A stretch of 36,874 nucleotides of DNA, taken from positions 1 through 36,874 of the IMG/VR virus record IMGVR_UViG_3300017747_003602; one strand, 5' to 3'. Positions 1 to 36,874 of the stretch are shown here, in pieces (position 1 is the stretch's first letter; each line of letters opens with the position of its first letter). The position numbers and the translations under genes were made by a program. Source of the DNA: a virus (taxonomy: Duplodnaviria > Caudoviricetes). The notes beneath the pieces were generated by a model, which had not been told where the DNA came from, ran no database searches, and saw only the letters and a program-made list of their open reading frames with translations.

Positions 1-17
1 CAACAAACGGGGATATT

Positions 18-779
18 ATGCCAAGCCAACAATATAAAGATATGGAAGGAATCAACTTTTCATCTTTAAAATACATGTTAAATGGGCCAGACCATTATAA
101 ATACTGGCAAGAAAATAAGCGCCCCCAATCAGACGCAATGCGTTTAGGAGAATTAATCCATCTAGCAATTTTAGAGCCAGAAGTTTTTGCGGAACAAACT
201 TACATGGGACAAAAATTTAATCGTACGACAAAGCAAGGCAAGGATTTATATGCGCAGCAACTCGAACAAGCTGGCAATAGAACTATAATCTTACCAGAAG
301 ATAAGGAAGCAATAGACCGCGCACTCTTAGCTTTGTCACGCTGCGATTTATGGCAAGAACTACAAAAAAGCGGGTCACCGAAAGTGGAAGTGGCTATGCA
401 ATGGGAAGATCCTTTAACTGGTTTGGGCTTAAAGGGTTGTGCAGATTACATAATGGAATCCCCTGCCCTTGGTGGCGTGGCAATTATAGATGTTAAAACA
501 GCGCGCGAACCAATAACGCGTTGGGACATAGCTAGATACCATTACGACATGCAGGCGGCTTATTATCTAGCGGGATATAGAGCTTTAACAGGAGTGGACG
601 CAGAATTTCTATGGTTGCTAGTTGAAACTGGCGAACCTTACGGCTGCCAGTTTATAGCAGCCAGCGAAGATACTATCTTACGTGGCAAAGATAAAATGAA
701 CGAGGCCCTAAAAAAACTAAAAGAAACTATGACAAGCCAAGATTGGTTTTCACGGTATAACGAAATTACCATCATCTAA
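18..779 (+). CDS. RecE/exonuclease VIII-like PD-(D/E)XK nuclease (DUF3799-like)
   Basis: Motifs INFSSLK, AMRLGELIHLAILEP, KGCADY..IIDVKT and YHYDMQAAYY; directly upstream of a Bet-like gene. Confidence 0.85.
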   Translation: MPSQQYKDMEGINFSSLKYMLNGPDHYKYWQENKRPQSDAMRLGELIHLAILEPEVFAEQTYMGQKFNRTTKQGKDLYAQQLEQAGNRTIILPEDKEAIDRALLALSRCDLWQELQKSGSPKVEVAMQWEDPLTGLGLKGCADYIMESPALGGVAIIDVKTAREPITRWDIARYHYDMQAAYYLAGYRALTGVDAEFLWLLVETGEPYGCQFIAASEDTILRGKDKMNEALKKLKETMTSQDWFSRYNEITII

Positions 780-799
780 CAACAATTGGAGACACTAAA

Positions 800-1750
800 A
801 TGACTAAGGAAATAGCAGCACAAGAGAAGCAGACGCCTATAACGCTTTTAGCAGGGCGGTACAATATAGACCCTATAGAGATGCAGAAAACGCTTAAAGG
901 AACGGTTGTCCCGAACGGTACTACTGATGCAGAATTTGCGGCGTTTTTGATGGTTGCTTACGAATATAAGTTAAACCCAATTCTACGCGAAATTTATGCT
1001 TTCCCTAAAAAGGGTGGTGGCATACAGCCGATAGTTAGCATTGACGGCTGGATGAATATTATAAATTCCCATCCGCAATTCGACGGGCTAACTTTTGACG
1101 AAAAATTAGAAAACGGCAAAATAGTTTCGATAACCGCAAAAATTTTTAGAAAAGATAGATCTCATTCTGTGGATGTAACTGAGTACATGGCGGAGTGCGC
1201 TAGAGGAACTGAACCCTGGAAGCAATGGCCTGCAAGAATGCTTAGGCATAAAGCCGCCATACAAGCGGCGCGCTACGCCTTTGGCTTTAGCGGCATTATG
1301 GAGCCAGATGAAGCCGAAAGAATGCTAGATGTTACCCCTAACCAACCGACGGGCTTTGCAACAAAGCTTGCCGAAGCAGCAAAGAAGCGCAAAGAGCAGC
1401 AGCCTGAAATCATAATCGCCGAGACGGGGGAAGTGGTAACTACTCAGCCAGAAGAAGAAGGCAGGCTTTCATCAATAATTGCAACGCCCCTAGTGGATAT
1501 AATTTTACCTGATGAATCACCTAGTACCTTTGGTATTGGTGGAGCTATCAGTCCGCCTGAACTTGTGCAGCTTATAGGCTCATGGGCCGTCGAAGACAGA
1601 ACAAAATTTATCATCAAGAACGAAGACGTTTTAATTGCTATTAATGCGCGCTTAATAGCAGCTGGGCTTGGTAAAGCAGCCGAGCGGCTTAACGAAATGC
1701 GCGTAGATATACAACAAAACGGAGGATTAATCTACGGAGGTTTAATCTAA
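800..1750 (+). CDS. bet: Phage single-strand annealing recombinase, lambda Bet (Redbeta) family
   Basis: LNPILREIYAFPKKGGGIQPIVSIDGWMNIINSHPQFDG and EYMAEC..PWKQWPARMLRHKAAIQAARYAFGFSGIMEPDEAER match the Redbeta pattern; GGAGA RBS. Confidence 0.9.
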   Translation: MTKEIAAQEKQTPITLLAGRYNIDPIEMQKTLKGTVVPNGTTDAEFAAFLMVAYEYKLNPILREIYAFPKKGGGIQPIVSIDGWMNIINSHPQFDGLTFDEKLENGKIVSITAKIFRKDRSHSVDVTEYMAECARGTEPWKQWPARMLRHKAAIQAARYAFGFSGIMEPDEAERMLDVTPNQPTGFATKLAEAAKKRKEQQPEIIIAETGEVVTTQPEEEGRLSSIIATPLVDIILPDESPSTFGIGGAISPPELVQLIGSWAVEDRTKFIIKNEDVLIAINARLIAAGLGKAAERLNEMRVDIQQNGGLIYGGLI

Positions 1751-2322
1751 TGAACACTTACATTTTACTTTGCGTTATCACAGCAGCCTTCTTTGTTACT
1801 TGGTATATAATTGGTTGGCACGTCTCTTTTGTGAGAGGCCACGTGCACGCGCTAAAAAAACGGCTTGAGGCGCAAAAACAGCCAGCTGAAATAATGTCTT
1901 TGCAATGGAAGGACGCACAAAAAGAAGCACTTAAAGTACTGATTAGAGAAGAGCTTTTTGAAATACGATCAAGGATGGGTCAACATGTAGCGGCAATCTC
2001 GCAGTTAACAAAAGAAAATAAATCAATAAGAGATCATCAAGAAAACCTGGATTCCTTGATCGAAGAACTAAAGGCCGATTGCCTAGAACTAACTGGCCCA
2101 AGGCGGGGGTTTTCTCCAATAATAGTTCCTAAAAACGAAAAACCAGCGCCGCAAAGAGTGCAAGAGTTCTTAGAAAAAAAAGGGCCTAGCAAACGTATAG
2201 AAATCATTAGGGGAACTAAAATTTCGAAGACCCACGTTAGCAAAGTTTTGAAAGAACTAGCTGCTGCTGGCGTTATCGAAAAAACCGAAGAGAAAACTTA
2301 CAAACTAAAGGAAAAAATATGA
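1750..2322 (+). CDS. Membrane-anchored protein with coiled coil and C-terminal winged-helix HTH
   Basis: N-terminal hydrophobic helix; C-terminal GPSKRIEIIRGTKISKTHVSKVLKELAAAGVIEK wHTH pattern; TAATG overlap with bet. Confidence 0.65.
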   Translation: MNTYILLCVITAAFFVTWYIIGWHVSFVRGHVHALKKRLEAQKQPAEIMSLQWKDAQKEALKVLIREELFEIRSRMGQHVAAISQLTKENKSIRDHQENLDSLIEELKADCLELTGPRRGFSPIIVPKNEKPAPQRVQEFLEKKGPSKRIEIIRGTKISKTHVSKVLKELAAAGVIEKTEEKTYKLKEKI

Positions 2323-2378
2323 GCCAGAAACCAATTACAAAACGCAAGCCAAAACCAATAAAAAAGGGAGGAAAGTAA
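2319..2378 (+). CDS. Possible 19-aa basic micropeptide MSQKPITKRKPKPIKKGGK
   Basis: ATGA overlap with the upstream stop, AAGGA upstream, fills the gap to the next gene; not in the ORF track. Confidence 0.35.
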   Translation: MSQKPITKRKPKPIKKGGK

Positions 2379-2380
2379 AA

Positions 2381-2980
2381 ATGGATAATAAGCTTTATCA
2401 TTACGTGGCTGGTGTACGTGTAGAGGGGGTGCATAAAGGAATCATGGGCGATACCAGCGGGATCTATGGCGACGTCAGCAAAATCTCTGGAAGCGTCAGT
2501 GACATTTATGGAAACGTCAGCGAAATTTGGGGAGACGTCAGCAGGATCCATGGCGATGCCAGCAGAATCCATGGCGATGCCAGTAGAATCCGTGGAAATG
2601 TCAGCAGCATTTGGGGAATCGTCAGCGGAATCTCCGGAAGCGTCAGCAGCATTTCTGGAATCGTCAGCAAAATCTCTGGAGACGTCAGCAGAATCCGTGG
2701 ATATGTCGGCGGAATACGTGGAAATGTCATTAAAATTTCTGGCGACGTCAGTGACATTTATGGAAACGTCAGTAAAATTTCGGGAGACGTCAGCAGAATT
2801 TGGGGAATCGTCAACGGCCTTTATGGAAACGTCAGTAAAATTTCGGGAGACGTCAGCAGAATCTATGGAAATGTCAGCGGCCTTTTTGGCGACGTTACAG
2901 ACCTCAAGGGAGATATGACTAGCCTAAAAGGGGAAGCCTCGATACTTTTAAAGGAGCAAGAGAATGCAAGAAATGGATGA
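2381..2980 (+). CDS. Heptapeptide-repeat protein (G-[DN]-V-S-x-I-x, about 24 copies), function unknown
   Basis: GGGAGG RBS; repeats read directly from the translation; paralog of 3631..4146. Confidence 0.8.
   Translation: MDNKLYHYVAGVRVEGVHKGIMGDTSGIYGDVSKISGSVSDIYGNVSEIWGDVSRIHGDASRIHGDASRIRGNVSSIWGIVSGISGSVSSISGIVSKISGDVSRIRGYVGGIRGNVIKISGDVSDIYGNVSKISGDVSRIWGIVNGLYGNVSKISGDVSRIYGNVSGLFGDVTDLKGDMTSLKGEASILLKEQENARNG
2447..2950 (+). repeat. Degenerate 21-bp tandem repeat (about 24 units)
   Basis: Units such as GGAGACGTCAGCAGAATCCGT and GGAAACGTCAGTAAAATTTCG recur at a 21-nt period. Confidence 0.9.
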
Positions 2981-3131
2981 TAAGATGCATGAAGAAATGA
3001 GGCAGACAAGGGCTTTAACGACCGAGAACGCGCCGCAAAATGACCTCTTTGCAAGGTATTTGTCGGAAATTAATTTAGGCCAGATTGCTAAACAAAAAGA
3101 AAACGCAAGCACAAAAAAAAGTGGGGAGTAA
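2964..3131 (+). CDS. Small hypothetical protein (55 aa, MQEMDDKMHEEMRQ...)
   Basis: AAGGAG at 2951-2956, ATG at 2964, TAA abutting the next ATG at 3132; not in the ORF track. Confidence 0.55.
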   Translation: MQEMDDKMHEEMRQTRALTTENAPQNDLFARYLSEINLGQIAKQKENASTKKSGE

Positions 3132-3554
3132 ATGGAAGACAGAAAAAAAGAAGCAAAAGAGTTTTATCTCGCTATTAAAAAAATGGCCTCAACTTATCGG
3201 ATTAAAATATTATATATAACCGAAATGTTGGGCGTCGCAGTCGCGACTCCTAGCTTATGCAACCGAGGCGTGTCTGCTGCCCCGATTGATTGGCGGGAAA
3301 AACTCGAAGAAATTTCTAAGGATTTAAAAATCATAGCGGACCAAGAGAAAGACAAAAAATCTGAGCGCGCAAAAGCCAGGAAGTCAAAAGAGACCTTTAT
3401 TGTTTGGGACAGAAAAGAAGTGAATGGTTTTGCTATTTTTCTTATTTCCCGTAACGGCAAGTTGGAATTGACAGCTCCAGGCGATTTTTTTTATAACAAA
3501 GCAGTTAGCGATTGGATCCATAAGAATAGCCGCTGCAGAAAAGCAACCCATTGA
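3132..3554 (+). CDS. Hypothetical protein, possible N-terminal HTH
   Basis: GGGGAG just upstream; IKILYITEMLGVAVATPSLCNRG is weakly XRE-HTH-like. Confidence 0.55.
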   Translation: MEDRKKEAKEFYLAIKKMASTYRIKILYITEMLGVAVATPSLCNRGVSAAPIDWREKLEEISKDLKIIADQEKDKKSERAKARKSKETFIVWDRKEVNGFAIFLISRNGKLELTAPGDFFYNKAVSDWIHKNSRCRKATH

Positions 3555-3630
3555 CATATATTGATTGTTACCCATCTCTTTTCTGCAATCCCGCTGTTTT
3601 ATTCTGCATTAATTTTAAAGGAGAGAAAAA

Positions 3631-4146
3631 ATGGATAACGAGCTTTATCACTACGTATACGGGGTAAGAGTAAAAGGCCCCCACAAAGGCCCCTACGGAG
3701 AAATCACGGGTGATGCGTCAAAGATTTATGGCGATTGCACGAATATCTACGGCGATGTTTCTAAAATTACAGGCGATTGCTCTAAGATACGGGGGTACAT
3801 TTTTGTGCTTAGAGGCGATGTCTCAAATATTCGCGGCAAGGTGTCGTGCATTTGGGGCAGTGTTACAAACCTCAAGGGCAATGTCTCAGATATTCGCGGC
3901 GATGTTTCTAAGATTACAGGCGACTGCTCTAAGATATGGGGGTGCGTTGATCTGCTTACAGGCGACGTTACAGACCTCAAGGGCAATGTTACAAACCTCA
4001 AGGGCAATGTCTCAGATATTCGCCGAGATTTGAATAAAATTTATCTTAACTTTTTTATAAAAAACGTTATAAAATACGTACTTTTCCCAGTTTTTGTGAC
4101 CTTTTTGGGCGTTGCTTATTTCTTGCTTATTAATGATTTTTGGTAA
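3631..4146 (+). CDS. Heptapeptide-repeat protein paralog (about 15 repeats) with C-terminal TM helix
   Basis: AAGGAG RBS; N-terminus MDNELYHYVYGVRVKGPHKG vs MDNKLYHYVAGVRVEGVHKG; hydrophobic tail YVLFPVFVTFLGVAYFLLI. Confidence 0.8.
   Translation: MDNELYHYVYGVRVKGPHKGPYGEITGDASKIYGDCTNIYGDVSKITGDCSKIRGYIFVLRGDVSNIRGKVSCIWGSVTNLKGNVSDIRGDVSKITGDCSKIWGCVDLLTGDVTDLKGNVTNLKGNVSDIRRDLNKIYLNFFIKNVIKYVLFPVFVTFLGVAYFLLINDFW
3709..4023 (+). repeat. Degenerate 21-bp tandem repeat (about 15 units)
   Basis: Units GGCGATGTTTCTAAGATTACA and GGCAATGTCTCAGATATTCGC recur. Confidence 0.85.
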
Positions 4147-4152
4147 GATAAA

Positions 4153-4824
4153 ATGACAACATCTTGGTTAGGCCTTTTATTGCTGTTGCATGCCGTGCAG
4201 CAAATAGGCTCAGCTTTTCTGTTATTCGGTGAGTATGAATTTATTGTTTGGGACATAACCAACGTTGTGTCCGTCACATTGTTGTCATATTTGCTGTTTC
4301 GGAATATCTCTTATCGTTCCCCCCGCCGCAAATTGACAAGTTTTATCTTCTTACTTGTTTCTTCTTGGTCTGCCGCAAGCTACGCGGTTATTACTCTTTT
4401 CCAGCAATCATTATTAATATTCAGTATTTGCTTTTTTGTTAGCATGATTCCCTTCTTCTTTTGGGCGGCTATGAGAGATTTCGAATTTAGATCAGATAAA
4501 TATTTAAAAAGTTGCAGTTACTTGATATATAGTCAACCTATAGGTGTCGTTGGTTTAATAGCTCTTTGCGTTGGTTTCCGTGGTGCTGGCGTATCTCTAG
4601 TTGTCAACGGTCGCGAGTTTTCTTACTCGCGAGCTTTCGAAGGCTGGATAATCACAGAGAAAAAACATAGGCATCAAAAAAATGGTGTAAAATATCAAAA
4701 AATTCGTGACGTGGATTTAGCGCATGCAAGAGAACTCATCGGCAAAAAATGGCACTGGCGGAAAAACTGTCTCAGCACATTTTCGCGATACCAAGACAGA
4801 AAATGCCCCTGCTGGTGGGCCTGA
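4153..4824 (+). CDS. Multi-pass membrane protein with soluble C-terminal domain (possible permuted papain-like fold)
   Basis: About 5 hydrophobic segments; C-terminal VSLVVNGREFSY and ARELIGKKWHWRKNCLSTF. Confidence 0.6.
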   Translation: MTTSWLGLLLLLHAVQQIGSAFLLFGEYEFIVWDITNVVSVTLLSYLLFRNISYRSPRRKLTSFIFLLVSSWSAASYAVITLFQQSLLIFSICFFVSMIPFFFWAAMRDFEFRSDKYLKSCSYLIYSQPIGVVGLIALCVGFRGAGVSLVVNGREFSYSRAFEGWIITEKKHRHQKNGVKYQKIRDVDLAHARELIGKKWHWRKNCLSTFSRYQDRKCPCWWA

Positions 4825-5173
4825 TTTTCCGTGGGGTGAAATACACAAAAGAACAGAATCAACTTGTGAGCGAATTGTAGCTGAAAAATTCCACGAAGCT
4901 AAACAGCAATTTAAAGACGATATAGACCGAATCTTGCGGCCCATGAACGCCCTCATAAAATATATGATTGCCCCTCTCCTTGCGGCCCTTTGCAGCATTT
5001 CTATTTTTATCTTTTCCCTCATGTACAACCAGTTGACCAATCTCAATTTATCAGTCCAGGCCCTTAATCAAACAATTGCAACAATCGCTGCAAATCTGCA
5101 CTCCATAGAAAAGGACTCTGAAGAGAATAAGCGTGCTATAGAAAAAGTGGAAGACCGCATTTATCAGCGATAA
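4724..5173 (+). CDS. Single-TM plus coiled-coil membrane protein (lysis-associated candidate); start uncertain
   Basis: TM IAPLLAALCSISIFIFSLMY followed by a heptad-like tail; 100-nt overlap with the upstream gene. Confidence 0.55.
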   Translation: MQENSSAKNGTGGKTVSAHFRDTKTENAPAGGPDFPWGEIHKRTESTCERIVAEKFHEAKQQFKDDIDRILRPMNALIKYMIAPLLAALCSISIFIFSLMYNQLTNLNLSVQALNQTIATIAANLHSIEKDSEENKRAIEKVEDRIYQR

Positions 5174-5178
5174 AATTC

Positions 5179-5206
5179 TTGCAATTAAAAATTATATATC
5201 TAGATT
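5179..5206 (+). promoter_or_regulatory. Putative sigma70-type promoter upstream of the lysis genes
   Basis: TTGCAA (5179-5184), 16 nt, TAGATT (5201-5206) in AT-rich intergenic DNA. Confidence 0.5.
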
Positions 5207-5211
5207 CCTTT

Positions 5212-5279
5212 CACTACTTGTTGTTAGTTTAGTGCTATACGGCGCGGGGCGGGAACCTCCACCAACTCCGCGCCATTTT
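5212..5279 (+). ncRNA. Candidate structured small RNA or 5' leader (antisense seed loop plus GC-rich hairpin)
   Basis: CACTA/TAGTG stem enclosing TTGTTGTTAGTT; hairpin GGCGCGGGG...CTCCGCGCC (5241-5274) followed by ATTTT; anti-SD CCTCC at 5256-5260. Confidence 0.4.
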
Positions 5280-5292
5280 AGGAGGAACAAAC

Positions 5293-5502
5293 ATGGAAGT
5301 TTTTTTAGGTCTATTTGCCGCTCTTGGCGTAACTCTCTCTTTGTTTTTTACGCTTCTTTATCAAATTATTTTGGCTCTTTTTATTTGTCTCTGCATGTTT
5401 AGCTATGCGGTCCTGCAAGTAGGCGCGTTGCCTTTTCGCGCGGTTGCTAATCTAACTTGTCGTGTTTACTGGTATGCACGACGCAAAGTGTTTTTGGGTT
5501 AG
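5293..5502 (+). CDS. Small hydrophobic membrane protein (69 aa), holin/antiholin-like candidate
   Basis: Strong AGGAGG RBS; long hydrophobic stretch with basic C-terminus; directly before the holin. Confidence 0.6.
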   Translation: MEVFLGLFAALGVTLSLFFTLLYQIILALFICLCMFSYAVLQVGALPFRAVANLTCRVYWYARRKVFLG

Positions 5503-5507
5503 CTCGC

Positions 5508-5918
5508 ATGTCGTTGGAGCTTATTAGCGGCGGCATTAATTTAATTAATTCCGTTGTAAATCGCATTTGGCCTGATGCGACAGAAGCCGAGAAACAAAAA
5601 TTAACTTTAGCGCTATCTGAACTAGATGCAGAGCGCGAGACGATGCGCGCTCAGGCGGAAATAAATTTACAAGACGCTAAAAGCGAAAATAGGTTTAACT
5701 CTGGATGGCGTCCATTTGTGGGGTGGGTATGTGGTATATCTTTTGCTTATGCAGCGTTCTTGGAGCCGCTCTTACGTTTCATATCTGCAGTTATTTTTGG
5801 CTATAGCGGGCCTTTCCCTCAAATTGATACAACTATTACTATGCAAGTTCTTTTCGGTTTGTTGGGGTTTGCTGGTTTTAGGTCTTTCGAAAAAATCTCA
5901 AAAATGAAAGTTAAATAA
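5508..5918 (+). CDS. Holin (3TM gene-transfer-agent-type family)
   Basis: QAEINLQDAKS..FNSGWRPFVGWVCG and LFGLLGFAGFRSFEK motifs; adjacent to the endolysin; ATG at 5508 preferred to the track start 5457. Confidence 0.85.
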   Translation: MSLELISGGINLINSVVNRIWPDATEAEKQKLTLALSELDAERETMRAQAEINLQDAKSENRFNSGWRPFVGWVCGISFAYAAFLEPLLRFISAVIFGYSGPFPQIDTTITMQVLFGLLGFAGFRSFEKISKMKVK

Positions 5919-6574
5919 TGAACGCATTTAAATATTTTCAACTTAACGATTTTGCTTCACCTGATGCAGCTGGCTCTGGCTCTAAAATGGATCATGACTT
6001 CATCAGTAAGCTAGATAATTACAGAGAGAAATTTGGCGCTCCTTTGATTGTAACTTCTGGCTATCGCACGCCTAAGCATAATAGTAAGGTAGCTAGTACT
6101 GGCAATGATGGGCCACACACAACGGGACGGGCGGTTGATTTGCAGCCTAAATTGCCAAGCAGTGCGCAAGCGTTTCTGCTTCTAAAGCTTGCGTTCGAAG
6201 CGGAGTTTACTGGCATTGGTTTGCGTCAGGAAGGTCAAGAGCGGAGAAAGAACTTTATCCATTTAGATGATCTGCAAGAACCTGATTATCCGCGCCCCTC
6301 ATTCTGGACATATCCCTTGCCGAATGCTGAAAAAATTATTCTTCCTAAAACTAAGAATTTTTGTTTTGGCACTAAGGCTTATCAGCTTTTGCGCAGTACT
6401 GTCATTAACAGTAAAGAGCCAGTCGTAATCTTTGTCCGCCAGCATGGGCCTATAGAAGACAGATTTATTGCAATGGATTTAAACGAAGATTCTAAAATGT
6501 CTCACATTCACACGGTAACAACTTGCTATATGGATCAGCTCGAATATGAGTTTTACAATCAAGCAACACGATAG
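5918..6574 (+). CDS. Endolysin, peptidase M15A family, with extra C-terminal region
   Basis: YFQLNDFASP, TSGYRTPKHN, HTTGRAVD and FIHLD zinc-peptidase motifs; TAATG coupling to the holin. Confidence 0.85.
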   Translation: MNAFKYFQLNDFASPDAAGSGSKMDHDFISKLDNYREKFGAPLIVTSGYRTPKHNSKVASTGNDGPHTTGRAVDLQPKLPSSAQAFLLLKLAFEAEFTGIGLRQEGQERRKNFIHLDDLQEPDYPRPSFWTYPLPNAEKIILPKTKNFCFGTKAYQLLRSTVINSKEPVVIFVRQHGPIEDRFIAMDLNEDSKMSHIHTVTTCYMDQLEYEFYNQATR

Positions 6575-6929
6575 GCTGGACCGCAAAAGCAAAATCATTC
6601 TGTTGCAAGCGCTTTGGGATATTGCGGTTTTTGCGGAACAGTCTGAACGCAAAACCACAAAGGCTTTGTTCAAATTTGTTGATACTATCTTTGATGATTC
6701 TCATATTCATGTGCATAGAAATGCTTTGTCGGAAGAAATTGTTAATGCCGCCGATAAGATACTAGGGGAATCTTGGTTTAGTTGGTTGTTTTATGATTGC
6801 GAAAAAGGGAAAGAGGACGCCGAAATTACTATAGATGGGCAAAAATATAGTATTTCATCCATTGCTCATTTAGCTGAATTAATCTTACAAAAAGAGGCAT
6901 CATGCATTTACTTAATATCAAGCCGCTAA
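6546..6929 (+). CDS. Hypothetical phage protein
   Basis: ORF packed into the operon, overlapping both neighbours. Confidence 0.55.
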   Translation: MSFTIKQHDRLDRKSKIILLQALWDIAVFAEQSERKTTKALFKFVDTIFDDSHIHVHRNALSEEIVNAADKILGESWFSWLFYDCEKGKEDAEITIDGQKYSISSIAHLAELILQKEASCIYLISSR

Positions 6930-7267
6930 GTGTTAATGATGCATGGCAAGGGCGACGCTTCAAAACCCCTGAATATAAACGCTATGCCCGCGACATAATG
7001 TATCTATTGCCTAAGTTTGAACTCCCACTCGCTCCTTATGCGTTGACTTTAGAATTTGGCGTTGGCCCCACTTCGGATTGGGATAACCCCATAAAGCCAT
7101 TCCAAGACATCATGCAAAATAAATACGGCTTTAATGATCGTGACGTTGAGGCCGCATTGGTACGCAAGAAGACGGTAAAAAAAGGAGAAGAATATATCTA
7201 CTGGAACATGATAACTTTAGATGAAGGTTTATGTGATCGAATCGATAAATCTTTTTTTAGCAAATAA
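6902..7267 (+). CDS. RusA-like Holliday junction resolvase
   Basis: IKPLSVNDAWQGRRFKT, SDWDNPIKPFQD and GFNDRDV motifs; GAGG RBS. Confidence 0.8.
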   Translation: MHLLNIKPLSVNDAWQGRRFKTPEYKRYARDIMYLLPKFELPLAPYALTLEFGVGPTSDWDNPIKPFQDIMQNKYGFNDRDVEAALVRKKTVKKGEEYIYWNMITLDEGLCDRIDKSFFSK

Positions 7268-7289
7268 TTGCAACTGCAAAGGATGCACA

Positions 7290-7535
7290 ATGAACCAAAA
7301 TTACAGGGAAGTATTAACAGCCTGCGTTTCTATGCGCGAGGATCTAAGCATTCAAATAGATGCGGAGGCCGCAGAGAATTTTAAAAATATTAACCAGAAT
7401 GATTTTAATAACATCGTTCAGATGGTACTTGCTACTGCTTCGCAGTTAATGGCTGAAAGGCAAACGCGCCTTTCTGTAGAGCCAAAAAAAGAACGCAATA
7501 AACTAGTCAAAAAGCCCGTTCTCTCCATAGTATAA
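7290..7535 (+). CDS. Hypothetical protein
   Basis: AAGGA upstream of ATG 7290 (track start 7221 less likely); last gene of the + operon. Confidence 0.55.
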   Translation: MNQNYREVLTACVSMREDLSIQIDAEAAENFKNINQNDFNNIVQMVLATASQLMAERQTRLSVEPKKERNKLVKKPVLSIV

Positions 7536-7536
7536 A

Positions 7537-7983
7537 TTATGCAGTTGTTGGCGTTTCTAATTCTGGCTCAAAGAGGAAATCTAGTCTTTCCCACGCATTA
7601 ACTTTTATCGGCTGAAAGTTAATTGGATTTATAGCTATTACACCATCAATTTCAATGTAAGCAAAAGGCGCGCGAGCAATTGGCAATAGGTCTAGTTCAA
7701 TTTCGGAATCAAGCATTTCTATAAATTGCTTAGCAAATACCGCGTGGTTCTCACCCAAATCATAATCTTCAGTAGGCCTACCATCCACAACTTGTTTTTT
7801 TCCGCCAGACAAATCTTCCAGCAATTTGATTCTTGCCTCTTGAATCGTTGCGGCTTCAACGGCAATCACTTTTTTTCTTCTTATTAGCTTTAAACTATTA
7901 TCCATAGTTAATTTACTTGTTAAGAGCGCGTCCAAGCAAGGGGCGGCTATCAACAAATCATTTATTTTTACTTTGATTGTCAT
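7537..7983 (-). CDS. Conserved-type phage protein at the end of the tail module (DUF1617-like)
   Basis: Helical pattern LDALLTSKL..SLKLIR..EARIKLLE..EMLDSEIELDLLPI; position after the tail fibres. Confidence 0.6.
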   Translation of the reverse strand: MTIKVKINDLLIAAPCLDALLTSKLTMDNSLKLIRRKKVIAVEAATIQEARIKLLEDLSGGKKQVVDGRPTEDYDLGENHAVFAKQFIEMLDSEIELDLLPIARAPFAYIEIDGVIAINPINFQPIKVNAWERLDFLFEPELETPTTA

Positions 7984-8035
7984 AGTCTTAAATCCATTAG
8001 TAGGTTGTAATTCTGCCGCAATCTAAAAAACAAAT

Positions 8036-8389
8036 CTAATCATCATCAGAAAAGACCAGAGATTGCTGCGCTGTCCCAAAATTAGGGTCTAGCTGCTTTT
8101 TAATATAGTCGTAAATCATCTTATAAAGGATCGGCGGTACAGGTAGCGCTTGAATGTTGAAGCTCATATATTGGTTATTAATTACTTGTAAGTTAGGTAA
8201 AGCCTTAAAATACACTGAAAATGTTATAGTGTAGTAAGGGGTAACAAGTGCAGGTAAATTTAAACCAGCAGAATTATCTCCGGGCATTAAGCTTTGGATT
8301 TTTCTAACCTGATAAGAGCCTTTAATAGAAACATACCAGTTTTGTGATTGAAGTCCTAGAAAGGAATAATTAGATACAGTAAATCCCAT
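8036..8389 (-). CDS. Hypothetical protein, possible tail fibre assembly partner
   Basis: Immediately downstream of the fibre gene; AT-rich like the fibre tip. Confidence 0.55.
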   Translation of the reverse strand: MGFTVSNYSFLGLQSQNWYVSIKGSYQVRKIQSLMPGDNSAGLNLPALVTPYYTITFSVYFKALPNLQVINNQYMSFNIQALPVPPILYKMIYDYIKKQLDPNFGTAQQSLVFSDDD

Positions 8390-8421
8390 TTATATATACA
8401 CCATTTTTATTATTTCAAAAT

Positions 8422-10614
8422 TTACATTAACGATAGAAATTTCGCCTTTAAAAATAATTGAACGTTGGTAGCTGTTCCTAAACCTGCTGCCAGTGTAAAT
8501 TGTACGTATGTATTTACACTATAAGCTGGAACAAAAACATTTAAACTGGCTACAGTCCAACCTGTAGCTGTATTATAATAACAGGCGTTTGATAAGTATA
8601 AGCCTCCATTTACATATACATCGAGATTTTGGTTTATTGCCCCTACATAAACATTGCCCGAAAGTGATATTTCATAAAGTCCTATGTAGGGTAATAATAA
8701 TTGTGTTGCGTCACCAACTTTAAGGGCAATAGCTTTTCTATCATCATATGGAACCCATTGAATAATACCACCAGTTTGAGTTTTTGCGTATCCCCACCAA
8801 TAACCTGGGTTATAACTAAACGACCCATTTGTTGCATCGATAAATGCAGTGTTAGCGCCTTTGCCGCTTACTAAATTACCAGCAGTGCCGTTTGTGCTTA
8901 TGACAATTTCGTTTGACACGGTGGCGGTGGAGCCTTGCGTAAAAGGCCCCAGATACATGTTGGCATTGCCACCAGTTTTATTAAATCCTGAATACTGGCC
9001 TAATGCGAAATTGTCTTTAGCTGTGCCGCCAAGATAGAGAAAAGTTCCTAAGCCAATCCCGATATTACGCCCATCGCCCGCCGTGAGGGGTGAGGAAGCG
9101 GTTGAAAAAGAACCCGCGCCAATAACAATATTGCCGCCGCCTGTGGTTATGCTTGCGCCAGCATCGCCAATGATAATGTTAGTTGATCCGCTTGTTATAT
9201 TTGGCCCTGCATCATCGCCCAAAAGTTGATTGTCCGTGCCTAAAGTCGAATCCCCAACCCTTAAAAAATGGGGCGTTGCGACAACATCCAAGCTAGCTGC
9301 TGCAAAAGATAGATTGTTGCCTGTGGCAATCTCCTGCGCGGCTCCTGTCCCCGCAGATGTTCGGCCCAAAAGCTTTCCAGTCGTCATTTCCAGGCCGTTG
9401 GCGGAGGCGTAGGCGGACGGCGCGACATAATCTGTTGCAGGTAATGCCCTACTTAAAACTCCTGTTGATGTGGTATTTTTAACTATGCCAGTGGCCAGAG
9501 AGCCTAAAAATTGTGCGCCAGATAACCCGCTATCAGTAGTTCCCTGCACAATAAATTTATTGGCAAAAGGCACGTCTGCCGATCCATCCGTGCTATTGCC
9601 AGCTAAGGCTCTTGGTGTAGTCCACTTAGCAGCAGTGGTTGCGGTAGCGGCGTTTCCTACCAATGCGCCAGTAAAAGTCGTGGCCGCGAGGTTGTTCGTG
9701 TTTGAGTTGTAAGCCAGACCAGTATTCGTCTTTGCCGCAATGCTGCTTTGCGTCCCGCTATCAGTCACAAAGGTTAAAAAGCATGTGGCATCTGTCGCTT
9801 CATTTGCCGTCGTTATATTGGTGGCCGTGGTAGCGGTTGTGGCGGTAGTGGCAGTGCTGGCCGTAGTAGCTGTCGCCGCATTGCCTGAGATGTTATTATT
9901 AAGGGTTCCAGATGATAAGCTGACGGTAATAGTACCAGTTCCCGTATTGGTGGCAACATCTATAGAAGTCCCGCCTGCTAAACTTACAGCCCCGTTTAGG
10001 CCGTTAATTGATGCAACATTGGCGGGTGTGGCGGTATTCACCCATTTTCCGTTATTATAAGTTAATGTGTCGTTGTTTTGTGCATCATCAATAAGCACGT
10101 CCATTAGTTGTTGTAATTTATGAGCACCACCACCAGACCCGCGCTTCCCAACGGGAATTGCTAAAAGGTCTTTCCAAAGTTTTTCGCCAACGTATCGCCA
10201 TTGTATATGCGTTTGATTGCGCCCTAATTCTACTTCACGCCCATCTTTGCCATCAATTCCGTTAAGGCCAGCTAACCCAGGCAACCCCTGCAACCCTTCA
10301 GGCCCCTGCTCGCCCCTCTGCCCTGGTTCTCCCTTCTCTCCTGGTGGGCCTTGTGTACCTTGAGGCCCAACCTCACCATCCTTGCCTGGCAATCCATCCG
10401 CACCGTCTTTGCCAGGATTCCCTTTTATTTCTTTAGGCTCTCCCCAGCCGTTTGCAGTTTTTGGCCCGTACAAATCCAGAGAAATGCTATTAATAAAAGA
10501 GTCGCCAATATTTCCTAGTTCTGGTGGCGGTGCAGAATAGCCAGCCAACAATTGCGGCTGCGGTCGCTCTTTCGGTAGCTGCTCTATTTTTCCAGTTACG
10601 GTATTATAAAACAT
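8422..10614 (-). CDS. Collagen-repeat tail fibre/adhesin
   Basis: About 20 Gly-X-Y triplets (GNPGKDGADGLPGKDGEVGPQG...), GNAATAT repeats, Gly/Asn-rich beta-roll-like segment, beta-rich C-terminal domain. Confidence 0.75.
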   Translation of the reverse strand: MFYNTVTGKIEQLPKERPQPQLLAGYSAPPPELGNIGDSFINSISLDLYGPKTANGWGEPKEIKGNPGKDGADGLPGKDGEVGPQGTQGPPGEKGEPGQRGEQGPEGLQGLPGLAGLNGIDGKDGREVELGRNQTHIQWRYVGEKLWKDLLAIPVGKRGSGGGAHKLQQLMDVLIDDAQNNDTLTYNNGKWVNTATPANVASINGLNGAVSLAGGTSIDVATNTGTGTITVSLSSGTLNNNISGNAATATTASTATTATTATTATNITTANEATDATCFLTFVTDSGTQSSIAAKTNTGLAYNSNTNNLAATTFTGALVGNAATATTAAKWTTPRALAGNSTDGSADVPFANKFIVQGTTDSGLSGAQFLGSLATGIVKNTTSTGVLSRALPATDYVAPSAYASANGLEMTTGKLLGRTSAGTGAAQEIATGNNLSFAAASLDVVATPHFLRVGDSTLGTDNQLLGDDAGPNITSGSTNIIIGDAGASITTGGGNIVIGAGSFSTASSPLTAGDGRNIGIGLGTFLYLGGTAKDNFALGQYSGFNKTGGNANMYLGPFTQGSTATVSNEIVISTNGTAGNLVSGKGANTAFIDATNGSFSYNPGYWWGYAKTQTGGIIQWVPYDDRKAIALKVGDATQLLLPYIGLYEISLSGNVYVGAINQNLDVYVNGGLYLSNACYYNTATGWTVASLNVFVPAYSVNTYVQFTLAAGLGTATNVQLFLKAKFLSLM

Positions 10615-10641
10615 ATTTACTAATTGCCCGCTGATAAGTTG

Positions 10642-12369
10642 TCATGGTAAATCGCCCCAGACCGTAACGCAGCAGTAATCGCTGTCAATCCCCGCCGTTA
10701 CGTTTTGGTAATTAACAGTTACTCTTAAAGAGCTAACGGTTTTTGCCGATGATAACGCAACATTTGCGGGACCACATACCCATTGATTCTGGTTATAATT
10801 ATTGAGCATAGAACTCCCCGCCCAAATATAATTTGTATCAGAAAATGGAGTGGTGAAATTTATTACATAATCGCCTTGTCCCACTCTTGTCACGGATGAA
10901 ACATTGTAAGATTTTAAGATTGTTATTGTGCCTCCCGTTGCAGAGAAGGCAACAAAGGCTTTAGCTACCCCTGGATGATATTGCGCCATCCCAGGAGTAA
11001 CCATCACAGTGTTGCTTGTGCCAGCCTCCATTTCCGCTTGCGTGGCAGCCGCCGTATCGCCTGTATTTGTACCGCTGATTGTTGCATTGCCAGACATAGT
11101 TAATGTCCTATTGGCGTCACCAGTGGTGACAGTAAGATTTCTATTAGCTGTTAAATCCGAACCTGGAATTATGCCCAAACTATGCGTTGCATTAGTATCT
11201 AATAATCTAAGGCCCGTATTGTTTAGGGTGGCTGTGCCGCCAGTAATAGCAACGGCATCCGCATTTTGTTGTGCCATAGTGCCAAGAGTCGCCGCTTGAA
11301 CAGCTGTAGACCAGTTGGAAGTTGCTGTATCGCCGATGAATACAAAGACAGCAAAAGCCGTGCTAATTATGAGTGAGGTCTGGCCGTTACCGATAGTATC
11401 AGAGCCGCCGCGATTGATAGTAACTGTATTAGCGTCCTCTGTCACTTTTACAAAGGCGTATTTAATATCTTCCGCGTAAACGGAAAGAGCGGATAGATTA
11501 ATTACAACATTGCCGCCAGAAGTATTAACGCGGAATAAATTACCCTCCTGTGCAAGGCTTGGCACAACTGGAGAATCGGCAAAAGCTACCGATATTACCT
11601 CGTTATATAAGCCCTCAGCAGCAGAACTAGCGGCGGCAGCGGCGGAGGATGAAGCGGCTGTCGCTGATGTAGAAGCTGCGGACGCATAATGTTTCGCGGA
11701 ATATTCTGTCCCGTCTACCGTACTCCCAGGCGTCTTTGTCGCCCATTCCTTAGCGGCCCCTTTGCTAGATGTGTTGGTTATGCCCGTCCCACCTAGCGCA
11801 TAGGCCTTTGCCGAATATTCTGAACCAGCCACAACGCCAGTGGTTTTGTTCGCCCATTCTTCCGCAAGTTCAATATCTGAAATGTCGGCAGTAGATACAG
11901 TAACGGAGCCGTCAGAACCGAACGCCATAGCTTTATTTGCCCGCAATGTAGCGGCAGGCAATAACGTTGAAATATCTTCTTCGCCAGACGGGAACTTTGG
12001 GCATCTCTCAACGGCATCTGCCATATCCTGAGAAACCGCCATTACCTGATCGAGGCTATCCTCAATAACCGCTCCCTGAAAACCCTTATATGTAGAATAA
12101 GTGTCTGTTTGTTCCATCGCTACCGCGCGCGAGCGTATAACGCGCTTGGTGCTTGGTGGGGCGGTTATGAACGTAATGCTGTAGCCAGCACTAGTAAATG
12201 CCAGCGTGTAATCTGTGTTAAGAATCTGCGTTGCACGCGCGCCAGTCGCAATAGTTTCAAGTTCTACTACCATATAAGAAGCGTCCAAAGGAGACCAATT
12301 GCCCGTAAAGGTTGTAGTCGCTCCGTTGCCAGTGCTAACATTAGGGGCGTAATTGTCCGATATTGTCAT
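10642..12369 (-). CDS. Tail fibre protein with T7 gp17-like N-terminal anchor
   Basis: N-terminal GNGATTTF..; YSAKAYA/YSAKHYA repeats; C-terminal AKAFVAF..SYNVSSVTRVGQGDYVINFTTPFSDTNY domain; ATG at 12369 preferred. Confidence 0.8.
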   Translation of the reverse strand: MTISDNYAPNVSTGNGATTTFTGNWSPLDASYMVVELETIATGARATQILNTDYTLAFTSAGYSITFITAPPSTKRVIRSRAVAMEQTDTYSTYKGFQGAVIEDSLDQVMAVSQDMADAVERCPKFPSGEEDISTLLPAATLRANKAMAFGSDGSVTVSTADISDIELAEEWANKTTGVVAGSEYSAKAYALGGTGITNTSSKGAAKEWATKTPGSTVDGTEYSAKHYASAASTSATAASSSAAAAASSAAEGLYNEVISVAFADSPVVPSLAQEGNLFRVNTSGGNVVINLSALSVYAEDIKYAFVKVTEDANTVTINRGGSDTIGNGQTSLIISTAFAVFVFIGDTATSNWSTAVQAATLGTMAQQNADAVAITGGTATLNNTGLRLLDTNATHSLGIIPGSDLTANRNLTVTTGDANRTLTMSGNATISGTNTGDTAAATQAEMEAGTSNTVMVTPGMAQYHPGVAKAFVAFSATGGTITILKSYNVSSVTRVGQGDYVINFTTPFSDTNYIWAGSSMLNNYNQNQWVCGPANVALSSAKTVSSLRVTVNYQNVTAGIDSDYCCVTVWGDLP

Positions 12370-12377
12370 GTCTTTCC

Positions 12378-15300
12378 TCAATATTTACGCGATGTAGTTT
12401 TCTTTTTAACGCCAGCGCCAAACCACCAATAGTAGAATTTACCTACTATTGGTACACTTTGCACGCTCTTTAAGTCATTAACATCAACTTCGCCAGATTC
12501 GATAGCTTTAGCCATATCTTTATATAGGCTATCTACCGCCTTGAAAGGTGGCGCTATTGTTTTAAATGCCGCTGTGCCAACACCTTCTTTTCTTGATGTA
12601 TAGATTTGATATTTACTAAGGCCGAACAACCTTGCAATATTATTAACTACATGGTCTTCAATGGGCGTTTCGCGGTTCAAAATTAAATCTTTTAAAAAAT
12701 CAGCTCCAGCGTTCATAAGTATAAAAAATGAAACTAATCTTAATAAATTTTTAAGGCCTTTGACGGGTTCTTTTCTTATTTGGGAAAACACTTCATTTCT
12801 ATAAATATCGAATTGTTTAATGGTGAATGTTTTTAGCATGTAAAAAATTCTTCCATTACCAGCCCGCAAATAAGTCTCTGGCATTTCAGAAAGGGCTACA
12901 GGCTGAACGTCGAGTATATCATTAAATAAAAGTAATTTAACGTTCTCGCTGGCAATTCTCCCGTCTTTTAAATCTTGAATTGTTTGCTCAGCTTCGGAAC
13001 CTAAAATATTTTCCATCATGGCTAAAAATTCTTTGGTAGGTTTTTTAGCTAAAGCCTTAAATCGCTGCAAAGAACTGTTTATAAAAGTTTCTTTGCCGAT
13101 TCTATCAAACGTGGCTATTCCAGATAATTTAAAAATTAGATTTACAGCTGAAGCACTAGTACTACTTTCTGAAAATTCTTGCGCAATTTTATCAATGTTA
13201 ATATCCGCCATGCTAACTTCAGACCTGCCAATCGTGGCTTTTGTAAAAGCGCCCAAAGTATTATAAACCCCGTTTTTATACATAGAAAAAGCTAGGTCTC
13301 CAAGCTGCGTAACTGCGGAAACAAAAGAACCCATAGTGTCAATGTAAGAAAAGTTTTTATAAACCCTCCAGAAGGAGGACATCTTTCCCTGCTTAAAGCG
13401 CGCTCGCAGTATAGAAGTTAATTCGTCTTGCTGTGCTGGCGTAATTGTGCCGTAAAGCAGTTCTCTCATTACAAAATGACCTATACTGTCTTCAAGCTCC
13501 ATCTCCAATGTTGATTCCAATCTTCCACCCGCCGCAACATGTTCTTTACCAAAAAATCTGCGCGACTCTATGGCATCATTCATTGTTGTGGCATAACGAA
13601 GTAAAGCTTGATCTGTTGTGCTATAAAATTCATTTATTTCGGGCGTTATTGTGTCTATGCCGCGCTCTTTAACATTTCCAGGGCCGCTAAGTGTTAATTG
13701 AGCCTTCCCGTAACCTCTGATAATAGTGTTTATAAAATAGGCCTGTTCTTCCGCAGTTAATATGCGCCCTAATTCCACTTGTTTGTTGCGCAGCGCCTTT
13801 CCTATTTCGGAATAATTGCGGTTGAAATAATCTAATAATTGCTGCGGCTTTTCAATGTGGCGTGGAAAATAATCTCCAAGATAACCAATCTCAAGGCCGA
13901 CATTAGCTGCCCTTTTATAAATATTATCTAACATGCTGCGGACTTGTTCCAGCTCTTCACTCATTTGATATTTATCAGCTATTATTTTTGTTACCCGCGT
14001 ATCGCCATTTTTAAACGCATAATCTAATAATAACTGTATATCGCCAGGAAGTGCTTTCCATTTCTTCAAAAATGGTTCTAGGGCTTTAGCGTCTTTATTG
14101 ACTGCATTAGCTAAATCAAATTCAAATTTACGTAATTTATTTTTTAGAGACGGAGAAATATTTTTCAGCTTTGTTGATATAGGCACTAAAGCAGAACCCA
14201 CCATCCTGTTTAGGTCTTCGATATTATCCTTTATTTTTCCGCTTATTTTGTTCTTGCGCTTGGCCCCGCCGTAGATTTCGGCGTAGTCTGCAAGCCTTCT
14301 ATCATCTGTAATGATTGGAGGTTTAGGGCCGCCTCCATCGCCGCCGCCGCCGCCTTGTATCTGCGCGTTATTTCTATCGGCAACTCCTTGTCGCTTGCCA
14401 TCTCCTTTGATTGAAAGTAGCGAATTAGCATTTGCTTTCTGTTCTGCTGCCCATTCATTTTCTAATTCCTCTAATGTAATATCTTCGCGCTTTCTAGAAA
14501 TAGGGACATCTCCTAAAGCGTCCTTCCGAGTTGCTCGCCATTCATCTTCTGCAGCAACGGCGTCGTCATATAATTTGTTCGCCTTGGTTTCCAAAGCTTG
14601 TATTTCGGCCCGCATGTCTTCTTGAGCAATCCTAGAATAAACTTCGTCCCAAAATTCGGCTCTTGTTTTGCCCCTAATATCTATATCAAATCTATCAATA
14701 TATAAATCAACTTCTTCGTTGTACTGTTTTGCGCTTTCTATAACCTCCACCTCAAAAGTGGAGTCCATAGAGTATTGAGGAAGCCCCGTGTAATCTTCTC
14801 TTATCATATTTAATACATCGGCTGTTGTGGGCCGCTCGCTAAAGAATCCCGCTTCCCTGGCAATTTCCCCAATTTCATCTAACGTTTTTCCTTTAGATGA
14901 AATTAACCCTGGTCGCCGTTTGTGGCTACCGTCAATTAATTTTAAAATTTCAGCATCGGCCCATTTTATTCCGCCCCTTTTAACAATAAACGAAATGAAG
15001 CGCTGAGGCTCTTTTGGGACGCGAGTATATATTTCCTTGGCCGCAACTTTTAGCGCTCTTTTATCCTCCTTTTGCTGCTCCGCAAAAATCTCGTTCACAA
15101 TTTCTTCCTGGCGTTTATCTAATAGGCCTTGCAGGGATTCCATAGTTACTTCTGGTAGCGCTTTAATTTGCAATCTTGTTTCAAGAGGAATGCTTTTATC
15201 GCGCAACATAAGCATTGCGGCGATTTCTGGGTCCGTTGTTTTCCCTTCCTTTTCCGCTTTTTCTACTTTTGAAATTTGTGCCATCACTGCGTTAGCTTCC

Positions 15301-16427
15301 GTTATTGCGTCAGCTGTTAAATTTGGATCGTCGGCAACCTTTGATCTTTCTTTGTCCAATAAGAAAGTTAGCTCGTCGATAATAGTGTCTTTATTTTCAA
15401 GAACACTAGTGACCATATTATCTATTTTTTCTGGAGTTAGGTTTAATTCTGGTGGAGCTTTCTTTTCTAGCAGTGTTACCGCCGCTGACACTGGACCACC
15501 TACAACAATCCCAATTGTAAAATTGGTAAAAACGTTCTTAAATTTTTCCCATAAACTGGTAGTGCGCACCTCTGTCGCGCCCTTGACTGTTTCCTCAATA
15601 ATTGATTGAACACCTTCTTCCAGCCCTTGCCCCAAGGTTCTTTTAACTATTGCTGCAAATCTAGTGCTATTGGCTGCGGCTGCTAGCAAATATTTCCCGC
15701 CAATAGTTTCGACCATTGCTTGCGGAAGGGCAGACGCAAAAGCTATTTGAGCCGCTTCTGCTGGTTGCTTGTTAGCGTTGCGCGCTTCTAAATAATCTTC
15801 AGAATCAACAATAGCGCCCATTAAAGTTGCGGCGATTGCAGGTTTTTTTGTAAGTACAGTAAGGCCGACACTTAAGACAAGGGAACCAAAGCCTTGACCA
15901 GCTGAAAACATAAAATTTCCGCCGCCTTTCGGTACTAAGCCCATAGCTTCAAGCGTGTTTTTATTGTCTTCAATTAAAGCGTTGCCAGCATTTGTAAGGC
16001 GCTCAGGAAAGTTTGGTATTTGTTCAGACAGCAGGTTAACAAGCACGTCCTTTTCCGCGCCTAAAAAATTTCCTATATTATCAATCACGGAAGGCGGAGC
16101 GTCTCCGTTAATTGTGTCTAGGGCTATTCTTGAAAGAAAAGATTTTTTAAATGTACTTATAGCGTCTTGCCCTTCAAAACCTGCGGCTAATTCTCCCGCC
16201 TTTTTAGTTTGTCCCCCTATCCACCTTGGCACAGAAAATAGGTATTGAGCCGCACCTTTCCCAAGTTCTGTTGGATAATCTACTAGGCCGAATGAATCTG
16301 GTGTTTCTTCAATAGGGTTGTTTGTTTTTGCCACAACATTAAGTTCTTGTTCGTTAAGGTCAGCTCCCCCTTTCATTCGCATAAATGGGTTGTCGTTTGA
16401 CTGCTCTTCAAGAAAGGGATTGCTCAT
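12378..16427 (-). CDS. Large internal virion (DNA ejection) protein, 1349 aa
   Basis: Size, helical composition and position between tail tubular genes and the fibre, as for T7 gp16. Confidence 0.7.
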   Translation of the reverse strand: MSNPFLEEQSNDNPFMRMKGGADLNEQELNVVAKTNNPIEETPDSFGLVDYPTELGKGAAQYLFSVPRWIGGQTKKAGELAAGFEGQDAISTFKKSFLSRIALDTINGDAPPSVIDNIGNFLGAEKDVLVNLLSEQIPNFPERLTNAGNALIEDNKNTLEAMGLVPKGGGNFMFSAGQGFGSLVLSVGLTVLTKKPAIAATLMGAIVDSEDYLEARNANKQPAEAAQIAFASALPQAMVETIGGKYLLAAAANSTRFAAIVKRTLGQGLEEGVQSIIEETVKGATEVRTTSLWEKFKNVFTNFTIGIVVGGPVSAAVTLLEKKAPPELNLTPEKIDNMVTSVLENKDTIIDELTFLLDKERSKVADDPNLTADAITEANAVMAQISKVEKAEKEGKTTDPEIAAMLMLRDKSIPLETRLQIKALPEVTMESLQGLLDKRQEEIVNEIFAEQQKEDKRALKVAAKEIYTRVPKEPQRFISFIVKRGGIKWADAEILKLIDGSHKRRPGLISSKGKTLDEIGEIAREAGFFSERPTTADVLNMIREDYTGLPQYSMDSTFEVEVIESAKQYNEEVDLYIDRFDIDIRGKTRAEFWDEVYSRIAQEDMRAEIQALETKANKLYDDAVAAEDEWRATRKDALGDVPISRKREDITLEELENEWAAEQKANANSLLSIKGDGKRQGVADRNNAQIQGGGGGDGGGPKPPIITDDRRLADYAEIYGGAKRKNKISGKIKDNIEDLNRMVGSALVPISTKLKNISPSLKNKLRKFEFDLANAVNKDAKALEPFLKKWKALPGDIQLLLDYAFKNGDTRVTKIIADKYQMSEELEQVRSMLDNIYKRAANVGLEIGYLGDYFPRHIEKPQQLLDYFNRNYSEIGKALRNKQVELGRILTAEEQAYFINTIIRGYGKAQLTLSGPGNVKERGIDTITPEINEFYSTTDQALLRYATTMNDAIESRRFFGKEHVAAGGRLESTLEMELEDSIGHFVMRELLYGTITPAQQDELTSILRARFKQGKMSSFWRVYKNFSYIDTMGSFVSAVTQLGDLAFSMYKNGVYNTLGAFTKATIGRSEVSMADINIDKIAQEFSESSTSASAVNLIFKLSGIATFDRIGKETFINSSLQRFKALAKKPTKEFLAMMENILGSEAEQTIQDLKDGRIASENVKLLLFNDILDVQPVALSEMPETYLRAGNGRIFYMLKTFTIKQFDIYRNEVFSQIRKEPVKGLKNLLRLVSFFILMNAGADFLKDLILNRETPIEDHVVNNIARLFGLSKYQIYTSRKEGVGTAAFKTIAPPFKAVDSLYKDMAKAIESGEVDVNDLKSVQSVPIVGKFYYWWFGAGVKKKTTSRKY

Positions 16428-18031
16428 TTGCCTAGCACTCTATTTGCTGAACCAGTGCCATATACTTCATCAAACTTTGGCGCTAGCTCTGGATTTTCTT
16501 TTAACTTTTGTATATGGGCTAATTGAATGCTGCTAACGGTTTTGCGCTTTTCTATGTTATTTGTTCCGACGACATCTAAAGCGTCTTTTTGCGCTCTTGC
16601 AAATAAGTTGTTGCGTTCTTTTCTCGAAAGGCTGCCTACATCGTTTATTGTCATCCCAAACGGGAAAGAAGGGCCGCCAATAGCCGATAGTTCCTTACTT
16701 AAAGAATCGTAATATTGATTATAGAGCAAATATGCGTTTTTAGCATTTGTAAACTTAGCAAATTCCTTTTCTTTGCCTGTTAAGGTTCCTTCGTCAATAA
16801 CTACACTTTCGTTGAAATATTGCTGGACCTGCTCGAATCCAACATCATTATTAAACGGTACTAGGTCATTACCTGAATATTGCTGAAGATTTGCCGCAAG
16901 TTTCTGTGCATAAGGGCCTATAAGTGATTCAGTAAAGAACTGTCCCTGCTCTCTTGATATAGCCCCTGTATTCATGCCTTCGAATATTTTACTTTGCAAA
17001 GCATCGACTTGATCGGCGGTCACTCCTTCTTTTTGGTTGGTCAGTTTGCCGACTTCACTAAATAGCTCATAAGCAGTTTGCGTTTTTTCTACGTCGCTTA
17101 ACTTTCGCGCTTTTTCCGTAGCTGCTTCCTTGAAGCCGCTGCGCTGTAAAAAATAATCTTGCGCTGGCTCGCTCATGCCTTCAGTCGCTTGGCGCAATTC
17201 AGAATATGACAGCGTCCTATTATCATTAAATAGTTCTATCTGGCTTTTCATTTTTCCTAGAACTTCGCGCTGTATCGCTTCACCCTGAAAATTCATTGCT
17301 TTAGTTTCTATGGCCTGGCGAAATTTCATGAAATCTTCTTGGTCTGTAATAGAAGATTTAACTTGCTCACTATCTAGCGCTTGTAAGGCTTTAACAGGGT
17401 TTTGCTTTGCAACTCCGCTAAAAAAGGATTTGGCCCAATCCTGCGAAAAATTATCTAATAACTGTGCGGATGTTTCTTCGCCTAAATACTTGGAGCCAAA
17501 TTCAGCTAGCTGTTTTTGCGCCCCCATATAATTTGCAAAAGAGGAGATTGCTGTTTCGTCGCTCTCGCCGAACAATTCTCCATCTATTGATGCCTGGTTT
17601 AGATAATTTCTAGTGCTTTTGATTATATCGTTTTTCGCATTGACGGCTGCTTGCTTGTATTGCCAGCTTTGATTGTCTACGGAAATTTGCGTTTGCAAAT
17701 CTTGCGTGGCGGACTGCCAAGCTCGCTTTGATAAGGGGCTTAAATTCCCGCCGTATTTCTGGAATATAGAATTTGTCGCAGATTTAAATTCTTGTTCGCC
17801 GCGCTCGTTAAATGGATCGTTTTCATATTTCAGTTTATGCTCAATTGCTATTTTACTTAAATCAAGGCGCGCGGCGGAAGAGGCTTCAAGTAAACGCGCG
17901 TCATTATGTTGCTGAACAATTTCCCCGCCGACTTTAGCAATTGTAGTTAAGGCCGAGCTAAAATCAGCTGGCCCTGTAGTGTCTCCTACAACGTTTAACA
18001 CCTGCCTGTCGTATATTTGCCTTTGTGCCAT
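16424..18031 (-). CDS. Internal virion (ejection) protein
   Basis: Gene order and helical Q/A-rich composition; ATG at 18031 overlaps the upstream stop (TAATG). Confidence 0.65.
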   Translation of the reverse strand: MAQRQIYDRQVLNVVGDTTGPADFSSALTTIAKVGGEIVQQHNDARLLEASSAARLDLSKIAIEHKLKYENDPFNERGEQEFKSATNSIFQKYGGNLSPLSKRAWQSATQDLQTQISVDNQSWQYKQAAVNAKNDIIKSTRNYLNQASIDGELFGESDETAISSFANYMGAQKQLAEFGSKYLGEETSAQLLDNFSQDWAKSFFSGVAKQNPVKALQALDSEQVKSSITDQEDFMKFRQAIETKAMNFQGEAIQREVLGKMKSQIELFNDNRTLSYSELRQATEGMSEPAQDYFLQRSGFKEAATEKARKLSDVEKTQTAYELFSEVGKLTNQKEGVTADQVDALQSKIFEGMNTGAISREQGQFFTESLIGPYAQKLAANLQQYSGNDLVPFNNDVGFEQVQQYFNESVVIDEGTLTGKEKEFAKFTNAKNAYLLYNQYYDSLSKELSAIGGPSFPFGMTINDVGSLSRKERNNLFARAQKDALDVVGTNNIEKRKTVSSIQLAHIQKLKENPELAPKFDEVYGTGSANRVLGK

Positions 18032-18552
18032 TATATGCCCCGCCAAGGTAACGTTTGGCCTATATTCTGTGTCCAAGGTAATGTTTGGCCCATCTGCAAT
18101 TCTTGTGCCGTACTTACTGCACTAACAGGAGCGCCAGAAGAAAACATACTAGCCCCGCCACCAAAATTCATTGCTCCAGCGCCACTGATTGCGGCACTAC
18201 CCAGCCCGCTAGCTATACTCGCAATCGCTTGGTTGCGCGCTCCACCTACTGCATTTTTTGCCGCGCTAGTCGCGTTTCTATTAATCTGATTTATATCTTC
18301 TATTCCAGTTGATAAGGTCGATTCTATTACATTAATTGGCGTTCCTTCTAGCAAAAGGCCTGAATTTAAAAAGGATACTTTTTGTGTTGCTGCGGCTCTT
18401 TTTGTTTGTATAGCTTTTTGCTGCGCCTGCAAATTGCCTTGCTCAATTAAGGCTTGAGATTGTTTTTTCCCTTGCGACAAGCTGGACGACGCTGAGAATA
18501 TGCCCGCCCCAACATTTAGCGCCGCTATTGCTACTGCTGCCTCAACGCCCAT
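18031..18552 (-). CDS. Small internal virion protein (T7 gp14-like position)
   Basis: Gly/Ala/Ser-rich with hydrophobic N-terminus MGVEAAVAIAALNVGAG; position. Confidence 0.65.
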   Translation of the reverse strand: MGVEAAVAIAALNVGAGIFSASSSLSQGKKQSQALIEQGNLQAQQKAIQTKRAAATQKVSFLNSGLLLEGTPINVIESTLSTGIEDINQINRNATSAAKNAVGGARNQAIASIASGLGSAAISGAGAMNFGGGASMFSSGAPVSAVSTAQELQMGQTLPWTQNIGQTLPWRGI

Positions 18553-18943
18553 TAATCACCCACACAAAAAAAGTTTTGCCATCGCGCTTAATCTTGCGCT
18601 TTTTCTTAAACCCAATAAATTCTTGCAACCTGTTTCTTCCTTGCTCGTTTTGAGAAATAGAATAAATCAATTTTGGGTTGTATATGCTAATAGCTTTTTT
18701 AACTATGTTTCGCAAGTATTTGCAATGCTTTGGTTTAAAATGTTTAGAAGCTAAAACAGAAACGGTCCAAATATTATTTGGCCTTCTTATGGCGCATAAA
18801 ATAGCTATTATGTTTTCGTCAACTATTGTGAAAATTTCGGCCCCTTTAATATTAGCAATAAGACGCATGGTGCTAGAGTCTGGACAAAATTCATTCGGCT
18901 CTAGAAGCGAAAGGTCGTCTAAAATAAATTCTCTAATTTTCAT
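18542..18943 (-). CDS. GNAT-like virion assembly protein (T7 gp13-like position)
   Basis: C-terminal RNRLQEFIGFKK motif; follows tail tubular protein B. Confidence 0.55.
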   Translation of the reverse strand: MKIREFILDDLSLLEPNEFCPDSSTMRLIANIKGAEIFTIVDENIIAILCAIRRPNNIWTVSVLASKHFKPKHCKYLRNIVKKAISIYNPKLIYSISQNEQGRNRLQEFIGFKKKRKIKRDGKTFFVWVINGR

Positions 18944-21204
18944 CTTGCTGACGAATGGCTAACATCAATAATTAAGGCCGCAAGATGCATAGGGCCAGGC
19001 TCTTCTTGCACCATGTAGAAGCATTGGTCAATTTCTGAATCATCGGAATAAACTATATATTGCGTCCCATCTATAACGGGGGGAGGTAAATAATTTAGGC
19101 TGTTAGGTTTTATTTCCTGTATTGGTTCTAATCTATAAATATCACTCCCAAACTTGCCGCCGACTGAGGAAACCGCTCTAAGACCAACCCTTGAAATAGC
19201 TTTGACCGTGCTTTGAGTATTCACGGCTTGTATTTGATAACCTAAAGGAAAAGATTTTATAACCCCTGCGTATGTATAGCCAACGGCGGCAGTAATTACT
19301 TGGTCGCCTAAATCTATTACCCCGCCAGAAACAGTTTCTGTTTTTAAAAATCCGCCTGCTGTTACTACTCCAACCTCAAGCCCGTTAAAGCGAGATAGGC
19401 CTGTTGCGGTATTAAAAGTTAAATACCAACTGCTGCTGGTATTTGCTGTAGGAGTTTGCAGCACTGACACGGTCACGACTGTTGCGCTTGTATAGCCAGT
19501 AATTAGAAAGCGGCCTGATTCGTAACCTGTTGCAGTTTTATATGAAATATGCTTCCCGACATTGCCCGCAGAAAACGAAGAAGTAGTGGCCGTGATAGTG
19601 CCAGCTGCGGAATTATACGTAATTGTTGTAGAACGAAGGTCACTAAAGATTGTGGCGTTATCGAGAAAGATGCATTCATTTAATTGTTCGGCGGTGTAGC
19701 GCCTATAAGCCTCTTCATCGTCGTTTTTATTTGTTCCTATAAAATCGTTGCGGCTCTTAAATTCTACATAATCAGCAAGTTGTTCTATGTAATAAACGCT
19801 ATTTCGTAATGTTAGCGCAAATAATTGTTCATTACCGTCATTGTCGGTAATTACAGCAATATCTTTAAAGCTTCCTCTTGTGTAGTGCTCATGCCAGCCA
19901 ATAATATTTTCACTTTTATTAAAGTTTAGGCTGCATAATGCGCCGTCTCCTCGCAGCAAATAAATAAGATCGTTTCTATCTTTTTTGCGTTTAATTTTTT
20001 GCAGGCCGCTAGTTGTTAAATCTAGGGCCGCAACATTGGCGTCTTGTGACTGAAATGTTTCTGTCAGCAGATCATAATTAAAGAAATTTAGATTCCGCTG
20101 GTTAAGGCTAACATAAAAGATAAAGCCTGATTTTCTAATTGGAGATGTTTCTGAAGCACCATCAGCAGACGTAAGAGAAGCCTCTACTGTCGCGGCTGTG
20201 ATTGGTGATCCGACGCCGCCCCCATTAATTGCAACAATACCGTCACCAGCGCCAGCAATTAAGCTATTATCGCCAGCGTAGAACCATCCAATATTTTGCG
20301 CAATATCAGCTATCGTAAATTGCAAAGCTGAAGAATCAATTACAGTCGCAGGCAACGTATGGATAAAATATTCCGCCGCCTCGCTAGCAAATACTGTTGT
20401 GCGCCGCGAATAGTACAATCGGCCTTTGTAGAACAGACAAGAACTCGGGTAATCTGAAGTTAAAACTTTCTCAGTAGCTCCTGCTGAACTATATGCAGTA
20501 AAACTGGTAGTATCTAAATCAATCGTGAAAGTAGTAGATGTTGGAGTAGTAAGAACCGCTGCGGTCCAGCCGTTTATTTCTGTCATTCCTGCTACGGCGG
20601 ATATTTTTATGCGGTCACCGACGCTATAGCCGTGTGCTGCGGATGTAGTGATTAAGGCGTTAGTTGCTCGCGTAATCGCGGTAATTGTTTTGGACGCCTG
20701 CCAGGTTAAAGGGAAAGGGTCATCTTTCCTGCCATATGTGCGTAACGTGAAGCTGTTAGCTGCATTTCTTATTAATTTACGCGGCTCATGAGAGCCGTGC
20801 GTCATAATCATAGTATCAAAATTTTGCGTCGTAGCTTGCTTAAATGAAATCTCTTTTGATTGCGCCAGCGTCCAAGGAGTATCAATTTCCAATATGTTAG
20901 AACTGCCATCTAATACCCAACCGAACGTACCGCCAGAATCATAAGACAAAAACCGCATTTTTGTATTATACAAAACTAAAATGTAGTTTTGATTCTGTGA
21001 GAATTTAAACTCGATTAAAGCGCAATCTTGAAATGCTAATATATTTTTAAAGCCGCTACGGTATATAGCGTTGCCTTTAAAGTTAGTAACAAAGTTTTTA
21101 AATACGTCATAACCAGAACTATAAATTGGCAGATCAAAGCGGCCCACCATATCGTGGTCGATTCTACCTCTTGCGAAGTTATTAAATGTGCTAGTTATTT
21201 TCAT
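18940..21204 (-). CDS. Tail tubular protein B (nozzle)
   Basis: N-terminal FNNFARGRID..GRFDLPIY..NF...GNAIYRSG; YPSSCLFYKGRLYY; ENIIGWHEH; 754 aa. Confidence 0.85.
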   Translation of the reverse strand: MKITSTFNNFARGRIDHDMVGRFDLPIYSSGYDVFKNFVTNFKGNAIYRSGFKNILAFQDCALIEFKFSQNQNYILVLYNTKMRFLSYDSGGTFGWVLDGSSNILEIDTPWTLAQSKEISFKQATTQNFDTMIMTHGSHEPRKLIRNAANSFTLRTYGRKDDPFPLTWQASKTITAITRATNALITTSAAHGYSVGDRIKISAVAGMTEINGWTAAVLTTPTSTTFTIDLDTTSFTAYSSAGATEKVLTSDYPSSCLFYKGRLYYSRRTTVFASEAAEYFIHTLPATVIDSSALQFTIADIAQNIGWFYAGDNSLIAGAGDGIVAINGGGVGSPITAATVEASLTSADGASETSPIRKSGFIFYVSLNQRNLNFFNYDLLTETFQSQDANVAALDLTTSGLQKIKRKKDRNDLIYLLRGDGALCSLNFNKSENIIGWHEHYTRGSFKDIAVITDNDGNEQLFALTLRNSVYYIEQLADYVEFKSRNDFIGTNKNDDEEAYRRYTAEQLNECIFLDNATIFSDLRSTTITYNSAAGTITATTSSFSAGNVGKHISYKTATGYESGRFLITGYTSATVVTVSVLQTPTANTSSSWYLTFNTATGLSRFNGLEVGVVTAGGFLKTETVSGGVIDLGDQVITAAVGYTYAGVIKSFPLGYQIQAVNTQSTVKAISRVGLRAVSSVGGKFGSDIYRLEPIQEIKPNSLNYLPPPVIDGTQYIVYSDDSEIDQCFYMVQEEPGPMHLAALIIDVSHSSAR

Positions 21205-21818
21205 TGTTTCTGCGCCTCACCTGGCGGCCAATGACGCGCCTGTTTAAAGCGCGAAACGCTAACTCTTATAGGCCTATTCTCCTGAGCGTTTATACTACTC
21301 AATTCCATTAAGCGCATAGGCAATACTTTTTCTATTAATGCCGCTTTTTCGGGGCTTTGCGTAATATCTAACGCAACATTCTTTGCCAATTCAGCCGCAA
21401 ATACTAACTTAAATTCTGGGCTAAAACGATTGACATCTTTAATGTCTCTTATAAATCTTAGTTTCAAGCCGTTGGCCCAAGCGTCGGCTGTGTAAATATA
21501 TCCGCCCTCAACGCAATAAATGTATTCTGCGCGTTCATCTATATTGCCCAAGCCGAGAACTTTTAGGCAATCAGAAGGGTATTCAAAAACATTTTGATAG
21601 CCAAATGGAGGCGTTGTACTTGTTGCAGCTACAGTTCTACGCGCTAAAGAAAAATTTGGAATCATTCGCTTCAAAAGCGTTTGCCGCGTTATATCGTACC
21701 ACAAGGCAAAAGTTGCTTCTTTAGATCCTGACGGCGTGTCAATATTAGTCACGCTGCCATAATTTCCAAGAGAACCTAGCGCTAAATTGCAAATATCAAC
21801 TTTACTTGTTATTTCCAT
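21201..21818 (-). CDS. Tail tubular protein A (adaptor)
   Basis: SKVDICNLALGSLG, FEYPSDCLKVL and FSPEFKLVFAAELA motifs. Confidence 0.85.
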   Translation of the reverse strand: MEITSKVDICNLALGSLGNYGSVTNIDTPSGSKEATFALWYDITRQTLLKRMIPNFSLARRTVAATSTTPPFGYQNVFEYPSDCLKVLGLGNIDERAEYIYCVEGGYIYTADAWANGLKLRFIRDIKDVNRFSPEFKLVFAAELAKNVALDITQSPEKAALIEKVLPMRLMELSSINAQENRPIRVSVSRFKQARHWPPGEAQKQ

Positions 21819-21830
21819 TTACAATCTCTG

Positions 21831-21855
21831 AAATATAGCGGGGGTTCCCCCCCGC
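21831..21855 (-). terminator. Putative intrinsic terminator after the capsid genes
   Basis: On - strand: GCGGGGG-GGAA-CCCCCGC then TATATTT; weak U-tract, position analogous to T7 T-phi. Confidence 0.55.
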
Positions 21856-21860
21856 CATTG

Positions 21861-22367
21861 TTACCTGGTAGTAGCAGGGTCTATTACTATTTTTAACTTT
21901 AAGACTTCGCTTGCAGCTGTGCTTGCCGTTTTAATCAGTAAGCCAAGATAATAACCGCCAGCTGGTTCTGTGTCGGAAGATTTGCTTAGTAATTTGTTAA
22001 TATTATCATCTCTATCCAGGGAAGTGTTTAACGTGCCTAGTAGCTCGCGATAAGTAAGCGCGCTAGATAGGTCCACACCATCCCAAAGAATATCCGCGTC
22101 CACTTCTGTAAATGTGCCGTCAGCGTTCATTTTCCAGAAACCAAGATCATTGTTTGTTGCAGAAGTTAGTGCGGGAGTAGCTCCAACAATTTCAGCAATT
22201 CTTGCATCGCCAGGCAAAGGACCAGCAAGAATATGCAGAGTGTTAGCGTCAGCACCCGTTGCGATAGTTTTCTCGTAATGGGTAGAAAGCATTTGCTTTC
22301 CTAAACTGTTGGCAGGATTGCCAGGATATTCCGTATAGCCGTTTGATCTGATACCAGTTTTTGACAT
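21861..22367 (-). CDS. Capsid cement/decoration protein candidate
   Basis: Beta-rich 168 aa downstream of the major capsid; AAGGA RBS. Confidence 0.55.
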   Translation of the reverse strand: MSKTGIRSNGYTEYPGNPANSLGKQMLSTHYEKTIATGADANTLHILAGPLPGDARIAEIVGATPALTSATNNDLGFWKMNADGTFTEVDADILWDGVDLSSALTYRELLGTLNTSLDRDDNINKLLSKSSDTEPAGGYYLGLLIKTASTAASEVLKLKIVIDPATTR

Positions 22368-22387
22368 TGTCTATTTTCCTTTCAAAA

Positions 22388-22933
22388 TTAAGAAACAGTT
22401 GCGCTAAATGGTGTCGCTTCTGTGCCACTACTGCTAGTGACTCCAAAAACAGCCCATTTATCAGCCGCAACGTCTTGTAGTTGGATAAAGTCGCCGATTG
22501 CTGCGCCGCCTGTGGTAGTACCATTCAGGGTTATTGTATCTGAATCGTTTGCCGTAGGCCAAGGGTGCGCTAAGTCTGGAGTATCCCCTGTAGAATTAGT
22601 AATAATGTTACCGTGCATAACATCATTACCAGTTACTTTAATAAGATAGTTAGAGGTGTTTACAGCCCCGACTACAAATCTGTAACACGCACCGCTACCA
22701 GTTGCTGCTGGTAGCGTGTGCGTTCTCGCAGAGCCAGCGCCGCCCATTAAGAGAGTTTTCCCCTCGTGGGTGGCTTGTACAATAGATGTGCTAACATCAA
22801 TCGCAACCATTCTGGCTGATACGTCGCATGCGTTATTTAACTCGGCGGCTGTCGCCGCTAAGTTGGCAAGATCAACATTAGTAGAGTCTGTTAACTCTAA
22901 TGTTTTTATTCTCTTCTGGACTGGTAAGCTCAT
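22388..22933 (-). CDS. Head fibre/decoration-like structural protein
   Basis: TLPAATGSGACYRFVV and SDTITLNGTTTGG..GTEATPF motifs; AAGGGG RBS before ATG 22933. Confidence 0.6.
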   Translation of the reverse strand: MSLPVQKRIKTLELTDSTNVDLANLAATAAELNNACDVSARMVAIDVSTSIVQATHEGKTLLMGGAGSARTHTLPAATGSGACYRFVVGAVNTSNYLIKVTGNDVMHGNIITNSTGDTPDLAHPWPTANDSDTITLNGTTTGGAAIGDFIQLQDVAADKWAVFGVTSSSGTEATPFSATVS

Positions 22934-22947
22934 GATATCCCCTTTTA

Positions 22948-23877
22948 CTATATTGTAGTGGTTACAATCTGGACGCGGCAACCTTCTGTACGCATAGCAT
23001 TAATCCAAAGATCAATAGTTATATCGTTTGAATTAACTTTAGTTGCGCTGCGAGTAATGCCTAGATCCGCAAGTTCCATGCTGATTGCAATGGACTCAGG
23101 GGCTAAACAGATGCAAGAACGTGTAGTTGTACCTTCTGCAAGCACTGGGTTTGTAACTGTAGCGCCACCGTTCACGGAGCCAGCAAACATTGCAATTTGA
23201 TAAGTACCAGCTGATTGCATTTTTCCTGTCTCTACTGGGCGGCCAGTTATATAATCGGAGCTTATAAATTCTACTTCGCCCATCAAGTCGGTATTTTCAG
23301 TACCCGTTAGGCATAAAATAGAACCTTTAAACATCGAGTATTCGAGTTCATTATTAATAAAATTTTGCGTAATTTCTTGTATTTTGTCGTAAGTTAAACC
23401 CGCTGAAGCATCGACGGTTAAAACTCCGTCTGTTGCGGCAGAAATCGCGGTTGGAGAACCGTTCGGCGCTCCTACATTTACTGTACCAACGGCGGCGGCT
23501 GCAATGACGCGGTCTATAGTGCGTGATTTAGCATTAACAAGCTGCTGCAAGATAGAGCTAGAAGGGTCCGCAATTAGTTCGTTTATGTCGTAAAGAGCAT
23601 CAACGGTAATTGTGCGGGTAAAACGCCTTTTAGTAAGCAGGCGGTTATCGATTGAGTAATCGCCGTATTGTTTGTCTGGGTTCCTTTGTGCTACCTCTGA
23701 CAATTCTAGGCGACCGATACGGGCCATGTTGTTTGTTTTGCCAGCAGAAGGCAGATAGATAACAGCGCCAGAACTTTCTAATTGCGAGGTTTTTTGTTGC
23801 GCCAACTCAAAGAAAGATGAACGAAAATTTTGCATCAACCCTTGGTCAAGAGTCGGTAGATACGTATTGCTAGTCAT
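22948..23877 (-). CDS. Major capsid protein (BPP-1/T7-like podovirus type)
   Basis: FFELAQQKTSQLE, RTIDRVIAAAAVG and EFISSDY motifs; 309 aa; follows the scaffold region. Confidence 0.85.
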   Translation of the reverse strand: MTSNTYLPTLDQGLMQNFRSSFFELAQQKTSQLESSGAVIYLPSAGKTNNMARIGRLELSEVAQRNPDKQYGDYSIDNRLLTKRRFTRTITVDALYDINELIADPSSSILQQLVNAKSRTIDRVIAAAAVGTVNVGAPNGSPTAISAATDGVLTVDASAGLTYDKIQEITQNFINNELEYSMFKGSILCLTGTENTDLMGEVEFISSDYITGRPVETGKMQSAGTYQIAMFAGSVNGGATVTNPVLAEGTTTRSCICLAPESIAISMELADLGITRSATKVNSNDITIDLWINAMRTEGCRVQIVTTTI

Positions 23878-23965
23878 AGCTTTACCCTATATTTGAATGA
23901 ATACAATTGATTTTTTTTAATCGAAAGTTGTCCACTCAGGGATTTTCTAGCCTTTTGCTATGGCG

Positions 23966-24014
23966 GCTAACCGACCAAGATTCAACGTTTTGTTGAGTTG
24001 CCTCGGTGGTTAGC
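23966..24014 (-). promoter_or_regulatory. Long interrupted stem-loop in the capsid gene upstream region
   Basis: On - strand: GCTAACC/GGTTAGC, ACCGAG/CTTGGT and TCAAC/GTTGA nested stems. Confidence 0.5.
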
Positions 24015-24043
24015 ACATTAAAGTAATCGCTCTATGGTTGCAA

Positions 24044-24595
24044 CTACTTTTTCTTATTTTGGATTTGTTGCGATTCTTGTTCGCTAGCTAAGATTTCTTC
24101 GTTCGTGTGTTTTTTTGTCTTATCTTGCTGCCAGGAAGGATCTTTAACAATAATCGGCGGCAATTTAGCTATATTAAAAGCTTCTTCCTTTTCGTCTATT
24201 TGCTGCCCTAGAACCGACTTAGCATAAGAGGCGTAAGCTACGTTTTGCATCTGCCTGGTTGATGTTTTCTTGTAAAGCGGTATTGAGCGCAAATCTTTAA
24301 CTGACGCTAGGTCTTGCAACTCTTCCTGGGTCATCTCGATTATATCTTTCCCGACAAAAGAGAATTCCGCTTCGATTAATTCGATTTTGTCTATGTAACA
24401 TTCTCTAATGCTTAACACGCGGTCTTTGTATTTATTACTAGCAGCTATCCACATGGCGGCGTAACGACGCCTAATATGCATAATCAAAATATCTTCGTTC
24501 CCTATAAATGGGATTACACCGGAAACATTATAATCGATTATATCCTTATCCGCCGTCCTGTATGAGCCAGAGATTGTTACTCTTAAAGCTTTCAT
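24044..24595 (-). CDS. Hypothetical protein in the head module
   Basis: ORF between scaffold and capsid, tightly packed. Confidence 0.65.
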   Translation of the reverse strand: MKALRVTISGSYRTADKDIIDYNVSGVIPFIGNEDILIMHIRRRYAAMWIAASNKYKDRVLSIRECYIDKIELIEAEFSFVGKDIIEMTQEELQDLASVKDLRSIPLYKKTSTRQMQNVAYASYAKSVLGQQIDEKEEAFNIAKLPPIIVKDPSWQQDKTKKHTNEEILASEQESQQIQNKKK

Positions 24596-24596
24596 G

Positions 24597-25403
24597 TTAT
24601 TTGCCCCTGTATAAGTTAGTTAATTTGCTTGTAAGTTCGGATAGTTCAGCTTGTGTGTGCGGCCTGGTTTTCATTGCGCGTATTTCCTGGCGGAATTGGC
24701 TCGCCATAGTTTCTTTATCGATTGGGGTGCTTGCTGTAGGTGCGTTCGCCGCCGTACCTAACTCTTGCGCCCCATAAGCCGAAATAATCTTATCCGCCAA
24801 ACGATAGACCGCTCCAATATATTGATTAGGCATGCTGTCTAAAATTTTCTTGTCTTGATCGTTTAGATTGCGGGATAGTGCATTTGTAATCTTCTTTACT
24901 GGCTCTTCATAATTTGGGCCGAATGAATTTTTTAATTCATCAACAAAGGCGTCTTTATCGTAAGCTTTTTCAAGCTGGGTTTTTTGCAATGCAGCGTATT
25001 CTTTTACAAGGTCGCTGCCTTGCTTGGCGCTTATGCCGTGTTTATGCAATAAATCTGCGTATACTTCTTTTTGGTCATCTGGAATTTCTGCAAAATCATA
25101 TGCTGCTTTATCAGCGGGGCGCAATTGGTTATAATAATCATCTATTTCTTTCGGGGTTGCTTTCGCAAAATCTAGGGCTACGGTCTTTTTCCCAACAAGG
25201 GCTTGTGTATTATCAAGCATTTTCCACAAATCTTCCTCGTTTTTGAGGTTCTTTGCACATCCCTTCTCTTTGTATGGTTCAGGTATAGCAAATTGCTGTG
25301 TAGATTTTACCTCTTCTGGTGCAGGGGCTATTTGTGTTTCGTTAGTTTGAGTAGGTGCTATTTCGGCGTTTATTGCCGTCGGTATAATATTTTCTTCGCT
25401 CAT
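24597..25403 (-). CDS. Capsid scaffolding/assembly protein
   Basis: Acidic/Pro-rich N-terminus, RPADKAAYDF and LHKHGISAKQ motifs; position between portal and capsid. Confidence 0.75.
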   Translation of the reverse strand: MSEENIIPTAINAEIAPTQTNETQIAPAPEEVKSTQQFAIPEPYKEKGCAKNLKNEEDLWKMLDNTQALVGKKTVALDFAKATPKEIDDYYNQLRPADKAAYDFAEIPDDQKEVYADLLHKHGISAKQGSDLVKEYAALQKTQLEKAYDKDAFVDELKNSFGPNYEEPVKKITNALSRNLNDQDKKILDSMPNQYIGAVYRLADKIISAYGAQELGTAANAPTASTPIDKETMASQFRQEIRAMKTRPHTQAELSELTSKLTNLYRGK

Positions 25404-25714
25404 AATATCTCCAAGTTAGTTTCAACTTTACGTAAAATTTCTTGATCTAAATAGGGGCGAATCATATTCAGATAGACAGATTTACGCCCTCTTTCGTCCA
25501 GTAATTTAATAGCGTCCATAGACCCTTCCGAGAAAAGCCCGACGTAGCGCAGTATGTATCGCAGCACAAAAATTCCGTCTTCTGTGCCCATGCAATTATT
25601 GAGCGCCCGTTTGTATTCATCGGCCCTTTCAGTTTGTATGTGTGTTTTTTTCTCCGCGTCTGCTTTGTGTTTTTGCATTTTATCTAAAAAGTCGCTGTAA
25701 TCACCTAATGCCAT
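25400..25714 (-). CDS. Bbp19-like small head protein
   Basis: GTEDGIFVLRYIL..ERGRKSVYLNM pattern; follows the portal; GAGG before ATG 25714. Confidence 0.6.
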   Translation of the reverse strand: MALGDYSDFLDKMQKHKADAEKKTHIQTERADEYKRALNNCMGTEDGIFVLRYILRYVGLFSEGSMDAIKLLDERGRKSVYLNMIRPYLDQEILRKVETNLEIL

Positions 25715-27503
25715 TTGCTGCCTCTGAGTTTGATTTATTAGCACCCGCCATATCTTTTTGAATCTGAGCGCCCATTTGTCCAGCCTGCATAGCCATCATG
25801 TTTTGCTGCATTTGAGCTGCTGCAAGTATCTTGTCTTTAAATTCCTGCTCGCTAATGATGATTTGATTATTAGCGTCTAGGTTATTGTTGATGTCTGCTA
25901 GTAGTTTATACCAGTCCACAGCCTCAATAATTTGAGGATATAAAGGCGCTATGCCGCCTATTGCGTTTAAAACCTGAATAAGATTCTGCAAGGCCTCTGT
26001 CCGCGTCATGCGCTCCATTTCGTTATTAAAGCGAATCTCAAACCACGGCCTGCCTTCCGCCATAACGCGCGAAACTTCGGCTGGGATGATGCGCTCTTGT
26101 TTGTTGATCTGCAGGAGCATTGCGGCCTTTTCGCCAGAAACTCTAGGATCAACCCCTAGTTGTTCCAGAGCCATTAAGACTGACACGCAGCGTTTAACAA
26201 GGGGCGCTAAAAGCTCTGTCTTTTGCTGCGTTAAAATACCTGCTAAGCTCTTTGCTCTTATAGTGTAGCGCTGCATTGACTCGGTCGCGGTCATGTCCGC
26301 GCTTTGATTAAAATCCAACAATGCATCAATCTTAAAGGCGCTTAGTATCTTGTCATTTAGATAAGGGATTAGCATTTGCATTAAAGGCGCTGGGTTTCCT
26401 ACGTCAAAAAGCGGGAAAGCTGGGTTGCCGTTACCAGACAAAGCAGGGTTAAAGACTGTTAGGCCTTGTGGAGACGTGTCAAGCACCGAATCCCCAAAGA
26501 TAGCGTTACCGAAAACGCCAAGCGACGGATTAGCCATCTTCTCCAGTATCTCTATGCTAGTTGAAAGCATAAAATTGACTGCTGATATAGTAGATAAAAG
26601 CATAGTTCCAGAGGAGCGGCCAAAGGTTTCGCCCCTTACCTTAATCATGCGCGCTACGGCGATAGGCTTTTCTGCAAAATCTTCTTCGGCAAAGATGCCG
26701 CCTTCCTTGGAATTTTCAAGGAACCAGACACCCCTATATTTCGTACCCCTTTTGCCCTGCAATTTTGGATCAAAATCCGCTCGTGGCAGTACCCCGAAAA
26801 CAATAGTATGTTTTTTATTTAAATCGCCCTTCTGGTAGCAGTCCATAAGCTCTTTTGGTAGCTTGCAGACTTTGCTTTCATCTACTCCACCGCTGCCATC
26901 GTGACAAAACTCGCCGACAATACGGCTAACGCGCCAATTATAAGTTGCAAAAATATATTCAACAGAACCATTTTTACCCTCATCTATACATAAATTGTCT
27001 ATACCGTATGGGCGGAAGATTAAAGCATTATCTGCTTTTCGCTCTTTGAAAGCTTGGTTAGGGAAAGCACCAACCGCCGATGTGCCAAAAGAAGCTTGAT
27101 CGTAAGCATAGGGCTTGAGCGCATTATTCAGCCCTGCATCCTCATGGTTCATGTGATATAGCAGCTGGCTTGTAACAAAATCATAGTAATCCGCCACTAT
27201 ATCGCTGTCGGTATACTCTAAAACATAGCGTGATGGAACGATGTTTAGTGCTCTGTCGCCAGTGCCCCACATAATGCCGATGATATAATCACCAAATTGG
27301 TTAACGGCTGTCATACTTGTTGGGTCAGAAATGTACTGGTCTAGGTCTGTGCCTTTATCTCGCTCTTTATTGCGTATGTAATCTGGGTCTACCGCTATTC
27401 CCGTGTAGCGGGCTATCTTTTCCCACGTAGGTTTATAGTTTTCTCTGTCGCTTTTTAACTGAGAATACATTTCTTTTATGCGCGTTAAATCATCTATTTT
27501 CAT
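25701..27503 (-). CDS. Portal (head-tail connector) protein
   Basis: LKSDRENYKPTWEKIARY, SFGTS, RGETFGRS and MTATESMQR motifs; 600 aa. Confidence 0.9.
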   Translation of the reverse strand: MKIDDLTRIKEMYSQLKSDRENYKPTWEKIARYTGIAVDPDYIRNKERDKGTDLDQYISDPTSMTAVNQFGDYIIGIMWGTGDRALNIVPSRYVLEYTDSDIVADYYDFVTSQLLYHMNHEDAGLNNALKPYAYDQASFGTSAVGAFPNQAFKERKADNALIFRPYGIDNLCIDEGKNGSVEYIFATYNWRVSRIVGEFCHDGSGGVDESKVCKLPKELMDCYQKGDLNKKHTIVFGVLPRADFDPKLQGKRGTKYRGVWFLENSKEGGIFAEEDFAEKPIAVARMIKVRGETFGRSSGTMLLSTISAVNFMLSTSIEILEKMANPSLGVFGNAIFGDSVLDTSPQGLTVFNPALSGNGNPAFPLFDVGNPAPLMQMLIPYLNDKILSAFKIDALLDFNQSADMTATESMQRYTIRAKSLAGILTQQKTELLAPLVKRCVSVLMALEQLGVDPRVSGEKAAMLLQINKQERIIPAEVSRVMAEGRPWFEIRFNNEMERMTRTEALQNLIQVLNAIGGIAPLYPQIIEAVDWYKLLADINNNLDANNQIIISEQEFKDKILAAAQMQQNMMAMQAGQMGAQIQKDMAGANKSNSEAANGIR

Positions 27504-27506
27504 TTT

Positions 27507-27692
27507 TTAGTTCCCGAAGAGTGTCCCGCGCGCTGAAACTTGGCCTGTCTGCAACTCTTGGCCAGCCATGCCCCCCTCTGTGCTTAAAAGAGCGGCTCTT
27601 TGCTTTTTTGCTTTTTTTGTCTCATCGCCCAAATCTTGTGCTGGTGCTGGATTAAAAGCTGGCACGTCTGGTTTTGGTGCTAAAAAGCTCAT
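27507..27692 (-). CDS. Small protein upstream of the portal
   Basis: MSFLAPKPDVP...ALLSTEGG..RGTLFGN, typical of the small pre-portal gene of this podovirus layout. Confidence 0.65.
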   Translation of the reverse strand: MSFLAPKPDVPAFNPAPAQDLGDETKKAKKQRAALLSTEGGMAGQELQTGQVSARGTLFGN

Positions 27693-27747
27693 GGTTGCCC
27701 CAATTAATTTAATTAAACAATTCTATTGCAACTAATACACGAAAATT

Positions 27748-29106
27748 TTACGAACGCAAAAGCCTATTTAAACCGCTATTCGCCACCCGTCGAATTGGCG
27801 CGGCTTGCTGCTGCGCATAGCTCATAGTGTGATTGCTATTGCCTAAAAATTTAACCGCCGCCCAAACCGCCATCATTAACGAATCAGAATCATCTGGGCT
27901 GAAGCCTAGTTCTTTTTTCATATCAACCTTAGCTTGCAAAATCCTTTTGCCATCGCTGCGATATTTCATTTTGATTTTTTCTAGCTGCCTTAGTACTTCG
28001 CTGTCTTTTTTGTCGAGCATCAAGCACTCTCGATCAAGCCAATCTTTTAGTAGATAGTAGCCTTCGGCTCTTGCATTTACGTAGTTTTGGCTATCCACTG
28101 CAGCAGTGCTTGCCCCATCAAAGCGCTCTATCTTCATGCCGATTTCTACTAGCCTTGAGTGCGCTAGATGCCCCATGCCGCCAACATCGATTATCGCAAC
28201 ATCAGGTTTAAAATTGCCTAGCATATTTACAATGCGCCCTATTGACCCCATTCCGCTATCATCATCCCACCTTATGCGCTCTACAAGTTGCCAGTGCACG
28301 CTGCTTTTGCGATCTAAGATTGTAGCAACGCAATGATCGTTACCTTGGGCCGCAAAATCTATGCCGAGAACTCGCTGGCGTGAGAGTAAACCGCCGAATT
28401 CCCGCGTTTCCAGCGATTTGTAGAGCTTATCGCTTTGAAAGAGATAGTCATCGGCTTGAGAGAGAGGTTGGCCAAGCCAGATATGATTATAGTCTCGCTC
28501 TGATCTTAGTTTACATTTCTCCGCCTCGACTTTTAGCGTGCGCGTGCAAAAAGGATTATCGGTGTAGTTCGATTGTATATGCAAAGTTTCTGGATCATCC
28601 GCTAGTTGCATTACTGCATCATCTCTCACGTAGCGGTTGAGTGTTAAGAAGAATTTGCAATTATCTTTACGCACTGTCGGGAGGATTACGTCTAGCGAAC
28701 GCTTGCTTAGCATCTGCGCCTCGTCCACCCATAAAATGTCAGCGCCCTCTATGCCTTTTGTATTTTCTGAACCCTGGTCCCTAAAGCCGCGAAAACGGAA
28801 TTCCGAGCCAGTTTCAAGGTGTTCTATTTTTTTATCTGTTACTTTGAAGGCCAGATTGTACTTATGTATCAAATCCGCGAGCACTTTGTGCACGCTATCC
28901 TCGATTTTATTTTGTATCTCGCGCCCGCAAAAGATACGGACTTTGCGCGTATCTGCGAGATAGAGTAACACCCGTGCCACAGCGTGGGTTTTACCGCTAC
29001 CACGGCCACCTTCAAGTAGAAAATACTTATAATTGGCCAAATTTTCTACCATAGGTAGCAGCTTTGGAGGCATCCGCAGCATTTCTGGTAGCCTGATTGA
29101 CATCAA
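27748..29106 (-). CDS. terL: Terminase large subunit
   Basis: Walker A GGRGSGKT, Walker B ILWVDEAQ, nuclease GIDFAAQGND and SPDDSDSL. Confidence 0.92.
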   Translation of the reverse strand: MMSIRLPEMLRMPPKLLPMVENLANYKYFLLEGGRGSGKTHAVARVLLYLADTRKVRIFCGREIQNKIEDSVHKVLADLIHKYNLAFKVTDKKIEHLETGSEFRFRGFRDQGSENTKGIEGADILWVDEAQMLSKRSLDVILPTVRKDNCKFFLTLNRYVRDDAVMQLADDPETLHIQSNYTDNPFCTRTLKVEAEKCKLRSERDYNHIWLGQPLSQADDYLFQSDKLYKSLETREFGGLLSRQRVLGIDFAAQGNDHCVATILDRKSSVHWQLVERIRWDDDSGMGSIGRIVNMLGNFKPDVAIIDVGGMGHLAHSRLVEIGMKIERFDGASTAAVDSQNYVNARAEGYYLLKDWLDRECLMLDKKDSEVLRQLEKIKMKYRSDGKRILQAKVDMKKELGFSPDDSDSLMMAVWAAVKFLGNSNHTMSYAQQQAAPIRRVANSGLNRLLRS

Positions 29107-29625
29107 CTAGCTACCATCTGCGCTGCTATCGTACTTTTGGACTATATCCTCACCTACGTCTATGGCCACCCCCTCTATCTGCTGCATACGCACGTACACA
29201 GGTCTTTTGCTCATATCCTCTTTTTCTTCATCGACCATATCTATGACTATTTTAGACGCAACTATAGCGTTCTTTTCATCCTCGCTCATCATCGCTGATT
29301 CTATGCGCTGCATTGCTATTGGGGCTAGGCGCTTGCGGGCCACGTCTTTGTGCTTGCCCGCCTGGACTGCCAGGACTTCATCGCTAGTCCATCCGTGCAG
29401 AGTAAGCTGTTCTACTGCAACCTTGCCTTGCAGTATAAGTTCGGCTACTTTTTGGCGGTTTTCCGCGTCTTCTTCCGCCGCTCGTTGTGCGTTTATCTCC
29501 ATAATTCCCTTCCTCAGTTCTTCTTTTTCAGCTGCAAGTTGTGCTAGTTTGTTCGCGTTGCGCTTGATATTTTTGGCCCTAAGTGTTGCCGCCTGCTGCG
29601 GCGTTTGCGCGCTGCGCCAGTACAT
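29107..29625 (-). CDS. Putative terminase small subunit
   Basis: Helical 172-aa ORF directly upstream of terL; call rests on position. Confidence 0.5.
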   Translation of the reverse strand: MYWRSAQTPQQAATLRAKNIKRNANKLAQLAAEKEELRKGIMEINAQRAAEEDAENRQKVAELILQGKVAVEQLTLHGWTSDEVLAVQAGKHKDVARKRLAPIAMQRIESAMMSEDEKNAIVASKIVIDMVDEEKEDMSKRPVYVRMQQIEGVAIDVGEDIVQKYDSSADGS

Positions 29626-29626
29626 A

Positions 29627-29866
29627 TCAGGCTAGCTCCCCGCTTAAGTACCCGCTGCAGCTTATACTTGCAGATATATCCGCAAGATCATCATCAAGCA
29701 TATCATCAGTAAGCGCATGCAGGCTAGCTTGCGAGCTTACGCAGCTCTTCTCCCTTTTTAAGCTCTCTCTCTGCGCGAGAGCCTCGCTAAAGCTGATATG
29801 CGCATGTGCGCGCTCTGCTTTTCTGGCCCTTTTGTATTCTACAGTAAAATTTTGTGGTTTGCGCAT
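29627..29866 (-). CDS. Hypothetical protein, first gene of the late operon
   Basis: GAGGGG RBS; stop 1 nt before the next ATG. Confidence 0.55.
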   Translation of the reverse strand: MRKPQNFTVEYKRARKAERAHAHISFSEALAQRESLKREKSCVSSQASLHALTDDMLDDDLADISASISCSGYLSGELA

Positions 29867-30372
29867 TTACACCCCTCTCTTTTGTAGTTGCAAAGATACC
29901 TACGCTTTTCGCCGATAAATTGCAAGCGCAAAAAAGGCGGGTTGCCTGATCAACACGCCGCATTTATCAATGTGCAAAGCCTGCAAGCGCTTATAGATCA
30001 AGAGCTTATGGGGCTGATCAAGCCGATGAAAATCAAAAGAAGGTTTCCTTTGCGCCAAAAAGGCAAAAGCAAGGTGCAATTTTTGCAATTTAAAAGTGTT
30101 TTCCCGTGATTTCTTCAGACTCCGATTGAAAATATATAATGGTTTTGCAACCTAAAGTATTAATTAAGCTATAACAATATCAATTTCCGATTGTATATAA
30201 ACTTGGTGGAGATTGATTTGTTTTGCAGATAAGCCCCTCTTTTTTGCGATACCTTTTTTTTTATTGTAAATACCTCTCTGCAATCTCTCTGCACTTTTTA
30301 TATATAAGTAGTATATCTTTAAAAATATTTTACTGCTTAAGTCTTTGTTTTTATTGTGTTTTATTGCTACTA

Positions 30373-30432
30373 TAAAAAATAATTATATTTTTTGAAAAAA
30401 ATTGTTGAAGGGGATAAAAAGTTATATATACT
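30373..30432 (+). promoter_or_regulatory. Early promoter P1 with A-tract UP element
   Basis: TTGAAG (30405-30410), 16 nt, TATACT (30427-30432); upstream block shared with P2. Confidence 0.7.
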
Positions 30433-30498
30433 TGCATGCATCGAGAGAGCAAAAAGTTTTCTCGCCACAAAAAAACCACACAAAAAAAAGAGGCATTT

Positions 30499-30687
30499 AT
30501 GCAGATAGAGATCGAGATCAAAAGCGTTTACGGCAGAGAGACTTTTTACCCCGCTTGCGAGCATAGCAAAATGCTGTGCAAGCTGATGCATACAAAGACT
30601 CTGACGGTTGAGGCGCTGGCGACACTTAAAGGCTCTGGCTATGCGATAGCTATAGCAACTGCCGCCCCTAAAACTTTTGCAATCTAA
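30499..30687 (+). CDS. Small early protein (62 aa, MQIEIEIKSVYGRETFYPAC...)
   Basis: GAGG RBS before ATG 30499; first gene after P1. Confidence 0.7.
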   Translation: MQIEIEIKSVYGRETFYPACEHSKMLCKLMHTKTLTVEALATLKGSGYAIAIATAAPKTFAI

Positions 30688-30710
30688 CAACAAACACGGA
30701 GATAAAAAAA

Positions 30711-31019
30711 ATGATCACACCACAAATCAAAGCAACTGCGTACACTGCGTACTACGTTAAAATTATCGGCCAGGGTACATGGGGCCCCTACGAATTGCCT
30801 GTGGCTATGACTATGGCCGAGGAATTATGCAGGGATTTTGGCCGCGAAGCTATGGCTTGCATCTACGACGAGGAGCCATACATTGAGGTCGAGGACAGGC
30901 ATACACGCGAGATTTACCACGTGTATATATCGAGCATTACGGGATTGCCTATTATTTATGATTTACAGGCCGAACGACGGCTCCCGCAATTTTGCCAGCA
31001 GGTCAAAAGGGCAAAATAA
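30711..31019 (+). CDS. Small early hypothetical protein
   Basis: Shared leader with GGAGA RBS. Confidence 0.7.
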   Translation: MITPQIKATAYTAYYVKIIGQGTWGPYELPVAMTMAEELCRDFGREAMACIYDEEPYIEVEDRHTREIYHVYISSITGLPIIYDLQAERRLPQFCQQVKRAK

Positions 31020-31078
31020 AAAACAAGCGCACGCGACATTAACAACCAATAACAACATAAAGCAACGGAGAAAAAAAA

Positions 31079-31312
31079 ATGACAAATCATTATTACTTTA
31101 GAAAGCCAGGCTCGGAAGAAATACAAGAAATTCTGGCTGCTTCGCCGACTGAAGCGCTTAACGAGTACGCCCGAAATTTATGGCACGGGGGCGATGAAAA
31201 TATGCGCCGAAAAATGGTAAATGGCCTTACAATAGAATACCTTAAGGAGGGTGCTCTTTGGGAAAAATGGGCTATTTTTGCCGGAATAAAAAACAAAGGA
31301 GACAAAAAATGA
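31079..31312 (+). CDS. Small early hypothetical protein
   Basis: Shared leader with GGAGA RBS. Confidence 0.7.
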   Translation: MTNHYYFRKPGSEEIQEILAASPTEALNEYARNLWHGGDENMRRKMVNGLTIEYLKEGALWEKWAIFAGIKNKGDKK

Positions 31313-31614
31313 ATACACCACAAATTAAAGCAACTGCAGCAAATCGCAAAATTTTACGGGAGTACGCAAGAGAGGCATTGGCCGATTATTCGCCAGTTAT
31401 GACTTGGCTGCTGCTGAGCAATAATGGCGATTTGCGCATACAAGGGCAGACTTTTCACGCAGGCTGCCTCGATGTAGTAGCCGAGACTGGAGGGTTTTTA
31501 AAGGCTCACGGCGAAGGCGCGGCAAGAGATAATTGGGGCGAAAAATTTAAAACCCAGCGCGCGTATTTACAGTATCTACTTGGAGATAGCGAATATCAGA
31601 GAATTTTTGGTTAA
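31309..31614 (+). CDS. Small early hypothetical protein (MNTPQIKATA...)
   Basis: AAAGGAGACAAAAAATG leader; ATGA overlap; start reassigned from 31258. Confidence 0.7.
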   Translation: MNTPQIKATAANRKILREYAREALADYSPVMTWLLLSNNGDLRIQGQTFHAGCLDVVAETGGFLKAHGEGAARDNWGEKFKTQRAYLQYLLGDSEYQRIFG

Positions 31615-31648
31615 TATTTTTTACAAAATTGAGGAAGAATAATAATTT

Positions 31649-31676
31649 ATCTTCCCCATGCAAGTGGGGGTGTAGT
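31649..31676 (+). repeat. Solitary type I-E CRISPR-repeat-like unit 1
   Basis: ATCTTCCCCATGCAAGTGGGGGTGTAGT; hairpin CCCCAT-GCAA-GTGGGG; intergenic; second copy at 35110-35135. Confidence 0.65.
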
Positions 31677-31710
31677 AACAAAAAACAGAAAAAACAAAGG
31701 AGATTAAAAG

Positions 31711-32079
31711 ATGAACACATACAATAACTTGCGCGCTGAAAAATATCGCGAAACAGAGGCCAAGATTGAAACACAAAAATCTTTATATTGCTTTGAGGAC
31801 GAGTACGGCGCTTTGTACGCCGAAGACGCGGACAAAGAAAAAGTTTTAAAGCTTTTACGCTTGGCCATAGAAAAAAAAGCTGATGGTTTGCGTGATAGCG
31901 TGGCGGAAAAGCTGCAGGCTTATTCAAGCTATGGCGACGCATATTCGGATGAACGCGCTAGGGTTGCATTTTTCCACGCACAAGAAAAGCGCGTAGATAA
32001 TGCGGCGGCGGAAGAAGCAAAAGCTTGTTTTACGCTCTACAAAAAAATTATTTTGGATTTTGAAAAAGAAGGCGTTTAA
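31711..32079 (+). CDS. Small early hypothetical protein (helical, charged)
   Basis: AAGGAG RBS; directly downstream of repeat unit 1. Confidence 0.7.
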   Translation: MNTYNNLRAEKYRETEAKIETQKSLYCFEDEYGALYAEDADKEKVLKLLRLAIEKKADGLRDSVAEKLQAYSSYGDAYSDERARVAFFHAQEKRVDNAAAEEAKACFTLYKKIILDFEKEGV

Positions 32080-32096
32080 CCTTTTTTTGCTATAAA

Positions 32097-32156
32097 TAAA
32101 AAATAATTATAAAAGATAAAAAAAATTGTTGACAACAAGAATAATAATTGTAAACT
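32097..32156 (+). promoter_or_regulatory. Early promoter P2 with A-tract UP element
   Basis: TTGACA (32129-32134), 16 nt, TAAACT (32151-32156). Confidence 0.75.
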
Positions 32157-32194
32157 GTAGAAACTAACAACAAAACAAAAAACGGAGACAAAAA

Positions 32195-32569
32195 ATGACT
32201 AAAGTTGAACCTATATTTCTGAAAAATGTAAAATGGAAATGGGCGGAGCATGAAACCCATTTAATCGATGGGGTCTTTGGTAAAGTAGAAATCCATTTTA
32301 AAAGAAAAGGTGAAATTTACGACGATCAGTTTGATCAATTAATGTTATCTTGCGCGTCGCAGGAAAATGAAAAAGAAGAAATTGCCCAAAAGATTAAAAA
32401 AGAAAAAGAAGCGGCGGCAAAATTAAACTTTACTGCTTATTCTACTCATATTCGCGGCCCATTTGGTACGGGCGAAACTGCTGAAGATGCCCTTGTAGAT
32501 TTATATTCACAAATTGCTAAGGGTTTTGCGGTCCAGGAATGTTTGATTTGTTATTGCCACCAAAACTAA
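32195..32569 (+). CDS. Small early hypothetical protein
   Basis: Shared leader CGGAGACAAAAAATG. Confidence 0.7.
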   Translation: MTKVEPIFLKNVKWKWAEHETHLIDGVFGKVEIHFKRKGEIYDDQFDQLMLSCASQENEKEEIAQKIKKEKEAAAKLNFTAYSTHIRGPFGTGETAEDALVDLYSQIAKGFAVQECLICYCHQN

Positions 32570-32586
32570 AAAACAAAGGGGACAAA

Positions 32587-32793
32587 ATGTTAACAGAAAT
32601 TGAAATTGAACGGTTAAATTTGGGAGAATTTGAGCTTTGCCAGCTGGCAGACTGGCTGATCAGCGAAGAAAATGCAGTCTTAAGCGATGATAAGCTTTTT
32701 AGCTTGGTTTCTCGGGTTGCGCTGCTGGCCGAATCCTCAGAAAAAATGAAAATGCTTCTGTGGCTGCTGGAACGTAAAATACACCGCGCTTAA
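32587..32793 (+). CDS. Small early hypothetical protein (MLTEIEIERL...)
   Basis: AAAGGGGACAAAATG leader; start reassigned from 32539. Confidence 0.65.
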   Translation: MLTEIEIERLNLGEFELCQLADWLISEENAVLSDDKLFSLVSRVALLAESSEKMKMLLWLLERKIHRA

Positions 32794-32826
32794 AAACCTA
32801 AAAACAACAAAAAACGGAGACAAAAA

Positions 32827-33264
32827 ATGGATACAATTTTTGACGATATTATTGCTCTTAGCACTAAAAAAACATGGGTAAGAAAAGAACTGGACAGGAT
32901 TTTTACAGCATTTTGCGAGCAGTTGGCGACAAGAGCAATGCAGGCTGGAATCAAGCTTGACATCGACACTGTGTACGAGTTGGAGTCCTTTTCTCGCGAA
33001 GCCTATTGGGGATCCGCAAAAAGAATTTACAATATCAGGCTCTATGCGGAGCCTGATTTAGCAGAGCTTACACTAGAGCGCATCCATATAGATGAGCACG
33101 GGCGAGCCACGCGCGTAAATCTGTGCGTGCTCGATGACAATACGGATTTCTGGATTGTGCGGCTAGCAGCGCAATCCTTATCTAATGCTTTGTATGCTTT
33201 CAACAGTTTTATAGCCGCCGAACTGCAGGAATTAAATAGCATTAAATTGGATAGCTGCGGCTAA
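32827..33264 (+). CDS. Early hypothetical protein
   Basis: Shared leader CGGAGACAAAAAATG. Confidence 0.7.
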   Translation: MDTIFDDIIALSTKKTWVRKELDRIFTAFCEQLATRAMQAGIKLDIDTVYELESFSREAYWGSAKRIYNIRLYAEPDLAELTLERIHIDEHGRATRVNLCVLDDNTDFWIVRLAAQSLSNALYAFNSFIAAELQELNSIKLDSCG

Positions 33265-33280
33265 AGTAGGCGGACTATCT

Positions 33281-33307
33281 GTAGCGGTCACAAATTGTGA
33301 CCGCTAC
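33281..33307. promoter_or_regulatory. Perfect 27-bp inverted repeat
   Basis: GTAGCGGTCACAA-A-TTGTGACCGCTAC; intergenic; no U-tract. Confidence 0.6.
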
Positions 33308-33340
33308 GAAAGGAACATTAACAAAAAACGGAGACAAAAT

Positions 33341-34039
33341 ATGAGAGAACCTAGAAAAATCACAGAAGCTAAAGCTAAACTTTCTGAAGAGCAAAAGAAG
33401 CTTGAGGCCGCATCCTGCAAGGCCTTAAAAGATTTTGATGAAGAAAAAATTTCTTTAAATGAGGCTTTGGAGGCGGTTAACGCCTGGAATGCAGTCGCTC
33501 CGCTACCAGGGATGAAAAGCTTGCACCCTCTCAAGTTTCTAAGAATTTTTGGAGTCGAAGCTTCCAAACATCCTCTTACTAAGTCGCAGCTTGAAATCTT
33601 TATAGGTGAGCGTCGGTGGAACGGCAAAATCTATGGCGATGCGGTCTACTTGGATGGAGAGAGAGTAAAGATCGATAGCGATATGATCAAAGATCACGCG
33701 CTGAGAAAAGACGTAAATTCCGATTTTCCTGAAAATCCTTTCCCTAATTCTCCCGACGCCATAGTGGCACATGGCGAAGAGTTCGCGCGCTGGTTTATTA
33801 AAGATAAAGCTAAGACGATTCTCGAGGATCCACTTTTCTTCGAGCCGTGGCTGAAAGCGCTTTTGGCCGTCGTTACGTTCGAGTTGGATGAAGAATACGG
33901 CTATTTTTGCCCTCTTAAAAGGCAACTTTATGAAAGCGCCGCAGAGGCAGAATTTTTTAGCATTTGGAATAAAATGCTGGAATTAAAAGAACTGGAATTA
34001 AAAGAATATGGGCTAGTTTTAAAAAAGAAGAGGAGTTAA
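33341..34039 (+). CDS. Early hypothetical protein (232 aa)
   Basis: Shared leader CGGAGACAAAATATG. Confidence 0.7.
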   Translation: MREPRKITEAKAKLSEEQKKLEAASCKALKDFDEEKISLNEALEAVNAWNAVAPLPGMKSLHPLKFLRIFGVEASKHPLTKSQLEIFIGERRWNGKIYGDAVYLDGERVKIDSDMIKDHALRKDVNSDFPENPFPNSPDAIVAHGEEFARWFIKDKAKTILEDPLFFEPWLKALLAVVTFELDEEYGYFCPLKRQLYESAAEAEFFSIWNKMLELKELELKEYGLVLKKKRS

Positions 34040-34081
34040 TTCAAATGAACATAAAATTTTTTTACGCGCTTGGAGAAAAAT

Positions 34082-34534
34082 ATGGAAGCTGAAGAAATCC
34101 AAACGCAGATAGCGCGCGGAAAAGAAAAAGGCTATATTAGACAACTGCCCGATGGTAGGCTTGCTTTTAAAACTGATATTTTGGGTTGTACCTGGCTAGC
34201 TATCAAGCGCGATGCGCCTAAAAGCTTTTTGGTAGAGAGAAATAAAGTTGACCTTTCTTATTACGGGGATTGGGATGCGGCCATAGAAGCTATAAAGATT
34301 GAAATAACAAGAGCGCTAGAATCAACCCCATGCTACCTCTCAGAAGAAAAAATTACCACACTTAAAGAATGGGTCGACGGGAACGCAAAAATTAATTGGC
34401 GCGAAATATCTCATGCCGAACTAATCTTAAAAGCGCCAGACCACTACTTAAACCGTAAGTGGGGTAACAAATATTTGGAAGAAATCGTACGCAAAAAATC
34501 CGATGCAACATCAACAAAAAAAGCGATTTTATGA
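34082..34534 (+). CDS. Early hypothetical protein
   Basis: GGAGA RBS before ATG 34082 (track uses TTG at 34070). Confidence 0.65.
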   Translation: MEAEEIQTQIARGKEKGYIRQLPDGRLAFKTDILGCTWLAIKRDAPKSFLVERNKVDLSYYGDWDAAIEAIKIEITRALESTPCYLSEEKITTLKEWVDGNAKINWREISHAELILKAPDHYLNRKWGNKYLEEIVRKKSDATSTKKAIL

Positions 34535-34558
34535 CCATATTAAGCGGAGATTTTAATT

Positions 34559-34738
34559 ATGATAACTTTATTTTTACAAGACGATTTGAGATTTTCGGCG
34601 GAAAGGTGCGAAAAACTTTTGCTCTATCTACACAAGCTAATACATTTCTTGCGTTTGGAGCAAAGGCCGCAAGATGAAATAACGGAAGTAGAAAATCTTA
34701 TCGAAGAAATACACGACGAAATGGAATTTAATTTGTAA
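34559..34738 (+). CDS. Small acidic hypothetical protein (59 aa, MITLFLQDDLRF...)
   Basis: CGGAGA RBS, ATG..TAA; below the ORF-track cutoff. Confidence 0.6.
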   Translation: MITLFLQDDLRFSAERCEKLLLYLHKLIHFLRLEQRPQDEITEVENLIEEIHDEMEFNL

Positions 34739-34758
34739 CCGAGTGCAAAGGGGGATTT

Positions 34759-34917
34759 ATGATTACGATTGATTACAACGAACAACTAGAAATATTTGAG
34801 GTTTTTTTGGGGACCACTTTAATCTCAGTTGAAAAAACTGAAGTTGCGGCAAAAACCGTTGCGGAATTGTTGGCGGCGGCGGAAGAATGCGCCTTGGTGC
34901 GTATACTTAAACTCTAA
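34759..34917 (+). CDS. Small acidic hypothetical protein (52 aa, MITIDYNEQLEIF...)
   Basis: AAGGGGGA RBS, ATG..TAA; below the ORF-track cutoff. Confidence 0.6.
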   Translation: MITIDYNEQLEIFEVFLGTTLISVEKTEVAAKTVAELLAAAEECALVRILKL

Positions 34918-34987
34918 GTTTCCAGCCGCCTGTTTCTCTCTCTAGGGCTTGAGATAGCGAATAAAAAATTTTTTGCAATCAAAAAAC

Positions 34988-35025
34988 AAAAAAGCCGCTG
35001 CGATTTTACTCGTTGCGGCTTTTTT
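34988..35025. terminator. Bidirectional intrinsic terminator
   Basis: AAAAAAGCCGC..GCGA-loop-TCGT..GCGGCTTTTTT between convergent units. Confidence 0.8.
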
Positions 35026-35109
35026 AGTAACTAATAACGATTGTTTTCAATAAAGTTTTTAGTTTTTTTCTTTTAAATCCTCGCCTGCTAACTTTTACCA
35101 AGTCGCAGG

Positions 35110-35135
35110 ACGACACCCCCACGTGTATGGGGAAG
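35110..35135 (-). repeat. Solitary type I-E CRISPR-repeat-like unit 2
   Basis: On - strand: CTTCCCCATACACGTGGGGGTGTCGT; 23/26 identical to unit 1; in a non-coding gap. Confidence 0.65.
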
Positions 35136-35370
35136 TGTTCGCGGCGGAAAAAAGTGCAAACGCTATAACAAAAATGCTACAAGTTTTCTTCGCCGCCGCA
35201 AAGCAAAGTTTCATAAATATTTTTCGGCGGTATTGTCAACGCAAAAAATCTTTAAACCTGTCGAATTCGACACCTTTTATCTAAGCCCGTTTTCTTTCGA
35301 TTTAAAGTGCCTTTTCTGTTGCTAGCTATGGCTATAGCAGAGCATGCAATCTACCCTGCTCTGCGCCCGC

Positions 35371-36162
35371 CTAATGAGCAGCAATCGAGGTAAGTGTTGG
35401 CCTGGCAGACTCCCAATTGAACACCAGCAAGCGTCCGCCATTTTCGCAAAGACGATCTACGCCTTGCGGTGTGACATACGCGCTAAGCTCGTCTAAGCTC
35501 ACGTTTGATGCCAAAATTGTTGCCTTGTTTTGCTGATAGCGTGCATCAATTATTTCGAGCAGTAAGTGCTTTTCCGCTTGTGACCCGTGCTGCCTGCCCA
35601 CCTCGTCCAGGATTAAAAGGTCTGGTTTTACAAGCTGCTGGATTGCTTGATCCGTGGTAATCGTGGCCGCTTGTGAGTAGGTGCTTTTAATGAGCCTCAT
35701 TGCTTGGCTTGTGCTCATGTAAAGCGCAGTTTGCCTTAACTCCACCATGATGTAGTTTGCAATCGCGCAAGCTAAATGCGTCTTACCAGTGCCCCAAGAG
35801 CCAACCAAAATTAAGCTTCTGCCAGTGTCGCGATGTGCTAAAAAGTTTTCTGCATAATCCTTGCAAACGTTATAAATTCTGCGCTGTTCAGGGCTTTTTA
35901 TCTCGTAATGATCAAAACCCTTGCCTGTGTATTTGGGCGGGATTGCAGCGCGTCCGATTGCCGCTTTTAGCTCAGCATTGCGGGCGGCAAAGGCTAGCTC
36001 CTGCTGCTTTTTTTGCTTGCGCTCCTTGTCCTGTTGGTCAAACTCAGAGCGGCATAAATCGCAGATTTCAGAGCCATACCAGCTGCCGTTTAGCAGGTGA
36101 TGCGTTAGCTTACGCTCGCCGTGTTTGTCGCAGTTTACAACGATTTGCTTAGTTTCTGGCAT
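35371..36162 (-). CDS. DnaC/IstB-like AAA+ helicase loader
   Basis: CDKHG..CDLC zinc motif, Walker A GSWGTGKT, Walker B LLILDEVG, IIDARY..TILASN; ATG at 36162 preferred. Confidence 0.9.
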   Translation of the reverse strand: MPETKQIVVNCDKHGERKLTHHLLNGSWYGSEICDLCRSEFDQQDKERKQKKQQELAFAARNAELKAAIGRAAIPPKYTGKGFDHYEIKSPEQRRIYNVCKDYAENFLAHRDTGRSLILVGSWGTGKTHLACAIANYIMVELRQTALYMSTSQAMRLIKSTYSQAATITTDQAIQQLVKPDLLILDEVGRQHGSQAEKHLLLEIIDARYQQNKATILASNVSLDELSAYVTPQGVDRLCENGGRLLVFNWESARPTLTSIAAH

Positions 36163-36865
36163 TGCTACCCCCAACAACTAAACCCTTCCAACTGCCCACG
36201 TAGTCTATGTTTTGGCGGTTTGCGTAAGGATCTGGCAACTTGTTTTGCGTGTAGCTGCGCGCACCAGAGTCGCGCTCTGCCTTGCTTTGCCTAATCGCCG
36301 CGTCAAAATACCTAAAACCTTTAATTTCCCCCGCTTTTTTGAGCGCGCAAAGTCGCTCTACGGTCGGGATGATGTCAAGCGCTGCGCTACAGCCGTCCAA
36401 AAGCCAGTCGGTTATCAACATCGAGTTGGCGGTCATCAGATTTGGGGCAAGGTCGATAATCGTTTTAAAAACTTTTGCCCTTTCATCGCCTATCTCGTCC
36501 AAAGATTTTTCCCCCTCGCGCGGAGTAGTATTACTATTACTAATTATAGTATTACTTACTTCTTTCTTAGTAATAGTATTATTACTATTACTACTCTCAT
36601 TCGTTACTGTAACGTTACATAAGGATTCAAGATCAATATTTTGAAAGCCCTCGTCTAGTTGTAACAATCCAGTCTTTAAGCCGCTTTCAGCCCCCCTTTT
36701 CTTCTCCCTATGTCTTCTTACACGCTTCGCAGAATCGAGAGAATTTGGAAAAAATTTTGAAAAATTTTCTAAAAAAATCTGAAAATTTTCTGAAATTTTT
36801 ATCATCCCCCTACCCTTAAGTAACGTTACAATGGCGTTACATGTCTTGGCAGTTCTGCCTGTCAT
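36149..36865 (-). CDS. Phage replication initiator/replisome organizer (probably 5'-truncated by the window edge)
   Basis: SAKRVRRHREKK and CNVTVT motifs, low-complexity linker, C-terminal FRYFDAAI; upstream of the DnaC-like gene. Confidence 0.7.
   Translation of the reverse strand: MTGRTAKTCNAIVTLLKGRGMIKISENFQIFLENFSKFFPNSLDSAKRVRRHREKKRGAESGLKTGLLQLDEGFQNIDLESLCNVTVTNESSNSNNTITKKEVSNTIISNSNTTPREGEKSLDEIGDERAKVFKTIIDLAPNLMTANSMLITDWLLDGCSAALDIIPTVERLCALKKAGEIKGFRYFDAAIRQSKAERDSGARSYTQNKLPDPYANRQNIDYVGSWKGLVVGGSNARN
36523..36619. repeat. AT-rich direct and inverted repeats inside the initiator gene (candidate origin)
   Basis: TATTACTATTACTA twice (36529, 36580), TAGTATTA three times, GAGTAGTA/TACTACTC inverted pair, palindrome TGTAACGTTACA. 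Confidence 0.55.
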
Positions 36866-36874
36866 AGTTGCAAG

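Follow-up and report, generated by a model that had tools for sequence, protein, structure and literature searches.

A predicted small RNA ahead of the lysis genes of a podophage, complementary to a tag in early and recombination gene leaders

In lambda-like phages without a visible repressor or anti-sigma factor, the turning down of the early genes is explained mostly by proteins. Phage RNAs that act in trans on repeated short sites of their own mRNA are exemplified by the c4 RNA of P1 and P7 and by the CI RNA of P4, which control one immunity operon. Four further systems are relevant to the locus described here. In bacteria, ACA motifs just 5' of the SD sequence act as translation enhancers that are silenced by the GcvB sRNA, the U/G-rich R1 seed of which pairs with such sites in several mRNAs (PMC3879156). 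StxS and the lambda 6S RNA are short RNAs that run from a promoter to a hairpin right before the lysis genes and have a second role as trans-regulators; the targets of StxS are stx1B and the host gene rpoS rather than a common early leader (PMC7547250). In the cluster K mycobacteriophages, the SAS is an asymmetric word found at the starts of non-structural genes in 11–19 copies that contain the SD, with a lone, geneless copy in the reverse orientation in four genomes; the authors who described it left undecided whether the word is bound as RNA or by a protein (PMC3203893). Finally, the AbcR1/2 and NfeR1 RNAs of alpha-rhizobia carry a C-rich anti-SD motif in a hairpin loop (PMC8844928).

The DNA analysed here, referred to as the window, is the near-complete genome of a podophage (36,874 nt), and the runs containing this phage come from freshwater metagenomes. 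In searches with PHROGs and Pfam, the minus strand was found to encode the terminase, the portal, the capsid, and the tail proteins, and the plus strand exo, bet (identified by PHROGs), the holin, and the endolysin; the right end holds genes for a DnaC-like loader and for a replisome organiser. Near-identical records, L229 (99.9%) and G001/L002 (92–99% in blocks), join the end of the window to its start and supply the missing 1.7–2.3 kb, where divergent promoters are found together with a small HTH gene and the complete exo leader. The holin is of the GTA type with three transmembrane segments, from which an alphaproteobacterial host may be guessed.

Several other features of this genome deserve mention. 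At L229:4540-4660, back-to-back TTGACA-16 promoters separate a 73-aa HTH gene from a 99-aa gene of no family in an arrangement like the lambdoid switch, with neither CI nor integrase detected by PHROGs or Pfam. At least three paralogous genes made of 7-residue repeats (21-nt period) are found at 2381-2980, 3631-4146, and L229:5437-5817, and their copy number varies among strains. Inverted and direct repeats at 36523-36830, within the replisome organiser gene, are candidate origin iterons; the 5' end of this gene extends past the window's version (305 aa in L002). Strong hairpins lie right after the capsid gene and ahead of the first tail gene (22685-22774 and 21833-21888), and a 197-aa ORF (22388-22981) overlaps the capsid frame as a possible frameshift extension. 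A near-perfect 12-bp hairpin at 33281-33307, without a U-tail on either strand, immediately precedes the leader of gene 33341 and is retained in G001 and in the siphophage G036 (see below). Two membrane-protein-like genes stand ahead of the lysis genes in two phages (4153-5173 and L236:6060-7011) at 28–31% identity, while the holin and endolysin of these two phages differ.

Table 1. Coordinates of the predicted RNA unit, its candidate target sites, and related features (window positions unless another record is named; energies are predicted, in kcal/mol).
Feature	Position	Strand	Remarks
Promoter-like site TTGCAA-16-TAGATT	5179..5206	+	TTGCAA 5179-5184, TAGATT 5201-5206; predicted start ~A5213
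Predicted small RNA, ~67 nt	5213..5279	+	also 5' leader of any read-through lysis mRNA
U/G-rich seed	5218..5230	+	complement of the ACA-rich leader tag
GC hairpin	5241..5274	+	9-bp stem, small internal loop, 2-bp GG/CC, 8-nt loop
AUUUU tail, then SD (AGGAGG) and spacer of gene 5293	5275..5292	+	pairs with the seed in read-through folds
Lysis cassette	5293..6574	+	69-aa hydrophobic ORF (5293), 3TM holin (5508), M15 peptidase endolysin (5918)
Best predicted target, 13 nt	32161..32173	+	gene 32195 leader; -10.4; first bases after promoter 32129-32156
Predicted target, 10 nt	30684..30693	+	gene 30711 leader; -6.8; contains upstream stop codon
Predicted target, 10 nt	776..785	+	bet leader; -5.9; contains exo stop codon
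Predicted exo-leader site, 3' end	1..6	+	cut by window edge; -6.7 / -7.1
Two weaker predicted sites	31038..31057	+	gene 31079 leader; -4.8
Weak predicted site, 8 nt	32803..32810	+	gene 32827 leader; -4.3
Winged-HTH gene 1750 leader	1711..1741	+	7-nt seed match and 7-nt hairpin-loop match; -3.6, -5.2; weak
Major capsid gene start	23865..23875	-	11-nt match with G.U pairs; -6.2
GC hairpin of G036	L241:10142-10177	+	intergenic, 3' of ssb; from hairpin scan

The word CTAACAACAA has four exact copies in the genome, at 776, 30684, and 32164 on the plus strand and at 5218 on the minus strand, against 0.12 expected. The three sense copies are in the leaders of bet and of two early genes, and the single antisense copy is at 5218-5227. 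An earlier note on this DNA had described the stretch 5218-5230 as antisense to a leader common to early genes and had called for the 10-mer to be counted against a background; none of 100 shuffles reached four copies. Its coordinates all proved correct: the reverse complementarity between 5218-5230 and 32161-32173 is exact over 13 of 13 positions, the matches at 776-785 and 30684-30693 extend over 10 of 10, and the shorter ones at 31050 and 32803 are present. As also reported there, the sense copies precede the SD, and they end 15–22 nt ahead of the start codon. In the copies at 776 and 30684, the TAA within the tag also terminates the preceding gene (exo in the case of 776), and the 10-mer count therefore overstates the surprise.

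The sense copies belong to a broader set of A/C-rich leaders, the ends of which consist of (AC)GGAG and an A-rich spacer. With genes classed as early, middle, or late by the present analysis on the basis of position and strand, the mean number of ACA triplets per leader is 1.83 for 12 early genes, 1.11 for 9 middle genes, 0.67 for 6 lysis genes, and 0.48 for 21 late genes, an enrichment in the 21 early and middle leaders over the 27 late and lysis leaders with p = 0.0012. Another leader word, GGAGACAAAA, is more frequent (4 copies) and lacks an antisense copy in the window genome. Two other readings of the antisense copy and its surroundings were rejected. A leftward gene with the copy as its own leader would have an SD-like word on the minus strand (by eye), but the start codon and ORF are absent; a late-promoter word in common with the structural operon gave 2 matches against 1.17 expected, which is not significant. 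The early region itself (window 30400-34000, L002:800-4600, and L241:700-5500) consists of swappable cassettes whose leaders are nearly identical and whose promoter blocks are repeated.

The antisense copy lies 11–24 nt 3' of a promoter-like site, which was found as earlier described, directly before the copy. This site has 8 of the 12 consensus bases, and the loose promoter pattern has 14 matches with 16-nt spacing in the window; a standard promoter and terminator scan of the window called neither the promoter at 5179 nor a terminator at 5241-5274. A 16-nt spacer is typical of the clear promoters, namely TTGACA-16 at 32129 and three further TTGACA-16 sites in the L229 gap; in G036, TTGCAA/TTGCAT-16-TATAAA is repeated before three cassettes. 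The putative promoter at 5179 fits this phage's 16-nt-spacer class. Since TTGCAA promoters drive early cassettes in G036, it is not evidently a late promoter.

The unit lies in a 120-nt intergenic gap between a stop codon at 5173 and the ATG at 5293. The GC-rich hairpin noticed earlier at 5241-5274 is indeed strong: at -23.1 kcal/mol, it is the second-strongest locus among the genome's 40-nt windows. Its loop carries CUCC, an anti-SD motif, and over 7 nt it matches the SD of gene 1750. The fold of 5213-5279 has a z score of -2.5, and 3 of 200 shuffles are equal or better. The placing of the seed in the loop of a CACTA/TAGTG stem holds only for an RNA that starts at or before 5212, whereas a start at A5213 gives a different, weak helix. 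In the folds from both start sites, positions 5218-5222 are mostly open (unpaired probability 0.5–1.0) and positions 5226-5227 mostly paired (0.1). The sRNA-like unit, put at about 65 nt earlier, has a predicted length of 67 nt with a start at A5213. Its hairpin, with four U residues and a long loop, is a poor intrinsic terminator. The 3' end may therefore be set by incomplete termination or by trimming, and some transcription would be expected to continue into the lysis genes. In the metatranscriptome X20 (a small share, as contigs only), two contigs align to the window, neither of them on 5200-5300. A longer, 3'-derived RNA starting from 5200 did well in a rank test, but 47 of 179 shuffles matched it, and this candidate was rejected.

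Targets were ranked by accessibility-corrected pairing energy over 51 leaders of the window phage. The leader of gene 32195 comes first, followed by those of gene 30711 and exo, the start of the capsid gene, the bet leader, and then weak sites (energies in Table 1); early or recombination leaders thus occupy four of the top five places. When accessibility is left out of account, duplex energy alone does not distinguish early leaders from late ones. The site at 32161-32173 is conserved in G001 despite a different downstream gene, and that at 30684 is missing from the corresponding G001 position. In L229, the full exo site pairs over 11 nt, one of the pairs being G.U (-6.7 kcal/mol), and in G001, all 11 pairs are Watson–Crick (-7.1 kcal/mol), an A/G change between two strains with pairing retained as G.U. 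The predicted site at the capsid start belongs to a late gene and counts against early-only targeting. The proposal that one RNA silences bet together with many early genes thus stands in part: the leaders of bet, exo, 32195, and 30711 are predicted to pair, but "many" was an overstatement, with pairing over at least 10 nt in four leaders only and no site in 6 of the 12 early-cassette leaders.

A second phage, G036, was found via the common leader word and is a siphophage by its tail genes. Its early cassettes have 81–93% DNA identity to those of the window, which suggests that its host is probably the same; at this level of identity, early cassettes have been exchanged between podophage and siphophage. 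The window-type unit is absent from the equivalent place before the lysis genes of G036, and the 27 kb of G036 sequence analysed contain no copy of the window RNA, though they do contain a 13-nt site for the window seed. A hairpin elsewhere in G036, at L241:10142-10177, has the same build as that of the window: a 9-bp GC stem, a small internal loop, a 2-bp GG/CC helix, and an 8-nt CUCC loop. The leader word of G036 has seven sense copies and one antisense copy (0.04 expected in L241); six of the seven sense copies are directly 5' of a start codon, and the antisense copy sits in the hairpin loop. The best predicted partners of this hairpin are non-structural genes, including that for the Sak4 recombinase. 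This hairpin would be a stronger leader-mirror candidate than that of the window, and the complementarity spans the SD. Rfam contains no family near the gathering score for it. The loop also has a partial partner in cis, 30 nt 3'. Across the two phages, the G036 loop gives four exact pairings with window leaders over 10–13 nt (-5.1 to -11.1 kcal/mol), and the window seed gives a 13-nt pairing with a G036 leader (-9.6 kcal/mol). The same 9-mer precedes both hairpins, at 5204-5212 and at L241:10123-10131; the G036 copy codes for the IPF tail of SSB and the window copy is non-coding, so that the 9-mer may be a relic of common origin or a coincidence.

Homologues were sought through Bet (52 loci), holin (80 loci), capsid (49 loci), and an alignment of DnaC (80 viral and 80 genome loci). 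In these searches, the unit was carried only by G001 and L229, both of them identical across it, and no diverged homologue was found through these four proteins, a 17-nt pattern, the upstream genes, or blastn. The 17-nt pattern returned four more contigs, with no context in common; the two genes upstream of the unit returned near-identical phages only; and blastn of the window against annotated phages gave four short chance matches only. The leader tag is absent from the whole records of 16 capsid-related phages and 1 holin-related phage. In G001 and G036, leader tags are variable and have shifted from gene to gene. The contig X9 (a single contig at depth 4) has eight differences within 5207-5357. 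Three could be placed, in the linker (5237), in the loop (5256), and at 5265, and these three do not touch the seed or the 9-bp stem; the change at 5256 leaves CUCC intact and shortens the match to gene 1750, and that at 5265 contributes one more pair at the top of the stem. The remaining five are near the contig ends and may affect either the seed or the coding region. In X5 and X7, no change falls in the unit among the changes listed (40 of 69); the adjoining coding DNA is also unchanged, and so this is not element-specific conservation. Nothing from X10 or X13 aligned.

How far does the arrangement depart from chance? Without regard to position, the seed ranks 12th by match length, with a higher maximum in 40 of 40 shuffled genomes, and 300 of 300 shuffled genomes are higher by energy. 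The antisense copy alone is therefore within chance genome-wide and is unusual only given its position. Shuffled seeds do as well as the real one in early-versus-late preference in 48 of 246 cases and equal its binding to the top four sites in 11 of 246, and the early preference is largely explained by composition. Only 173 of 73,694 windows of 28 nt (0.23%), at nine sites, match at least three leaders over at least 10 nt. Eight of these sites are U-runs; the ninth is located between the promoter-like site and the second-strongest hairpin. A post hoc estimate of our own, which takes a handful of such units per genome, puts the coincidence at about 1%. The layout was also sought, with full leaders considered, in 310 overlapping loci of at least 10 kb, as an intergenic antisense copy of a multi-leader 10-mer together with a hairpin of -18 kcal/mol or lower, criteria that were chosen after the candidate had been seen. 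A 10-mer common to at least three leaders is present in 25 of the 310 loci, and the screen was passed only by the window and five overlapping G036 loci, with none of 13 unrelated loci passing. The six G001 loci failed the screen, the probable reason being that an exact 10-mer is common to fewer than three of their leaders. The other intergenic matches (L185, L200, L230, and L235) have no strong hairpin, and by eye, they look mostly like leaders of uncalled genes on the opposite strand.

One explanation that must be weighed is that the complementarity is coincidental, the tags being A/C-rich enhancers shuffled with their cassettes and the hairpin a terminator or stabilising element of the exo-bet operon, perhaps next to a lysis promoter. 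The lack of significance for match length, energy, and seed shuffles when no condition is placed on position is in keeping with this, as are the stop codons in two of the copies, the mobility of the tags in G001 and G036, and the nine sites per genome that match at least three leaders. However, of the nine sites, the only one other than a U-run occupies a short gap running from a promoter-like site to a top-ranked hairpin, a parallel unit exists in G036, and the 13 unrelated loci with common leader words lack the layout, so that coincidence appears unlikely. Another explanation is that the unit serves the lysis mRNA as its 5' leader, with the U/G stretch folding on the RBS of gene 5293; pairing by early mRNAs would then free the RBS, or else the match in trans would be incidental. 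The seed does pair with the SD and spacer of 5293 in read-through folds, the tail is a poor terminator, and the G036 loop too has its partial partner in cis. The earlier suggestion that early mRNAs pair with this leader finds modest computational support in the cost of opening the RBS, which falls from 7.3–7.4 to 3.8–6.0 kcal/mol when the seed is occupied, but 7.3 kcal/mol is mid-range among 25 plus-strand genes. Moreover, the helix in cis is weak and broken, the match in trans (13 of 13) is better than that in cis, the X9 change at 5237 costs one cis pair (in that single contig at depth 4), and the activation of lysis by early mRNAs would come in the wrong temporal order. A role as lysis leader in place of one in trans is quite unlikely on this evidence, and the two roles could coexist.

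The earlier note had also raised the alternative of a protein-binding site that is independent of orientation. A phage protein, for example an HTH protein, might bind the DNA in either orientation just 3' of promoters and so repress early and lysis promoters jointly. Copies are indeed found just behind the -10 boxes of the 32129 promoter, of the exo-side promoter, and, reversed, of the 5179 site; in the L229 gap, a related stretch, again reversed, overlaps with the leftward promoter; and HTH-like proteins are encoded, with Pfam matches below the curated cut-offs. The fit is poor, however, since the sense copies track start codons, in ending at a fixed 12–22 nt before the ATG, and not promoters: those at 776 and 30684 are not near any promoter-like site. 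Nor is the motif palindromic, and the hairpin is left unexplained. Such a DNA site is very unlikely.

The reading preferred here, to which we give somewhat better than even chances, is that 5179-5279 is the gene of a trans-acting sRNA of about 67 nt that would mask the ACA-rich tags in the exo and bet leaders and in those of two or more early genes, so lowering the translation of these genes. It builds on the complementarity, positions, promoter-like spacing, hairpin, and parallel G036 unit observed directly, and it draws support from the promoter class, the accessibility ranking, the additional exo site beyond the window, and the G036 hairpin. Host sigma-70 polymerase would initiate at about A5213. 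Part of the transcripts would stop at the GC hairpin or be trimmed to it, and the remainder would enter the lysis cassette in the manner of pR'/tR'. If the ACA-rich tags are translation enhancers, pairing with the seed would mask them in the GcvB fashion, and the CUCC loop may contribute weak anti-SD contacts. As the genome replicates, the RNA might accumulate and damp the early and recombination proteins later in infection, this timing being the least supported step of the proposal.

A broader idea is that every phage of this host uses a leader-mirror RNA of its own to switch off its early and recombination regulon and that, as a result of cassette swapping, these RNAs hit the other phage as well. 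This seems doubtful at present; if true, temporal control at the RNA level would double as interference between phages. One RNA addressing a common leader tag would be a compact alternative to protein repressors, and it would automatically cover newly acquired cassettes. It would also offer a testable function for start-associated repeats with a lone reverse copy, a matter left undecided since the cluster K description (PMC3203893). A search of mostly non-subscription literature returned no publication on a phage sRNA by which several early genes of the same phage are silenced via a common leader. The sections available of a review of phage sRNAs (PMC12197685) contain no case of one RNA acting on several own early genes through a common tag, and its supplementary table of 38 undescribed sRNAs may bear on novelty.

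Comparison with the systems introduced above gives a mixed picture. The c4 and CI RNAs act on a single operon, whereas the window sites are spread over several, and in place of an Rfam match and a cloverleaf-like fold, the window has a two-element fold. Rfam covariance models gave nothing near the gathering score for the window or the unit, with GcvB and C4 among the families not matched. The C-rich anti-SD loop recalls AbcR1/2 and NfeR1, but the window RNA differs in its lack of an Rfam match and in the predicted weakness of loop binding. The layout is of the SAS type, a repeat in one orientation with a lone reverse copy, and has three exact sense copies in the window and seven in G036. The cluster K 13-mer spanning the SD is not matched, however: the window word differs, has 3–4 good copies, and lies upstream of the SD, and the leader word of G036 is closer to the SAS. 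As for pR'/tR', the window has a predicted promoter and a short predicted RNA ahead of the lysis genes, without a strong terminator. No Q-like antiterminator, integrase, or CI was detected in it by PHROGs (50 proteins) or Pfam (30 proteins), many of its proteins being without a family. The GcvB type of pairing is present by sequence and energy, in that a G/U-rich seed faces ACA sites 5' of the SD; unlike GcvB, the window RNA is phage-encoded, would be 67 nt long, and would be aimed at the phage's own genes. An Rfam member of neither family, the candidate is GcvB-like in its proposed function and StxS-like in its position.
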